Source: Clostridia bacterium (GTDB lineage: Bacteria > Bacillota > Clostridia > Oscillospirales > CAG-272). From it: DNA of 64,000 nucleotides. The stretch spans positions 5,750 to 69,749 of the forward strand of contig JAFVRG010000015.1 in NCBI GenBank assembly GCA_017504405.1, given 5' to 3'. The position numbers and the translations under genes are program-made. Under the pieces are notes generated by a model. The model was given only the letters and a program-made list of their open reading frames with translations, made no database searches and had not been told where the DNA came from. Of the stretch, positions 1 through 64,000 are shown piece after piece; the first letter of the stretch is position 1, and every line of letters starts with the position of its first letter.

Positions 1-105
1 TCCTTATGTACTGTGCTCTTACTGATAAGAAACCTACTCGCTGTTGCCCTCACTGTTGCGTTGTTATCTATCATATAACGTGCAAAAATCTCACAGCGCT
101 CGGCA

Positions 106-945
106 TTGTTGTATAGCATATCTACCCTCCAAACATTAGCTTTCACTAAAATATATGAAAGGCAAAACGATATAATGCTAAAAGAAGAATTAAAATTTGA
201 AACCTCTACCGTCCTCGAAGGAATGACCTCAATTTCCGCATTAATTAAAGGTTGGGATGGCGGCGTAAATGACCGAAAAATAGAAAAGATCCTGTATGAT
301 AAGGCGCGGGTTGAGAAAATATCACGTCAGTTGTCGTTTTTGAGGCATAGGGGCAAAGAGTGCGGCTTTGAAATAGAAGAATCAACCGCAGAAGAAATAG
401 ATACGCTAACTCTCGGCAATTCGCACGGTGGAATTGTAGCAATATGCTCTGACCGAACAATCCCTCCGCTAAATGCGAGCTTGATACCGCAAAACGGTTT
501 TTTTGTCATGATACAGGGGATAGAGGACCCTTACAATTTCGGATATGCTCTGCGCTCTCTGTATGCCTGCGGTTGCGACGGCGTTATACTTCCCGAAAGA
601 AACTGGATGGGTGCGGCGGGCGTAGTTGCCCGCTCCTCTGCAGGGGCAAGTGAAATGATGCAAATGTTCAAAGCAAAAGCCGAGGATACGGCAGATGCGT
701 TCAAATCCTGCGGATACCGAGTGGTAGCGGCGGATGAGCGAGGAGAAACATACCTGAAGGACGGTAATCTGAAACGCCCGATACTGCTGATAATAGGCGG
801 TGAGCGCAGGGGAATTTCCCGTTCATTGCTCGAAAAATGCGACGAATTAGTGAAGATAAATTACGGCAGAAGTTTTGACGCATCATTATCAGCGGCATCT
901 GCTGCAACGATTTTAGGTTATGAAATAATGATTAAAAACCTATGA
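106..945 (+). CDS. TrmH/SpoU-family RNA 2'-O-methyltransferase (RlmB-like)
   Basis: 279-aa ORF with C-terminal SpoU methylase motifs (PILLIIGGERRGIS; ASLSAASAATILGYEI). Start uncertain: TTG 106 or ATG 175. Confidence 0.75.
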   Translation: MLYSISTLQTLAFTKIYERQNDIMLKEELKFETSTVLEGMTSISALIKGWDGGVNDRKIEKILYDKARVEKISRQLSFLRHRGKECGFEIEESTAEEIDTLTLGNSHGGIVAICSDRTIPPLNASLIPQNGFFVMIQGIEDPYNFGYALRSLYACGCDGVILPERNWMGAAGVVARSSAGASEMMQMFKAKAEDTADAFKSCGYRVVAADERGETYLKDGNLKRPILLIIGGERRGISRSLLEKCDELVKINYGRSFDASLSAASAATILGYEIMIKNL

Positions 946-955
946 TAAAAACATA

Positions 956-985
956 GAAAAACGACCTCATTCGAGGTCGTTTTTC
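956..985. terminator. bidirectional rho-independent terminator between convergent genes
   Basis: ACGACCTC-ATTC-GAGGTCGT stem-loop (961-980), A-run before and T-run after. Confidence 0.6.
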
Positions 986-987
986 TA

Positions 988-2001
988 TTAGTCGGGATAT
1001 CCGTCGGGATTATTTTTCTGCCATCTCGCAGAATCCTCACACATTTTTGAAAGGTCACGCTCTGCCCTCCAGCCTAGTAGCTCTGCTGCCTTTGTCGGGT
1101 CTGCATAGCATTCTGCTATATCTCCGGGACGGCGGGGAGCAATCTTGTACTTAACCTCGGAGCCATATGCCTTTTCAAAAGCACGTACAATCTGCAATAC
1201 GGAATATCCGTTTCCTGTTCCTACGTTAACCTTTTCAACGCCCTTAGCGCCCTTTGCGTAATCAATAGCCTTCAAATGCGCGAGAGCGAGGTCGACAACG
1301 TGAATGTAGTCACGCACGCCAGTTCCATCCTCGGTGTCGTAATCGTCACCGAACACGCTCAGGCAAGGCAATTTGCCTGCCGCAACCTTAGCAACGTAGG
1401 GTAAGAGGTTGTTAGGTATTCCTCTCGGGTCCTCGCCAATCATTCCCGACTCGTGAGCGCCGATAGGATTGAAATAGCGAAGAATAACTGCGCTCATTTC
1501 AGGATTTGCGTTGCATACGTCGGTTATAATGCGCTCAATCATGAGCTTTGTTTCACCGTACGGATTCGTTGTTGAGAGCGGAAAATCCTCTCTGATGGGA
1601 ACCGATTTAGGAACTCCGTAAACCGTTGCAGATGAGCTGAATACAAGGTTATATACCTTATATTTTATCATGCAGTCAAGAAGATTAAAAGTGCCCGTAA
1701 GATTGTTATTGTAATATTTAAGCGGAATAGCAACGCTTTCACCAACCGCTTTGAGTCCTGCAAAATGAATTACGGAATCAAAATTATGCTTAGCGAACAC
1801 AGCGTCGAGCGCATCGCAATCAAGAAGGTCAACCTTATAGAAAATAGGACGCCTACCGCAAATCTTCTCTATTCTGTCAAGAACACATTCCTTGCTGTTC
1901 ATGAGATTGTCGACGATTACAACGTCTTTTCCTGTGTTTAACAGTTCAACAACGGTATGTGAACCGATATATCCTGTACCGCCTGTTACCAAAATAGCCA
2001 T
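988..2001 (-). CDS. galE: UDP-glucose 4-epimerase
   Basis: 337 aa; MAILVTGGTGYIGSH Rossmann start, YGETK (YxxxK) catalytic motif, GalE-like end to end. Confidence 0.9.
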   Translation of the reverse strand: MAILVTGGTGYIGSHTVVELLNTGKDVVIVDNLMNSKECVLDRIEKICGRRPIFYKVDLLDCDALDAVFAKHNFDSVIHFAGLKAVGESVAIPLKYYNNNLTGTFNLLDCMIKYKVYNLVFSSSATVYGVPKSVPIREDFPLSTTNPYGETKLMIERIITDVCNANPEMSAVILRYFNPIGAHESGMIGEDPRGIPNNLLPYVAKVAAGKLPCLSVFGDDYDTEDGTGVRDYIHVVDLALAHLKAIDYAKGAKGVEKVNVGTGNGYSVLQIVRAFEKAYGSEVKYKIAPRRPGDIAECYADPTKAAELLGWRAERDLSKMCEDSARWQKNNPDGYPD

Positions 2002-2020
2002 ATAAATCTCCTTTGCTATA

Positions 2021-2049
2021 AAACAAAAAGGCAGAATTAACTGCCTTTT
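2021..2049 (-). terminator. rho-independent terminator after rpmA
   Basis: On the minus strand: AAAAGGCAG-TTAATT-CTGCCTTTTTGTTTT directly after the rpmA stop. Confidence 0.6.
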
Positions 2050-2059
2050 ATATACGAAA

Positions 2060-2341
2060 TTAGTCAGCAGTTACTACGCTAACGTTTTTCTTGTTCTTTG
2101 CGACGTGCGAAAATTTAACAACGCCGTCAGTAAGAGCGAAGAGCGTATCGTCAGTTCCACGGCCTACGTTTTTACCGGGAGCAATCTTCGTTCCACGCTG
2201 TCTTACAATTATGTTGCCGGCAATAACTTTCTGACCGTCAGCCTTCTTAACGCCAAGGCGCTTGGATTCGCTGTCACGTCCGTTTTTTGTTGAACCGACA
2301 CCCTTTTTATGTGCGAAAAATTGTAAACTGAGTTTCAACAT
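2060..2341 (-). CDS. rpmA: 50S ribosomal protein L27 (with N-terminal propeptide)
   Basis: [32 protein letters not shown] signature. The GGAGG SD lies inside codons 2-3 of the track ORF, so I moved the start to ATG 2341. Confidence 0.9.
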
Positions 2342-2371
2342 TTTCAATACCTCCATAATTGATTAAATGAC

Positions 2372-2731
2372 TTAATTCAACGGCTCTTCCTTTTCCTCAA
2401 CCTCGAGAAATTCATAATATTCCTCGGTGAGCTCGGTGAGCTGATAGAAATAAGCCTCTATAAGACCAGAAACGGCAAAGCTTTTCTTTTCGTCGCTCTC
2501 GAACTGAGGGAGCGCACCCTTTGCAATAAGCTCGATGTCCGCTGTTTTTTCGTCAATTGTATACTCAACGCTTGATGCGTAGGTTATCTCAATTGCATTG
2601 ATGATGAGCATGGTCATTGCGGAGAGCGCAGAGCACAAGATGTCATCGCCCGATTCTCCGTAGCCTGTATGCCCTATTTCACGGAAACCGTAAAACCTAC
2701 CGTCTGTCTTATAAAACACTACCTTAGTCAT
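2372..2731 (-). CDS. prp: ribosomal-processing cysteine protease Prp
   Basis: 119 aa between rplU and rpmA; GHTGY...DILCSALS motifs of the Prp/YsxB family. Confidence 0.85.
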   Translation of the reverse strand: MTKVVFYKTDGRFYGFREIGHTGYGESGDDILCSALSAMTMLIINAIEITYASSVEYTIDEKTADIELIAKGALPQFESDEKKSFAVSGLIEAYFYQLTELTEEYYEFLEVEEKEEPLN

Positions 2732-2736
2732 AAAGC

Positions 2737-3048
2737 TTAAGCCTCAATCTTGGTAATCTGAATTTTCGTGTAAGCCTGTCTGTGACCTATCTTTTTCTTC
2801 TCGTTCTTCTTTGCCTTGTACTTAATAACGTAAATCTTCTTGGATTTGCCGTTCTTAACCACGTTAGCAGATACAGTAGCACCCTCAACGTAGGGAGCGC
2901 CAACGGTGAAGTTATCACCTGCGGAAACTGCAAGAACCTTGTCAAAGGTAACGCTCTCGCCGTCTTCAACGCCGAGCTTCTCAACGAAAATTACGTCGCC
3001 CTCGTTTACCTTGTACTGCTTTCCGCCTGTCTCAAAAATTGCAAACAT
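2737..3048 (-). CDS. rplU: 50S ribosomal protein L21
   Basis: [18 protein letters not shown] signature. SD AGAGAGGTG lies 7 nt upstream of ATG 3048; the track ORF (to 3102) is over-extended. Confidence 0.9.
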
Positions 3049-3128
3049 GAAAAAGCACCTCTCTTTCATCAAAACTCGCTGCGACAGGCGTGTGATTAAC
3101 ACAACTTATCTGCCATGGCACATGCGTC
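3049..3128 (-). promoter_or_regulatory. 5' leader of the rplU-prp-rpmA operon (position of the Firmicute L21 leader)
   Basis: About 80 nt between the predicted -10 and ATG 3048, with small hairpins (GTGTG-TTAAT-CACAC; TGCCATGGCA palindrome). Family assignment not verified. Confidence 0.3.
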
Positions 3129-3135
3129 GGGAGAT

Positions 3136-3165
3136 ATTATATCATAATATAAATTAGATTGTCAA
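3136..3165 (-). promoter_or_regulatory. sigma-A type promoter of the rplU operon
   Basis: Minus strand: TTGACA, 18-nt spacer, TGaTATAAT (extended -10). Confidence 0.6.
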
Positions 3166-3194
3166 TACTTTTTTCAAAAAAATATTGTATATTT

Positions 3195-3220
3195 AAGAAA
3201 ACCTGTATAAAGCATACAGG
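3195..3220 (-). terminator. rho-independent terminator after leuS
   Basis: Minus strand: CCTGTAT-GCTTT-ATACAGG followed by TTTTCTT. Confidence 0.55.
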
Positions 3221-3251
3221 GCGGTGCGTAAAACACCGACCTGTAATCATT

Positions 3252-5654
3252 TTACCGTACTACGATATTGATGATTTTGTTGGGAACTACTATTTCCTTG
3301 ATAATTGTCTTGCCGTCAAGAAGACTTGCAAATTTAGGCTCTGCCTTAACAGCAGCAATTGCAGCATCCTTATCGCAGTTAACGGGAAGTACAATAGTAC
3401 CTCTGAGCTTACCGCAAATCTGCACAGCAAATTCTACGGTGCTGTCTACGGTTTTTGCCTCGTCATATTCGGGCCAGGGAGCAAGAGAGATGAACTCCTT
3501 TTCTCCGAGGTCAGCCCACATTTCCTCAGCGATATGAGGAGAGAACGGTGCTAACAGACGCAGGAAAATCTTTAATTCGTCAACTGTGTATTCTCCAACC
3601 TCCAAAACCTCGTTTATATAACCCATCATAGCCGCAATAGCGGTATTGAATTTCATAGAATCTATGTCCGAGGTTACCTTCTTTATGAGCTTATGCGTTG
3701 CGCTCTCGAGCTTAACTGTTACGCCGTTACCCTTAGCAATTGTTGCGAGGTCGGCAACTCTCTCCAAAAATCTCTTGCAGCCCTTAACACTGTTTTCTGA
3801 CCAGGGAGCCGCCTGCTCATAGTCACCCATAAAGAGAATATAAAGACGCAATACGTCTGCACCGTAGGTTTCTACAACCTCAAGAGGGTCTACAACATTG
3901 CCCTTAGATTTACTCATCTTATCTCCGTCAGGACCTAGAATGAGTCCCTGAGCAGTTCTCTTTGCATACGGCTCAGATGTAGGCACAACACCTATATCGT
4001 AAAGGAATTTGTGCCAGAATCTCGAATAAATGAGGTGACGTGTTACGTGCTCCATTCCACCGTTGTACCAGTCAACGGGGAGCCAATATCTGAGCTTATC
4101 CTCAGCCGCAATAGCATCACTGTTGTGGGGGTCTATATAGCGGAGGAAATACCATGACGAGCCTGCCCATTGAGGCATCGTGTCGGTTTCTCTCTTAGCC
4201 GGCTTGCCGCACTTAGGGCACTTGCAGTTAACGTAGCTTTCAATCTTAGCGAGGGGGCTCTCTCCACCCTCACCGGGGGCAAAATCCTTGACCTCGGGAA
4301 GCATGAGCGGCAGTTCCTCATAAGGAACAGCAACCATTCCGCAGTCATCGCAGTGAACGATAGGAATAGGCTCACCCCAATATCTCTGACGGTTGAACGC
4401 CCAGTCCTTCATTTTGTACTGAACGCCGCCCTCGCCGATATTATTTGCCTCAAGATGCTCTATCATTTTTGCGATAGAATCCTTCTTGTTTGTGAAGCCG
4501 TTGAGAAAATCGGAATTTACCATCTCACCGTCGCCTGTATATGCCGCCTCAGCAATATTTCCGCCCTTGATAACCTCGATTATGTCTATGCCAAACTTCT
4601 TTGCGAAATCGTAGTCACGCTCGTCGTGTGCGGGAACAGCCATAATTGCGCCTGTTCCGTAGCCCATCATTACGTAGTCCGAGGTGTAAATGGGAATTTT
4701 CTTGCCTGTTATAGGATTGATAGCGGATATGCCCTCAATTTTAACTCCCGTCTTTTCCTTTACAAGCTGAGTTCTCTCAAATTCGGTCTTCTTTGCGCAC
4801 TCGTTTTTATAATCGTTCAGCGCATCTATGTTGCTGATTTTATCTGCGTATTTCTCAATAATAGGATGCTCGGGGGCTATAACCATGAACGTTACTCCGA
4901 ATAGCGTATCGGGACGTGTTGTGTAAATTCTGAGCTTTTCATCAACACAAGCAAGCGAAAAGTTAACAAACGCGCCCTGAGATTTTCCTATCCAGTTCTT
5001 CTGCTGGAGCTTTATGTTGGGAAGATAATCAACATCCTCAAGTCCTTCAAGAAGCTTATCAGCATACTCTGTTATGCGCAGATACCATACGTCCTTTGAC
5101 TTTTGTATTATCTGGCTCTTACAAATATCGCATTTACCGCCCTGCGAATCCTCATTGGAAAGCACGACCTTACAGCTTGGGCAGTAGTTTACGAGCGTTT
5201 TGTCACGAAAAGCAAGTCCGTTCTCAAACATTTTGAGGAATATCCACTGCGTCCATTTGTAGTAATCAACTTCAGTTGTATCGATAACTCTTGACCAGTC
5301 AAACGAGAAGCCGACTCGGCGGAGCTGCATCGAAAACTTCTCGATATTGTTATCAGTAACCTGACGGGGGTGAATGCCTGTTTTTATAGCATAGTTCTCG
5401 GTAGGCAGACCGTATGCGTCAAATCCGATAGGGAAAAGAACGTTGTAGCCCTGCATTCTCTTCTTTCTTGAAATAACCTCAAGACCGGAATACGCCTTGA
5501 TATGTCCGACGTGCATTCCTGCACCGCTCGGATAGGGGAATTCGACAAGACCGTAAAACTTAGGGAGCGAAAAATCGTCTTTCGCCTCGAAAATCTTAGC
5601 ATCCTCCCACTTTTTTTGCCATTTAGGCTCGATTGATTTGAAATCGTACTTCAT
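3252..5654 (-). CDS. leuS: leucine--tRNA ligase
   Basis: 800 aa; class I HIGH (HVGH) and KMSKS motifs; LeuRS-like throughout. Confidence 0.95.
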   Translation of the reverse strand: MKYDFKSIEPKWQKKWEDAKIFEAKDDFSLPKFYGLVEFPYPSGAGMHVGHIKAYSGLEVISRKKRMQGYNVLFPIGFDAYGLPTENYAIKTGIHPRQVTDNNIEKFSMQLRRVGFSFDWSRVIDTTEVDYYKWTQWIFLKMFENGLAFRDKTLVNYCPSCKVVLSNEDSQGGKCDICKSQIIQKSKDVWYLRITEYADKLLEGLEDVDYLPNIKLQQKNWIGKSQGAFVNFSLACVDEKLRIYTTRPDTLFGVTFMVIAPEHPIIEKYADKISNIDALNDYKNECAKKTEFERTQLVKEKTGVKIEGISAINPITGKKIPIYTSDYVMMGYGTGAIMAVPAHDERDYDFAKKFGIDIIEVIKGGNIAEAAYTGDGEMVNSDFLNGFTNKKDSIAKMIEHLEANNIGEGGVQYKMKDWAFNRQRYWGEPIPIVHCDDCGMVAVPYEELPLMLPEVKDFAPGEGGESPLAKIESYVNCKCPKCGKPAKRETDTMPQWAGSSWYFLRYIDPHNSDAIAAEDKLRYWLPVDWYNGGMEHVTRHLIYSRFWHKFLYDIGVVPTSEPYAKRTAQGLILGPDGDKMSKSKGNVVDPLEVVETYGADVLRLYILFMGDYEQAAPWSENSVKGCKRFLERVADLATIAKGNGVTVKLESATHKLIKKVTSDIDSMKFNTAIAAMMGYINEVLEVGEYTVDELKIFLRLLAPFSPHIAEEMWADLGEKEFISLAPWPEYDEAKTVDSTVEFAVQICGKLRGTIVLPVNCDKDAAIAAVKAEPKFASLLDGKTIIKEIVVPNKIINIVVR

Positions 5655-5690
5655 AATAAATCCTCTATGTAAATTATATTTTTTGCTAAA

Positions 5691-6101
5691 TCAGTTTTCC
5701 GAGGCCGACATTTCCCTGTCAAGAGCCTCTTCAATATCGGATATGTCTATCTCCTCGCCGCCAAGACGCTCGAGATTGTAAAATTCACGGGCATCCCGTC
5801 CGAAAACGTGTATGATGACGTTATCGTAGTCGATAAGTATCCATTCTCCCCCGTCCCTACCCTCAAAGTGGGAGGGATTTACGCCCGCCTCGGCGAATTT
5901 GTCAACCAAATCGTCGGAGAGAGATTTTACGTGTGTTGTGGAGCGAGCGGTGGTTATAACGTAATAATCAGCGATAACTGTTGAATCGGTGACGTTAAAA
6001 AGCTTCGTATTAATTCCTTTATTTGCAAGAACTGCACGGACAGCCTCCCTCGCCATCCTCTCAGGTGTAGCACCTGTCAGATTTTCAATTTTTATATTCA
6101 T
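5691..6101 (-). CDS. rsfS: ribosome silencing factor RsfS (iojap-like)
   Basis: 136 aa; ADYYVITTARSTTHVKSL...WILIDYDNVIIHVF motifs; yqeK-rsfS-leuS context. Confidence 0.85.
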   Translation of the reverse strand: MNIKIENLTGATPERMAREAVRAVLANKGINTKLFNVTDSTVIADYYVITTARSTTHVKSLSDDLVDKFAEAGVNPSHFEGRDGGEWILIDYDNVIIHVFGRDAREFYNLERLGGEEIDISDIEEALDREMSASEN

Positions 6102-6102
6102 A

Positions 6103-7137
6103 TTAGCCTCCTTGGCGAAAATTCAGTTTTGGTATATTGTTATCGGTATATATTTTTGCCGTATAATTTTTATCGTAATAGATATTTTTGAAGGAAAGAT
6201 TGCTTTCGTCGCAAAAAACGGTATTCTTGTCGAATGTTAGACTTCTGCCTTGGTTTATATATTCTTTTAATGTGTTTTCAGTGGAAATTTTATTGAGCAC
6301 ATAGTACCATGCGCCACTGTTTTCAGCGTATCTTTTTGCCTCTCCCGGGGCAGTCATAATTCGCAAAGACAACCCTTCATCAGTAGCCAAAGAATAAATA
6401 TCGAGGACATCTCTGGGAGAAAAATTAGTCACCATTTCCTTGGAAATCTCTGCCGCCAGCTTGATTTTTTCAATAGCTGAGGTATCGGTAGTCAACTTGT
6501 TATACAAAGCGCTTATAAGCATTTTTTGTGCGTCAAGCCTGCCTAAATCTCCCTCTATATATCCGTATCTGTATCTGACAAAATCAACAGCCTGCTCTCC
6601 GGATAAATTTTGAACACCCTTCTCTATTGCAATATCGAGCGACTGAGCCTCGTCCTCATAATACATATCAAAAGGAACATTGAGCGTAACTCCACCGAGG
6701 TCATCAATGACATGGGCAAATATTGAGGTATCGAGCAAGGCGTATTTGTCTATTTCAACCCCGAGGTTTTCGGAGAGAAAACCTGAAAATCTACGCATTG
6801 CGAGGTGCTTATCACCGTTAGATTCAGAAAGCATACGTGCGTAAACACTGTTAATTTTACGCCCCTCGCCCTCATAGCTGACATAGGTATCTCTCGGAAG
6901 CTGTATAGCGGTAAGATATCTGTCGCTCTGCGAGAGCGAAATAAGCATAATAACGTCTGCATTGTTAGCCGCAGTGTCCACACCTACCAATAAGGCATTG
7001 AAGGATGCGTCAGTATCCGTCGGTTGGGTACCGTCATCGGAAAAGGAAACGATGCACACAGCGATCATAGTAACCAGGATAAGAGTCATACAAACTGCAA
7101 ATATGATGATAAAATTGCGCGATTTTTTCACAGCCAC
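6103..7137 (-). CDS. LytR-CpsA-Psr (LCP) family protein
   Basis: N-terminal TM helix, then an LCP domain (NALLVGVDTAANNADVIMLISL...LPRDTYV). Confidence 0.8.
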   Translation of the reverse strand: MAVKKSRNFIIIFAVCMTLILVTMIAVCIVSFSDDGTQPTDTDASFNALLVGVDTAANNADVIMLISLSQSDRYLTAIQLPRDTYVSYEGEGRKINSVYARMLSESNGDKHLAMRRFSGFLSENLGVEIDKYALLDTSIFAHVIDDLGGVTLNVPFDMYYEDEAQSLDIAIEKGVQNLSGEQAVDFVRYRYGYIEGDLGRLDAQKMLISALYNKLTTDTSAIEKIKLAAEISKEMVTNFSPRDVLDIYSLATDEGLSLRIMTAPGEAKRYAENSGAWYYVLNKISTENTLKEYINQGRSLTFDKNTVFCDESNLSFKNIYYDKNYTAKIYTDNNIPKLNFRQGG

Positions 7138-7179
7138 TAACCTCTTTTTTTAGGTTAGTTTTAGCTATATCGTTTTTTC

Positions 7180-7812
7180 TTATTCCCGACTTCCGTTGTT
7201 AAGTTTTTCTACAAGAAAAGCTCGTGCTGCAAATGAATTCGAATGAACAAACCCGCCTTTTTGTATTAAATGTTCGATAGTTTGATTGATGGATTCAAGG
7301 CAAATTTTATGCAAAACCTGTACATAATCTTCGGCAGAGCTTTTTTTGAGCTCATCGAGCAATCTATTTCTGAGTGCAATGCAGGACTCATGCCTTCGAG
7401 TGTCCTCTACGTAATCTGCAAGGTACAAAATTTCGTCAAAAACACTCATATCAGCGCATCCGGTCGAATGACAGGAAATTGCGTGGATTATTTCTGGCGT
7501 GATATAATCGGAAAAACTCTTCTCCGCCATTTTCGCACCGCTGAGCTGATGCAGCGTCTTTTCAGACATAACGTCGTCACAGGTTAATTGCACGCCCTCT
7601 GTGGCCAAAAAATGTTTCTGGTCGGCGTATGGCATTTCCTTAGTTATATCGTGAAGAAGCGCAGCTACTCTGAGCTCATATAGCTTATGGGGCAAAATCC
7701 TTTCGCCAATAAACACAACAGCGCGTTCAACGCCAAGTGTATGCTCATATCTGTCAGCGCTCAAATTACAGCGGATTTTTTGTCTTAAGCAATCAAGCTT
7801 CTCGGTGTTCAC
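7180..7812 (-). CDS. yqeK: HD-domain bis(5'-nucleosyl)-tetraphosphatase YqeK
   Basis: RYEHTLGV and AALLHDITKE HD motifs; directly downstream of nadD with a 4-nt overlap. Confidence 0.8.
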   Translation of the reverse strand: MNTEKLDCLRQKIRCNLSADRYEHTLGVERAVVFIGERILPHKLYELRVAALLHDITKEMPYADQKHFLATEGVQLTCDDVMSEKTLHQLSGAKMAEKSFSDYITPEIIHAISCHSTGCADMSVFDEILYLADYVEDTRRHESCIALRNRLLDELKKSSAEDYVQVLHKICLESINQTIEHLIQKGGFVHSNSFAARAFLVEKLNNGSRE

Positions 7813-8429
7813 TTATATAATCCGTTTTCGATAATGTAGTCGAAAACTTCCCTTTTCAGTTGATTTTTGTTATATTTACGCTCTTTTAGTGCTTTTCGGA
7901 CCTCGGTTGAGGACATCTCGGTTACAGGTGCAGAAAGATTCACTATGCGAGCATTATATTTTAATTTGTAAAAATTGCTTTTTTCAACGATTTTTTGTCC
8001 CAAGTCATCGCTCATTTCACGGCGCATGAGGACAATTGTTGCATTTTCAAAGATTTTCTCAGGCTTGTACCACTCGTCAAGAGTTACGAACATATCAGTT
8101 CCCACCAAAAGATACAAATCAGTATCTTCGCCTTTTAATTCACTCAAGGTATCGGCGGTGTAGCTGACTCCGCTACGTTTGATTTCCAAATCGGAAACGA
8201 ATGCATTGGGCACGCCGTCAAAGGCGATTTTGCACATTTGAAGGCGCTGGTTGGCATCAGCCTCGCCCTTGTAAGCCTTGTGTGGCGGAATACAGGTAGG
8301 AATGATATAGAGCTTATCAATTGAAAGCTGCTCTGCAAAGCTGATTGCCGCAGATACGTGTCCGTTATGAGGCGGAGAAAAGGTTCCGCCGAAAATACCT
8401 ATCCGTATTTTCCTTTCGGAGCGGCTCAT
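7809..8429 (-). CDS. nadD: nicotinate-nucleotide adenylyltransferase
   Basis: IGIFGGTFSPPHNGH nucleotidyltransferase motif and C-terminal SSTEVR motif. Confidence 0.9.
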   Translation of the reverse strand: MSRSERKIRIGIFGGTFSPPHNGHVSAAISFAEQLSIDKLYIIPTCIPPHKAYKGEADANQRLQMCKIAFDGVPNAFVSDLEIKRSGVSYTADTLSELKGEDTDLYLLVGTDMFVTLDEWYKPEKIFENATIVLMRREMSDDLGQKIVEKSNFYKLKYNARIVNLSAPVTEMSSTEVRKALKERKYNKNQLKREVFDYIIENGLYK

Positions 8430-8716
8430 AATAGCTCAATCCTGCTCTTTTTTTCGGATTTTTTATACAAAACGAATTTATTACCCACGGTACACACAAT
8501 TTCTGCACCAATAGCGTCCGATATTTCCTCTGCCGCTTCCTTGGCAGTATAGCCGCTGTTTTCAAGGACCTTTGCCTTTATAAGCTCACGTGCCTCCAAG
8601 GCATTTGCTATCTGACGGCAGGTTTCCTCACTGACGCCGCCCTTTCCTATCTGAAAGATAGTGTCTATATTCATAGCCATAGAACGCAAATATGCCCTAT
8701 TTTTACTTGTTAACAT
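8426..8716 (-). CDS. yhbY: ribosome-assembly RNA-binding protein YhbY (CRM domain)
   Basis: LTSKNRAYLRSMA...IFQIGKGGVSEE CRM motif. ATG 8716 lies just after the rdgB stop; the longer track ORF overlaps rdgB. Confidence 0.8.
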   Translation of the reverse strand: MLTSKNRAYLRSMAMNIDTIFQIGKGGVSEETCRQIANALEARELIKAKVLENSGYTAKEAAEEISDAIGAEIVCTVGNKFVLYKKSEKKSRIELL

Positions 8717-8717
8717 A

Positions 8718-9347
8718 TCATTTAAGCCTTTCTTTCGCATATTCCAAAAAAGAACGTATAAATTTTTCTGACGCAACTCCACGGTGGCTTATGAGATTTT
8801 TCTCATCCTGTGTCATTTCTGCAAAGGTTTTATTCATCGAAGGGACGAAAAACAGGGGATCATAGCCAAATCCGCCCTCACCGCACAGGGATTTCGCAAT
8901 CACACCGTGACATTCGCCACGGACGGTAAAATGCTCTCCGTCAGGAAAAGCGCAGGAAATACAGCAGACAAAGCTTGCTTTTCTGTCTGTATCACCCGTT
9001 TTTTCAAGCTCTTTTAGCAGTTTTTTGTTGTTTTCGGCATCGTTATGCCCCTCGCCCGCATATCTTGCGGAATAAACACCGGGAGCACCGCCCAGAGCCT
9101 CAACGGATAGTCCTGAGTCGTCTGCTATGCAGATGTAACCGAGGCGAGCCCCTGCCTCTGCCTTTATGAGTGAATTTTCCTCAAAGGTGGAGCCGTTTTC
9201 GATTATTTCATCAGTAAATTCAATATCCTTAAGCGTGAGAAGCGTGACATCCCCGATTTTATCGGAATATCTCTCAAAAATACGGGAAAATTCGCTGACC
9301 TTATGCTTATTGTTGGTAGCTAAAAGAATTTTCAATTTTAACCTCAA
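8718..9347 (-). CDS. rdgB: non-canonical purine NTP pyrophosphatase (RdgB/HAM1 family)
   Basis: ILLATNNKHKVSEF and GGFGYDPLFFVP motifs. Confidence 0.85.
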   Translation of the reverse strand: MRLKLKILLATNNKHKVSEFSRIFERYSDKIGDVTLLTLKDIEFTDEIIENGSTFEENSLIKAEAGARLGYICIADDSGLSVEALGGAPGVYSARYAGEGHNDAENNKKLLKELEKTGDTDRKASFVCCISCAFPDGEHFTVRGECHGVIAKSLCGEGGFGYDPLFFVPSMNKTFAEMTQDEKNLISHRGVASEKFIRSFLEYAKERLK

Positions 9348-10261
9348 TTTTCGCCTTCAAACAGCGCATTTACAAATTCTGCCGAGTCAAACGGCTGCAT
9401 ATCGTCTATCTGCTCGCCAACGCCAATGAATTTTACGGGAATACCTAACTCTCCCTTTATAGAGAGAACTATTCCTCCCTTGGCAGTTCCGTCGAGCTTT
9501 GTCAGTATAAGACCGCTGATTTTAGCCGCATCCCTGAATTCTCTTGCCTGAATTACGGCATTTTGTCCTGTGGTAGCGTCAAGCACCAACAATGTTTCTA
9601 TGTCCGAATCTGGCAGCTCTCTGTTAATTACACGGTTGATTTTTGCCAGCTCATCCATCAGATTCTTCTTGTTGTGGAGTCTTCCTGCGGTATCGACTAT
9701 CAAAACGTCAGCGCCCCTGCTTTTTGCGGCGTTTACAGCGTCAAACACTACCGAGGCGGGATCGGCGCCCTCGCCCTGCCGTATCATATCAACGTCGGCT
9801 CTCTCGCACCATATTCCGAGCTGCTCTGCGGCTGCCGCACGGAACGTGTCTGCCGCCGCAACTATAACCTTTTTCTTATCCTTTTTTAATTGATACGCAA
9901 TTTTTCCGATAGAGGTGGTTTTTCCGACTCCGTTAACTCCTATAATTAGGATTACAGACGGCTTAGTGTTGAGGGTAAGCCCCTCGCCCTCGCCTATGAG
10001 GTCGGATACGATACCGATAAGCTCACGCTTCACGTCAGCATTATCCTTAATGCGATTATCTCTTACCCGCTCACGCAGTTCGTCGAGAATCTGTTCTGTG
10101 GTGTTTACACCTACGTCTGCGGTTATGAGCAGCTCCTCAAGCTCCTCAAAAAAATCCTCGTCAATTCTGACAAAATGCTTCAACAGGTTGTCGATTTTAT
10201 CAAAAAGGGCATTTTTTGTTTTTGCAAGTCCTCTTTTCAGTTTCTCAAAGAACGCCATCAA
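9344..10261 (-). CDS. ftsY: signal recognition particle receptor FtsY
   Basis: SRP-GTPase motifs GVNGVGKTTSIGK, DTAGR, TKLDG; follows smc. Confidence 0.9.
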   Translation of the reverse strand: MMAFFEKLKRGLAKTKNALFDKIDNLLKHFVRIDEDFFEELEELLITADVGVNTTEQILDELRERVRDNRIKDNADVKRELIGIVSDLIGEGEGLTLNTKPSVILIIGVNGVGKTTSIGKIAYQLKKDKKKVIVAAADTFRAAAAEQLGIWCERADVDMIRQGEGADPASVVFDAVNAAKSRGADVLIVDTAGRLHNKKNLMDELAKINRVINRELPDSDIETLLVLDATTGQNAVIQAREFRDAAKISGLILTKLDGTAKGGIVLSIKGELGIPVKFIGVGEQIDDMQPFDSAEFVNALFEGEN

Positions 10262-13200
10262 GCAACTCCTTCTTTTTACTTTCTACCTCATTCATATTGA
10301 TAGGTATTACACGTGAAATTCCACGCTCAGGCATAGTTACACCGTACAAACGGTCGCCTATTTCCATAGTACCCCTACGGTGCGTGATGAGGACAAACTG
10401 CGTCTCCTCGGCAAATTTTCTGATATATTCGCCAAAGCGGAATACGTTAACCTCGTCGAGCGCCGCCTCTATCTCGTCAAGGATACAGAAGGGCGTGGGA
10501 TTGGATTTAAGAATAGCGAACAGAAGCGCTATCGCTACGAACGCCTGCTCTCCGCCCGAAAGGAGTGAGAGACTCTTGATAATCTTACCGGGAGGCGCCG
10601 CCTTGATTTCAATTCCGCTGTTGAGAATGTCGTCAGGGTCAACGAGTGACAGCTCACCCGTTCCTCCGCCAAACAGCTCGGTGAACGTTATGCCGAAATT
10701 CTTGTTGATTTCTGCGAAAGAGGTAATGAATTTGTTTTTCATTTCCTCCTCGATTTTACCAACTATTTCGGTGAGCTCCTCCTGAGAGCGTTTGAGGTCG
10801 TCAAGCTGTGCGGTGAGCGCATCGTAACGCTCCTTGACCTCTTTATATTCTTCCTCAGCCGCAGGATTTATATCACCAAGAGCACGGATGCTCGCTCTCG
10901 CAGATGCCTGCACAGCGGCAACCTCTGCCCTGTTTTCCTTGGTAACCTCAGGATAGTTGAGTGCAACTGCCTCATCGTATGAGAGAGAATGCTCCTCAAA
11001 TAGCTTCTCGCTGAGCTTTCCGTAATCGTCGGTCAGCTTCGCTAAGCGGTTCTCGAGATTTGTGGAATTTTTATAGGTATGCTCCTGCTTTTCTCTAGCC
11101 TCGCCTATGAGATTTTTAAGCTCGGATTGACGTTTGCCGTACTCTAAGTTTCCGCTCTTGAGCTTATCGTTTTCCTTTTCCTCGGACTCGATTTTCTCCT
11201 TGTATTCAGCAAATTTACGCCTATTTTCCTTTTGCTTTTCGTCAAAGCTCGCATTGCCGTTTTCAAATTCGGCAATTTTTCTCAAATACTCTTCCTTGTG
11301 TCTTGAATACTCGGAAACGGTTGAATAAAGGTTGCTTATAAACAAATCCTTAGCCTGCACGTCCTTGCGCAGCTCGGCAAGCTGTATGGAAATTTGTGCA
11401 AACTGATGCATCCTTTTTTCACGCTCCTCGGTGAGCGCGTTGCGCTCCGACTCTTGCGTTATGCGCAGACGTCTGGTTGCCTCAATTTCCTCATCAATGT
11501 CCTTGAGCATTTCGGTAAGAGTTGCAATTTCGCTATCGCACCGCTTGCCGTTTTTATCAATATTATCAAGGTCACTCTGGAGCTTTGCGAGCAGGCTCTC
11601 GTTTGCCTCGAGCTTTGCATTTGCCTGGTCAAGAGCCGCAAATTGCGTACGGGAAAGCGACAGCATCAGCTGCTTTTCCTGCTCTGCATCCTTCTGGAGA
11701 TTTACAGCCTCGGCGATTTCGGTATCTATCTCGCTAAGATTTGTCACAAGCTCCTTGATCTGCATTTCGAGCTTTTCAGCCTGTGCTGTGAGCTCCTCGA
11801 TTCTGGCAGCCCTCGAGAAAAGTCTGTGCTCAGCCTTAACAGAACCACCCGTGTAAGAGCCGCCTGCGTGAACAATCTGTCCGTCCAGAGTTACCAGCTT
11901 AACCTTATATCCCAGCTTTTTCGCCGCTGCCGATGCGTTGTCAAGATTATCAAAGACCACAGTACGGAGAAGCAGACATTCTACTATTCCCCTGAATTTT
12001 TCATCACAGTCAACGAGCGTATCGGCACGTCCTACGTAGCCTACAAGCCCCTTGGACTGTCTTATTTCCTCGGTTTCGGGCTGCGGCTTCATTGATGCAA
12101 CGGGATAGAAGGTTGCACGTCCAGCCTTCGCCTTCTTCAATGCCAAGATACCCGCCTTGGCGGTGTTGTCATCATCGACTACTATATGTTGAATATTTGC
12201 GCCGAGAGCGGTTTCTATTGCAATTGCATATTGCGACTCCATCGTAATCAGCTTCGATACAGGGCCGTATATTTCCTTTGCCCCCTCAATCTTGCCCTCG
12301 GAGTATTTGTTCATAACAAACTTTACGCTTTCGCTGTAGCCCTCTAACTGCTCCTCCATTTGCTTTATGGTAGCAATCTTCTGGAGAGCGTCATTGCGTG
12401 ATGAGCGTAGCTCGCCGAGCCTTTCGTTTGTGCTTTCCTTTTCCTCGTAGAGTGATTCCTTTTTCTTTACGGATTCGTCGATTCTGGTATCGTATTCAGC
12501 AATTTTATCCTTAAACTCCTGGGTGCGTTTCTCACAGCGCACAGCCTCCTCAGCAAGCGCCTCACGTGCCTTTGTGAGCTTATCAACATCGGTGTACAGG
12601 CTCTCTCGCTTGTCGGAATCCTGAATTTTTGTATTCTTAATAACATCTATTCTGATTTGAAGGTCGGTTCCTTGCTTCTGTATACTCGTCAGGCGTGCAA
12701 GACTCTCGGAAAGCAGCTTTTCGCAATCCGCAATCTGCTTGGTTATGAGCTGTTGCTCCTCCTGATTGCTGTCCGCCTCCTTTTTCTTGTCCGAAAGAGC
12801 CTTTTTCAGCTCGTCGAGCAAGCCTCTGTGGGTGGAAAGCTCCGCCTGCGCGCTCTTCATATTTGCGTCAAGCTCTATTACAGAGGCGCGGAATTCTTCA
12901 ATCTTTTCAGATGAGTGCTGACGGTCATTGATTGCAAGACTGTATTCATTTTCAAGGTCTGCAATGATATTTTGATAGTCCTTAATACGCTCAAAAATGG
13001 CGTTGGACGCCGTCATGTTGTCGTTTATGCTCTTGTTTATCCTCTCGCTCTGGTTTTCGAGAGATTCGAGCGATTCCTTGGCAAGAAAGTACTCATTAAG
13101 AGCGAGCTTGTGAGAATCCTTTGTTTTCTCTATATCCTCGTGGAGCTTTTTGGTATCAAAGAGCCAGAGCGACACGTCAGCCTCACGCTTCTTTTCAAGG

Positions 13201-13859
13201 AGTCCCTTGTATTTCTTTGCCTTTTCCGCCGCCCTTTCAAGAGGGCCTATGCGTGTATCGAGCTCCAGCCAAATATCGTTAATTCTGACGATATTATCGT
13301 TGGTATGCTCCAGCTTTCGCTCAGCCTCCTGCTTTTTATAGCGATATTTTGCAATTCCTGCGGCTTCCTCAAATATATTTCTTCGGTCCTCACTCTTTTT
13401 GGATATCATTTCGGCTATTTTTCCCTGACCGATTATAGAATATCCCTCTCTGCCTATACCCATGTTCATAAACAGCTCATGAATATCCTTAAGCCTTACG
13501 GGCTTTTTGTTAATGAGATATTCACTGTCGCCGGAACGGTAATAACGGCGTGTAACCGTTATCTCGTCATACGGCGAGTCGATTTTATGTATATCATCGG
13601 TATTGTCGAAGGTTACAGACACCTCGGCAAAGCCCATAGGTCGTCTGTCATCGGTACCGCCGAAGATAACGTCCTCCATTTTTGTTCCACGTATATTACG
13701 GCTGGAAATTTCACCGAGAACCCAACGCATAGCATCGGAAATGTTCGATTTACCGCTTCCGTTAGGTCCGACAACGACAGTCGCCCCCCTTTCAAAGGAA
13801 AGCACGGTTTTATTCGGGAAGGATTTGAAGCCGTGAAGCTCAAGTGATTTCAGGTACAT
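10245..13859 (-). CDS. smc: chromosome segregation protein SMC
   Basis: 1204 aa; Walker A GPNGSGKSN, long coiled coils, hinge, LSGGE signature and Walker B ILDEIEAALD. Confidence 0.95.
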   Translation of the reverse strand: MYLKSLELHGFKSFPNKTVLSFERGATVVVGPNGSGKSNISDAMRWVLGEISSRNIRGTKMEDVIFGGTDDRRPMGFAEVSVTFDNTDDIHKIDSPYDEITVTRRYYRSGDSEYLINKKPVRLKDIHELFMNMGIGREGYSIIGQGKIAEMISKKSEDRRNIFEEAAGIAKYRYKKQEAERKLEHTNDNIVRINDIWLELDTRIGPLERAAEKAKKYKGLLEKKREADVSLWLFDTKKLHEDIEKTKDSHKLALNEYFLAKESLESLENQSERINKSINDNMTASNAIFERIKDYQNIIADLENEYSLAINDRQHSSEKIEEFRASVIELDANMKSAQAELSTHRGLLDELKKALSDKKKEADSNQEEQQLITKQIADCEKLLSESLARLTSIQKQGTDLQIRIDVIKNTKIQDSDKRESLYTDVDKLTKAREALAEEAVRCEKRTQEFKDKIAEYDTRIDESVKKKESLYEEKESTNERLGELRSSRNDALQKIATIKQMEEQLEGYSESVKFVMNKYSEGKIEGAKEIYGPVSKLITMESQYAIAIETALGANIQHIVVDDDNTAKAGILALKKAKAGRATFYPVASMKPQPETEEIRQSKGLVGYVGRADTLVDCDEKFRGIVECLLLRTVVFDNLDNASAAAKKLGYKVKLVTLDGQIVHAGGSYTGGSVKAEHRLFSRAARIEELTAQAEKLEMQIKELVTNLSEIDTEIAEAVNLQKDAEQEKQLMLSLSRTQFAALDQANAKLEANESLLAKLQSDLDNIDKNGKRCDSEIATLTEMLKDIDEEIEATRRLRITQESERNALTEEREKRMHQFAQISIQLAELRKDVQAKDLFISNLYSTVSEYSRHKEEYLRKIAEFENGNASFDEKQKENRRKFAEYKEKIESEEKENDKLKSGNLEYGKRQSELKNLIGEAREKQEHTYKNSTNLENRLAKLTDDYGKLSEKLFEEHSLSYDEAVALNYPEVTKENRAEVAAVQASARASIRALGDINPAAEEEYKEVKERYDALTAQLDDLKRSQEELTEIVGKIEEEMKNKFITSFAEINKNFGITFTELFGGGTGELSLVDPDDILNSGIEIKAAPPGKIIKSLSLLSGGEQAFVAIALLFAILKSNPTPFCILDEIEAALDEVNVFRFGEYIRKFAEETQFVLITHRRGTMEIGDRLYGVTMPERGISRVIPINMNEVESKKKELLDGVL

Positions 13860-13864
13860 CTGAA

Positions 13865-14917
13865 TTACTCCTTGTCTAAAATGTCAACTGATATATGATA
13901 TTTCGGCATATCGCACTCCTCAAAAGCAATGCGAGAGATGCCGTATTTTTCTTTAATTTTCGTTTTGTTGCGTTTGTTGTGTCCGCACACCTTTGAAACC
14001 TCGCCTCTCGGCACACGGATAAGTAACGTTTTTTTGTTAAAATCAACGTTTTTGTTATCTAAAGCTGAAATTATACTGTCAAAATAAATCTCGCCCTCGC
14101 ACAGCTCACGAATTGCAACGTGATTAGGCCCTGCATAGTAGGTGTCATCGGATACAAGGTTGTCCGATGAACAGAGTCCTACCCTGATTATGTCTACTCC
14201 GTGAAGAATAAAGACCTTCATAACCTCTTTTGTTCTATCTACCGCCTCTTCAACAGTCAAGGGGCTATAAGCTCGGTTTTCACACATATATTTAAGCTCG
14301 GAGTCGTTAAAAACCACTGTTGGATATACTCTTGCGCCCGTTGCGCCCATTTTACATATAAATTCAGCAGTTTTCAGCTCGTCATCAAGGGTAGCGGAGG
14401 GTAAACCAACCATCATTTGTCCAACAAGATTAAAGCCTGAATCAACAATCATCCTACACGCCTTTTCTGTGTCCAAGCTTGTGTGACCTCGCTTGCTCGC
14501 CAGAAGGACGCCGTCGCTTGTGCTCTGTATTCCAAGCTCAATTGTCTTTACACAGTACTTTTCAAGGATTGAAAGTATTTCTTCGTCAATATAATCGGGC
14601 CTTGTTGAGCAGCGCACGGAATGAACTCGCCCGTCGTTGATAAAGCGGTTTGCTATTTTTAGCAAATCAACCATAAGAGAGCGGTCAATTCCTGTGAAAG
14701 AGCCTCCGAAGAAGGCAATTTCAACGTAGGAATGCTCGGTATCAATTGTAGCGAGAGCCGTCTCTATCTCTTTTTCTACGGTGGATATATCAAACTCCTG
14801 CCTGCCCGAGATTGTGCGTTGGTTACAAAATACGCACATATTAGGACAACCGAGGTGCGGTATGAATATCGGAATGTTTATATGCTTTTTAGTGCTCGTT
14901 TTCACTGTAAAAACCAA
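13865..14917 (-). CDS. radical SAM protein (ELP3-like core, no acetyltransferase domain)
   Basis: CPNMCVFC (CxxxCxxC) cluster motif near the N-terminus; 350 aa. TTG start overlaps the rnc end; an alternative GTG lies at 14905. Confidence 0.7.
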   Translation of the reverse strand: MVFTVKTSTKKHINIPIFIPHLGCPNMCVFCNQRTISGRQEFDISTVEKEIETALATIDTEHSYVEIAFFGGSFTGIDRSLMVDLLKIANRFINDGRVHSVRCSTRPDYIDEEILSILEKYCVKTIELGIQSTSDGVLLASKRGHTSLDTEKACRMIVDSGFNLVGQMMVGLPSATLDDELKTAEFICKMGATGARVYPTVVFNDSELKYMCENRAYSPLTVEEAVDRTKEVMKVFILHGVDIIRVGLCSSDNLVSDDTYYAGPNHVAIRELCEGEIYFDSIISALDNKNVDFNKKTLLIRVPRGEVSKVCGHNKRNKTKIKEKYGISRIAFEECDMPKYHISVDILDKE

Positions 14918-15605
14918 AAAGAATCAATGCCTGCTTTGCGGCCTGATTTTCTGCGTCCTTTATTTTTTTACCGATGCCTGTGCCTATGGTATTACTGTTC
15001 AGCTTGGCGTTGACAACAAAAATCGTTGAATTATCCTCTCTTACACGGCGCTCGGTAACAACGTAGGAAAGGCGCTCAAGCCCGTCCTGCTCTACTATCC
15101 TGTTAAGCTCGGTTTTGTAATCGCCGTCACGCATACGCATGCAGTTATTAAGCTCATCAGGGATAAGCGGGAGCAAAAAATCGGCAACAGTCTGAATGCT
15201 TTTGCCGCTATCAAGGTAAACCGCAGCCACAAGAGCCTCAAACACATCGGAAAGGATAGTTTTCTTCTCCCTGCCGCCCGTATTTTCCTCTCCGTTTCCT
15301 AGGAGTATGTATTCCTGAAGAGAGAGCTTTTTAGATACCTCAGCCAGAGTGTTTTCGCAAACAAGGTGCTTTCTCGCCTCGCTAAGCTCCCCCTCGCCGT
15401 AGTCAGGGAAACGTCGAAAAAGCTCGTCGCTGATTATTATTTGAAGAAGCGCATCGCCTAAAAATTCAAGGCGCTCATATGCACAGCACTTCTCCTTCGC
15501 CTCATTGACGTATGAGGTGTGTGTCATAGCGGTTCTTAAAAGCTCGCTGTTGTTAAATCGGTATCCTATATTTTCGCAAAGAAGCGCTAAATCCTTGCCT
15601 CTCAT
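14889..15605 (-). CDS. rnc: ribonuclease III
   Basis: ERLEFLGDALL RNase III signature plus a C-terminal dsRBD-like region. Confidence 0.9.
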   Translation of the reverse strand: MRGKDLALLCENIGYRFNNSELLRTAMTHTSYVNEAKEKCCAYERLEFLGDALLQIIISDELFRRFPDYGEGELSEARKHLVCENTLAEVSKKLSLQEYILLGNGEENTGGREKKTILSDVFEALVAAVYLDSGKSIQTVADFLLPLIPDELNNCMRMRDGDYKTELNRIVEQDGLERLSYVVTERRVREDNSTIFVVNAKLNSNTIGTGIGKKIKDAENQAAKQALILFGFYSENEH

Positions 15606-16687
15606 TTGCTATCATCGCTTTCCTTAGAGGAATTTTCTGCCTCCTTGGCTTTCTCCGCCTCTTCTCTTTCACGCTGGCGCTCTTCCTCTTTTTTGCGGTC
15701 AAACTCAACGGAATATTCCGCTATTTCTACGTTTATGCCTGTGTTAACGAACTGAATAGCCTGTCTTATTGCATTTTTAATGGCATTGGCATCGCTCGAG
15801 CCGTGTGCCTTTATAACAGGACGGGAAATTCCGAGCAGAGGTGCTCCTCCGTATTCCGAGGCATCAAACTTCTTCTTAACAGTTTTAACCTGACCGAGCA
15901 GTCCAAGTGCGGAAATCTTTGCCGTCAGTGTGCTCGTCAGAACACCCTTGAGCGTTTTGAGCATAAATTTGCCCATTCCCTCAACAACCTTAAGCAGAAT
16001 ATTTCCTGTAAATCCGTCGGTAACGAGAACGTCACAGGCGGCGAACGGAACTTCTTTACCCTCAATGTTTCCGACAAAGTTAATTCCCTCAACCTCGCTG
16101 AGTCTTTTATAAGCCTCAACCTGCAAGGGAAGTCCTTTGTTATACTCAGTTCCGTTATTGAGCTGTCCAACCTTAGGCGATTCGATACCGAAAATCTTTT
16201 TCATGTATATGGAGCCCATCATGGCGAACTGTTCGAGGTTTTCCTCGTTGACAACGAGGTTTGCGCCCGAGTCCATAAGAAGCATAGGCTTTTCGAGAGG
16301 AAGAACAGTTGCAATTCCTGCTCTCTGAACACCCTTAATTCGGCGGACTATGAGAGTTGCGCCCGCAATGAGTGCTCCTGTGTTTCCTGCGCTGACAAAA
16401 GCATCGCCCTCGCCTGCAGCGAGCATACGAAGACCCACGCTCATTGACGAGTTGCTCTTATCACGAACAACCGACAGAGGCTTGTCCTCCATATTAATGA
16501 CGTCATCTGCGTGGACTATAGTGAGCCTGCTAAGGTCGAGATTGTCACGCTCAACAATATCCTCAATGATTGTTTCATCACCGACTATCGTTATATCAAC
16601 AGGAAATTCCTCGACTGCGATGAGAGCGCCCTTGATTAGCTCAGCGGGTGCATTGTCACCGCTCATTACGTCAATGATTATTCTCAT
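15602..16687 (-). CDS. plsX: phosphate acyltransferase PlsX
   Basis: [15 protein letters not shown]-terminus and GNTGA motif; SD GAAAGGA upstream of ATG 16687. C-terminal Glu/Lys-rich tail. Confidence 0.9.
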
Positions 16688-18026
16688 ATTTCTCATCCTT
16701 TCGGTTAAAATCAATTTTCTTTATACGTTCCAGCGAGCGACGGGCATATTCCTCGTTTCTCGCCTTTTTGCCGCCCTTTACCTTATATTCAAGCGGCGCA
16801 ATTATTCCAAAATTCGCATTCATAGGCTGAAAATCCGTGCTCACACCGCTACTGACGTAGTGAGATAGAGACCCTATCACCGTTTCTCTCGTAAAATCTA
16901 TCGGTTCCTTGCCGAGAGCCGTCATAGCGGCGTTAACACCTGCAACAAATCCGCTGGATGCGGATTCAATATACCCCTCAACACCTGTCATCTGCCCTGC
17001 AAAAAACAGATTCGGGTTGCTCCTTGTTGCATATGTAGGCAAGAGAAATCCAGGAGAATTTATATAGGTATTTCGGTGCATAACTCCGTACCTGAGAAAT
17101 TCCGCATTTTCAAGACCGGGAATCATGCCAAATACTCTTTTTTGCTCGGGAAAAGTCAGATGCGTCTGGAATCCGACAATATTGAACATCGTTCCCTCGG
17201 CATTTTCCTTGCGCAGCTGAACAGTTGCGTAAGCATCCTCGCCTGTATCGGGACACGGAAGTCCGACAGGCTTCATAGGACCGAAGCGTAACGTATCATA
17301 ACCCCTCTTTGCCATAACCTCGACGGGCATACACCCCTCAAAAACTGTCAAATCCTTCTGCGACTCACTGTCAAACTCCTTCAAGGGAGCTTCCTTTGCC
17401 GTTATGAGAGCCTCGTAAAATCTATCGTATTCCTCTTTTGTCATAGGACAGTTGAGATAATCGTCGCCGTCACCCTTGCCCCAGCGTGAGGCAAAGAACG
17501 CCTTATTCATATCAACACTCGCAAAATCTACGATTGGCGCCGCCGCATCGTAAAAATGCAATCCCGCCCCTGCAAGCGCTTTTATGTCATCGGAGAGCGC
17601 GTAGGAGGTCAACGGACCGGTAGCTATTACCGTTATACCGCTGTCGGGGATTTTTTCAATCTCGGCTTCAACAACAGTAATGCGTGGATTGCTCCTTACG
17701 GCTTCCGTTACTATTTTCGAGAAAAGCTCTCTGTCAACAGCAAGTGCGCTGCCGGCAGGAACCTTGCTTTGGTATGCGGCACTCATAATGAGAGACCCCA
17801 TCTCCGACAGCTCTGCTTTGAGTAATCCAATGGCATTAGATAGCTCATTTGAACGCAAGGAATTTGAGCAGACAAGCTCGGCAAAGGCGACACTCTTGTG
17901 TGCGGGGGTCATCTTGTGTGGCTTCATCTCATAAAGAGTGACGTCGCAGCCGAGACGTGCCGCCTGATATGCGGCCTCACAGCCTGCAAGCCCCGCACCG
18001 ATTACTGTAATGCGTTTATCATTCAT
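16671..18026 (-). CDS. trmFO: methylenetetrahydrofolate--tRNA-(uracil-5-)-methyltransferase TrmFO
   Basis: [15 protein letters not shown] motif; 451 aa, Gid/TrmFO-like; topA-trmFO synteny. Confidence 0.9.
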
Positions 18027-20271
18027 CTTCGTTTAATTTGTAGGGCTTTGTAAATTCGCACCCCTTGGTTTTACAAACGAGTGCCTTTCTCGTCTTCTTG
18101 TAGTACAAGGTGTTCAAGCAAAGCGGACACTTTTCATTTACAGGTCGGTCCCAGCTCTGAAAGTTGCACTTCGGGTATCCCTCACAGCTATACTGAACCG
18201 AGCTTCTGACCTTTCTTTCCACAACCTCAGCGCCGCATTTAGGACAGGGAACGCCGATTTTATGGGTAACGGGCTTGGTAAATTTACAGCGTGGGTAGTT
18301 GGAGCACGCATAGAAGTCTCCGAACTTTCCGCTTCTTATATACACCTCACCGCCACAGCTTTCACAGACGAATTCCGCCTTGCGCGCCTCACGCGCCTCC
18401 TTCACAACAGGCTTTCCGTTTTTATCAACGGTTTGCGTTGTGCGACACTGAGGATAGTTAGAGCAAGCTAAAAATCTGCCAAAGCGTCCGTTTTTATATA
18501 CCATTTTGCTACCGCACTTTTCGCACTCATACTCCGATTCCTCAACGAGGCTTGCGGGAGATGCGTGCGACACACTCTTCTCCGCCCTTTCGAGCTGAAC
18601 CTTAAAATCACGGTAAAAATCGTCGAGAACCTTGAGCATAGTGGTATCACCGCTCTCGATTCCGTCGAGCTTTTTCTCCATAAGCGCCGTGAATTCATAG
18701 TCGATTATCTCGGGGAAGCTCTCCGACATCAGCTTTGTTGTAAGCTCGCCAAGAGGTGTAGGAATTAAGGCTTTGCCCTCAAATCTTACGTAATCTCTTG
18801 CAATAATAGTCGATAAGGTAGGAGCATAAGTGCTCGGACGGCCTATTCCGTTTTCTTCGAGGCATTTAATGAGCGAAGCCTCGGTGTAGCGTGGCGGAGC
18901 CTCGGTGAATTTCTGCTCGCTCACAATACGCTTAACAGCAACAGCCTCTCCTTCCTTCAATTCGGGAAGCGACGGTAAAACGTGCGCCGAATCCTCGTTT
19001 ATCTCAGCGTCGGTTTCATAAAGAGCCATATAACCCGCAAACTTTACAGTATCGCAGGACGCCTTGAAATTATGACCGTTGCACTCAATATCAATTACCG
19101 ACGAATTTATTACGGCAGACGCCATCTGGCTTGCCATAAATCTGTCCCAGATGAGCTTGTATAGCTTATATTGATCATTTGATAAGAACTTCTTTGCATC
19201 CTTCGGTGTGAGCTCTACGTTTGCAGGGCGTATAGCCTCGTGAGCGTCCTGCGCTCCGCTTTTTGTCTTGAACTGACGGGGATTTTTGGGAAGATATTTA
19301 TCTCCGTATTCCTTGCCGATGTATGCGAGCGCCGCCTGTTGTGCCACCGTGGATACACGGAGTGAATCGGTACGCATATAGGTAATAAGACCGTGAACGC
19401 CCTGAGCACCCATATTTACGCCCTCGTAAAGCTCCTGTGCAAGCTTCATAATCTTCGAGGATTGAAATCCGAGGCGCTTTGATGCCTCCTGTTGCATAGT
19501 GGAGGTGGTAAACGGAGGCATAGGAGTTCTCGTTTTCTGAGAATTTTTAACACTCTTTACCAAAAATATGCCGCCATCTATTTCGGCTAAAACTGCGTCA
19601 GCCGCCGCCTTATCGGCAACTCTGTGCTTTTTGGTTTTTGCATTGTAATACTTTGCAGAGAAAGAGTTCTTATCCTGTGCAAGGAATTCAGCGGTTATGG
19701 TATAGTATTCAACAGGTACGAAAGCCTTGATTTCCGCCTCTCGCTCAGCAATAATTTTAGTAGCAACAGACTGAACTCTTCCTGCCGACAGTCTGCCCTT
19801 TATGTTCTTCCAGAGAAACGGACTGATTTTATATCCGACAATACGGTCAAGAATACGCCTCGTCTGCTGTGCATTTACAAGATTCATATCAATAGCTCTC
19901 GGAGCCTTTATAGCATCCTTTACAGCGCCCTTTGTAATTTCATTAAAGGTAACTCTGCATGCGCTGTTCACATCTATTCCGAGAGCGGTAGCGAGATGCC
20001 AGGATATCGCCTCTCCCTCACGGTCAGGGTCGGTTGCAAGGTAAATCTTACCTACCGTTTTCGCTTCTTTTTTCAGCTCGTTTAATAAATCACCCTTGCC
20101 TCTTATATTTATATAATGAGGCTCAAAGTTATTATCAAGGTCTACGCCCATTGAGCTTTTGGGAAGATCACGCACGTGACCCTTTGAGGCTACAACCTTG
20201 TAGTTTGCGCCAAGATAGCCCTTTATAGTGCTTGCCTTGGCAGGTGACTCAACAATTACGAGATTTGCCAT
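18019..20271 (-). CDS. topA: DNA topoisomerase I
   Basis: Toprim N-terminus ([10 protein letters not shown]), active-site Tyr region [10 protein letters not shown], four C-terminal CxxC...CxxC zinc ribbons. Confidence 0.95.
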
Positions 20272-20306
20272 TAGGATTTATCCTTTCAACATTTGTGTAT
20301 TTGAAG

Positions 20307-20456
20307 TTATTTAACCTTAACCTTGTTTCCCGGTAGCGTTTCGGTATATCCGTTAAGCTCCAGCATGGTTAACGCCGATAAAACGTCGGAATATGAACGG
20401 TTTATCATTAAATCATCTATATTTTTCTCACCTGTGCCTATGCTGTTGTATACCTC
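20307..20456 (-). pseudogene. dprA: detached C-terminal winged-helix segment of DprA, in frame behind a TAA stop
   Basis: The same frame as dprA continues for 49 codons after TAA 20457-20459: EVYNSIGTGEKNIDDLMINRSYSDVLSALTMLELNGYTETLPGNKVKVK, ending at TAA 20307-20309. Confidence 0.6.
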
Positions 20457-21647
20457 TTAGGCGAGGTCGCTGATAGCACGCAGCTCCTGCTCAGTCGGCG
20501 CCAGTACCTTCTTTTTCAATTCAGGTAGCTTTGGCTTAAAGTTTATTTCTCCCTTAGGCTTAGGAGTGAGCTTCTTTGCCGCACTGAACACGGTTCTGAA
20601 CCAGCTTTTATCATTCTTCTTTTCATAAAGCTCGAAGGTATCAATGTATTCCTCCATAGGCATACGCATTCCGAGCGAATATCTTAATGTCAGATTTCTG
20701 ACTGTGACCCTTGGCTTTTCCCGTATTTTCGCCATATTGATTGTGGAAAAGCATTCCTGTTCATGCTCTACAAATATATCGTATGCATTAGCGACGGGTT
20801 TAACACCGCTTTGCATCAATTCAAGCGGCAGAGCCGAATTGGGCTGGGTGACGTTTGCAGGTATTACGTACATCGGCTTTTGTTGCTTTTTGAGCAATGA
20901 CGCCGTAAGTGATGTACCTCCGCCTATTCTTCCCTCAACTATCAATGTGCAGTTTGCAATTCCGCCGAAGAGTCGGTTTCTCTCCCGAAATCTAAGGTCA
21001 TGAAATGGCGTACCCGGAGCATATTCGCTGATTATCGCTCCGCCACTGTTGAGGAGTGCCAACCGAAGATTTTTGTGGGTTTTCGGATAGACCACGTCAA
21101 CACCGAATGCAACAATTGCAGCAGAAACGCCGCCCACAGCCAGTGTTGCCGCCGTAGCGAGTGCGTCAATTCCGAGTGCAAGACCGCTGACTACAATACC
21201 GCCGCTGATTGCAATATCGGATGATATATTGGTACACATCTCAGCTCCGTACGGTGACATATGGCGTGCGCCCACAAACGATACCGAAAATCCGTTATTA
21301 AAATCGGGGAATTTGCCGAGGCAATAAAGCACCGGCGGTGGATTTTCAATTGTTTTCAGACGCTTTGGATAACGGGGATCGTCATAACAAATTATCTGTA
21401 TCCCTGTCGCAAAGCACCTGTTCATTATCCTCTGCGCAACCGAGGTATCCTTGTCCAACAAAATGTTTATTTCGTTTTCGGTAAGAACCTCGGTTTTCCG
21501 ATACGCCTCCTCGTCAGCAAGATATATATCGCCGACAGTAGGAAAAAATTCGGAAAGGCGGGCTAAAACAGAGTTTACCCGTTTGAATTTTTCGGATAGC
21601 CATATCGCACTGAGAGAATTGCTGACCATTATCTTCTCTGCTCCCAC
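20457..21647 (-). CDS. dprA: DNA-processing protein DprA (Rossmann-fold body, truncated before the winged-helix domain)
   Basis: PPPVLYCLG...FVGARHMSPYG...VVSGLALGIDA DprA motifs; dprA-topA synteny. Confidence 0.85.
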   Translation of the reverse strand: MGAEKIMVSNSLSAIWLSEKFKRVNSVLARLSEFFPTVGDIYLADEEAYRKTEVLTENEINILLDKDTSVAQRIMNRCFATGIQIICYDDPRYPKRLKTIENPPPVLYCLGKFPDFNNGFSVSFVGARHMSPYGAEMCTNISSDIAISGGIVVSGLALGIDALATAATLAVGGVSAAIVAFGVDVVYPKTHKNLRLALLNSGGAIISEYAPGTPFHDLRFRERNRLFGGIANCTLIVEGRIGGGTSLTASLLKKQQKPMYVIPANVTQPNSALPLELMQSGVKPVANAYDIFVEHEQECFSTINMAKIREKPRVTVRNLTLRYSLGMRMPMEEYIDTFELYEKKNDKSWFRTVFSAAKKLTPKPKGEINFKPKLPELKKKVLAPTEQELRAISDLA

Positions 21648-22453
21648 ATAAATATTGCCGCCGCAACCGAGGCGTTGAGCGATTCGGTTTTGCTTGATAT
21701 AGGAATATAAACGCTTCCGTCACAAATAGCGGAAATTTCTTTGTCAATACCGTGTCCCTCGTTGCCTATAATAACCGCATCGGAAGAGCTGAGTCGGGCA
21801 TCGGAGAGTGATACTGCGTTTTCCGACAGCTCAGCCGCAAACACTCTGCGTCCGCTCTGCTGAACCGCCCGTATAGCTGAGGAAAAATCCTCAACAGAAT
21901 CAATCCTGACACGGAACAAGCTGCCCATAGCCGCCCTGAGTGCCTTTGGGCTGAGCGGGTCTGCACAGTCTGCGCTCAATATAATCCTATCAGCGCCGAA
22001 GGCTACCGCAGAACGTACAACTGCGCCAAGATTCGAGGGATCCCGCATCGAGTACAGAAATATCATTCTTTCTTGAGGCGAAAAAGTCCCTATATTATTT
22101 ATTATATTATATTTTTTATAATTGTCAAGAGATTTTATCACCGTAATTATGCCTTGGGGCGATTTTTCGGTAGAAATTTTTGAAAAACAGTGCCCCTCAA
22201 GAATGTAAACAGGAACGTTTTCATAACGGGTTTGAGCATAGCTTTCGATGAGCTCTATCAATTTATCCGCACGGGAATTAAGCAAAAATACGCACTCAAT
22301 GTCAAGAGATGAAGACACAGATTCGATAAACAGCTTTTCCCCCTCTACGATAAATGAGCCGCTTTTTTCCCTCCCCTTTTTGTCGAGTAGCGATGCGGCG
22401 TAAAGCACGTTTTTGTTCGTTCTTGACGTGATAACTCCGTCAATTATCTTCAT
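21629..22453 (-). CDS. TrmH/SpoU-family RNA methyltransferase
   Basis: IIGNEGHGI and ESLNASVAAAIFMWE SpoU motifs; SD AAGGGGGA 7 nt upstream of ATG 22453. Confidence 0.75.
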   Translation of the reverse strand: MKIIDGVITSRTNKNVLYAASLLDKKGREKSGSFIVEGEKLFIESVSSSLDIECVFLLNSRADKLIELIESYAQTRYENVPVYILEGHCFSKISTEKSPQGIITVIKSLDNYKKYNIINNIGTFSPQERMIFLYSMRDPSNLGAVVRSAVAFGADRIILSADCADPLSPKALRAAMGSLFRVRIDSVEDFSSAIRAVQQSGRRVFAAELSENAVSLSDARLSSSDAVIIGNEGHGIDKEISAICDGSVYIPISSKTESLNASVAAAIFMWEQRR

Positions 22454-22530
22454 AATAAAGTCCCCCTTTAATGCAAAAAGGTGTATGCCGCAAAAATACA
22501 GCATACAACATTCTGCCTTAAATTATCCAT

Positions 22531-22567
22531 GAAAAATAAAGCAAAAACCCGAATTCACATTCGGGTT
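22531..22567 (-). terminator. rho-independent terminator after rplT
   Basis: Minus strand: AAACCCGAA-TGTGAA-TTCGGGTTT followed by TTGCTTTATTTTT. Confidence 0.55.
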
Positions 22568-22575
22568 TATATTGC

Positions 22576-22929
22576 TTAAAGTGCAGCCTTTGCCTTCTCT
22601 GCGAGAGCCGCAAATGCGTCCTTGTCGGATACTGCAATCTCGGAAAGCATCTTACGGTTGAGATCGATGCCTGCGAGCTTCAGACCGTGCATAAGGGTGG
22701 AATAGTTCATTCCGCAAACCTTAGCCTGAGCAGAAATTCTGGTTATCCAGAGAGCACGGAAGTCTCTCTTCTTCATCTTACGACCGGCGAATGCATAGTT
22801 GCCGCTCTTGAGAACAGCCTGCTTCGCCATCTTGAAATGCTTACTCTTAGCACCCCAGTAGCCCTTAGCGGCCTTCAAAGTGCTCTTTCTTCTTTTGCGC
22901 GTCATCATAGCGCCCTTAACTCTTGCCAT
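22576..22929 (-). CDS. rplT: 50S ribosomal protein L20
   Basis: [29 protein letters not shown] signature; infC-rpmI-rplT operon. Confidence 0.95.
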
Positions 22930-22967
22930 TTTATCTAATCCTCCAAATTTTCTGAATAAAGCTGTGC

Positions 22968-23162
22968 TTACTTGTTAATAAGCGTTCTGATAGCAGGTGC
23001 CATGGATTCGCTGAGGTAATCGCCCTTGCGAAGTCCTCTCTTGCGCTTTGCGGTCTTATGACCGAGGTTGTGGCGGTGGTTTGCGTGGTTCATCTTTACT
23101 TTGCCGCTTCCGGTGAGTGAAAATCTCTTCGCAGAAGCCTTATGTGTCTTAATCTTTCCCAT
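22968..23162 (-). CDS. rpmI: 50S ribosomal protein L35
   Basis: [14 protein letters not shown] signature; SD GAAAGGAAG 7 nt upstream of ATG 23162. Confidence 0.9.
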
Positions 23163-23232
23163 TTTGGTTCTTCCTTTCATATTTTAGGCTGTGCCTGAAT
23201 TTATCATACAAATTCTTGCGAATGTATAAACC

Positions 23233-23760
23233 TTACTTATTCTTTACGGGAGAAAGAATAACCGATGCTATTCTGCCCTCCATAACGGGTTTCTTGTCAG
23301 TCGTGCCATAATCCTTGCACGCCTCGACAAACTTTTGAAGCATGGCATATCCGATATCGGTGTGTGCCATTTCTCTGCCCTTGAATCTGACAACCGCTCT
23401 GACCTTGTCGCCGCCCTGCAAAAACTTGATTGCCTGGTTTGTACGGGTTTCAAAATCATGAACGTCAATACGGCAGGAGAGCTGTATCTCCTTAACCTTG
23501 GAGGTCTGCTGATTTTTGCGTGCCTCCTTCTCTCTCTTTGTTCTGTCAAAGCAGTATTTTCCGTAATTCATCGCCTTACATACAGGCGGTGTTGCGTTTG
23601 CTGCCATGAGAACAAGGTCAAGATCACGGGAATATGCATATTCCTTAGCATCAGCAAGGCTCATGAGTCCGAGCTGCTCGCCTCCCTCGCCAATCATTCT
23701 GACTTCCTTGGCTTTGATTTCATCATTGATGGGCAAATCCCTATCATTAGTAGCGCTAAT
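23233..23760 (-). CDS. infC: translation initiation factor IF-3 (probable ATT start)
   Basis: INDEIKAKEVRMIGEGGEQLG IF-3 N-domain. In-frame ATT at 23760-23758 lies 9 nt after GGAGG; TTG 23736 has no usable SD. Confidence 0.85.
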   Translation of the reverse strand: MSATNDRDLPINDEIKAKEVRMIGEGGEQLGLMSLADAKEYAYSRDLDLVLMAANATPPVCKAMNYGKYCFDRTKREKEARKNQQTSKVKEIQLSCRIDVHDFETRTNQAIKFLQGGDKVRAVVRFKGREMAHTDIGYAMLQKFVEACKDYGTTDKKPVMEGRIASVILSPVKNK

Positions 23761-23905
23761 GGTTTCGTACCTCCATTAAAAAATAAAAAATGCGCACAGA
23801 AATCCCGTACACATCAAAAAAACAAGGTGTATTAACCGGATGCGCTCAATTGCGATACGGTGAGAACGGAAATTCTGCTTTGTTTTAGGTTGAATTACTC
23901 AACGC
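23761..23905 (-). promoter_or_regulatory. about 150-nt 5' leader of infC-rpmI-rplT (position of the Firmicute L20 leader)
   Basis: Long untranslated stretch between the predicted promoter and the infC start. Several small hairpins; no covariance check possible here. Confidence 0.25.
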
Positions 23906-23910
23906 ACATT

Positions 23911-23939
23911 ATAATAACACAGGTTTTTCATTTTGTCAA
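23911..23939 (-). promoter_or_regulatory. sigma-A type promoter of the infC operon
   Basis: Minus strand: TTGACA (23939-23934), 17-nt spacer, TATTAT (23916-23911). Confidence 0.55.
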
Positions 23940-23967
23940 TAGTTTTTTTCATTATTTTTTATTGTGC

Positions 23968-23996
23968 TTGCTTTTTTTCATTGAATATGATAGAAT
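23968..23996 (+). promoter_or_regulatory. sigma-A type promoter of the GH31 gene
   Basis: TTGCTT, 17-nt spacer, TGaTAGAAT (extended -10), about 27 nt upstream of ATG 24024. Confidence 0.5.
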
Positions 23997-24023
23997 TTAA
24001 CTGTAAAAAACGGAGGTAACCCT

Positions 24024-26186
24024 ATGATAATAGACAATATAAGAATTACCCCTTTAACCGAATCACTTGTAAGATTTGAATACTCCCCCAACGGAGCCTT
24101 CAACGATTTCCCTACGCTTTTCGCAGGGAAAGCCAAGACAACCGAGGGGAAATATTCATTTATTAATAATGACGGAGCATTTGTTTTCGATTGTGGATTG
24201 ATAAAGCTCACCTGTACGGATGGCAAAAATCCCCCCGCCACCGATACTCTGTATGCCGAAATCGGAGACTTCAAATGGAAATACGGAGACAAGAATACGA
24301 AAAATCTCGGCGGAACGCTCTCTACCCTTGACGGTGTCAGTGGCTGGAAGCAGGTTGATGAGGGCGTGCTTTCCCGTGACGGCTGGTACGTTATTGACGA
24401 TTCCGCTAAGCCTATTATCAAGGATGAGTGGATTGAAAACAGCCCGTATCCCGACAATATTGATATTTACATATTCGGTTACGGAACTGATTACAGGAGT
24501 GCCCTTTCCTCGCTCGCTTACATATCGGGAAAGGCGGAATTGCCGAGAAAATATACGTTTGGCTCCTGGTATTCAAGGTGGTGGCCGTACACCGAGCAGG
24601 AAATCAGGGATATTGTAAAAGAGTACAAAGAACACAATTTTCCCCTCGATATAATGGTAATTGATATGGATTGGCATTATAACGATTGGCAGCTCCACGG
24701 CGACGAGGAAGTTGACAAAAAGGTGCGAGCTACCGCAGGTAAAGGGCACGCCGATAACCTCGGTTGGACGGGATACACCTGGAACAGGCGGCTGTTTCCC
24801 GACCCAAAGGCACTGCTTTCCGATTTGCACAAGGATTCTGTTTACGTAACGCTCAACGACCATCCTGCCGACGGCATCAGAGACAATGAGGAATTTTATT
24901 CCGATTTTATGAAGAAAATGGGTCTGCCGTCAAATGAAAAAACAAACCTTGAATACGATGCCTCGGATAAGCGGTATATGCAGGCGCTTTTTGATTCCGT
25001 ACATTCAAGGCTTGAAAAAGACGGTGTTGATTTTTGGTGGGTCGATTGGCAGCAGGATTATCTTTTCCCTCATATAAAGGGAATACCGACACTTAAACAC
25101 CTTCCCTGGTTGAATTATCTCTATTATAATCATATGAAGAGGGACGGAAATCGAGGAATTTCATTCAGCCGTTGGGGCGGATTCGGAGATCAGAAGCACC
25201 CGATATATTTTTCGGGTGACACAAAATCCACCTGGGAAACACTTGCATTTGAGGTGTGGTTTACCGCAGCGTCGGGCAACACCCTATGCTTTTACTGGGG
25301 TCACGACACGGGCGGATTCTTTGGCGACCGTGATGCTGAAATGTATGTTCGTTGGACTCAATTCACCGCATTTTCCACCAGCCTCCGTGCTCATTCGCAA
25401 AGAGACCCCCTGCTTGACAGGCGTCCCTGGATGTGGGGAGAGATGGCAGAAAACGCTATGCGTGATATGTATCATCTGCGCTCAAGGCTCATTCCTTATA
25501 TCTATTCAACTGCTTATCAGGCATATAAGGAGGATATTCCTGTAATCCGTCCTATGTATCTTGAATATCCCGAAATAGAAGCCGCCTACGAATACAAAGG
25601 ACAGTATATGTTCGGAGATGCGTTCATTTGTGCTCCGATAACCTCTGCCGGAGAGGGCGAAAAATGCGTCGCAACTCATAGGGTATGGGTACCAAACGGT
25701 AAATATTATAATTTCTTCACTAACGAAGAATACGCACCGAATTCTGAGGCGGAAATAACCTGTGACATCAATACGTTCCCGCTCCTGATTAAGGGAGGCG
25801 TACCCGTTCCGATGCAGAATTACAGCGACAGAATGACCTCGGCGGTGTGCGACGAGTTAACCGTTCTCTGCTATCCTGGTGACGGCGGCAAATTTACGCT
25901 CTATGAGGATGACGGAATATCCGACGGATATAAGAACGGAGAGCATCTTAAAACCGAGATTTCTTATGAGAACAACGGCAATAATGCAGTTATGACTATC
26001 ACCCCTAACGGAAAATACGAGAAAATGCCCGAGCTACGTGGATATACTCTTAAATTTCCATGCACTGACAGGCAATTCACCGTTAAGGCAAGCGTGCCTG
26101 TTTCCGCAGAATACAAGAACGGCGTTAACACTGTAAGAATAGAGAAAATCGATACACTCGCCTCTATTCGCATCGAATTCTCATAA
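24024..26186 (+). CDS. glycoside hydrolase family 31 protein
   Basis: 720 aa; WYSRWWPY...MVIDMDWH...FWWVDWQQ...YFSGDT motifs typical of GH31; SD GGAGG. Confidence 0.85.
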   Translation: MIIDNIRITPLTESLVRFEYSPNGAFNDFPTLFAGKAKTTEGKYSFINNDGAFVFDCGLIKLTCTDGKNPPATDTLYAEIGDFKWKYGDKNTKNLGGTLSTLDGVSGWKQVDEGVLSRDGWYVIDDSAKPIIKDEWIENSPYPDNIDIYIFGYGTDYRSALSSLAYISGKAELPRKYTFGSWYSRWWPYTEQEIRDIVKEYKEHNFPLDIMVIDMDWHYNDWQLHGDEEVDKKVRATAGKGHADNLGWTGYTWNRRLFPDPKALLSDLHKDSVYVTLNDHPADGIRDNEEFYSDFMKKMGLPSNEKTNLEYDASDKRYMQALFDSVHSRLEKDGVDFWWVDWQQDYLFPHIKGIPTLKHLPWLNYLYYNHMKRDGNRGISFSRWGGFGDQKHPIYFSGDTKSTWETLAFEVWFTAASGNTLCFYWGHDTGGFFGDRDAEMYVRWTQFTAFSTSLRAHSQRDPLLDRRPWMWGEMAENAMRDMYHLRSRLIPYIYSTAYQAYKEDIPVIRPMYLEYPEIEAAYEYKGQYMFGDAFICAPITSAGEGEKCVATHRVWVPNGKYYNFFTNEEYAPNSEAEITCDINTFPLLIKGGVPVPMQNYSDRMTSAVCDELTVLCYPGDGGKFTLYEDDGISDGYKNGEHLKTEISYENNGNNAVMTITPNGKYEKMPELRGYTLKFPCTDRQFTVKASVPVSAEYKNGVNTVRIEKIDTLASIRIEFS

Positions 26187-26190
26187 ATAA

Positions 26191-26222
26191 AAATGCGGCG
26201 CCACCGCCGCATTTTACTTTTT
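26191..26222 (+). terminator. rho-independent terminator after the GH31 gene
   Basis: AAATGCGGCG-CCAC-CGCCGCATTT followed by a T-rich run. Confidence 0.7.
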
Positions 26223-26281
26223 CTATTTTTCTTTGTCATTTTACACAAAACAAGCCTTGAAAAATTGTACAACATTCCATC

Positions 26282-26310
26282 TTTACAAGTAGCGTTTTTG
26301 GTGGTACAAT
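26282..26310 (+). promoter_or_regulatory. orphan sigma-A type promoter
   Basis: TTTACA (26282-26287), 17-nt spacer, TGgTACAAT (extended -10, 26302-26310). No ORF start follows within about 200 nt. Confidence 0.5.
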
Positions 26311-26317
26311 TTATATC

Positions 26318-26397
26318 ACACAAGCAAAAGCGATTGGCAAAATATCAAGCGTATGATATTATCCGTGCCGACCGCTTTCAGCCTTGTGTTTTTTTAT
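26318..26397 (+). ncRNA. candidate small RNA or attenuator: rod-like hairpin plus U-tract
   Basis: Nested helices 26318-24/26383-89, 26327-32/26373-78, 26334-38/26367-71 and 26341-47/26354-60, then T7 (26389-26395). Begins about 7 nt after the -10. Confidence 0.35.
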
Positions 26398-26525
26398 TCC
26401 CTTACATCTAATTTGTCCAAGTTTAAAATAATTTCTAAAATGTATAGATTTTTTCTGTTTTATATGTTATAATATATAAGTTAAAATATACCCTGAATTC
26501 AATTTGGGTGAAAAAGGATAGAAAA

Positions 26526-28958
26526 ATGCAAGCAAAGATTAAAGAAAAAATGGTTATTACGTTGCCAATGATTGCCCTGCGTGGCAATGTGGCTTTCCCG
26601 AATATTCAGCTCGAAACCGAGCTTTCACGCCCCTTCTCAATTAAGGCGTTTGGCAAGGCGGCGAGTGAGAAAACACAGATTTTCCTGATAGCGCAAAAGG
26701 AATTGGAAACCGACGTCCCGAATCTGCGTGAGCTATTCAAAACGGGAACTGTATGCAATATCAAAAACGCATCTAAAAACCCCGACGGAACGGTATCCGC
26801 CTCCTTTGAGGGTGTTTGCCGTGCCAAAATAATCGACCTTTCCTACGATGACGGTTATCTTACTGCCGTTGTTGAGCCTAAGACGGAACGAATGGGCTCT
26901 GTTAATCCCGAAACCGTCGGTTTAATGCAGGATATAAGTGCATCGGTGGCTAAGATACGTGAATATGTCCGCTCTATAACCGAGGAATTTACAGTTGCTG
27001 CGGCATCAGTAAAGAGCCCTGCAATGTTTGCCGATTTCATTGCCTCGGGAGCGCTTTTCAACTACATAGCAAAGCAGGAAATTCTCGATTCCCTCATTCC
27101 TACGCAAAGGCTTGAAAAGCTCGCTGTTCTTCTACAAGAGGAATTAGAGCTCGCAGAATGTGAATTCAAGATACATAAGAAGGTAAAATCAAAGGTAGAT
27201 GCACAGCATAAGGAATTTTATCTACGTGAGCAGATGCGTGCCATTCAGCACGAGCTCGGCGAGGATGATGACGATATATCCGAGCTTTCCGATAAGATTG
27301 AGCGTGCTAAGCTACCAAAGGAAATGAAGGAAAAGCTGGAAAAGGAGCTTTCCCGACTTGCTAAAACGCCCTTCGGCGCCGCAGAGGCAACGGTTCTGCG
27401 CAACTACATAGAAACCTGCCTTGAAATTCCATTCTCAAAGCTGACTCCCGAGCGTGTCAACATCGAAACCGCAAGGGAAATACTTGAGCGAGATCACGAC
27501 GGACTTACCAAAGTAAAGGAAAGAATACTCGAATACATTGCGGTAAAGCAGATTTCCCCCGACGTTCGCAATCAGATAATATGCCTCATAGGTGCGCCGG
27601 GAGTTGGTAAAACCTCGGTTGCTCGCTCGGTAGCTGATGCGTTGGGCAGAAAATACGCACGTGTTTCGCTCGGCGGTATACGTGACGAGGCTGATATTCG
27701 CGGACATCGCAAAACCTACGTAGGAGCAATGCCCGGTAGAATCATTGATGCTCTCATTAAGGCTGAGGTTATGAACCCTGTTATGGTTCTCGACGAGCTT
27801 GACAAGCTTACTCGTGACAATCACGGCGATCCGTCCTCTGCCCTGCTCGAGGTGCTTGACCCCGAACAAAACAAGTATTTCCGTGACCATTTCGTAGAGA
27901 TGCCGATAGATCTCTCCGACTGCATATTTATAGCAACCGCAAACAGCTATGACGGTATTCCTCTCCCTCTGCTTGACAGAATGGAGATAATTGATATTCA
28001 GTCGTATTCCAGAGAGGAAAAGCTGAGCATAGCAAAAAATCACCTGATACCCAAGCAGCTCCGCCTGCACGGAATGGAAAAGTACGGCATTTCCTTTGAA
28101 AATTCCGCTATATACACGGTAATTGACGAATATACCAAGGAGGCGGGCGTCCGTAACCTTGAAAGGAAACTGGCGGCTATCATACGCAAAACTGCAAAGA
28201 GGATAGCTATGTCCGAAACCGCCGATTTTTCAATATCCTCCGAAACTGTAATTGATATGCTGGGCTCTAAGAGGATAGAAGGCGAGAAAATATCCGAAAC
28301 CGACCTTGTCGGTGTGGTAAACGGCCTTGCCTTTACACAGGCGGGCGGAGACCTTCTCAAAATAGAGGCGGCTGTTATGCCCGGAAGCGGAAAACTGGAG
28401 CTTACCGGCTCTCTTGGCGACGTTATGAAGGAATCCGCGAAGCTGGCGTATAGCTACGTGCGCTCTCTTTCTCCTTGCATTAACGTAGACACCGCATTCC
28501 ACAGCAACAGCGATATACACATTCACTGTCCTGAGGGCGCAGTTCCTAAGGACGGACCGTCGGCGGGCGTAACTATGATGTGCGCTATCGTTTCTGCGCT
28601 TTCCGGAATAGCTGTAAAGAGAAATATTGCCATGACAGGTGAGCTTTCACTGACAGGCAGAGTTCTGCCGATAGGTGGACTTCGTGAAAAAACTATGGCG
28701 GCGCACGCAGCAGGTGTTACATGCGTACTTATACCCGAGGGTAACCGAAAGGATCTCGACGAAATTGATCCCGTTGTTAAGGACAGCCTTCGCTTTGTAT
28801 TCTGCAAGACCGCAAGTGACGTGCTGCAAAATGCACTATGCGATTACAAATCACTCAAAAAGGATACAGCACCGCTCTGCCACGATTTATCCCCAATAAA
28901 TGCGTTAAATCACACAACAAATCAACCTCCGCTCGGAGCAAAGCCAACAAGAATTTAA
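26526..28958 (+). CDS. lon: ATP-dependent Lon protease
   Basis: LON N-domain, Walker A GAPGVGKTS, Walker B VMVLDELDK, protease Ser in PKDGPSAGVTM. ATG 26526 preferred over GTG 26508. Confidence 0.9.
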   Translation: MQAKIKEKMVITLPMIALRGNVAFPNIQLETELSRPFSIKAFGKAASEKTQIFLIAQKELETDVPNLRELFKTGTVCNIKNASKNPDGTVSASFEGVCRAKIIDLSYDDGYLTAVVEPKTERMGSVNPETVGLMQDISASVAKIREYVRSITEEFTVAAASVKSPAMFADFIASGALFNYIAKQEILDSLIPTQRLEKLAVLLQEELELAECEFKIHKKVKSKVDAQHKEFYLREQMRAIQHELGEDDDDISELSDKIERAKLPKEMKEKLEKELSRLAKTPFGAAEATVLRNYIETCLEIPFSKLTPERVNIETAREILERDHDGLTKVKERILEYIAVKQISPDVRNQIICLIGAPGVGKTSVARSVADALGRKYARVSLGGIRDEADIRGHRKTYVGAMPGRIIDALIKAEVMNPVMVLDELDKLTRDNHGDPSSALLEVLDPEQNKYFRDHFVEMPIDLSDCIFIATANSYDGIPLPLLDRMEIIDIQSYSREEKLSIAKNHLIPKQLRLHGMEKYGISFENSAIYTVIDEYTKEAGVRNLERKLAAIIRKTAKRIAMSETADFSISSETVIDMLGSKRIEGEKISETDLVGVVNGLAFTQAGGDLLKIEAAVMPGSGKLELTGSLGDVMKESAKLAYSYVRSLSPCINVDTAFHSNSDIHIHCPEGAVPKDGPSAGVTMMCAIVSALSGIAVKRNIAMTGELSLTGRVLPIGGLREKTMAAHAAGVTCVLIPEGNRKDLDEIDPVVKDSLRFVFCKTASDVLQNALCDYKSLKKDTAPLCHDLSPINALNHTTNQPPLGAKPTRI

Positions 28959-28976
28959 CAAAAGACAGGTTATTAA

Positions 28977-29579
28977 ATGAAATTAAACACTAATAACACA
29001 CGCCTTACAATGAGTGCGGGCACCGTCAAGCAGTTTCCGTGTGACAGAGTCCCCCAGATTGCATTTTCGGGACGCTCCAACGTGGGAAAAAGCTCGCTGA
29101 TTAACACAATGCTCGGCAATAAATCCCTTGCCAGAGTCAGCTCTAGTCCGGGAAAAACTATAACTATAAATTTTTTCAACATCGACAAAAAGCTTTATTT
29201 TGTCGACCTGCCCGGCTATGGGTATGCAAAACGCTCATACGACGGCAAAGAGGTCTGGTCTGCTCTCACGGATTCTTATTTTTCCAAGAATCCAAATGCT
29301 GATTCCATACGCCTTGTTTGTCAGCTGATTGACGTGCGTTGCGGCCCGACGGACGATGATATTATGATGATAAACTATCTTATCGACTCGGGTATTCCCT
29401 TCAAGGTGGTAGCCACAAAAACCGACAAGCTGAGCAAAACTGCCCTCAAAGCGAGAATAGACGAATTAAAGCACGAATATTTTGAAGGAACTGATATTGA
29501 TATTCTGCCCTTTTCCTCCGTCACACGTGACGGCAAGGAGCAGCTGTGGAGCGAGATATTCAAGCACGCTAAAATTTAA
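28977..29579 (+). CDS. engB: ribosome biogenesis GTP-binding protein YsxC/EngB
   Basis: GRSNVGKSSLIN, DLPGYGY and TKTDK GTPase motifs; lon-engB synteny. Confidence 0.85.
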   Translation: MKLNTNNTRLTMSAGTVKQFPCDRVPQIAFSGRSNVGKSSLINTMLGNKSLARVSSSPGKTITINFFNIDKKLYFVDLPGYGYAKRSYDGKEVWSALTDSYFSKNPNADSIRLVCQLIDVRCGPTDDDIMMINYLIDSGIPFKVVATKTDKLSKTALKARIDELKHEYFEGTDIDILPFSSVTRDGKEQLWSEIFKHAKI

Positions 29580-29596
29580 TTCTTTTGGAGATAATC

Positions 29597-30436
29597 ATGA
29601 AGGAAGAAATCAAATACCGCATAGACCAATTTGAGGGTCCGCTCGATTTGTTGCTCACCCTCATTGAGAAAAACAAGCTGAATATTGCGGATATTCCGAT
29701 TGCTGAAATTTGCGACCAATACGTGAGCTATATTGAAGAAGCGCAAAGCATGGACCTCGAAATAGCCTCTGAATTTATAGTTATGGCGAGCCATCTTATG
29801 CTCATGAAGAGCAAGATGCTCTTGCCTCAGGAAAAGGAGGAGGTCAAGCTCTTAAAAGAGGAGCTTCAGGACACCCTCGAGCGTTATAAGCAAGCAAAGC
29901 TCGCCGCCGAGGAATTAAAGCCTATGTGGGCGCAGTATTCGGGAAGGATGGTAAAGGACGAGGACGAAATCCCCCCCGAAAAGGGACTTATTCTCGGTTT
30001 AGACCCATCATTGCTATCAAAGGCGCTTAATACCCTTCTAAACCGTGTAAAGCTTCACGACGAATCTCCTACAATGATAAATCCTCTCATAAAAACGAAG
30101 GTTTATTCGGTAGAGGAGAGGATTGAATATACCGTCAAAACGCTCACTGAGCGAGGAAAGTCATCACTCATTTATCTGCTCCGCAACGCAGAATCCCGAG
30201 GTGAGATAATCGCTTATTTTATGGGCATTCTCGAGCTCGTCAAAATCAACCGTATTTTGATATGCGATGACGGCCTGATAGACGAAAACACAAATCCCGA
30301 TGAGCTTGGACTCCTCATTAAGTTTGAGCTTAACGAAAATTACGTACCGCAAAACGAAAATAATGAAAGTGAGTTTGAAAGCGATGAGCCAAAACAAGAA
30401 CGAGAAGAACAGTCAACCGATGGACAACCAGCTTGA
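29597..30436 (+). CDS. scpA: segregation and condensation protein A
   Basis: FEGPLDLLLTLIEKNKLNI kleisin N-terminus; SD GGAGA upstream of ATG 29597; acidic C-terminal tail. Confidence 0.85.
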   Translation: MKEEIKYRIDQFEGPLDLLLTLIEKNKLNIADIPIAEICDQYVSYIEEAQSMDLEIASEFIVMASHLMLMKSKMLLPQEKEEVKLLKEELQDTLERYKQAKLAAEELKPMWAQYSGRMVKDEDEIPPEKGLILGLDPSLLSKALNTLLNRVKLHDESPTMINPLIKTKVYSVEERIEYTVKTLTERGKSSLIYLLRNAESRGEIIAYFMGILELVKINRILICDDGLIDENTNPDELGLLIKFELNENYVPQNENNESEFESDEPKQEREEQSTDGQPA

Positions 30437-31211
30437 ATTGACGACTGAAACCGAGAGCGAAAGAATAGAAATGTCACGCTCCGACGTTCCGTCTCCCGAC
30501 GAGTATGCGGCTGAAATAATTGAATCGGTGCTATTTGCGGCAGGACATCCTGTTAAATATTCCACCTTTGCCTCTCTTATGCAGATAGGCGAGGAGGAGG
30601 TCAAGGCCATCGTTTCCGAGTATGCTGAAAAATACAACAATTCAGATTTACAGCGTGGAGTTATCCTGCTTATGCTCGACGATTGCTGTCAGCTCTGCAC
30701 AAAGCACGCATATCTTCCCTACATAAGAGCAGCTCTCGGAATACGCAGAAACGGCAATTTGTCCGCATCATCTATCGAAACTCTCGCAATAGTGGCTTAT
30801 AATCAGCCCGTAACGAGGGCGTATATAGACGCAGTAAGAAAGGTTGACAGCAGTTATTCCGTATCCTCGCTCCTTGAGCGTGGACTTATTGAGTCCAAGG
30901 GTAGGCTTGACGCCCCCGGACGCCCTATGCTATACGGAACCACGCCCGACTTCTTGCGTTGCTTCGGTCTTAATTCCCTTGAAGAATTACCCGCAGTAAT
31001 GAGTGAGGAAACCGAGGAAATATTTGAAAGAATCGGAAAACAGCTTGCGCTCGACGTAGATACCGACAAAAATCAGCTCGCATTTGATATTCCCAAAGAG
31101 GAAAAGTCCGAAATCGAGCGAGAAACCGACCTCGAAATTGAAGCGGAGCTGGAGGCTGCCGATTTCCATCCTGAGACAGACGGTTCTCATATTGATAACG
31201 AAATGGAGTAA
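30384..31211 (+). CDS. scpB: segregation and condensation protein B
   Basis: ESVLFAAGHPV and PGRPMLYGTT motifs. Start ambiguous (ATG 30363, 30384 or 30420), overlapping the scpA end. Confidence 0.8.
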   Translation: MSQNKNEKNSQPMDNQLELTTETESERIEMSRSDVPSPDEYAAEIIESVLFAAGHPVKYSTFASLMQIGEEEVKAIVSEYAEKYNNSDLQRGVILLMLDDCCQLCTKHAYLPYIRAALGIRRNGNLSASSIETLAIVAYNQPVTRAYIDAVRKVDSSYSVSSLLERGLIESKGRLDAPGRPMLYGTTPDFLRCFGLNSLEELPAVMSEETEEIFERIGKQLALDVDTDKNQLAFDIPKEEKSEIERETDLEIEAELEAADFHPETDGSHIDNEME

Positions 31212-31215
31212 TATT

Positions 31216-32013
31216 ATGATTTCAACTGCAGAAATTATAGAAAAATGGTACAAAATTCTTAAATTCCCGAGCGAATATGACGAAACGTTTTATTCTTATA
31301 TTGGCAAAATCAACGTTTCGGACGGTATCACTTCCAAGGATTTGGATATAAACGGAGAAGACGGCATTCTGAATTTATATACCGTGCTTTATCTTTGTGA
31401 AAACGTTGAAAAGGAACACAAAAAGCTTGGGATTCCGAGAAAAATCACGCTTGACACCCTACAAGACGTGGTAATTTGGACTAAAATTTGGAGCGATATT
31501 AAGGGGACTCTGTACCTGGGAGAGCTTTCCTGGCTGTCCCTGCATCTGAGTTCTAAAATTTTTCGTCTCGGCAGGCTTCAATTTGAAATGACTACCTCTC
31601 ATCATTCAGGTGACGGTGTAAATGCGGGCGATAACGTTATATCCATTCACATCCCCAGAGGGGAAAGAATGGATATTGATAGATGTATTGAGTCTATTAA
31701 TGCCGCAAAGACCTTCTTTGCGCAGTTCTTCCCTGAATTTACATACAAGCATTTCATTTGTCACTCGTGGCTACTTGACCGAGATCTCGCAAGCTACCTT
31801 CCCGAGGACAGCAATATAGTCCGTTTCGGACGTATGTTTTCCCCCTCCGTGAGCTTTGATGACAACATTATAATCCGTTTTATTTTTGGATGGGACACCA
31901 CGCCTGAAAATCTCAAGTACTGTGTTCCAACCTCGGAATTTTCGAAAAAAATCAAGGATGCGGTCCTTTCCGGCATAAAATTCAAGAACACGTTTGGCGT
32001 GTTAATCCTTTAA
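31216..32013 (+). CDS. hypothetical protein, possibly acyltransferase-like (RLGRLQF / CHSWLL motifs)
   Basis: 265 aa from ATG 31216 (SD GGAG 7 nt upstream). From memory it resembles Firmicute N-acyltransferase-like proteins; not verified. Confidence 0.4.
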   Translation: MISTAEIIEKWYKILKFPSEYDETFYSYIGKINVSDGITSKDLDINGEDGILNLYTVLYLCENVEKEHKKLGIPRKITLDTLQDVVIWTKIWSDIKGTLYLGELSWLSLHLSSKIFRLGRLQFEMTTSHHSGDGVNAGDNVISIHIPRGERMDIDRCIESINAAKTFFAQFFPEFTYKHFICHSWLLDRDLASYLPEDSNIVRFGRMFSPSVSFDDNIIIRFIFGWDTTPENLKYCVPTSEFSKKIKDAVLSGIKFKNTFGVLIL

Positions 32014-32025
32014 CCTCAAATTCAT

Positions 32026-33279
32026 ATGATCATGAAATACAATACACGTAATAATTACAGTACCTATCTTGTAGCTCTTTGCTGGCTGGTTTATTCCTGC
32101 TCATACATTGGCAAATTAAGCTACAGCGCAAACATTAATCAAATCGGAACAGCCTTTTCAGTCGGATATTCCCAAACGGGAATGATATCTACTTTTTTCT
32201 TCTTCGCATACGGCATAGGCCAGATAGTAAACGGCATTATGTGCAAAAGATATAACGTAAGACTGGTGGTCTTTTTCAGCCTTATTGTAGGAGCGGCAAT
32301 GAATTTGGCGGTCATTTTATCGCCGAGCTTTGTACTCATTAAGTACTTTTGGCTCATAAACGGAGCGGCGATGTCTTTTCTCTGGACCTCTCTGATACGG
32401 CTTTTGTCTGAAACTCTGGATAAAAAAGATATTGGCAAGGCAATTCTTGCCATGGGAACGACGGTTGCAACGGGAACTGTGCTCGTCTACTCAATGAGCG
32501 CAATTTTTGCGGCGATAGGAGTATATCATCTGACATTTATACTCGCATCACTAATTCTTCTCGCCGTTGCGGGCATCTGGATTTTCTCATACAAGGGATT
32601 GGTTTTGCCGTTGCAGGCAGAAAGGGATATGGAAATAACCGAAATACAAATCCCGGATGCAGAAGCTAATCGTAAAAGCTCAAGGTTGCCCTTCTTTATA
32701 GTAATTCTTGCTTTCTTTGCTGTTGCAAACAATTTTGTACGTGAGGGACTCACCTCTTGGACGCCCGATATTCTTGCATCACTCTATAATACACCCGGCT
32801 GGCTCTCAATACTGTTAACATTGCTTCTCCCGCTCCTTGCAATAGGTGGGACGTTTCTCGCTATTCACTTGCATGCAGTTGTCAAAAGCTTCATAGCTAC
32901 CTGCACCATCCTGTTTGGCGCCTGCTCGCTTCTCATTGGAGTTGTAATAATTCTTCTTTCCTATCAGCTCCTTCCTATAACTATCGCCTGTTTTGCCCTT
33001 GTTTCCTGCCTTATGGCGAGTGTCAACAACGTTATAACAAGCATGATGCCGTTACACTTGAAGGACAAATTCAATTCCGGCAGGCTGGCGGGAATACTTA
33101 ACGGATTCTGCTACCTTGGCAGCACTCTTAGCTCCTACGGGCTTGGCTCTATTGCCGATGCTTGGGGTTGGCCGTCGGTTTTCACAACGCTCTTAACAGT
33201 AAGCTGTACGGTTGTATGCATAGGAGCACTATATCTTTTGACAAGCAAACTGTATTCAAGAAAAGGAAATACACCGTAA
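32026..33279 (+). CDS. MFS transporter
   Basis: 417 aa, about 12 hydrophobic segments with a central loop; MFS-like loop motifs. Confidence 0.75.
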   Translation: MIMKYNTRNNYSTYLVALCWLVYSCSYIGKLSYSANINQIGTAFSVGYSQTGMISTFFFFAYGIGQIVNGIMCKRYNVRLVVFFSLIVGAAMNLAVILSPSFVLIKYFWLINGAAMSFLWTSLIRLLSETLDKKDIGKAILAMGTTVATGTVLVYSMSAIFAAIGVYHLTFILASLILLAVAGIWIFSYKGLVLPLQAERDMEITEIQIPDAEANRKSSRLPFFIVILAFFAVANNFVREGLTSWTPDILASLYNTPGWLSILLTLLLPLLAIGGTFLAIHLHAVVKSFIATCTILFGACSLLIGVVIILLSYQLLPITIACFALVSCLMASVNNVITSMMPLHLKDKFNSGRLAGILNGFCYLGSTLSSYGLGSIADAWGWPSVFTTLLTVSCTVVCIGALYLLTSKLYSRKGNTP

Positions 33280-33280
33280 A

Positions 33281-33790
33281 ATGCAACTCATACCTATAAA
33301 AAGCAGTGATTTTGATTACATTTATGAAGAAATGGTCAAGAATTTTATCAGCGCTGAGCTCCGTGACTATGATGACGCCAAGGCTCTCGTTGATAATGGA
33401 AAATATACCGTTTACCACATAGAATTAAATTCCGAGCGCATCGGTTTTATAACCGTATGGGAGCTTGACAGCTTTACCTTTTTCGAGCATTTCGTTATTT
33501 TTGAAAAGCACCGAAATAAGGGTTACGGAAAAATGGCACTTGACCTGCTCAAAAAGCGATTTCCCCTAACCGTTTTAGAGGCTGAGCCTCCGAAAACCGA
33601 GCTGTCCGCTCGCAGAATAGAATTTTACAAACGGGCAGGATACTCTATTAATGATTTTCCCTATATACAACCGCCTTACAGGGCGTCGGACACGGGGATT
33701 CCCCTGCTGTTATTGAGCTATCCGCACGCACTAACCGACATTGACAAGGTGGTAAAGGAAATATACACGCAGGTTTATAACGTAAAGTAA
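33281..33790 (+). CDS. GNAT family N-acetyltransferase
   Basis: 169 aa; FEKHRNKGYGKMAL acetyl-CoA binding motif. Confidence 0.75.
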   Translation: MQLIPIKSSDFDYIYEEMVKNFISAELRDYDDAKALVDNGKYTVYHIELNSERIGFITVWELDSFTFFEHFVIFEKHRNKGYGKMALDLLKKRFPLTVLEAEPPKTELSARRIEFYKRAGYSINDFPYIQPPYRASDTGIPLLLLSYPHALTDIDKVVKEIYTQVYNVK

Positions 33791-33813
33791 TCAATTTTTG
33801 GAAAGGAGAAAAA

Positions 33814-34482
33814 ATGATTGCACTTATAATTATTGCGATAATTGTAGCCGTAATAGTATTTTTACTCCTTTCACGAGTAAAAATAACCTTAAAATACGAC
33901 CAGACCGTGACGGCTTATGCAAAATTTTTGTTCTTTAAATTTCCCATATATCCAAAAAACAAAAGGGTCAAGCTCAGCCGTTATAAAACCAAAAGGCACA
34001 AAAAGCGTCTTAAAAAATTAAGGGCTAAAAAACGGGCGATAAAGAAAACTCCCGTTTCAGCGGTAAAAAAGAGAGGCAGCCTAACACAGAAAATCTCTCT
34101 TGTTGTCTACCTGTTGAGAAAAATATTCAGAAAATTCTTTGGCAGACTCAGAATCGACGTAAAGGAGGTTGACATTTCTATTTCGACTGCCGACCCCGCA
34201 AAAACTGCTCTTCTCTATGCTGCGGCGTATAACGGTGCCGAATTTTTACTCGACATTATCGACGAAAATACAAATATCAGGCAAAAATCCGTTGAGGATA
34301 TTAAAGTATATCCCGACTTCACAAGGACAACCTCAAATTTTTACTTAAATTTGATTTTCAGCATCAGCGTTATATCAATACTTGACATTGGCATAAAAAT
34401 AGCGTATAATTATTTAAAAAAGAAAACAAGCGATAATATAAACAAAAACGGAGGACGAGATAATGGAAAACAACCTAAATGA
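33814..34482 (+). CDS. DUF2953-like membrane protein (YtfI-like, sporulation-associated)
   Basis: N-terminal TM helix, Lys/Arg-rich linker; directly upstream of and overlapping the ytfJ-like gene, as in the Bacillus ytfI-ytfJ pair. Confidence 0.5.
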   Translation: MIALIIIAIIVAVIVFLLLSRVKITLKYDQTVTAYAKFLFFKFPIYPKNKRVKLSRYKTKRHKKRLKKLRAKKRAIKKTPVSAVKKRGSLTQKISLVVYLLRKIFRKFFGRLRIDVKEVDISISTADPAKTALLYAAAYNGAEFLLDIIDENTNIRQKSVEDIKVYPDFTRTTSNFYLNLIFSISVISILDIGIKIAYNYLKKKTSDNINKNGGRDNGKQPK

Positions 34483-34915
34483 CATAATCGGTACTTCACT
34501 CGAAAAAATCAAGGAATTTGCAGATACTGAAACCGTAACGGGTGAACCCATAACCACACCTAACGGAACTACTATTATACCTGTATCAAAGGTATCAATG
34601 GGATTTGCTACCGGGGCTATCGGAAGCTCCAACAAAGAAAAGGTGCAGAAGCCCAGAATCGGCGGAGGCGGAGGAACGGGAATCACCGTAACACCTATTG
34701 CTTTTCTCGTTATTTCTGCGAGCGGCAAGGTGGATATGCTCCCCGTATGTGCGCAGACAAATGAGGGAACAATCGACAAGATAACCGCTATCATAGAGCG
34801 CTCTCCCGACATTCTCGACCGTCTCAAAAAGGTGTTCACCTCGGATAAGAAAAAGTCCGAGAAAAGCGAAAGCGAATCCGAATTTGAGGTTGAAATTGTA
34901 GAGGAAGGCAAATAA
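34463..34915 (+). CDS. ytfJ: GerW/YtfJ family sporulation protein
   Basis: EKIKEFADTETVTGEPITTPNGTTIIPVSKVSMGFATG motif typical of the YtfJ/GerW family. Confidence 0.75.
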   Translation: MENNLNDIIGTSLEKIKEFADTETVTGEPITTPNGTTIIPVSKVSMGFATGAIGSSNKEKVQKPRIGGGGGTGITVTPIAFLVISASGKVDMLPVCAQTNEGTIDKITAIIERSPDILDRLKKVFTSDKKKSEKSESESEFEVEIVEEGK

Positions 34916-34998
34916 TTCTCTTTTCTGAATATTTTTGCAGGAATAATCAAGGCTGCTTTCACGGAAATTAAGTTTAACTTAACGAAAGGAAGGCAGCC

Positions 34999-36081
34999 TT
35001 GAAAAAATTATCAATTATTTGTATTCTGTCAGCAATATTTTCTCTATGTGCTCCGAGCGTTGCATATGCCACCGAGACCGCGCCGAGCGTGAGTGCTGAG
35101 TGTGCGGCGCTATATTCTGCTGACACAGGAGAATTTCTATATACAAAAAACGCCGATATACGCCACGCCATGGCGAGCACTACAAAAATAATGACAGCGC
35201 TTATCGCTGTTGAACGTTGCCCTCTTGACGAAACTGTCACGGTAGACAAGCGGGCGGTTGGTGTCGAGGGCTCGTCAGTGTATTTAAAAGAGGGCGAGAA
35301 AATATCTATGCTCGACCTGCTCTACGCTCTGCTCTTGCAAAGCGCAAACGATGCAGCGGCGGCAATTGCGTATCATATCGCAAAGGGTATAGAGCCTTTT
35401 GCGGCAATGATGAATGAGAGAGCTGTGGCGCTGGGCGCAATTCAAACGCATTTTGACAACCCACACGGGCTTGATAGCGAAAACCACTATACAACAGCGA
35501 GAGATTTAGCTATAATATCAGCACAGGCTCTCGAAAATGAGATAATCGGTCAGATAGTTAGCTCGAAGAGACATACCATAATAACCGACGAGGGACAAAC
35601 TACCCGAGTCCTCGTCAATCACAACCGTCTGCTTTCTATGTATGACGGGGCAATAGGTATTAAAACAGGCTATACAAAAAAAACAGGACGTTGTCTTGTA
35701 TCCGCCGCCGAGCGTGACGGCGTTACCTTCATTTGCGTTACTCTCGATGCTCCAAACGACTGGAACGACCATATCGCCCTGCTCGACTACGGTTATTCTC
35801 GCTATACCAAAAAAATCGCGCTGTCAATAAATGAGTTAACATTTGATATTCCCGTTTTTAACGGAAACAGTCAAACAGTGCGGGTGACAAACTCCGATGA
35901 AATTTCATACCTGTCAGAAAACGACTCGGACGAGATTAAACTAAAAACCGACGTTTCGGGGGCTTTGGTTGCTCCGATAAAAGAAGGTGAAGCCATTGGC
36001 TTTGTCTACGCATATATAGGCGATAGATTGGTTGGAAGCTCTCCTTTGGTTGCAACGCAATCAATAGAGGCTAAAAAATAA
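34999..36081 (+). CDS. D-alanyl-D-alanine carboxypeptidase (PBP5-type, DacB/DacF-like)
   Basis: Signal peptide; SxxK (ASTTK), SxN (SAND), KTG (IKTGYT). TTG start 7 nt after AAGGAAGG. Confidence 0.85.
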   Translation: MKKLSIICILSAIFSLCAPSVAYATETAPSVSAECAALYSADTGEFLYTKNADIRHAMASTTKIMTALIAVERCPLDETVTVDKRAVGVEGSSVYLKEGEKISMLDLLYALLLQSANDAAAAIAYHIAKGIEPFAAMMNERAVALGAIQTHFDNPHGLDSENHYTTARDLAIISAQALENEIIGQIVSSKRHTIITDEGQTTRVLVNHNRLLSMYDGAIGIKTGYTKKTGRCLVSAAERDGVTFICVTLDAPNDWNDHIALLDYGYSRYTKKIALSINELTFDIPVFNGNSQTVRVTNSDEISYLSENDSDEIKLKTDVSGALVAPIKEGEAIGFVYAYIGDRLVGSSPLVATQSIEAKK

Positions 36082-36098
36082 ATTTCAGGATTTTTATT

Positions 36099-36821
36099 AT
36101 GAACGAGGTCAGACTTCAAAAGTATTTTACAGATTGCAATATTATGTCACGCAGAGCGGCAGAAAGGGAGATAGCCGACGGCAAGGTTAAGGTTAACGGA
36201 CATCCTGCAACCTTAGGTATGAAAATAAATCCCGCAACCGACAGCGTGGTATGGAACGGAAAGCGCATTTATCCGTCAGAGCGCAAATATCACTATATAA
36301 TTCTCAACAAGCCAAGAGGCTATATAACCTCAATGAGCGACGATAGAGGCAGAAAGTGCGTTACAGAGCTTTTATCCGACTATCCGCACAGAGTTTACCC
36401 TGTGGGCAGGCTGGATATGGTATCCGAGGGAATACTGCTTTTGACGGATGACGGAGATCTCGCAAACAAAATGACGCATCCCTCACACTCCATACCCAAG
36501 GTATACCGTGTTAAGGTTTCGGGTGAGGTAAGCGCAAAACAGTTTGAAATTCTCACCTCCCCTTTGGTTATTGACGGATATAAAATCAAACCCGTTGCAG
36601 TTGAAATTTCTACTGCTGACGAGAACGGTACTGTTCTGAAAATGACTCTCTTTGAGGGCAGGAACAGACAAATCAGAAAGATGTGTGAGCAGGCGGGCTT
36701 AACAGTTAAGCGACTTAATCGAGTCAGTATAGGAATATTGAAGCTCAACAACCTACCCGTCGGCAAATACCGAGAACTTGATGACGACGAAGTCAAATAT
36801 CTTAAAAGGAACGTAAAATAA
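36099..36821 (+). CDS. rluB: pseudouridine synthase (RsuA/RluB family, S4 domain)
   Basis: RLQKYFTDCNIMSRRAAE S4 domain; VGRLDMVSEGILLLTDDG catalytic Asp motif. Confidence 0.8.
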   Translation: MNEVRLQKYFTDCNIMSRRAAEREIADGKVKVNGHPATLGMKINPATDSVVWNGKRIYPSERKYHYIILNKPRGYITSMSDDRGRKCVTELLSDYPHRVYPVGRLDMVSEGILLLTDDGDLANKMTHPSHSIPKVYRVKVSGEVSAKQFEILTSPLVIDGYKIKPVAVEISTADENGTVLKMTLFEGRNRQIRKMCEQAGLTVKRLNRVSIGILKLNNLPVGKYRELDDDEVKYLKRNVK

Positions 36822-37213
36822 TGCTGGAAATAAAGCCGATACAGTCAAAATCAATCCAAAAGGCATTATGTGAAAAGTGCTCAATCTCCTACATCGAGGA
36901 CGCCTTTGCCTATTCGACATACGACGGAGACTGCTTTTTGGGAATGTCACAGTTTACAATCGAAAGCGGTTACGCCTTAATAAAAAACCTTGCGAGCGCT
37001 GACGGCGTGGAGGATTTCGAGGCAATGTTCATTCTCGGCAGGGCGGTACTCAATTTCATTGACTTATGCTCGGTATCGACTGCAAAAATCAAAAAAGATG
37101 CCTCTGAGGAAAGGCTCGCCCGAGCGATAGGCTTCAAAAGGGGCGAGGATGGCGAATATTTACCACTGTCGCTTATTGGAATGTTTGACGCAAAATGTCC
37201 CTCTCATAAATGA
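36821..37213 (+). CDS. hypothetical protein
   Basis: 130-aa ORF. ATG shares one base with the rluB stop (TAATG). No family recognised. Confidence 0.4.
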   Translation: MLEIKPIQSKSIQKALCEKCSISYIEDAFAYSTYDGDCFLGMSQFTIESGYALIKNLASADGVEDFEAMFILGRAVLNFIDLCSVSTAKIKKDASEERLARAIGFKRGEDGEYLPLSLIGMFDAKCPSHK

Positions 37214-37218
37214 TTTTT

Positions 37219-37258
37219 TAAAAACGGATATGCTCTGCACGTCCGTTTTTTGTTTTTT
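37219..37258 (+). terminator. probable rho-independent terminator
   Basis: AACGGA-(13-nt loop)-TCCGTT followed by TTTTTTGTTTTTT. Confidence 0.45.
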
Positions 37259-37316
37259 CTGCAAGCGTTAGGATTTTTTTGCATATTCTATACCATATAA
37301 ACAGCAGGAGTATGCT

Positions 37317-38006
37317 ATGATTAGATTTCCAAGGTATGATTTTCTCTGTGTTTTGCTCGGCGTCGGCGAGGCTCAAAGCTTTCCGTCACCTTTATCGCCA
37401 GAAGAGGAAACAGAATTGTTTAAGAAAAAAGAGGAGGGAGATGAGGGCGCAAGAAACAAGCTGATAGAACACAATCTACGCCTTGTTGCGCATATAGTAA
37501 GGAAATACTACATATCCTATCAGAACTCGGATGAGCTTATTTCCATTGGCAGTCTGGGACTTGTAAAGGCAATTGATTCATTTAAAATCAGAAACGGCAC
37601 ACGCTTTGCCACTTATGCGGCTAAATGTATTCAGAATGAAATTCTTATGTATTTCCGCTCACAGAGAAAATGCAGCTGTGAGGTGTCAATAAATGAAACC
37701 ATAGATATTGACAAGGACGGAAATCCCTTAACATATAGCGATATTATAAGCGTGGATGACACGATAGCCGAGGATTTAGATATGAAAATCCATTCGGAAA
37801 AGGCTATTGAGCTCATAAAAAACATATTGGACGAACGTGAAAGAATGGTGATAGTTCTTCGTTACGGACTAATCAGCGAAAAGGCGCTCACGCAAAAGGA
37901 GGTTGCCAGAAAATTAAAAATATCCCGCTCCTATGTCAGCCGAATTGAGAAAAAAGCGCTCGAAAAATTAAGAGAAAATTTTAAGGTCGGTGATATTTTT
38001 AATTAA
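37317..38006 (+). CDS. sigK: sporulation sigma factor pro-sigma-K (uninterrupted)
   Basis: SFPSPLSPEEE, LIEHNLRLVAHIVRKY and ISRSYVSRIEKKAL match SigK rather than SigE; about 20-aa hydrophobic pro-sequence. Confidence 0.8.
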   Translation: MIRFPRYDFLCVLLGVGEAQSFPSPLSPEEETELFKKKEEGDEGARNKLIEHNLRLVAHIVRKYYISYQNSDELISIGSLGLVKAIDSFKIRNGTRFATYAAKCIQNEILMYFRSQRKCSCEVSINETIDIDKDGNPLTYSDIISVDDTIAEDLDMKIHSEKAIELIKNILDERERMVIVLRYGLISEKALTQKEVARKLKISRSYVSRIEKKALEKLRENFKVGDIFN

Positions 38007-38082
38007 ATGTATAAAAAACCTTCCTCGGCGAAAAATATTATTAGCGGATTTATCCGTAAGTAACCGAAAGGGGAATTAAAAA

Positions 38083-38304
38083 ATGATACTCGACAGAATT
38101 GCTCTTATCATTACTATAATCGGCGCCCTCAACTGGGGAAGCATAGGACTCTTTTCGTTTGATATAGTAGCATGGATAAGCGGCGGCGCAGCAACTGCGG
38201 TAGCCCGTGTTATTTACACGGTTGTTGCAATTGCAGGTATATGGTGTATATCCCTGCTCTTCCGTTCCAGAGAAGAATATATAAGCGACGAGAACCACAG
38301 ATAA
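38083..38304 (+). CDS. DUF378 family small membrane protein
   Basis: 73 aa; MILDRIALIITIIGALNWGSIGLF motif. Confidence 0.7.
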   Translation: MILDRIALIITIIGALNWGSIGLFSFDIVAWISGGAATAVARVIYTVVAIAGIWCISLLFRSREEYISDENHR

Positions 38305-38342
38305 AAGAGAAGGGGCTGCTTCGTTTTGGCATAACCGTAAAC

Positions 38343-38380
38343 AAAAAGGTGAGGTACAAAAGTGCCTCACTTTTTATTTT
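38343..38380 (+). terminator. rho-independent terminator after the DUF378 gene
   Basis: GTGAGGTAC-AAAA-GTGCCTCAC (one G-U pair) followed by TTTTTATTTTT. Confidence 0.55.
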
Positions 38381-38518
38381 TGGTACAAACCTTTGGCAAA
38401 ATATTTTCTTTTTAATATCCTATAAACAGACAGTAAATATAAAAACCAATTTTTGTCTGTTTAAATATGGGTAAAAACAGGCAAAAATAAAAGTGAAGAA
38501 AACAAAGGGAGAACTAAA

Positions 38519-38938
38519 ATGCTCAACATAAAAAGAGGCGACATATATTATGCAGACCTGAGCCCTGTTATTGGAAGTGAGCAGGGTGGACTTCGACCTG
38601 TACTTATAGTACAAAACGACGTGGGAAACAGATACAGTCCGACTGTGATTGCGGCGGCAATTACAAGCAAGCTTGACAAGACGAGATTACCCACTCACAT
38701 AGATATATATGCAAACGAGGTTGGACTCGCAAAGGATTCCGTGATTTTACTTGAACAGATACGCACCCTTGACAAACGAAGGCTGAAAGAGAAAATGGGG
38801 CATCTCGACGACGGCTCTATGCGTGCGGTTAATTCCGCTATCGCAGTCAGCTTCGGCCTGTCGGAGGAGCGATACGGGGAGACGAACACCGCAACGGCAT
38901 ACCGAAACGAAGAAAATTTACTAAATAATATAGGATAA
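38519..38938 (+). CDS. mazF: MazF/PemK (EndoA-like) endoribonuclease toxin
   Basis: [47 protein letters not shown] signature; SD AAGGGAG. About 25-aa extension after the family's usual ...SFGL end. Confidence 0.8.
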
Positions 38939-39015
38939 AAATTTACAATTAACCGCTTGATAAAACGAGTATTTATGATAAAATAACCGTAGCACTGTAA
39001 AGAGGTGGGTATTTT

Positions 39016-39735
39016 ATGATATTCTCGGAAAAATCAACTATCACGATGCACAACGTAGATTCTAAGGGGTGTGCGAAGGCATCCTCTATTCTCGAACGCA
39101 TGCAGGATGCGGCAAACTCACAGCTCCACATATATCATCCGTCTAATGAGGAGCTCTGGGCGGACCATAAGGCGTTTATACTCAGCCGCATTTGCATAAA
39201 CTATTTTGAACCGTTGCACGCATACGACGAGGTTGTGGCGCAAACCTGGGCAAACCCAAGTCACGGATATTCCTTTAACCGCTCGCTTTCGCTCTTGAGG
39301 GATGGCGAGGTTGTTGCAAACGCACAGTCCCTGTGGGCTCTGATAGATACCGACACTCACCGTCTGCTCAAAACCGATGCGGTAACGCTGAATTTCTCAA
39401 CGGAAGAGCCTTTATCGGGGGATTTTAACCTGAGAACCAGAATTCCCGAGCCTGACCGTTTAGAGCCTCTCGGTAATTATACGGTAACGTATTCGGATAC
39501 CGACCAGAACCATCATATGAATAACACAAAATATCCCGATTTTATATGTAATTTCGTTGATATGAGAAAACGGCGTATGACACGTGTTTCCATAGCTTTT
39601 TTGAACGAAGCGCCTATGGGTGAAACGCTCACGGCATACGGATATTGGGATAACGAAGCCTTCTATTTCCGCTCTGTGAGAGAGGACGGAAAAATCAACA
39701 TAGATGCAGAGGCAAAGTTCGATACAAATTATTAA
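39016..39735 (+). CDS. acyl-[acyl-carrier-protein] thioesterase
   Basis: 239 aa, double hot-dog pattern; YSDTDQNHHMNNTKY motif. Confidence 0.8.
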   Translation: MIFSEKSTITMHNVDSKGCAKASSILERMQDAANSQLHIYHPSNEELWADHKAFILSRICINYFEPLHAYDEVVAQTWANPSHGYSFNRSLSLLRDGEVVANAQSLWALIDTDTHRLLKTDAVTLNFSTEEPLSGDFNLRTRIPEPDRLEPLGNYTVTYSDTDQNHHMNNTKYPDFICNFVDMRKRRMTRVSIAFLNEAPMGETLTAYGYWDNEAFYFRSVREDGKINIDAEAKFDTNY

Positions 39736-39763
39736 AAAACAGCCCACTCGGGCTGTTTTTATT
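39734..39763. terminator. bidirectional terminator between convergent genes
   Basis: AAAAAACAGCCC-ACTC-GGGCTGTTTTT. Confidence 0.6.
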
Positions 39764-40627
39764 TTATCTTACAAGCGAGAAATAAAGAATTACTATAAAT
39801 CCTATTGCTATTCGATACCAACCGAAAAGCTCAAAGCTATGCTTTTTAACGTAATCCATAAGGAATTTTATAGTGAGTAGCGAAACAACAAATGCAACGG
39901 CGCATCCAATCAACAGTAAAATCACCTCATTTGAGGTCACGCCGTATCCCGCCTCGCCCGATATGCTCTTCACTGCATATTTTCCCGTTTTCAAAAGCGA
40001 GACTCCGAACATTATGGGAATAGACATAAAGAAGGAAAATTCAGCAGCCGCAGTTCTTGATACCCCAAGCGACATACCGCCAAGAATGGTTGAGCCCGAG
40101 CGTGACGTACCGGGTATTATCGAAAGCACCTGAAAAAGTCCTATTTTAACAGCCGTGGGTTTGTCAAGATTCTCGGCAAGCTCGATTTTGTTCGGCTTTC
40201 CCTTGCGGAGTCTCTCAATGACAATGAAAAGAACACCGTACACAATCAGGGCGATTGCAACAACGTAGCACTTAATTCCGCCGTTTATCAGCTTCTCGTC
40301 GAGCCAATCGTCGAGCAAAACACCTGCAACTGCGGCAGGAACAACACCGATTAGAACGAGCAGCCACATATTCCAGGTGCTCCGCTTTTCCTCTGCACTT
40401 TTCTTACGGGAAAAGGGATTTAAGCGAGAGAAATAATAGAATATTACCGCCAGAATCGCTCCGAGCTGTATGACGTACAGAAAAACGGGATAAAAATTAT
40501 CGCTCATATTTTCAATGGAAAACAGCTCTTCAACAAGTATCATATGTCCTGTACTGCTGACAGGAAGCCACTCTGTTATTCCCTCAACAATTCCAATGAG
40601 AATAACCTTGAGTATATCTAATAGCAT
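39764..40627 (-). CDS. uppP: undecaprenyl-diphosphate phosphatase
   Basis: GIVEGITEWLPVSSTGHMIL BacA/UppP signature; multi-TM. Confidence 0.9.
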   Translation of the reverse strand: MLLDILKVILIGIVEGITEWLPVSSTGHMILVEELFSIENMSDNFYPVFLYVIQLGAILAVIFYYFSRLNPFSRKKSAEEKRSTWNMWLLVLIGVVPAAVAGVLLDDWLDEKLINGGIKCYVVAIALIVYGVLFIVIERLRKGKPNKIELAENLDKPTAVKIGLFQVLSIIPGTSRSGSTILGGMSLGVSRTAAAEFSFFMSIPIMFGVSLLKTGKYAVKSISGEAGYGVTSNEVILLLIGCAVAFVVSLLTIKFLMDYVKKHSFELFGWYRIAIGFIVILYFSLVR

Positions 40628-40643
40628 AACTACTCCAAGCTCC

Positions 40644-41885
40644 TTACTGATTTGATGCTCTGATTATATCTCCCGCCTTCACCTCAAATGGCATTTTCAG
40701 ATAAAATTTCATCTGAGGATGAGGTGTTGACACGATAGGCGAGTGATTTTCATCAAACATTTCACCGACTGCAAAAGGAACACCCACAGAGTGCGGTGTC
40801 AGCAGCTCTGCCCTATCGCCCATATTCATCTTGTTCTTTTGTATACAAACAGCCTCGCCCGTATTTGAATTATATTCAATTACACTTGCAAGGTATGCCT
40901 TCTCCCTCACATATCCGTTATCGGATGCCGTGTTGGCGTTTTCGTGTGAATTTGAGAAATAATAGCCTGTACCGTATTCACGGTGGCTGACGCTGTCAAG
41001 CTCACGCTCCCAAAGGGGATTGTAGGCATAATTTCCGCCGGCATAGCTGTCAAGAGCCATACGGTACACATTTGTTGTACAGGCGGTATAATACGCGCTC
41101 TTCATTCTTCCCTCGATTTTGAAGCTGTCTATGCCCGCCTCTACAAGCTCGGGAATATGCCCTATTACCGAGGTATCCTTGCTCGACATAATAAAGCTCT
41201 CGCCGTTAATTTCGGTAATCGGCAATTGAATATCCGGGCGTTTCTCCTCGGTTATATCAAAATGACGCTCGTTTATACTGAAATTCCAACGGCACGGCTG
41301 TGTGCAAGCCCCCATATTGGCATCTCTGCCCGTTAAAAATCCGGAAAGCAAGCATCTACCGCTATATGATATACACATAGAGCCGTGTATAAACGCTTCA
41401 AGCTCCAGAGTATCGGGGACGTTATCCCTTATCATCTTTATCTCGTCAAGGGAGAGCTCACGTGCAAGAACAACTCGATTCGCTCCCATTTCGTGCCACG
41501 CACGGCACGCCATTGAGCTGACTGCATTTGCCTGAGTAGAAATATGTATTTCCATATCGGGCATCCTCCTCTTAACGAGTGAAATTACCCCTACGTCTGC
41601 AACTATCAGTGCGTCGGGCGCAATTTTTGCCACCTCAGAAAGATAGTCACTAAGGCGCAGATAGTCATACTCCCTTGGCATTGTGTTTACTGCGAGGTAA
41701 ACCTTCACCCCTCGGGCGTGGGCGTAATCAATAGCCTCTGAAAGCTCTTCGAGAGTGAAATTGTCAGCCGCCGCCCTCATACCGAACGCATCGCCTGCAA
41801 GGTATACGGCATCTGCGCCGTACAGTATAGCGGCTTTTAATTTTTCTAAGTTGCCCGCAGGGGACAAAAGCTCGGGTATCCTCAT
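40644..41885 (-). CDS. peptidase U32 family protein (TrhP/YrrO-like)
   Basis: ELLSPAG N-terminus and U32 signature EAFIHGSMCISYSGRCLLS. Confidence 0.8.
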   Translation of the reverse strand: MRIPELLSPAGNLEKLKAAILYGADAVYLAGDAFGMRAAADNFTLEELSEAIDYAHARGVKVYLAVNTMPREYDYLRLSDYLSEVAKIAPDALIVADVGVISLVKRRMPDMEIHISTQANAVSSMACRAWHEMGANRVVLARELSLDEIKMIRDNVPDTLELEAFIHGSMCISYSGRCLLSGFLTGRDANMGACTQPCRWNFSINERHFDITEEKRPDIQLPITEINGESFIMSSKDTSVIGHIPELVEAGIDSFKIEGRMKSAYYTACTTNVYRMALDSYAGGNYAYNPLWERELDSVSHREYGTGYYFSNSHENANTASDNGYVREKAYLASVIEYNSNTGEAVCIQKNKMNMGDRAELLTPHSVGVPFAVGEMFDENHSPIVSTPHPQMKFYLKMPFEVKAGDIIRASNQ

Positions 41886-42988
41886 TTAAAACTCCTTGGC
41901 ACTGCCAAAATATTAAGCTCCCACGCAGGAAAGCACTCTGTTTTCCTTAAATAAATGTCGTAAAAACGGAATTTATTTTTGAGCAGAAGAACAAGCTCAT
42001 ATAAATCCTCGCTCCTGTGATAGCAAGACACCAACAGCCGAGGGCGGTGAGTGTTCAGCGTATTGACTGAGCCTAACAGAGCCTGCTTTTCCGCACCCTC
42101 GACATCGTATTTTACATAATCAACAGCTCCATAATTCTCGGTTAAACTGTCAAGAGTTGAAGCTGATACAGAAACGTCGGTATGCTGATACGAGGAATTG
42201 AGAAGAGATGAATTTCTGTTGCCCGAGCCTGAAAATACAAGCTCGTTTTCCTCGCTCCACAGTGCCGCATTCACGGCATCAATGCTTACCCGCTCCTCGC
42301 TCTCTATGTATCGCAAAAGACGGCGATAGGTTTTTGTGTCGGGCTCGACAGCCAAAATTTTATCGGGACGGGCGCCGAAATCCAATAGTTCTCTGACGGT
42401 ATCGCCGTTGTATGCGCCTGCATCTATATAACCTTTTACGCTTTTGGCATCTATTAGCGATAAAATCTCATCCTTTTGCGAATAAGAGCTGTCAAGATGC
42501 GAGTAGCGCCCCGTCAGCTTAAAGCGCACTGCAGCGGCGAAAACCTCACGGGAGCGCTCGTCAGCAAGCGAATTGTATGCCTCTAATAGCTCGGAGTAAT
42601 GCTCCCTGTAAAAATCCGACGTGAAATACGCATCACCCGCAACAGGCATATCGGGAATTATAACGTCATAGGTGGCAGACAATTCCTTTATTCTGTCGAT
42701 AACCTCACGCCTGTTTGAGGCAAAGGACACCGCTATAACAAAATCCCCGTACCTTTCGAGCACCTCGGAAAATGAAAGCACTCGCTTGCCGTGAAAGCTA
42801 TGTCCACGAACAAAGCCGTCTGATGCAAAAAAATCTGCATAGGGGATTGAATACTTCTCAAATTGGGAAAGGAGCTTATCCGCACCGTTTCCCATTCCGT
42901 AAATGAGTATCGGGCGGCTCTCGCCTGCGAGATACTGCCACACGTCGATAACCGATTCGGGATTTGGTAGAGCCTTATTCTCTGCCAT
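41882..42988 (-). CDS. FkbM family SAM-dependent methyltransferase with an extra N-terminal domain
   Basis: C-terminal half has IDAGAYNGDT...VKYDVEGAE FkbM-type motifs. Stop overlaps the U32 start (ATGA). Confidence 0.65.
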   Translation of the reverse strand: MAENKALPNPESVIDVWQYLAGESRPILIYGMGNGADKLLSQFEKYSIPYADFFASDGFVRGHSFHGKRVLSFSEVLERYGDFVIAVSFASNRREVIDRIKELSATYDVIIPDMPVAGDAYFTSDFYREHYSELLEAYNSLADERSREVFAAAVRFKLTGRYSHLDSSYSQKDEILSLIDAKSVKGYIDAGAYNGDTVRELLDFGARPDKILAVEPDTKTYRRLLRYIESEERVSIDAVNAALWSEENELVFSGSGNRNSSLLNSSYQHTDVSVSASTLDSLTENYGAVDYVKYDVEGAEKQALLGSVNTLNTHRPRLLVSCYHRSEDLYELVLLLKNKFRFYDIYLRKTECFPAWELNILAVPRSFK

Positions 42989-42991
42989 AAA

Positions 42992-43330
42992 TCAGTTAAA
43001 GCTCTCCTTCAGCTGTACGCCGCCGAGAAGATGAAAATGAATATGCTTTACGCTCTGACATCCGTGAACGCCAACGTTGGTTATAACTCTGTATCCATCG
43101 GCAAGCGCACACGCCGCCGCAATTTTGGGTATAGCCTCAAAAACAGCGGCAATATCTGCACTGTTTTCTCTGTTTACAGAGTCAGCCGAAGCGATATGCT
43201 TCTTCGGCAAAACGAGCACATGAACGGGTGCCTGAGGGTTTATATCGTAAAAGGCATAAACCAGCTCGTCCTCATAAACCTTTTTTGACGGAATTTCACC
43301 GTTAATTATCTTACAAAATAAGCAATCCAT
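42992..43330 (-). CDS. HIT family (histidine triad) protein
   Basis: 112 aa; MDCLFCKIINGEIP start and HIHFHLLGG histidine triad. Confidence 0.85.
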   Translation of the reverse strand: MDCLFCKIINGEIPSKKVYEDELVYAFYDINPQAPVHVLVLPKKHIASADSVNRENSADIAAVFEAIPKIAAACALADGYRVITNVGVHGCQSVKHIHFHLLGGVQLKESFN

Positions 43331-43334
43331 AATT

Positions 43335-45587
43335 TTATCCTCGTTTGTTAAGGGTTTTGAATACTATCGAAGATTCCTCCTCGAGAACAACTCCGACTGC
43401 GGGAATCTTGCGCTTTTTATATTTGGACGCCAGCTCCTCGGTATCCTCACGCACAGCGCAGATATCCGTGAGCTTCTGCCTTGACGTCAAGGAGAAAGCC
43501 GTCGTGCCTATTGAGGTCCTCGTGCTCTTTATCGGAATGAGTGAGGAATTTATTGTAATAACCTTACGTCCGTTATTAAAGAGCATAATATTCATAGGCT
43601 CTGCTTCATATATAGCGCCGACAGGGGGACAGGCAGTTGAGAATGCGGCGGTTAGTCGCTTCCTGTTACCCTTGGTTTCATAATTTTTCATTGAAATACG
43701 AACAGCCTTGCCGTTTTCAAACGCAACTATTATGTTATGATTTTCGTTGTATTCACGAATCATCTTACACATAATAGGATGCTCGTTTTCCTCCATATTG
43801 AGCTTAGCGGGCAGATAATCTCCAAGTGCCGAGGCTTTACAGAGGTCAAAATCCGACACCTTAGCCTTATACGCCTGCGCCTTATCGGTGAAGATTATGA
43901 GCTCGCCTGTGTTGTCGGTATCCTCATCATAAACAACGAAGTCGCCCTCCTTGAGCTTCTGCTCGTCATTACCTCGGAGGGACTGCTGAGTTATCTTCTT
44001 GAAGTATCCCTCGCTTGTCATAATAAGCTTTACGTTATAATTTTCAACGAACATTTCATCGTTTTTGAGGTCAATGGTTTCATACTCCTCAACGATTTCG
44101 GTTTTTCTCGGCTTACCGTAGGTTTTCTTTATTACCTCAAGCTGTGAAATAATCTTATCCTTCATCTTAACGTCGTCACGTAAAAGCTCCTCAAGCGCCT
44201 CGATTTCCTTACGCAAATCCTCGATTTCGCTGACTCTGTTATAAATGTACTCACGGTTGAGGTGACGCAGCTTAATCTCCGCAACGTACTCCGCCTGCCT
44301 TTGTGAGAGGTTGAACGCCGACTGAAGATTGGGGACAACGTCGCTGTCCTTTTCGGTTGAACGAATAATTCTTATCGCCTTATCAACGTCAAGCAATATA
44401 GCCGCAAGTCCCGTCAAAAGCTCAAGCTTGTCCTGCTTTTTCTCAAGGTCGAATTCGGTTTCACGGGTTAGGCACTTCATTCTGAAGCGTATCCACTCGG
44501 AAAGTATCTCAACAATACCCATCTGACGGGGCGAGCCGTCGATTAGAATATTGAAATTGCAATCAAAGGCATCCTCAAGAGGTGTGAGCTTATACAGCTT
44601 CTTCATAAGAAGGTCTGCCTTTTCCTTATTCATTCCCCGCTTTAACTCAAATACAAGGAGTCTGCTTGCAGATAGGTCGATGGCATCACGCACGTCTACT
44701 ATATCCTTGATTTTTCCTTCCTTGATGAGGTCGGTAACCTTCTTTGATATAGCCTCAATAGATGTAGAGTAAGGAATTTCAATAATATCTATCGAGTTGT
44801 TTTCCTCGTCATAGCGGTATTTTGCACGCAACCTTACCGAGCCAACTCCTGTTTTATATATCTCCGTGAGCTTTGCTTTATCGTAAAGGAGATGTGCTCC
44901 ACCCGGGAAATCAGGTGCCTTAACCAGATTCATCATTCGTTCGAGAGAGGTATTGGGGTTACGCAGAAGCGCAATTGTTCCGTTACACACCTCAACGAGA
45001 TTGAACGAGCAAATTGAGCAAGCCATACCGACTGCAATTCCGAGGTTAGGTGAAACTAAAATGTTAGGAAAAGCGGTGGGGAGTAACGTAGGCTCAACCT
45101 TACTGTTATCGTAGTTAGGCACCATGTCGACAGCGTTTTTATCTATTCCCGTAAATAACTCGTTGCAAATTTTATCTAGTTTTACCTCGGTATAACGGGA
45201 TGCGGCAAACGCCATATCACGGCTGTACTGCTTACCAAAGCTACCTTTAGAGTCTACAAACGGATGCAAAAGCGCCTCGTTTGCCTTGGTAAGCCTGACA
45301 AGCGTTTCATATATAGCCATATCTCCGTGCGGGTGATACTGCATCGTCTGTCCGACTACGTTAGAGCTCTTCTGTCTCGGACCTGTAAGAAGTCCCATTT
45401 TATACATAGTATAAAGGAGCTTTCTGTGTGAGGGCTTGAAGCCGTCGATATCGGGAATAGCTCTCGAAACTATAACGCTCATTACGTATGGCATATAGTT
45501 TTTCTCGATGGTTTCAGTTATCGGTTGATATGTAACCTCTGCCTCAGGCGCATCGATTATTTCAACTGCCTTCTTTTTTCTTGCCAT
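43335..45587 (-). CDS. type IIA DNA topoisomerase subunit A (GyrA/ParC family, ParC-like)
   Basis: DGFKPSHRKLLY and catalytic Tyr in AASRYTE. ATG 45587 lies 6 nt after AGGTG; no GyrA-box seen. Confidence 0.85.
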   Translation of the reverse strand: MARKKKAVEIIDAPEAEVTYQPITETIEKNYMPYVMSVIVSRAIPDIDGFKPSHRKLLYTMYKMGLLTGPRQKSSNVVGQTMQYHPHGDMAIYETLVRLTKANEALLHPFVDSKGSFGKQYSRDMAFAASRYTEVKLDKICNELFTGIDKNAVDMVPNYDNSKVEPTLLPTAFPNILVSPNLGIAVGMACSICSFNLVEVCNGTIALLRNPNTSLERMMNLVKAPDFPGGAHLLYDKAKLTEIYKTGVGSVRLRAKYRYDEENNSIDIIEIPYSTSIEAISKKVTDLIKEGKIKDIVDVRDAIDLSASRLLVFELKRGMNKEKADLLMKKLYKLTPLEDAFDCNFNILIDGSPRQMGIVEILSEWIRFRMKCLTRETEFDLEKKQDKLELLTGLAAILLDVDKAIRIIRSTEKDSDVVPNLQSAFNLSQRQAEYVAEIKLRHLNREYIYNRVSEIEDLRKEIEALEELLRDDVKMKDKIISQLEVIKKTYGKPRKTEIVEEYETIDLKNDEMFVENYNVKLIMTSEGYFKKITQQSLRGNDEQKLKEGDFVVYDEDTDNTGELIIFTDKAQAYKAKVSDFDLCKASALGDYLPAKLNMEENEHPIMCKMIREYNENHNIIVAFENGKAVRISMKNYETKGNRKRLTAAFSTACPPVGAIYEAEPMNIMLFNNGRKVITINSSLIPIKSTRTSIGTTAFSLTSRQKLTDICAVREDTEELASKYKKRKIPAVGVVLEEESSIVFKTLNKRG

Positions 45588-45588
45588 T

Positions 45589-46638
45589 TCATTCACCTGT
45601 TTTTATTATTTTGTGTGCCGCCGCACGTATCATTCTGTTGTATAGCGCCATTCCCATTCCGTCAAGAGATGGCAGAGGCGCAAGGATTTGGTCTGCTCCG
45701 AGGGTATCAGCCTCACGCAGGTAGTAAAAGAGCTTTTTTGCGTGGCTGAATTTATCACTGCTTGCACCAAGATTAAAAACAAGCCTTTCGCCTAACAGCT
45801 CTGCGTATCTGCCGTATTCCTCAGCATAGCACAAAACGGCTGTGGTATTTTTACATCCCTTCGTGTACAAAAATCTCCCGTCCGAATCTCCGTCAAGCAG
45901 AACAAGCGGTGTTTTTGGTGCATAATGTTTATATTTCATTCCGGGGGAAAGCACGGCTTCGCCGTCCTTTAGCTGACTTAGCACAGCCTCGGCGACAGAA
46001 ACCTCGCCGCAAACAGCCGCAAGCTCGTCCAAGGTTACAGCGCCCGGACGCAAAAGCGTGAGCGAGCCGTCATCCTCGATTTTAACGATAGTGGACTCAA
46101 CACCTATATCCGAATCCCCACCGTCGATTATCATATCGACTCTCTCCATCATATCGTCTATAACGTGCTTTGCACAGGTGGGCGAGGGAGAGCCCGAAAG
46201 ATTTGCTGACGGGGCGGCAATCGGCACGCCCGAGAGCCGTATCAGCTCTCTTGCTATCGGTGTCCTTGGGCATCTCACAGCAACTGTCGGTAGCCCTGCA
46301 CGGGTATTCAGTGCCACTGCATCCTTTGCCCTCATAATAACCGTTATAGGACCCGGCATAAACTGCTCTGCCAGCCTGTAATAGACCTCATTTGTGTAGG
46401 TGTATTTTTCCGCATCTACGGGGTCTGCAATGTGTATTATAAGAGGATTGTCGGCAGGTCTGCCCTTAGCGCCGTATATTTTCTCCGCCGCCGTCGGATT
46501 GGTGCCGTCGGCACCCAAACCGTAAACGGTCTCGGTAGGAAAAACCACGAGTCCGCCGCTCCTTATTATCTCTGCGGCACGGGCAATAGACGGATGTGCC
46601 GTGTCATTTACGTCAATTCTGACGGTTTTGGTCCTCAC
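45589..46638 (-). CDS. tsaC: L-threonylcarbamoyladenylate synthase (Sua5/YwlC type)
   Basis: [13 protein letters not shown] YrdC motif plus a C-terminal Sua5 domain. GTG start 6 nt after GAAGGGAG. Confidence 0.85.
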
Positions 46639-47695
46639 CGCTATCTCCCTTCAATCTTTCTGCATTATCCTTAGCTGCAAGTGCATCGGTTATCTGTTCT
46701 ATATTTCCGTTAAGGAAGCTGTCAAGCGAATACAGAGTCATAGAAATTCTGTGGTCAGTAACTCTGCCCTGAGGATAATTGTAGGTTCTTATGCGCTCAC
46801 TGCGGTCGCCGCTGCCTACCTGGCTTTTTCTTTCCGAGGAAATCTTGTCGTTCTGCTCCTTTTCCTTCATATCATAGAGCCTTGTACGTAAGAGCTTTAG
46901 AGCCTTGTCCTTATTTTTGAACTGACTGCGCTCCTCCTGACACTCTATGACTATTCCCGTTGGCAAGTGAGTGAGTCTTACGGCGGACTCGGTCTTATTT
47001 ATATGCTGACCGCCCGCTCCGCTACTCTTACAGCTCTCTATTTTTATTTCCTCAGGCCTTATCTCCACCTCAACGTCCTCTGCCTCGGGCAGAACCGCAA
47101 CTGTTGCGGTAGAGGTCTGTATTCTGCCCTGTGCCTCGGTTTCGGGTACTCGCTGAACTCGGTGAACACCGCTCTCATATTTTAGCCTTGAATACGCTCC
47201 GTCACCAATTACCGAGAAGCATATTTCCTTAAATCCGCCAAGCTCGGTTTCATTTGCGCTTATCAGCTCAGTGCGAAATCCCGTCTTCTGCGCATACATA
47301 GAGTACATTCGGTATAGCACCGAGGCAAACAGCGCCGCCTCCTCGCCACCTGCTCCCGCACGAATCTCCATAATGACGTTTTTCTCATCATTAGGGCTTT
47401 TGGGTATCATTAAAATCTTAATTTCCTCAAAAAGCGACGCCTTCTTATCCGAGAGCGAGCGAGCCTCCTCAGCCGCCAGCTCTCGCATATCAGGGTCGTT
47501 CATGAGCAGAAGTGCGCCGTCAAGCTCCTCGCTCACCGCCGTATATTCCTTATACTTGGAAACTATCGGCGACAGCGACTTGTATTCCTTTATAAGACGG
47601 GAATATTCCTCTTTATTGCTTATAGTGTCGGGCAAGGATAAAAGCATCTCTATTTCGCTGAATTTATCCTCTATCCCCGCAAGCTTATCAATCAT
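46613..47695 (-). CDS. prfA: peptide chain release factor 1
   Basis: [11 protein letters not shown] (GGQ) and RF1-type PxT tripeptide (PET). Confidence 0.9.
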
Positions 47696-47713
47696 AAAAG
47701 CTCCGTTGTAAAA

Positions 47714-49111
47714 TTATTTGCAGAATGCACAAAAAGCCTTGTACGTGGAATAAAGGTCAGCCTTGGACACAACCTCATAGGGTGCGTGCATAGATATGAC
47801 GGGCACGCCTATATCCACAGTATCAATGTTCAAATTTGCGATATACATAGCGACAGTACCTCCGCCGCCGTGGTCAACCTTTCCAAGCTCCGAGGTCTGC
47901 CAGATAACGCCTGCATTATCGAAAAGATTGCGGATATATCCCACAAACTCTGCGGAGGCATCGCTCGTTCCGCTCTTGCCCCTCGATCCTGTATACTTGG
48001 ACATTGTAGCTCCGCAGGACAGCATTGCGCTGTTGCGCTTCTCGTACGCCTCTCCGTAGTTGGGGTCGTACGCCGCATTTACGTCAGCGGACAGACACTT
48101 TGAGTTGGAACGCACTAAAACGGGATTTTTGCCGAGCGCCGTGGCAATTTCCTGTATAATATCTGAAAGCAGTCGGCACTGCATACCCGTATTTCCCTCA
48201 CTGCCTATTTCCTCTTTATCGGCAAGGATTACGAGGGTTGTGTGCGCATCGCTCTCGGTGTCGAAAAGTGCTGTCATTGCGGGGTATGCGCATACTCGGT
48301 CATCGTGGCCGTATGCACCGACAAGCGCGCGGTCAAAGCCTATATCACGTGCCTTGAATACAGGAACAGCAGAAATCTCTGCGCTGATAAAATCGCCCTC
48401 TTTAATGCCGTATTTATCGTTAAGGATACGAAGAACGCCGAACTTTATCTTATTTTCAACGTCCTTATCCGAAACAGGCAGTCCTCCGACAAGAATATTA
48501 AGGCTCTCGCCCGAAATTGCCTTAGACATCGGCTGCTGCATCTGGTCAGCCGCAAGATGCGGAAGCAAATCGTTTATATAGAATACAGGGTCGTTTTCAT
48601 TTTCGCCTACCTTTATTTCAACCGAAGAGCCGTCAGCGAGTATAACTACGCCGTGCAGGGCGAGAGGAATTGCCGTCCACTGATATTTCTTTATGCCGCC
48701 GTAATAGTGAGTTTTGAGAAAGCCCATTCCGCTATCCTCATAGAGCGGATTTTGCTTTAAATCAATTCTCGGCGAATCGATATGCGCAGCTATTATTCTG
48801 ATTCCGTTTTCGCCTATATCCTCTTTTCCTATCTTGAAAAGATAAAGGCTCTTACCTCTGTTGTTATAGTACTTTTTATCTCCGACACTGAGAGCCTCGC
48901 CGAGCTTGTACTGTGTATATCCGTTTTTCTCTGCAAGAAGGATTCCCTCCTTTACAGCCTCTCTCTCGGTTTTTGCGGCGTCAAGAAAGCTCTTATAGCC
49001 CTCTGCGTAATCAAAAATAGCAGAAAGCTCCTTTTCATCCGCCTCTTCAAACACATTTTTCTTTTTGAAGGAAAGCTCAGCCTCAAGCTCCTTGTTAGTA
49101 AGGTTTTCCAT
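47714..49111 (-). CDS. M18 family aminopeptidase
   Basis: 465 aa; IIAAHIDSPRIDLK and C-terminal metal-ligand regions typical of M18 aminopeptidases. Confidence 0.8.
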   Translation of the reverse strand: MENLTNKELEAELSFKKKNVFEEADEKELSAIFDYAEGYKSFLDAAKTEREAVKEGILLAEKNGYTQYKLGEALSVGDKKYYNNRGKSLYLFKIGKEDIGENGIRIIAAHIDSPRIDLKQNPLYEDSGMGFLKTHYYGGIKKYQWTAIPLALHGVVILADGSSVEIKVGENENDPVFYINDLLPHLAADQMQQPMSKAISGESLNILVGGLPVSDKDVENKIKFGVLRILNDKYGIKEGDFISAEISAVPVFKARDIGFDRALVGAYGHDDRVCAYPAMTALFDTESDAHTTLVILADKEEIGSEGNTGMQCRLLSDIIQEIATALGKNPVLVRSNSKCLSADVNAAYDPNYGEAYEKRNSAMLSCGATMSKYTGSRGKSGTSDASAEFVGYIRNLFDNAGVIWQTSELGKVDHGGGGTVAMYIANLNIDTVDIGVPVISMHAPYEVVSKADLYSTYKAFCAFCK

Positions 49112-49672
49112 TTATATATCCTCCATATCGTATAAATTACTGTATTTGTGTGCAGCTTTGCTGACTTTTTTGAGATACTCTCTTGTTTCAGGGTACGGTA
49201 TATGCAAAAGCGAGCCGTCACTGTCAAGATTTTGGGGGTAAATCCACTGTTCTACCCTGTTTGGACCTGCATTATACGCCAAAATCGCAAAATCCCATCT
49301 TCCGAAACGCACGTACAGCTGAGAAAGATAGAGTATTCCGTACTTAACGTTTAACTCGGGGGAAAAGATTTCCCGAGCATCAGAAAAATCTCCGCACAGC
49401 TCCGACATCTCCTCAAAGGTTGAGGGCATCAATTGCATAAGACCGATTGCTCCCGCACTCGATACTGCGTCGGGCGAAAAACCGCTCTCCACCTTCAAGG
49501 TTGCATAAGCCAGCGAGCGTGGAACGGAAAATTCGTTGCAATACTTATCTACAAGCTCCGAATATCCTAAGGGATAAGCGGCATAGACCGCCCTGCGTAC
49601 AAGAAGAGAGCCAATGATGATTATATCCAGAATGAAAAGCAAAAAGACAGTCCATATAAGGATTTTCTTCAA
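49112..49672 (-). CDS. lytic transglycosylase domain protein (SLT)
   Basis: N-terminal TM helix; ESGFSP...AIGLMQLMPST SLT motifs. Confidence 0.75.
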   Translation of the reverse strand: MKKILIWTVFLLFILDIIIIGSLLVRRAVYAAYPLGYSELVDKYCNEFSVPRSLAYATLKVESGFSPDAVSSAGAIGLMQLMPSTFEEMSELCGDFSDAREIFSPELNVKYGILYLSQLYVRFGRWDFAILAYNAGPNRVEQWIYPQNLDSDGSLLHIPYPETREYLKKVSKAAHKYSNLYDMEDI

Positions 49673-49673
49673 T

Positions 49674-50273
49674 TCAGCCTATCTCCCTCAGCTTTACGTA
49701 AATTTCTTCTACACTTTTGTTCAGCGCAAAAATATCTTTACCGTTATTTATCACAAAGTCCGCATTTTCATAGTAAAAGGCATCGTCAACCTGTGCTGCA
49801 ATACGACGCTCTGCCGCCTCTTCGGTTATCCCGTCACGCAAAACTATTCGTGCTATACGTGTGTCAATGGGCGCAACGACGGCTATGACAACGTCACATT
49901 CACGGTTAAAGCCGGATTCAAACAAAAGCGGCGCATCTATTAGTATCATTTCATCTCCACGCATACGTGCGTTACTAATAGAATCACTGCATACGTTAAG
50001 AATATGCTTGTGCGTTATTGAATTGAGAGTGCAAAGGGCATCCTTATCCGAAAAAACAATCTCTGCAAGCGCCTGGCGATTGAGCGAGCCGTCTGTATTG
50101 AGTACGCCCGTACCGAAATGCTCTGTGATTTCGTCAAGGCAATCGCTCTTCTGCTCAGTCAGGCTCCTGTAAACGGCATCGGTATCAACAGATGTCACGC
50201 CAAAACGGGCAAAAAGACGGCAAACCTCACCCTTGCCGCTTCCGCTGCCTCCGCATAAACCGATAACCTTCAA
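49674..50273 (-). CDS. coaE: dephospho-CoA kinase
   Basis: KVIGLCGGSGSGKG P-loop. TTG 50273 lies 6 nt after GGGGGAG; the track ORF is over-extended. Confidence 0.85.
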   Translation of the reverse strand: MKVIGLCGGSGSGKGEVCRLFARFGVTSVDTDAVYRSLTEQKSDCLDEITEHFGTGVLNTDGSLNRQALAEIVFSDKDALCTLNSITHKHILNVCSDSISNARMRGDEMILIDAPLLFESGFNRECDVVIAVVAPIDTRIARIVLRDGITEEAAERRIAAQVDDAFYYENADFVINNGKDIFALNKSVEEIYVKLREIG

Positions 50274-50428
50274 GGAACACTCCCCCTTTAAAATCGCATA
50301 CAAATATATTATACTATATAAAAATATTATTGTCAATAATTCGTTTTTAAGTTAAATTTTTTCACATCACTGTCACCTGCGCTTTTTATCGGCATAGTAT
50401 GAAAATAGAATATTTTTAGGAGTACAGT

Positions 50429-51508
50429 ATGCAACAAACACGAAAAAAGGAATATTTCGTTGCCTCTAACAGCCATGACGGCTTTTGCTCATATTACGAG
50501 GAGGTATTTAAATCTACCGAATACGACAGACTGTTTATAATCAAGGGAGGCTCAGGCACAGGTAAAAGCTATCTTATGAAATACCTCTGCCGAAAATGCG
50601 AGGCAATCGGCGCAGATATAGAATACATATACTGCTCCTCCGACCCAACCTCACTCGACGGCGCAATAATAGTGAAAAACGGAATAAGAATAGGCATCAT
50701 TGACGGAACTGCTCCCCACACCAGATGCACGGAATATCCCGGAGTTATTGACGAGCTGATAAACCTCGGTGTATTCTGGAATAGCGAAGAGCTTAAAGCA
50801 AGCAAGAAAAGCATAGTCGCTTTGATAAATGAAAAAAGACAATGCTTTACACGGGCGTACGACTTCCTCGGAATATGCAAATCTCTCTATGCAACACATT
50901 TAAAAATACTTACGCCGATAATAGATAGCAGTAAAATAGCGGAGCAAATTTCAAGGATGATTGGCAAGACAAAGCCCGAGCAAAATCCGACGGAAACAAC
51001 ACGTCTTATAAGCGGCAGAAGTATGTTCGGTGCATACCGTTTCAGGACGGTTGAGAACATATCGAAAAAAACAGTTATAGTCAGCAACGATTTTAGTTCT
51101 GCCACAATTTATCTCTCAAAACTTGCAGATTATCTGAGAGATAAAAGACAGTCATTTCTGCGTATTGCCTCGCCGGATTCTCCTAAAATATGTGAGGGAA
51201 TATACATCCCCGCTATGGACACGTGCTATATGTGCGAGGATAGGAGAATTGTCAACTGCGACAGCTTCAAGAAAATAAATATGAGGCGTTTTTTACATCA
51301 GGATTTACTATCAAAATCAAGGCGTGAACTTAGAATGATTGAGGCTGATATACGACGCTTTGAGAACGAGGCGCAGGAGTGCTTGAAGGCGGCGGGTCGA
51401 ATGCACTTCGAGCTCGAAAGCATATATTCTCATGCAATGGATTTTACGGCAAAGGAAAAATACAGCGAGCATATTGCTAAAAGAATTATTACCTACTTAG
51501 GCAATTGA
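50429..51508 (+). CDS. P-loop NTPase of unknown function
   Basis: 359 aa; Walker A GGSGTGKS; SD AGGAG 6 nt upstream. Resembles conserved Firmicute ATPases of unknown role (from memory). Confidence 0.5.
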   Translation: MQQTRKKEYFVASNSHDGFCSYYEEVFKSTEYDRLFIIKGGSGTGKSYLMKYLCRKCEAIGADIEYIYCSSDPTSLDGAIIVKNGIRIGIIDGTAPHTRCTEYPGVIDELINLGVFWNSEELKASKKSIVALINEKRQCFTRAYDFLGICKSLYATHLKILTPIIDSSKIAEQISRMIGKTKPEQNPTETTRLISGRSMFGAYRFRTVENISKKTVIVSNDFSSATIYLSKLADYLRDKRQSFLRIASPDSPKICEGIYIPAMDTCYMCEDRRIVNCDSFKKINMRRFLHQDLLSKSRRELRMIEADIRRFENEAQECLKAAGRMHFELESIYSHAMDFTAKEKYSEHIAKRIITYLGN

Positions 51509-51537
51509 CATACAACAGTATTTATGTTAAAATAAAA

Positions 51538-51566
51538 GGGAAAATGACGGCAATCCGTCATTTTCC
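51538..51566. terminator. bidirectional terminator between convergent genes
   Basis: GGGAAAATGACGG-CAAT-CCGTCATTTTCC. Confidence 0.65.
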
Positions 51567-51579
51567 TTAAATCTTAAAA

Positions 51580-52785
51580 TTAAAGCTTTGATACTATTTC
51601 CGCTGTATCATTCGCAATAACCAGCTCTTCGTTTGTGGGGATAAGGTATACCTTAACCTTCGACGAGGGCTTGGACAGGCAGGTCGTGGAAATGGGCCTC
51701 GGAACGTTTGCGTTTACGTCAAGGTCGAGCTCAACTCCGAGGAATTCAAGTCCCTCGAGCGCACCTGCACGAATTTCAGGTGTGTTCTCGCCGATACCTG
51801 CGGTGAATACGATAGCATCAACACCGCCCATTGCAGCCGCATACGAGCCTATATACTTCTTTATCTGATAGCAAAGTGCATCAATCGTGCTCTTGGCTCT
51901 CTCGTTGCCCTCCTCAATTGCCTTGAACACGTCACGGCAGTCAGAGGAAATACCGGATACACCGAGAAATCCCGACTTCTTGTTAAGAACTGCGTTAACC
52001 TCTGCGGCGCTCATATTCTCCTTTTCCATAAGGAAGGTAACTATTGCAGGGTCGATAGCTCCGCATCTCGTTCCCATCATAAGTCCGTCAAGGGGAGTAA
52101 AGCCCATCGTGGTATCAAGAACCTTTCCGCCCTTTACTGCGGATATGGACGAGCCGTTTCCGAGGTGGCAGGTGATTATTCTGCTCTCCTCTGCGGGAAT
52201 GTCAAGCAGCTTTATCATCTCACCGCTGACGTATCTGTGTGATGTTCCGTGGAAGCCGTAACGGCGTATGCCGTACTTCTCGTAATACTCGTAAGGAATA
52301 GCGTAGAGATACGCCTCCTTCGGCATTGTCTGGTGGAATGCCGTATCGAATACGAGCACCTGAGGAACTCCGGGCATTGCGGCTACACAGCCCTTAATTC
52401 CCATAATTGCAGGAGGAGTGTGCAGGGGAGCCAGGTCGATGCACATTTCGAGCTTCTCCATAACATCATCGTTAGCGAGCACAGAGCCAGAGAAGTACGA
52501 ACCTCCGTGAACAACACGGTGTCCGACAGCCTGAATTTCGCTCATAGAGGAAATACAGCCGATTTTATCATCTGTCAGTGCCTTTATTACGTTTTTGACC
52601 GCATCCTCATGGTTTTTCATTTCGGTATCGAGAACGTAATCCTCTTTACCGGGAACCTTATGAGTGAGTCTGCCGTCGATACCTATTCTCTCACAGTTAC
52701 CCTTCGCCTTCACAACGCCGCTATCAGTGTCAAAAAGCTGATATTTGAGCGAGCTGCTTCCGGCATTTACAACAAGTACATTCAT
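51580..52785 (-). CDS. ackA: acetate kinase
   Basis: MNVLVVNAGSSSLKYQLF start; SD AAGGAG upstream of ATG 52785. Confidence 0.95.
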   Translation of the reverse strand: MNVLVVNAGSSSLKYQLFDTDSGVVKAKGNCERIGIDGRLTHKVPGKEDYVLDTEMKNHEDAVKNVIKALTDDKIGCISSMSEIQAVGHRVVHGGSYFSGSVLANDDVMEKLEMCIDLAPLHTPPAIMGIKGCVAAMPGVPQVLVFDTAFHQTMPKEAYLYAIPYEYYEKYGIRRYGFHGTSHRYVSGEMIKLLDIPAEESRIITCHLGNGSSISAVKGGKVLDTTMGFTPLDGLMMGTRCGAIDPAIVTFLMEKENMSAAEVNAVLNKKSGFLGVSGISSDCRDVFKAIEEGNERAKSTIDALCYQIKKYIGSYAAAMGGVDAIVFTAGIGENTPEIRAGALEGLEFLGVELDLDVNANVPRPISTTCLSKPSSKVKVYLIPTNEELVIANDTAEIVSKL

Positions 52786-52882
52786 TTTATAACTCCTTTT
52801 TGAATTTATTACCCTTATATTATACACCCATCAAAAGAAAAAAACAAGAGAAAAAAGCATCTTTTTGCAAGAAAGGATAAAA

Positions 52883-54097
52883 ATGGCTAACGTAGGAATA
52901 ATATGCGAATACAATCCCTTTCACAACGGACACAAATACCAGATAGATGAGATAAAAAAACTGTTCGGGGAAGAAACCGTAATTGTCTGTGTCATGAGCG
53001 GCAGCTATACTCAGCGAGGCGACGTTTCGGTTCTCAACAAATACGAGCGAGCAAGAATTGCTGTTGAATGCGGTGCATCGCTCGTGCTTGAGCTCCCCTT
53101 TCCCTATTCTGCCTCATCTGCCGAATTTTTCGCAGAGGCAGGCGTAGAAATACTCGAAAGGCTCGGCTGCGTTGACTATTTGTGCTTTGGAAGTGAATGC
53201 GGAGATGTTGAAATCATAAAGCGCTATGCGCAAATTATGCTCAGCGAGGACTTTAAAAATGCGTTTATCGCCGAAAAGGAGAAAAAAGAGAACAAAAAGC
53301 TCGGATATGCGCAGATTTTGGAAAAAACCGCAAAAATTCTGTTTACAAATGAAAAAGATTTTGATATAATAAAAGGAGCGAATAATATTTTAGGCATAGA
53401 GTATGTGAAAGCTCTTATCAGACGAAGTTCAAAAATTCAGCCTATCACCGTCAGGCGTGAGGGTGCATCTCACACCGACGCAACTACCCTCTCCGCAATG
53501 GCAAGCGCATCTGCGATACGGCAGATGATATACGGAAGCAGGCTTGACTTAATCGAATCCGCCATGCCATCCGAGTCGCTTTCTGCTATTCAAAATGCTG
53601 AAAAAATCGGCGAAATCCACGGCATTGACGAGCTATCCGATGTAATTCTCGCTCATTTCAGGCTAAACGCCGACAACTCATTCACACCCGCAGAATGTGC
53701 TGACGGAGTTTATGAAAGGCTTTTGAGCGCGGCTGAGGCGAGCCAAAGTCTTGCAGAAATGCTTGATGCTTTAACTACGAAGAAATACACTAATGCAAAG
53801 TTCAGACGTGCCATTCTCTTTTCCCTTTTGAAGGTTAGTGACGATGATATGAGGGCTATGCCTGAATACACCGCATTGCTGGCAGCAGATAAGCGTGGCA
53901 CCGAGCTTTTATCAAAAATACGCAAGAATAAGAGGATAAATATACTCACAAAGCCTGCGGATTATACCGCCTTGCCGGAAAACGCAAGAGCGCAGGCAAC
54001 CCTCAATAACCGTGCAGATTCGATATATTCTCTCTCATGTAGAAAAAAAGGCACAGGATATGACCTTTTACGCATGAGTCCGTATATAAAAAAATAA
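52883..54097 (+). CDS. tmcAL: tRNA(Met) cytidine acetate ligase (YlbM/TmcAL family nucleotidyltransferase)
   Basis: GIICEYNPFHNGH motif; about 400 aa. Confidence 0.8.
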   Translation: MANVGIICEYNPFHNGHKYQIDEIKKLFGEETVIVCVMSGSYTQRGDVSVLNKYERARIAVECGASLVLELPFPYSASSAEFFAEAGVEILERLGCVDYLCFGSECGDVEIIKRYAQIMLSEDFKNAFIAEKEKKENKKLGYAQILEKTAKILFTNEKDFDIIKGANNILGIEYVKALIRRSSKIQPITVRREGASHTDATTLSAMASASAIRQMIYGSRLDLIESAMPSESLSAIQNAEKIGEIHGIDELSDVILAHFRLNADNSFTPAECADGVYERLLSAAEASQSLAEMLDALTTKKYTNAKFRRAILFSLLKVSDDDMRAMPEYTALLAADKRGTELLSKIRKNKRINILTKPADYTALPENARAQATLNNRADSIYSLSCRKKGTGYDLLRMSPYIKK

Positions 54098-54141
54098 AGA
54101 AAAAAGGCGACAGTTTAATAATTCGAAGATTGTCGAAGCCC

Positions 54142-54170
54142 TTGACCTCGGGGATTTGATATGCTATTAT
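54142..54170 (+). promoter_or_regulatory. sigma-A type promoter
   Basis: TTGACC, 17-nt spacer, TATTAT, about 30 nt upstream of ATG 54201. Confidence 0.45.
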
Positions 54171-54200
54171 TAGATTGCCATACAAGGAAGGAGTCATAAA

Positions 54201-54494
54201 ATGATAACCGCAAACGGAATTAAGGGCAAGTTCGTTACATACAAGGGACTTCCCCTCGTCCGACAGGACAACGAGATTTACTACGGTGATTTATCAGACA
54301 AGCACTACCTTTTTATGATGATAATGGGAAGTGTAAAGAGCGAAAAATTCGGAATAGAGATTCCAAACAAGGTGATGATACAGGTTCTCACGCAGGACGG
54401 ACGCCCTGTTGCAGGAATGCAGAAGGTTGTATCCTCGCTTTCAGAGGCATTCGAGTACGGTTGCCCCTGGCTTGAAAGAGCAAACAGAGAGTAA
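54201..54494 (+). CDS. hypothetical small protein
   Basis: 97-aa ORF with a strong SD (AAGGAAGGAG). No family recognised. Confidence 0.45.
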   Translation: MITANGIKGKFVTYKGLPLVRQDNEIYYGDLSDKHYLFMMIMGSVKSEKFGIEIPNKVMIQVLTQDGRPVAGMQKVVSSLSEAFEYGCPWLERANRE

Positions 54495-54533
54495 AAAATA
54501 AATTGCAGGGCTTTGCCCGGGAGGTATGCAGTT

Positions 54534-55568
54534 TTGAAAAGAAGGCTATCAGGCTTATTTGCCATACTTATCTCTACTATTTTGTCACTTTCACTAACAA
54601 CAGGCTGCGCACGGCAGTCGCTGGCTCAAAATCAAGAGGAGCCGCCGTCAGCCCCAACGGTAAATACACCCGTTGATAATACAATTAAATATTATAATTA
54701 TCTTACAGGGTTGGAGACGTCAGAGAGTTGCTACGTGCTCCGCCCTGTTTCCTTTTGTGTGGAAAACCAAAGCGGCTCTGTGCGAGGTATATCCTCAGCT
54801 CAAATGGTAATAGAAGCGCCCTGCGACAATTTTAAAACGAAATTCTGCATTTTGGGCACTGAATATGATATATTTGATAGTGTTGGCACAATAACTCATA
54901 TGCCCTCTTATCTTTCGGGCTTTGTCAGTGCATTTAACGCTATACAAATTTACAACGGCACCGACTCGGTAGAGGCATTTAACTCCTTCAATGCTACAAG
55001 CGGTGAGGCAAGTGTTTTCTTCCGGGAATCAGAAACAGGACAAAATCTCTTAATGGCGTCTGGCAAGAATGTGTCTGCCGCCGCAAAATCCAGCGGTTAT
55101 CAAATTATGCAGAGTGCCACCTTTATCCCTCCTTTTTCTTTTTCGGATAGCTCCTCGACGGCAAACGGAGCGGCGGCAAATTACTTAACACTACCCTACT
55201 ATGACTCTCTCACCGTATCGTTTACCTACAATTCGCAAACGGGAAAATACGTGCGCTCGGAAAATGGCACGGTTTACAAGGATGCAGACGGACAGAATCT
55301 GTCTTATTCCAATGTTTTTGTGTTATTTGCCGATACAACCACCACGTCAACCCATCAGGGAACGACGGTAAAGCTTGACACCGCAAGCGGCGGTGACGGA
55401 TATTTCGCCTCAGGCGGCAGATATACAAGCATATCGTGGTCACGTGACCAAAACGGAAATCTTGTTGTAACGGACAGTAGCGGCAACTCGGCAATCGCCT
55501 CAAGGGGCGCTGCCTATATCGGCATTTTACCCGTAGGAAACGCAAGCAAAATGATTATCGGCAATTGA
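54534..55568 (+). CDS. lipoprotein, DUF3048 (YerB)-like
   Basis: TTG 54534 lies 8 nt after GGAGG and gives MKRRLSGLFAILISTILSLSLTTGC (lipobox). Downstream RPVSFCVENQS...MVIEAP resembles DUF3048. Confidence 0.5.
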   Translation: MKRRLSGLFAILISTILSLSLTTGCARQSLAQNQEEPPSAPTVNTPVDNTIKYYNYLTGLETSESCYVLRPVSFCVENQSGSVRGISSAQMVIEAPCDNFKTKFCILGTEYDIFDSVGTITHMPSYLSGFVSAFNAIQIYNGTDSVEAFNSFNATSGEASVFFRESETGQNLLMASGKNVSAAAKSSGYQIMQSATFIPPFSFSDSSSTANGAAANYLTLPYYDSLTVSFTYNSQTGKYVRSENGTVYKDADGQNLSYSNVFVLFADTTTTSTHQGTTVKLDTASGGDGYFASGGRYTSISWSRDQNGNLVVTDSSGNSAIASRGAAYIGILPVGNASKMIIGN

Positions 55569-55576
55569 CCGAAAAC

Positions 55577-55608
55577 AAAAAACGGCTGAAAATCAGCCGT
55601 TTTTTTAT
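55577..55608. terminator. bidirectional terminator between convergent genes
   Basis: AAAAAACGGCTGA-AAA-TCAGCCGTTTTTTT. Confidence 0.65.
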
Positions 55609-55617
55609 TTACTAATA

Positions 55618-56040
55618 TTAATCGTCGCAATCGCAGGAAATTTTCTCGCCGCAAGCGGGGCAAGCAAAATCGTCTACGTCTATCGACTCGTCAAAGCAAA
55701 CGGTTTCTCCGCAGCTGGGACAAACAACCTCGTATATATCGTCGCAGTCGCAATCGAGATCGCAATCGGTGCAGTTGCCGTCGCACTCGCACTCATCGTC
55801 CTCACATTCGCATCCGCATTCCTCGCAGAGATATTCCTCTACGTCGCCGAGGTCCTCGTCAATCTCCTCGATATAATCTCTCAGGGTCTGATTCTCCTCT
55901 TCAAGAGCCTTTATAGCATCTGCCATATCGGAAACAATATTGATAAGCTCGCCAATAAGCTTTCCCTCAGGCTTTGCCGTGTCAAGATTGAGCCCCTCGG
56001 AAAGTCCCTTCAAGTATGCCGCATTTTCAGTAATCGTCAT
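55618..56040 (-). CDS. acidic Cys-rich zinc-ribbon protein
   Basis: 140 aa; helical N-terminus, CEECGCECEDDECECDGNCTDCDLDCDCDD block, then CPSCG...CPACG ribbon; SD AAGGGGGA. Confidence 0.6.
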   Translation of the reverse strand: MTITENAAYLKGLSEGLNLDTAKPEGKLIGELINIVSDMADAIKALEEENQTLRDYIEEIDEDLGDVEEYLCEECGCECEDDECECDGNCTDCDLDCDCDDIYEVVCPSCGETVCFDESIDVDDFACPACGEKISCDCDD

Positions 56041-56076
56041 AGTATTATCCCCCTTAAAATTATTTGAGGTCGGGCG

Positions 56077-56634
56077 TTATGCACGCTCGAGATATTCACC
56101 TGTTCTTGTATCAATTCTTACAACGTCGCCCGTGTTGATGAATACAGGAACTCTGATGGTTGCTCCTGTTTCGAGAGTTGCGAGCTTCGTTACGTTAGTA
56201 GCTGTATCTCCTCTTACACCGGGCTCGGTATCGGAAATCTCGAGCTCAACGAACATAGGAGGCTCTACTGCGAAAACGTTACCCTTGTAGGAAACTATCT
56301 TACAAAGAGTGTTTTCCTTAACAAACTTAAAGTTATCGCCCAGTTTATCATCATTGAGAGGTATCTGGTCGTATGTTTCCATATCCATGAAGTAGTAGAG
56401 GTCGCCGTCGGAATAGAGATACTGCATCTCCTTACGCTCAACGTATGCGTTCTCAAACTTTTCGGTAGGGTTGAAGGTCTTCTCAATAACAGCGCCGGTA
56501 ATAACGTTCTTGATCTTAGTTCTTACGAAAGCAGCGCCCTTACCGGGTTTTACGTGCTGGAACTCTATGATCTGCATTACCTGACCGTCCATTTCGAAGG
56601 TCACTCCGTTTCTGAAATCTCCTGCTGTAACCAT
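56077..56634 (-). CDS. efp: elongation factor P
   Basis: [43 protein letters not shown]. Start moved to ATG 56634 (185 aa). Confidence 0.95.
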
Positions 56635-56741
56635 TTTACACCTAATATTCGGCGGTTTGTTGATATAGTTGAAAGAGTTTGTCCCATACAGCCGCCACTC
56701 CATGGCTCTCTCTGTTTGGCAAAATGCCGTCAATTGTATTT

Positions 56742-56770
56742 ATTTTACTACAAAAAACTTGTTTTTGCAA
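56742..56770 (-). promoter_or_regulatory. sigma-A type promoter of efp
   Basis: Minus strand: TTGCAA, 17-nt spacer, TAAAAT. Confidence 0.4.
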
Positions 56771-56805
56771 TAGTTATTTTAAAAAAATATTAAAAATAAG
56801 CACTT

Positions 56806-57876
56806 TTAGGTAAATAATTCTATGAGCTCCTTAGTTGAAGAGGCAAAATTGCGGCATCCGTTCTCTTCAACTGCAACCGTATCCTCTATGCGAACTCCCA
56901 TCTCACCCTGAATGTAAATTCCCGGCTCTACCGTCACAACATTGCCAGGAACAAGCAATTCACCCGCATAGCGCATAGAAAGCGCAGGGCTCTCGTGAAT
57001 GAACATACCGACACCGTGACCGAGAGAATGACCGAAGCACCCCTCGTAGCCTGCACCGTCAATAATGCTGCGTGCAATCGAATCGAGATAAGCGCAGTCT
57101 GCGCCTGCCCGTATAGCATCGAGTGCGGCGAGCTGGGCAGTCAAGGTTGTATAATACATATCCTTCATTTTATCGGTTGCTCTGCCAACCGACAGTGTTC
57201 TCGTCATATCCGAGCAGTATCCGTCGTACACAGCTCCGAAATCAAGGGTGAGAAATCCTTTTTTCAGTTTCTCGTTTCTGCATTTTCCGTGCGGAAGGGC
57301 GCTTGCATCGCCTGAAACGGCAATGGTTTCAAAGCTGATTCCCTCAGCGCCGTGAGAGCGCATATAAAATTCAAGCTCAAGCGCAACGTCAATTTCCGTC
57401 ATGTTCGGAGTAATAACGGATAGCAAATGGGCAAAAGAGGCATCGGCTATTCTCTGAGCTGATGCTATTTTTTCGAGCTCATCTGCGCTTTTTACAGAAC
57501 GGAGCTTTTCAATTTCATCACCGAGAGAAACAAGCGTTACGTCAGGGTAAAGATTCGTGAGTGAAAGATATTCCCCGTATGATATATCCTTTTCAAATCC
57601 TACGGTTTTTACACCGTGAGAGGAGAAAATCTCGTTAATGAACATCGAGCGCTTTTGCGGCATCACAACCGAAAAATCCTTGGACGCATTTTTTTCCGCC
57701 TCCTCGTAATAGCGGAAATCGGTTACGAGATAGGCGTTTTTCGGAAGAATAACGAGCACTCCGTCGCTGAATTTGAATTTTGCAAAATATCTCTGGTTAA
57801 TTTCACTGTGAACGAGCACCGCATCAATGCCGGTTTCATTCATATAATTCCTTAACTTTTCGATAGTTTTCATCAC
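56806..57876 (-). CDS. M24 family Xaa-Pro aminopeptidase/dipeptidase (YqhT-like)
   Basis: HSLGHGVGMFIHESP metal-ligand motif; pepP-efp synteny. Confidence 0.85.
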   Translation of the reverse strand: MMKTIEKLRNYMNETGIDAVLVHSEINQRYFAKFKFSDGVLVILPKNAYLVTDFRYYEEAEKNASKDFSVVMPQKRSMFINEIFSSHGVKTVGFEKDISYGEYLSLTNLYPDVTLVSLGDEIEKLRSVKSADELEKIASAQRIADASFAHLLSVITPNMTEIDVALELEFYMRSHGAEGISFETIAVSGDASALPHGKCRNEKLKKGFLTLDFGAVYDGYCSDMTRTLSVGRATDKMKDMYYTTLTAQLAALDAIRAGADCAYLDSIARSIIDGAGYEGCFGHSLGHGVGMFIHESPALSMRYAGELLVPGNVVTVEPGIYIQGEMGVRIEDTVAVEENGCRNFASSTKELIELFT

Positions 57877-58730
57877 TTTTCAAGCCCCAGAAAATATTTC
57901 TTCATAGCTAGCGCATCGTCAGCCTGAGTGCCCGCCGATTCGGATATGAGTGTGGGTGTAAGACTGTGCGTATAAAGGGCTTCCATCAACGGCTCAAACT
58001 GTGGACCGTAGGTCTGGTCCTCAAAGGTAAGATGACGCTTCTCACCCGAGCCCGTCCACTCGATTTTTGAGAAATGGCAATGAAGATTTTTTGCCTTTTC
58101 CTCATCGAGTTCACACGCAATTTTATCAAAAACACGCACATAATCATCGGCAGAACAAAAAACACCGCCCAGATCTCTTGCATTAAGATGACCGAAGTCA
58201 ACAACGGGCACAAGACGGGTTTTATCAATTTTGCAGAGCTCAATAACCTCGTCAAGAGTTCCGAGCTGATTGATTTTACCCATAGTTTCGAGTCCGATTT
58301 TTACCCCGTTATCAGGTATAGCCTCGAGCGTTCTCGCTATCGTATCAGATGCAAGATACATTGCTTCCTCTCGGGATATTTTTGCCGCACTGCCGCTGTG
58401 AACAACAATAGTTTTCGCACCCATGAGAGCGGCGGCGTTTAGGCTGTCACGAATGTAATCAATGCTTTTAAGACGCTTCTCTGCCTCAACGCCCGAAAGC
58501 GATATAAAATAGGGGGTATGGAAGCTCATACTGATGCCTGCATCAGCGGCGGCTCGTCCGATTGCGGAAAACAGCTCGGCTGAGCCTCTTATTCCGTTGC
58601 CTGCCTCAAATTCATACGCATCGAGTCCGAAATTTTTAACCCACAGGGGCGCATCCTTCGTGGATTTTCCGCCCTCTGCATAAAAACGTTCACTGTTTCC
58701 ACCAGGTCCGAACAATGGCCTCATCCGCAT
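57873..58730 (-). CDS. TIM-barrel protein, AP endonuclease family 2 / endonuclease IV-like
   Basis: 285 aa; xylose-isomerase-like TIM-barrel pattern (VVHSG, FGHLNA, HCHFS). Confidence 0.6.
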   Translation of the reverse strand: MRMRPLFGPGGNSERFYAEGGKSTKDAPLWVKNFGLDAYEFEAGNGIRGSAELFSAIGRAAADAGISMSFHTPYFISLSGVEAEKRLKSIDYIRDSLNAAALMGAKTIVVHSGSAAKISREEAMYLASDTIARTLEAIPDNGVKIGLETMGKINQLGTLDEVIELCKIDKTRLVPVVDFGHLNARDLGGVFCSADDYVRVFDKIACELDEEKAKNLHCHFSKIEWTGSGEKRHLTFEDQTYGPQFEPLMEALYTHSLTPTLISESAGTQADDALAMKKYFLGLEK

Positions 58731-59241
58731 TTCTTATATCCTCCCCTCTATCCTTGTAATATTTCCTGATTATAGGCTTTTCAAGCATACGCTTGCATTT
58801 GAAAAACAAATTTTTCTTATCGTTAATAGGCGGTACGAGATAGGTACGTATTTTCTGTCTTTTACCCGCCCATACATCTGTAAATACCTGGTCGCCGATT
58901 ATCGCAGTATTGGTGCTATCGGACTCCATAAGCTTCATTGCGGCACGCATATTCTTTCCAAGAGGCTTTTTGCTGTCGGCAAAGAAGGGGGTATCCAAGG
59001 TTTTACTGAAAAGTTCAACCCTTGGTCCGTGATTATTTGACACAAATACGGTTTTTATTCCTCTTTCGTGCAATGCTGAAAAGTATTCTCTGACTTTATC
59101 CGATGGCTCTGCCTCCTCGTATGGGGCAAGCGTATTGTCTATGTCAAAAATAACGGCGCAAATTCCGTCGTTTTCCAGAACCTCGGGACTTATTTGGTCA
59201 AAGGTTGTATATATTCTGTCAGGCGCAAAATATTTTCTCAT
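58690..59241 (-). CDS. yqeG: YqeG family HAD-IIIA phosphatase
   Basis: AVIFDIDNTLAPY HAD motif I; ATG 59241 lies 5 nt after TGGAG. Confidence 0.75.
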   Translation of the reverse strand: MRKYFAPDRIYTTFDQISPEVLENDGICAVIFDIDNTLAPYEEAEPSDKVREYFSALHERGIKTVFVSNNHGPRVELFSKTLDTPFFADSKKPLGKNMRAAMKLMESDSTNTAIIGDQVFTDVWAGKRQKIRTYLVPPINDKKNLFFKCKRMLEKPIIRKYYKDRGEDIRNADEAIVRTWWKQ

Positions 59242-59306
59242 TTTAACTCCAATGTGGCTTTTTCTTAATTTTACCACAAATTTAGTTTTTTTTCAATAGA
59301 TACAGT

Positions 59307-59330
59307 GAAAAAAGGGGCGCTTGCCCCTTT
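59307..59330 (-). terminator. rho-independent terminator after the cupin gene
   Basis: Minus strand: AAAGGGGC-AAGC-GCCCCTTTTTT. Confidence 0.6.
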
Positions 59331-59336
59331 ATGATT

Positions 59337-59750
59337 TCAGTTTTTATTCATTTGGTCTAAATTTTTCTCATGATGCGGCGGTGCATAGACGGAATATAGC
59401 TTCAACGGGCGGCGCCCGATATTGATAACGTTATGCCAGGTTTTTGCGGGTATGATTATTATTCCTCTGTTGTCTGCTCTGCCGATAGGCTGCATATTCC
59501 TGTCGCTCTCACCCGCTAAAACCGTTGCAAAGCCGTCTACAATCTGCAATATCTGGTCAATATCTCCGTGCATCTCAGCTCCGATATCACCGCCCACGGG
59601 AATACTCATAACGGTTACCTGCAAATTCTCTCCCGTCCAATAGGTTTTGCGAAAGCTCTCGTTATTCATAGCCACCCGTTCAATGTTTTCTACAACGGGC
59701 TCTGCGCCCTCATCTCTCCAATGAGTGTTTTTGCTGTTGAACATTTGCAT
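59337..59750 (-). CDS. cupin domain protein
   Basis: 137 aa; GGDIGAEMHGDIDQ...IIPAKTWHNV cupin motifs. Confidence 0.65.
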   Translation of the reverse strand: MQMFNSKNTHWRDEGAEPVVENIERVAMNNESFRKTYWTGENLQVTVMSIPVGGDIGAEMHGDIDQILQIVDGFATVLAGESDRNMQPIGRADNRGIIIIPAKTWHNVINIGRRPLKLYSVYAPPHHEKNLDQMNKN

Positions 59751-59875
59751 TTATGTAGCCCCTTTCGTTTCTGCTGTCAAAATCATTATATGTTCTAAGC
59801 AAAAAAGCCGTTACTTATTGACTTTATAGCAAAAAGGTGATAAAATCATTTAAAAATAACCTCGAGGTGTGTTTT

Positions 59876-60538
59876 ATGATATTTAACAATATGGACAGAA
59901 TAGTTTTTGCAGGAGATTCCGTAACCGATATGGGCCGTTCAAGACCTGTTGGCGAAGGACTTGGTGATAGCGTTGGACACGGATACGTGCGTATGGTTGA
60001 AAATTTGCTCTCTGCGTGCTATCCCGAGGTAAAGCTGCGTATCAGCAACGTTGGATGCAGCGGTGACCGTTCAAGCCATCTTCTTGCCCGTTGGGAGCAG
60101 GACGTTGTTGCTTTAAAGCCCGACTGGGTGAGCATCTGCATAGGAATTAACGACGTTTGGCGTCAGTTTGATATGCCCGCAACTCCCGAGCAATGGTGCT
60201 TACCTTCGGAATACGAGGCAAACCTTGAAAAAATGCTGATTTCCGCAAAGAGTATAAGCAAGGGCGTATTCCTGATGACTCCCTACTATATGGAGCCAAA
60301 CGCAGATGACTGGATGCGTGCGAGGATGGACGAATACGGAGCTATATGCAAAAAGCTCGCTGAAAAGCACGGCGTAGAGTTTATCGACCTGCAAGCAATG
60401 TTCAACGAATATTTTAAGCACCGTCATTCCTCATATATCGCCTGGGACAGAGTTCACCCCAACCAGGTCGGCGCAACACTTATAGCAAGAGAGTTCCTCT
60501 CTCACTGTGACTTTGATTACAACCACACCGCAAAATAA
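59876..60538 (+). CDS. SGNH/GDSL hydrolase family protein
   Basis: RIVFAGDSVTD block I, GINDV block III, DRVHP block V. ATG 59876 lies 6 nt after GAGGTG. Confidence 0.75.
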   Translation: MIFNNMDRIVFAGDSVTDMGRSRPVGEGLGDSVGHGYVRMVENLLSACYPEVKLRISNVGCSGDRSSHLLARWEQDVVALKPDWVSICIGINDVWRQFDMPATPEQWCLPSEYEANLEKMLISAKSISKGVFLMTPYYMEPNADDWMRARMDEYGAICKKLAEKHGVEFIDLQAMFNEYFKHRHSSYIAWDRVHPNQVGATLIAREFLSHCDFDYNHTAK

Positions 60539-60541
60539 AAC

Positions 60542-60572
60542 AAAAAGCCCTGCTCCCGCAGGGCTTTTTATT
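60542..60572 (+). terminator. rho-independent terminator
   Basis: AGCCCTGC-TCCC-GCAGGGCT followed by TTTTT. Confidence 0.65.
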
Positions 60573-60627
60573 ATCAAAACTATCACCGCAATTTTAATCC
60601 AACCGTTAAATTGGGATTTGACATTAT

Positions 60628-61308
60628 TTATTCGAATTTAATGCTTCCCGTGTTTGTTTTTATTTCACATCTTCCACCGATTGCTTCTCCAATAGGGGTT
60701 TTTGGTATTTCTATTTTGCCAGTGTTAGTGCGGACTATAAACACCATGTTAGACGGCAGTCTGCCACAAACCCTTCCTGTGTTGGTTTTTACAAAAATCT
60801 CACGGGAAGAGCAATTGTTTAATAAAACCTTTCCAGTGTCTCGTTTGATTGAAATGCTTTCTTCCGCAGTAAATTTGTTCAACGAAATAGATCCGGTATT
60901 TCCTTTTGAATTAAAAGCTTGGCAGAAGACATTTTCTAAATTAATTTTTCCAGTGTTTATCTGGATATCTAAAGTTCCTTTACAATTTATTGAAAAGATA
61001 TCGACGTGTCCTGTATTGGACTTTGTCGAGATCGTTTCGAGCATTGATTTAGGGATACATAGTCTAATTTCCGAACGGTCTAGACCAATTCTTAAAAAAT
61101 TGTACCATCTTGTTTTTGCCAATTTAATTGTAAGCGTATCATCTTCAATGAAAAATTCGTATGGATGTTTTTTATTTTCGAAAAAAAATAATTTTGTGCC
61201 ACCGTCGCTTGACGGTTCTATCTTTACGTTCGCATCTTTCGCATTAAGAAATATTTTTTTATACGTATCTGTTATTTCATATGTGTTTGTAACGTATTTT
61301 GCAATCAT
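60628..61308 (-). CDS. DUF4097-like beta-strand repeat protein
   Basis: Repeated NTG(K/R/S)I/V motifs (TGHVDI, TGKINL, TGSISL, TGKVLL, TGRVCG, TGKIEI, TGSIKF). SD GGAGG 6 nt upstream of ATG 61308. Confidence 0.6.
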   Translation of the reverse strand: MIAKYVTNTYEITDTYKKIFLNAKDANVKIEPSSDGGTKLFFFENKKHPYEFFIEDDTLTIKLAKTRWYNFLRIGLDRSEIRLCIPKSMLETISTKSNTGHVDIFSINCKGTLDIQINTGKINLENVFCQAFNSKGNTGSISLNKFTAEESISIKRDTGKVLLNNCSSREIFVKTNTGRVCGRLPSNMVFIVRTNTGKIEIPKTPIGEAIGGRCEIKTNTGSIKFE

Positions 61309-61348
61309 TTTACGCCTCCATATAAACTCAAGTTTATCTATCAGTTGT

Positions 61349-61377
61349 ATTGTACCATAATTTTTACCAAAAGTAAA
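61349..61377 (-). promoter_or_regulatory. sigma-A type promoter of the DUF4097-like gene
   Basis: Minus strand: TTTACT, 17-nt spacer, TGgTACAAT (extended -10). Confidence 0.45.
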
Positions 61378-61400
61378 TAGGACGGCGAAAAGAGTTTACA

Positions 61401-61546
61401 GTTATGAGCTTGCTTCGCAATTGTTATGATTTTGCCTTCGGCAAAAGTTATGATATGATTGCCCGCATCTCCTCAACGCGACGTAGTCGCTCATAGCTTG
61501 GCGTAGCCAATCATAACTCTAAACTTGCCCGAAGGGCAATCATAGT
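61401..61546. repeat. convergent array of triloop hairpins, each abutting the heptamer GTTATGA / TCATA(A/G)N
   Basis: Heptamers at 61401, 61423, 61447 (forward) and 61491, 61511, 61540 (reverse). Hairpins at 61410-20, 61430-46, 61478-90, 61498-510 and 61525-39. Confidence 0.7.
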
Positions 61547-61560
61547 TGCACCTCAGTTCA

Positions 61561-61639
61561 TCCAAGAGATAACAAAAAGCACTCCGCATGTGCGAAGTGC
61601 TTTTTGAAATTCGACCAAAGGTCGAAATTATCTCTTGGA
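61561..61639. repeat. 12-bp perfect inverted repeat enclosing two hairpins (one terminator-like)
   Basis: TCCAAGAGATAA (61561-72) / TTATCTCTTGGA (61628-39). Inside: AAAAAGCACTCCGC-ATGT-GCGAAGTGCTTTTT (61574-605, one internal C/A mismatch in the stem) and TTCGACC-AAA-GGTCGAA (61610-26). Confidence 0.6.
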
Positions 61640-61653
61640 GAAATAAGAACGCT

Positions 61654-61683
61654 GTTTTGTAGTGTTTTATAGCGTTTTGAAAA
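61654..61683. repeat. three tandem 10-bp T-tract repeats
   Basis: GTTTTGTAGT, GTTTTATAGC and GTTTTGAAAA, phased at 10 bp. Confidence 0.6.
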
Positions 61684-61758
61684 GTCCGATAAAATAAGGA
61701 TTTACCTTGATTATTGTATCATAACTTTTTGTAAATTGCAATAGCCTTTTGTATTTTC

Positions 61759-61786
61759 GGACATCAAAAGGACATCACGGACATCA
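61759..61786. repeat. three direct GGACATCA repeats at the integrase 3' end
   Basis: Copies at 61759-66, 61770-77 and 61779-86; the last one contains the integrase stop codon. Confidence 0.65.
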
Positions 61787-62923
61787 ATTTCCATTCAGTT
61801 TTAAGGAAATCAAATCAGCAACTTTTGCCTTTGAGCTTTTCAAAACATCTGCATATACATTCGCTGTTGTTGATACATCTGAATGACCGAGCAACTCACT
61901 TACAATTTTTAAGTCAATACCGCTGTTTATCAAAAGCGTTGCATTGCAATGGCGTAAACTATGCAAAGTGATAAAGTCAAAGTCTGTACCTTTTACAAAT
62001 CGTCTGAATTGTGTGTTGAGTCCTGACCTATCAACAAAATTTCCGCTCTCTGTTGTAAATACCATTTCAGGATAAGTATATAATTTTCCGAGTTTGCTCA
62101 ACTTTTCCTCATTATACTTTTTCTGTTCTCTGAATATATCAGCCAAAATATCAGATAAAGCAATATATCTGTTACTTGTTGCTGTTTTAGGCGGTTGAAG
62201 CCAATGTTTACCGCCCACATCTGTTAAAGTGTTTTCAATGTGTATTGTCTTATTTTCAAAGTCTATATCTTGCCAACGGAGAGCCAAGCACTCACCTGAA
62301 CGCATACCCGTAAATAACAATACTTTTATAATGCGGTTGAATTGTGTGTTATCCTCAACCATTTTTAACAAGTCCTTTGCTTGATTTTCGTCAAGAAAAG
62401 GCTTTTTTTCTTTTGCTGTTTCCGCTTTTGGCAATATAACCGCCTTTGTGCAGGGCGTTTCTTTGATGAAACCTTGCTCCACAGCACGAGCAAAAACACT
62501 TTGCAAAATGACATATACTTTGCGACAAGTCGCAGGCTGATAAGTACGAGTCTTGAAAAACGCTGTAATCTTTGCAGGGGTAAAATCTTTGAGTTTGATG
62601 TTTCCTAATTCAGGGAGCAAATTGTTTTTTATTTGCTTTTCGTAGTTGTAGGCGGTTATCGGCTTTAACTTGTTTTTTGCGTAGTTATCAATAAACCATT
62701 CAGCCATTTCAGAAAACCGCATATTTTCATTTAACGAGGACAGCCCTCTACATTTACGCTCAAATTCAACTGCAAATTCTTGAGCGAGTTTTTCAGCCTT
62801 TTTCGGTGTAGTATTTTCAGGCGGTTTATATGTAGTTGTTTTTCTGATTTTCTTTCCGTTCACATCAAGACCGAGAGAAACCACAATTTGAAATGTGTTG
62901 CCACGCTTATTTATTGTTGCCAT
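61784..62923 (-). CDS. int: tyrosine-type site-specific integrase
   Basis: 379 aa; N-terminal arm-binding-like domain (MATINKRGNTFQIVVSLG), catalytic R (FTGMRSGE), HSLRH, LGHSD...Y (ANVYADV). Confidence 0.9.
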   Translation of the reverse strand: MATINKRGNTFQIVVSLGLDVNGKKIRKTTTYKPPENTTPKKAEKLAQEFAVEFERKCRGLSSLNENMRFSEMAEWFIDNYAKNKLKPITAYNYEKQIKNNLLPELGNIKLKDFTPAKITAFFKTRTYQPATCRKVYVILQSVFARAVEQGFIKETPCTKAVILPKAETAKEKKPFLDENQAKDLLKMVEDNTQFNRIIKVLLFTGMRSGECLALRWQDIDFENKTIHIENTLTDVGGKHWLQPPKTATSNRYIALSDILADIFREQKKYNEEKLSKLGKLYTYPEMVFTTESGNFVDRSGLNTQFRRFVKGTDFDFITLHSLRHCNATLLINSGIDLKIVSELLGHSDVSTTANVYADVLKSSKAKVADLISLKLNGN

Positions 62924-63803
62924 TTTTTACACCGTCCTTATACTTTTTTAAGAAAATCCAATAATCAGATAAGTTTTGCACCGAAGCACATTTTTTGATT
63001 TTTGTCATATACTCTGTACATTCGTCTAAAAAGTCATAAACAAATTGCTCTGTACTTAAATGCTCCCTTACCATTGAGTTATATATTCTTTTCTTTTCTC
63101 TTTGTAATTCTTGATTGATATTCCTAACGGCTTGCTCACAAGGTAAATGCTCATAGCCATTAAATGTGCTTTTTCTGTTACAGTATTTTTTTCTGCTTCC
63201 TGCTCTGCTTCCGTCCTTGAAAAACCAACGCCCACAATGTGAACATTGAGAAAATTTATATCCGTTTTCTAATGCAAAGTGAATTGATGAAAAAATAATA
63301 TCTTTTATATCCGTACTTTCATAACTGTAAAAAATATCGTCTGTTTTACTGTCAATACGCAGTGGTATATAATGCTGATTTTCAACTTCAAACAGTTTGC
63401 GGTTGAGAGTTATTCGTTTACTGTTTGCGTAAATATCAAAAAATTCTTTTGTAAAATTATTGTGTTGGAAATATTCCCTGTAGTCTTTTTCAGCATTATA
63501 AAGTTGATATTCAAAAAATTTATTATTTGTTTCGCTTGTAGCAACAAACAATTTTTTGAAGTAATCAAAGGTATTTTCACAAGCGAGCAAATCACCGTAT
63601 AAATGCAAATAATCAAAATAACAATGTTTAAGGTGAAATAGTGTGATTTTCTCTATTTCATTTTCGGCTTCACCGTCTGCAAAATCCGCTCTCACGCTGT
63701 CGCTCATTTCATCATAATTATCAAAAGTTACTCTCAAATCTAATTGAGCGGACGAGCTTTTTTTAGAATAATATACTGTAAATTTCTGTTTCAATACATT
63801 CAC
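62907..63803 (-). CDS. Cys-rich hypothetical protein coupled to the integrase (DUF6076-like, from memory)
   Basis: About 295 aa; CSHCGRWF...YCNRKS...LPCE cysteine cluster. 17-nt overlap with the int start. Start is GTG 63803, or TTG 63794 (6 nt after GAGAGGTG). Confidence 0.5.
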   Translation of the reverse strand: MNVLKQKFTVYYSKKSSSAQLDLRVTFDNYDEMSDSVRADFADGEAENEIEKITLFHLKHCYFDYLHLYGDLLACENTFDYFKKLFVATSETNNKFFEYQLYNAEKDYREYFQHNNFTKEFFDIYANSKRITLNRKLFEVENQHYIPLRIDSKTDDIFYSYESTDIKDIIFSSIHFALENGYKFSQCSHCGRWFFKDGSRAGSRKKYCNRKSTFNGYEHLPCEQAVRNINQELQREKKRIYNSMVREHLSTEQFVYDFLDECTEYMTKIKKCASVQNLSDYWIFLKKYKDGVKNGNNK

Positions 63804-63830
63804 CTCTCAAAATGTTTCCTTTCATCATAT

Positions 63831-63859
63831 ATTGTATCACAACATTTTGACAATGTCAA
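63831..63859 (-). promoter_or_regulatory. sigma-A type promoter of the accessory-gene/integrase operon
   Basis: Minus strand: TTGACA (63859-54), 17-nt spacer, TGaTACAAT (extended -10, 63839-31). The -35 lies inside the palindrome TTGACAATGTCAA. Confidence 0.55.
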
Positions 63860-63934
63860 TAGTTATCATCATCATTTATAATAAAGTTACAAAGGAAGTG
63901 CACAACCTTTAATTCTACGAAAGGAATAAAAAGA

Positions 63935-64000
63935 ATGTATAATTTAGAAATCAGAATGAAGATAAAACAAAATCGTCTTTGCCATTATGAAGTTGCACGA
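63935..64000 (+). CDS. partial CDS, possibly an XRE-type HTH regulator (N-terminal 22 codons only)
   Basis: ATG 63935 after AAAGGA; MYNLEIRMKIKQNRLCHYEVAR resembles the start of Cro/CI-type HTH proteins. Truncated by the window edge. Confidence 0.3.
   Translation, partial: MYNLEIRMKIKQNRLCHYEVAR

Follow-up and report, generated by a model that had tools for sequence, protein, structure and literature searches.

The window, by which we mean the whole 64,000-nt stretch of DNA that was analysed, is core chromosome with a GC content of ~45% that encodes ribosomal proteins, IF3, EF-P and an M24 peptidase, among others, and with 0 tRNA or tmRNA genes as scored by ARAGORN. GC falls to ~33% from ~60600 onwards. 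In this part lie a DUF4097 gene, an array of small hairpins in the spacer, with an upstream terminator on one side and the promoter of that gene on the other, and the integrase gene of a neighbouring integrative element. The features are as follows, with the basis of each in brackets.

60628-61308, minus strand: DUF4097 ('toastrack', LiaG-like) gene, GC 33% as against 45% in the chromosome (profile match, GC)
61349-61377, minus strand: DUF4097 promoter TTTACT-17-TACAAT, with TG (promoter search)
61393-61400, no strand: outer arm of an inverted repeat of 15 bp, 61393-61407 with 61511-61525, whose pairing closes the minimum-energy fold (repeat search and folding)
61401-61420, minus strand: unit 1, TTGC-GAA-GCAA mini-hairpin (holds GCGAAGC), then GC and a TCATAAC tail (sequence, unit scan)
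61423-61446, minus strand: unit 2, TTTTGCC-GAA-GGCAAAA hairpin and TCATAAC tail (sequence, unit scan)
61447-61464, minus strand: truncated unit 3, GTTATGA-TATGA-TTGCCC (5' arm), without a 3' arm (repeat search)
61465-61477, no strand: array centre GCATCTCCTCAAC, conserved with GTTCTCTCAAT of L019 (comparison with L019)
61478-61497, plus strand: unit 4, GCGAC-GTA-GTCGC hairpin and TCATAGC tail (sequence, unit scan)
61498-61524, plus strand: unit 5, TTGGC-GTA-GCCAA hairpin, TCATAAC tail and TCTAAAC (degenerate tail, within the 15-bp inverted repeat) (sequence, repeat and unit scans)
61525-61546, plus strand: unit 6, TTGCCC-GAA-GGGCAA hairpin and TCATAGT tail (sequence, unit scan)
61547-61572, plus strand: linker, TGCACCTCAGTTCA followed by TCCAAGAGATAA, an inverted, attB-like core copy with a chromosomal-type left flank (repeat search, contig comparison)
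61573-61606, no strand: Rho-independent terminator, bidirectional, that separates the array from the integrase element (repeat and terminator search)
61610-61626, no strand: small triloop hairpin TTCGACC-AAA-GGTCGAA beside the att core, common to L019 and to a second core copy in L005 (comparison)
61628-61640, minus strand: att core CTCCAAGAGATAA, a 13-mer that is the end of the integrase element (7-contig comparison)
61784-62923, minus strand: tyrosine integrase of phage type, encoded by the adjacent integrative element; listed for context and not as a partner of the array (profile matches)

Anatomy of the array and its boundary with the integrase element

The array (61401-61546) is built of 5 complete and 1 truncated units, each made of a heptamer and a G+C triloop hairpin. 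All positions given in the original prediction agree with the sequence, that is, those of the heptamers (GTTATGA at 61401, 61423 and 61447; TCATAGC at 61491; TCATAAC at 61511; TCATAGT at 61540), of the hairpins (61410-20, 61430-46, 61478-90, 61498-510 and 61525-39, each with a loop of 3 nt) and of a seventh TCATAAC. The prediction had counted six hairpin-plus-heptamer units, of which five are complete, but the third on the left (61447-64) is truncated and lacks its 3' arm; its segment 61454-61464 is a perfect complement of 61534-61544 (11/11 nt). The units do face each other as proposed, forming genuine hairpin-plus-tail sites in opposed sets. The general design, repeated at the loci described below, comprises two opposed sets of 2-3 units per array, with G+C stems of 4-7 bp and a C-GNA-G triloop.

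GTTATGA occurs 21 times in the window, as compared with 8.25 ± 3.3 times in shuffles, and 5 of the 21 copies fall within 61401-61725. A scan for RYTATGA followed by 0-5 nt and a perfect G+C hairpin yielded five clustered units in the array (61401 and 61423 on the plus strand; 61546, 61517 and 61497 on the minus strand) and only two weak singletons in the other 63.8 kb, with 1.8 matches in whole-window shuffles. Similarly, the array is the sole place in the 64 kb with at least four perfect hairpins per 160 nt, three being the maximum in shuffles. On the unit copy number, a question raised along with the prediction, the 64-kb window gives a count of one cluster. As also predicted, no ORF of 60 aa or more was found over the block (61361-61748).

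On the right side, the best match of the integrase is the phage integrase phrog_1, and its score with the integron integrase model TIGR02249 is 78.6 bits, against a cut-off of 265 bits. A DUF6076 protein is also encoded to the right of the array, and a D5_N primase-helicase follows in other contigs. Exactly this integrase was found in 10 contigs, 7 of which carry enough downstream sequence and were compared with the window. All 7 are 98-99% identical to it from 62000 to ~61626 and then diverge completely, each continuing with its own terminator and its own genes. The 13-mer CTCCAAGAGATAA at the end of the element provides, in L002, the final five codons (I-S-K-R-stop) of a gene for 583 aa, which identifies it as an attB-type core. 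Since the sequence common to the contigs that have this same integrase ends at ~61628, the array lies outside the integrase element, at a distance of ~80 nt and with the terminator in between. We therefore rejected the array as an att site or arm of the adjacent element, and an att or ori role for this element is not supported either. The proposed link to the adjacent integrase and the protein at 62907-63803 fares no better, as the array is outside the element and beyond the terminator. The seventh TCATAAC is indeed present at 61719, but it belongs to the integrase element, where it falls in the -10 region of a promoter-like site (TTGCAA-17-TACAAT) that faces outwards, and is not part of the array. 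A feature beside an integrase need not belong to the integrase's element. The upstream terminator also carries the attB core used by the neighbouring element, and the inverted att core copy is located at 61561-72. The motif ACTGAGG of the linker follows the terminator in L005 and L007 too.

The DUF4097 gene unit and arrays at other loci

The promoter and ORF of the DUF4097 gene form a discrete homology unit of ~765 bp (61360/61386 to 60597) that is found in 12+ uncultured gut Clostridia genomes, counted among species-representative genomes and with 66-82% amino-acid identity, and the flanking genes on both sides are unrelated between genomes. Inverted sites of 16 bp flank the ORF. Relatives of the protein in a large protein collection are almost always encoded on contigs of 0.7-1.2 kb. 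Such short isolated contigs and differing neighbours mark the DUF4097 DNA as either mobile or very prone to recombination. More remote homologues (58-62%) are chromosomal genes of the ordinary kind, free of arrays and of signs of mobility. At three loci, the insertion that carries the gene splits the hairpin of a Rho-independent terminator, with halves at 2832 (AAAAAGAGTGG) and 3859 (CCACTCTTTTT) in L016, at 2656 (AAAACGGACGG) and 3860 (CCGTCCGTTTT) in L017, and at 302 and 1331 in L014. The L017 insertion has an array inside it, and those of L014 and L016 are devoid of one; in the window, there is no sign of a split terminator. The genes next to the L017 and L020 loci have housekeeping roles, and no recombinase is present.

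Traces of movement were sought in several collections. Every contig reached through the GDSL neighbour in search of an empty site either carries the DUF4097 gene or breaks inside it, and neither an excision circle nor a junction polymorphism was recovered among the genome contigs and metagenome loci searched. A search of metagenomes with the DUF4097 protein contributed just two more close loci, the same protein had no match in a scan of viral contigs, and neither tblastn with the protein nor blastn with 61300-61800 returned a match in phage and plasmid collections. A 6-bp TTGGAT flanking array plus gene was considered as a target duplication and dropped, being unsupported in L019. The literature that we searched mentions neither arrays of this kind nor a mobile DUF4097 gene, the one useful precedent being IS1272/TnSha1, which inserts into terminator hairpins.

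Six or more further arrays built in this way lie beside the DUF4097 gene in other genomes, at L017, L019, L020 (twice), L023 and L036.

L017: GTGATAT(T) plus hairpin three times, an A/T-rich centre, then hairpin plus ATATAAC (three times) and ATATCAC
L019: short version, with ATGAAT/ATTCAT
L020: two arrays, upstream and downstream of the gene, with TATATCATCA
L023: array of the L020 type with fewer units
L036: half array, ATTTCAT four times, ending at the contig end

Each of the L020 arrays begins right after a terminator and TTTTTTATCC, and their linkers are 10-12 nt long (TGTATATCATCA / TGATGATATACA). Throughout ~200 kb of fetched loci, hairpin clusters occur beside the DUF4097 gene only. 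Scans of viral contigs for the heptamer spacing of the window type and of the L017 type gave 16 and 65 loci, respectively, none of this architecture; they consist of tandem repeats in coding sequence, direct iterons of phages or the origin of a small ssDNA virus. Among side observations, a G+C-rich block of several hairpins occupies the corresponding position in L006, convergent CCGATATCT(N3)TCGG hairpin sites adjoin a tRNA-Met att repeat in L013 and L015, and classical iterons (CACGATAT, eight copies) lie near the related loci L019 and L037. By these comparisons, the array is a member of a recurrent, fast-evolving family of mini-hairpins with A/T-rich tails that accompanies a small mobile gene in gut Clostridia.

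The window and L019 have both flanks in common (the terminator module, at 95% identity, and the promoter) around arrays of 160 and 70 nt with 6 and ~3 units, respectively, the units having been gained on both sides. All tails changed together between the two, as TATGATT vs ATGAATT. The linkers of the upstream and downstream arrays of L020 are near identical, whereas every stem is different yet perfectly complementary. The first hairpin, CCAAACC/GGTTTGG vs CCATTGC/GCAATGG, amounts to 3 double compensatory changes, and the piece of the centre to which the first unit is complementary has altered in parallel. Indeed, complementarity at long range between first unit and centre was found with differing sequences in the window (11/11), in L019, in both L020 arrays and in L023, the length of this conserved helix being 11-13 nt. 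Retention of the linkers together with co-variation of the stems indicates a constraint on the sequence of the tails but only on the pairing of the stems. Beside gene copies that are 96-99% identical, the arrays are of differing types or absent, and breakpoints between near-identical copies map to the promoter or 5'UTR, not inside the arrays. Many copies of the gene have no array (L014, L016, L018, L049 and L139), so that it is dispensable for the gene. Judged by these patterns, the arrays behave as exchangeable modules that the gene does not need.

A pattern of this kind might arise without function, in a quasi-palindromic minisatellite generated at a recombination hot spot and kept symmetric by replication slippage and template switching (quasi-palindrome correction), or as scars left by insertions and excisions that target hairpins. 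Selection is not needed for template switching to perfect hairpins, the number of units varies between close relatives (window vs L019), arrays are swapped or absent beside near-identical genes, and att cores, tRNA fragments, iterons and split terminators together make the whole region a patchwork. However, the tails are far better conserved than the stems, both within and between paralogous arrays, and at least six arrays of different genomes repeat the combination of C-GNA-G hairpin, TCAT tail and, at the centre, an inverted first-unit copy that is truncated. Slippage does not predict the enrichment in C-GNA-G loops either (p = 4e-10, see below). We regard the absence of any function as unlikely; even so, a non-functional array would clearly exemplify how a quasi-palindromic repeat evolves in concert at an integration hot spot.

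The repeats could also be bound by a protein as double-stranded DNA, in which case the 7-12-mers would be iterons, arm-type or operator sites and the palindromes only spacers, as in a centromere, a head-to-head helicase-loading origin or the attP-like site left by an integrative element that has decayed. With their ~20-25 bp spacing, the inverted repeats, in two sets of 3 around a centre, do resemble attP arms, SF3-helicase origins and parC-type centromeres, and the array is placed at an integration hot spot beside an inverted att core copy, with the eight iterons nearby in L019 and L037 and a D5_N primase-helicase encoded by the neighbouring element. Yet that element does not include the array, and the spacing within arrays is irregular (19-29 bp), so the sites are not on one helix face. 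Double-stranded sites would further leave unexplained why the spacers are perfect palindromes that change in a compensatory manner and why C-GNA-G is enriched. Moreover, no DNA-binding gene is linked to the arrays, though their tails differ beside gene copies of 96-99% identity. All this renders a double-stranded binding array a distinctly improbable explanation.

Loop type, folding and strand

Across seven arrays, 14 of 18 hairpins have a C-GNA-G triloop on either strand, where 1/8 was expected (p = 4e-10), and the five of the window are all of this type (GAA, GAA, GTA, GTA and GAA). C-GNA-G is reportedly the motif of exceptionally stable DNA mini-hairpins. Telomere palindromes of Streptomyces use it too, and it is similar to the AAV ITR arms. 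In every array, one half has GNA on one strand and the other half has it on the opposite strand. Read on the GNA strand, all units consist of a hairpin and a 3' tail containing TCAT, which is TCATAAC in the window, ATTCAT in L019, TGTATATCATCA in L020 and L023, and ATTTCAT in L036. As a consequence of the flip, each DNA strand has its own set of units, and a single transcript would contain half of them as complements.

The array folds at -49.3 kcal/mol on the plus strand (z -3.55 vs shuffles) and at -47.5 kcal/mol on the minus strand (z -2.23 vs shuffles). Its minimum-energy fold is a junction stack in which 61393-407 pairs with 61511-25 and the hairpin 61525-39 stays outside. The stacked junctions anticipated from the sequence are thus retained as a stack of multi-way junctions, but not in the fully nested heptamer register, which is worse than the minimum-energy fold by 13 kcal/mol with RNA parameters and by 6-10 kcal/mol with DNA parameters. 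In six arrays, those of relatives included, the folds beat shuffles with z -3 to -7. The DUF4097-sense strand is the more stable one by 3-6 kcal/mol in 3/6 arrays (L019, the downstream array of L020, and L023), and the strands are equal in the others.

Strong folding in all six arrays (z -3 to -7) is what a structured RNA would display, be it a read-through transcript or long DUF4097 mRNA leader serving as a stability, insulator or attenuator element, or an sRNA ending at the bidirectional terminator. Co-variation of the stems and preservation of the 11-13-nt long-range helix with different sequences also speak for an RNA, as do the 3-6 kcal/mol by which the DUF4097-sense strand is favoured in L019, L020 (downstream) and L023 and the occurrence of mini-hairpins in the 5'UTR (L139) and 3'UTR (L014, L016) of the same gene. 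Promoter-like hexamers inside the array of the window, with 2 hits, would suit transcription as well. Against this, the arrays of L017 and L020 have no promoter-like sites inside them, on which ground an array of sigma-70 promoters was discarded too. Furthermore, the structure begins 0-3 nt past the T-run of the terminator in L020 and L023, leaving no room for a promoter on that strand, and in L017 a terminator flanks the other side of the array. Rfam cmscan over 60000-64000 found no match in 61309-61555 at E up to 10, the nearest matches being weak and terminator-like (~60540 and 61556-61608), which bears out the earlier statement that the array fits no known RNA family. The DNA-stable C-GNA-G triloops with their change of orientation between halves, and the lack of an array in many gene copies, are also at odds with an RNA.

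The plus-strand RNA put forward in the original prediction is not supported by these results, given that related arrays have no consistent promoter, a strong terminator directly precedes the array and the loop orientation flips. In relatives, it is the DUF4097-sense strand that is more stable, or both are equal. The argument that imperfect heptamers give G-U pairs on the plus strand likewise fails in L017, where they give G.A / C.U mismatches and not wobble pairs. GC skew suggests that the DUF4097-sense strand is the lagging-strand template in the window; thus, the stability of this strand does not separate transcription from replication. Taken together, a structured RNA of either kind seems to us an unlikely identity for the array, which most likely acts as folded single-stranded DNA rather than as RNA. 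Of the two forms that had been envisaged, protein-recognised hairpin-plus-tail DNA sites remain the best, putative, reading, in keeping with the C-GNA-G loops, the conserved tails and the co-varying stems.

Likeness to known hairpin-based systems

The array matches no described RNA or repeat family that we tested and would, by analogy, work like a hairpin-plus-tail site. REP/BIME sequences (SMAG, REPIN), the partners of which are RAYT Y1 HUH transposases, are similarly extragenic and located beside terminators, with clustered units in both orientations, each of them a short conserved single-stranded motif with an imperfect G+C palindrome whose stems co-vary, and their clusters are targets or companions of mobile DNA. 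In contrast, the array has a 3' tail containing TCAT where REP has a 5' GTAG head, its stems differ within the array, its units run three forward then three reverse rather than alternating, and it is one cluster in 64 kb as opposed to a family dispersed genome-wide. We rejected membership in the REP/BIME-RAYT system itself on the single cluster in 64 kb, the lack of a 5' GTAG head and the absence of a RAYT gene among the small ORFs checked in the window and the neighbours in L017 and L020.

Integron attC sites, which work as a folded single strand beside mobile cassettes, share with the array imperfect palindromes of 60-150 nt with variable sequence and a kept architecture, 7-nt boxes of the form GTT.../...AAC, and possibly a branched variable terminal structure. 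Nevertheless, the boxes of the array are ordered GTTATGA...TCATAAC on both strands instead of RYYYAAC...GTTRRRY, with 5/7 positions fitting each box, and there are several (3) boxes per arm rather than one pair per site. Besides, the integrase next door is of the phage type and belongs to an element that does not reach the array, the DUF4097 gene has its own promoter, and the arrays of L020 and L036 are without GTT/AAC. The reversed order, the 3 boxes per arm and the lack of an IntI led us to dismiss attC proper. To our knowledge, integrons are essentially absent from this phylum.

A G+C hairpin with, a few nt further on, a short conserved single-stranded sequence on one specific strand is also typical of HUH element ends, namely the right end of IS200/IS605, the 3' hairpin of IS91/Helitron and relaxase oriT. 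Tails such as TTGATGATAT and GTGATATT may resemble Rep nick sites of the CTTGATA type. Unlike such ends, the array has multiple tandem units on both strands and neither defined ends nor a target motif, and no transposase, Rep or relaxase gene is near it. IS200/IS605 ends or PATE were discarded for abutting units on both strands and no tnpA. The overhangs of Streptomyces telomeres and the T-shaped AAV ITR combine a closing helix with several C-G-closed triloop mini-hairpins in ~150 nt and are recognised as folded ssDNA by replication proteins, but they are the ends of linear replicons, whereas the array is internal to the chromosome and has no terminal protein or Rep. Guide arrays of the CRISPR or TIGR kind were rejected as well, in view of two inverted sets, palindromic spacers, and neighbours (DUF4097, integrase, DUF6076) that include no Cas or Tas. 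The CS-6 motif of ssoA (TAGCGT/ACGCTA) is absent from 61393-61552, and the array has no plasmid match.

Insertion into terminator hairpins is known from IS1272/TnSha1 of the IS1182 family (PMC4923244), and the insertions of L014, L016 and L017 likewise split a terminator hairpin without target duplication. This likeness, however, concerns the array-carrying insertion of L017 and not the array, and no IS1182-type transposase was found.

We tentatively favour cis-acting single-stranded DNA sites, each a hairpin plus tail in the manner of REP, attC or HUH sites, with a partner enzyme encoded elsewhere. Whenever a strand becomes single-stranded, as the lagging-strand template, during transfer or by extrusion, it would expose its own set of stable hairpin-and-tail sites, and a structure-specific DNA enzyme encoded elsewhere would recognise these units. 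The data show the anatomy of the module, its recurrence, its position, the conservation of tails with co-varying stems and its independence from the integrase element; we infer the single-stranded form, the enzyme and its reaction, for which the closest analogy may be an HUH/Y1-type nuclease-transposase or a hairpin-using recombinase. The module would then be a site of recombination or mobilisation, akin to REP/BIME or attC, that goes along with the gene unit and favours its exchange. Several findings weigh against such sites: with one array in 64 kb there is no genome-wide REP-type family within the window, many gene copies lack an array, the breakpoints between near-identical copies lie outside the arrays, neither an empty site nor an excision circle or junction polymorphism was recovered in the contigs and loci searched, and the modest stability edge of the DUF4097-sense strand (3/6 arrays) fits an RNA equally. 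Y1 transposases being small, ten small ORFs of the window were checked, and neither these nor the neighbours in L017 and L020 provided an HUH/Y1 transposase or other candidate enzyme near the arrays. An explanation other than any of those weighed here appears very unlikely.

More speculatively, the arrays could be the recombination sites of an undescribed gene-mobility system of gut Clostridia, with an integron- or REPIN-like logic, in which a hairpin-specific enzyme encoded elsewhere uses the hairpin units as single strands and moves or exchanges small promoter-bearing genes, the DUF4097 gene among them, next to or into terminator hairpins; we hold a system of this kind to be quite unlikely. 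Should the arrays serve in recombination or mobilisation as single-stranded DNA, they would open a new route for the spread of small accessory genes among gut Clostridia, and this would explain how the DUF4097 gene comes to break metagenome assemblies into contigs of ~1 kb. A C-GNA-G hairpin with a TCAT tail, in two opposed sets, would in that case be a searchable signature.

The DUF4097 unit and its insertion sites

Together with its promoter, the DUF4097 gene forms a discrete homology unit that recurs among unrelated neighbours in many gut Clostridia, with further copies at loci L013-L024, L036, L037, L049 and L139-L146, all fetched from other contigs or genomes. The edges of this unit are the usual break points of metagenome assemblies, which results in contigs of 0.7-1.2 kb.

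The DUF4097 unit and its bracketing sites in the window
60597-61386: DUF4097 gene plus promoter, about 765 bp, GC 33%
61318-61335: A[CT]AAAT-N4-ATTT[GA]T site in the 5'UTR of the gene
60605-60622: A[CT]AAAT-N4-ATTT[GA]T site past its stop codon

In L014, L016 and L017, a DUF4097-carrying insertion splits a Rho-independent terminator hairpin without target duplication (halves at 302/1331, 2832/3859 and 2656/3860, respectively), a behaviour like that of IS1272/TnSha1. The L016-type insertion is bounded by terminal inverted repeats of 13 bp, CTCATAGGGATTT/AAATCCCTATGAG. The gene of L013 is flanked by direct repeats of about 190 nt ending in a tRNA-Met 3' end (CTCCGCAACCA; 2535-2611 and flanks), while that of L024 lies amid repeated tRNA-Leu fragments (about 4007-4091); these two gene sites are integration hot spots with tandem remnants.

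Palindromes and mini-hairpins around the gene

Inverted copies of the 16-18-bp site A[CT]AAAT-N4-ATTT[GA]T, exemplified by CGATAAATAAGAATTTG and CGACAAATTCCAATTTGTCG, stand on both sides of the DUF4097 ORF, and the site also occurs in L019 (599-616) and L144 (about 460). In L141 and L144 this palindrome comes after the stop codons of neighbouring ORFs, and in L019 after that of a GNAT gene. Possible roles are an operator, a small intercistronic hairpin, or a pair of inversion/recombination sites flanking the DUF4097 ORF.

The UTRs of other DUF4097 gene copies contain additional clusters of G+C mini-hairpins, which lack conserved tails.

Mini-hairpin clusters at other copies of the gene
L014/L016/L018/L036, 3'UTR, downstream of the gene: GTGT-AGC-ACAC, CTTTC-AAAA-GAAAG and TTTTGC-AAA-GCAAAA, followed by a terminator
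L139/L140, 5'UTR: AGGGC-TTT-GCCCT and CCTTTGT-AAA-ACAAAGG

The neighbouring integrase element

The integrative element next to the array encodes a phage-type tyrosine integrase and a DUF6076 protein, joined in L001 and L011 by a D5_N/DUF5906 primase-helicase.

Features of the integrase element in the window
61628-64000, running on past the window: integrative element, also in L001 and L011
61653-61672: two copies of TGTTTT(G/A)TAG
61713-61741, minus strand: outward-facing promoter-like site, TTGCAA-17-TACAAT with TG
61759-61786: three copies of GGACATCA (spacing 11 and 9) that overlap the final bases of the integrase ORF and reach slightly past them

The element ends in the core CTCCAAGAGATAA. 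At least seven different flanking contexts carry the identical integrase, and in each of them a terminator comes next. A 583-aa gene of L002 has this core as its 3' end (ISKR-stop); the element therefore seems to target 3' ends of genes with an ISKR C-terminus. The GGACATCA repeats, which straddle the integrase ORF end at 61784, and the TGTTTT(G/A)TAG pair are probably arm-type or accessory sites. At the element's end, the promoter-like site reads across the att core. Its -10 region, which resembles its counterpart in the DUF4097 promoter (33-nt repeat, 61348-80 and 61712-44, 73%), contains the TCATAAC at 61719, listed as a seventh heptamer in the original prediction.

Directly past the terminator, three identical-integrase contexts show (GA)ACTGAGG and then G+C hairpins (L005 about 2060-2260; L007 about 1880-1977; window 61551-61557). 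The core is present twice in L005, and its second copy is accompanied by the small hairpin that also lies next to the window's core (TTTCGACC-GAA-GGTCGAAA). An iteron block of two TTGGTGCAA and eight CACGATAT copies, terminating in an att core identical to that of the window element, precedes terminator module, array and gene in L019 (620-790) and follows the gene in L037 (2270-2366); it probably represents the arm of another, related integrative element.

Elsewhere in the window, the core chromosome carries a type II toxin-antitoxin gene for a toxin of the PemK/MazF family (38519-38938), unrelated to the array.
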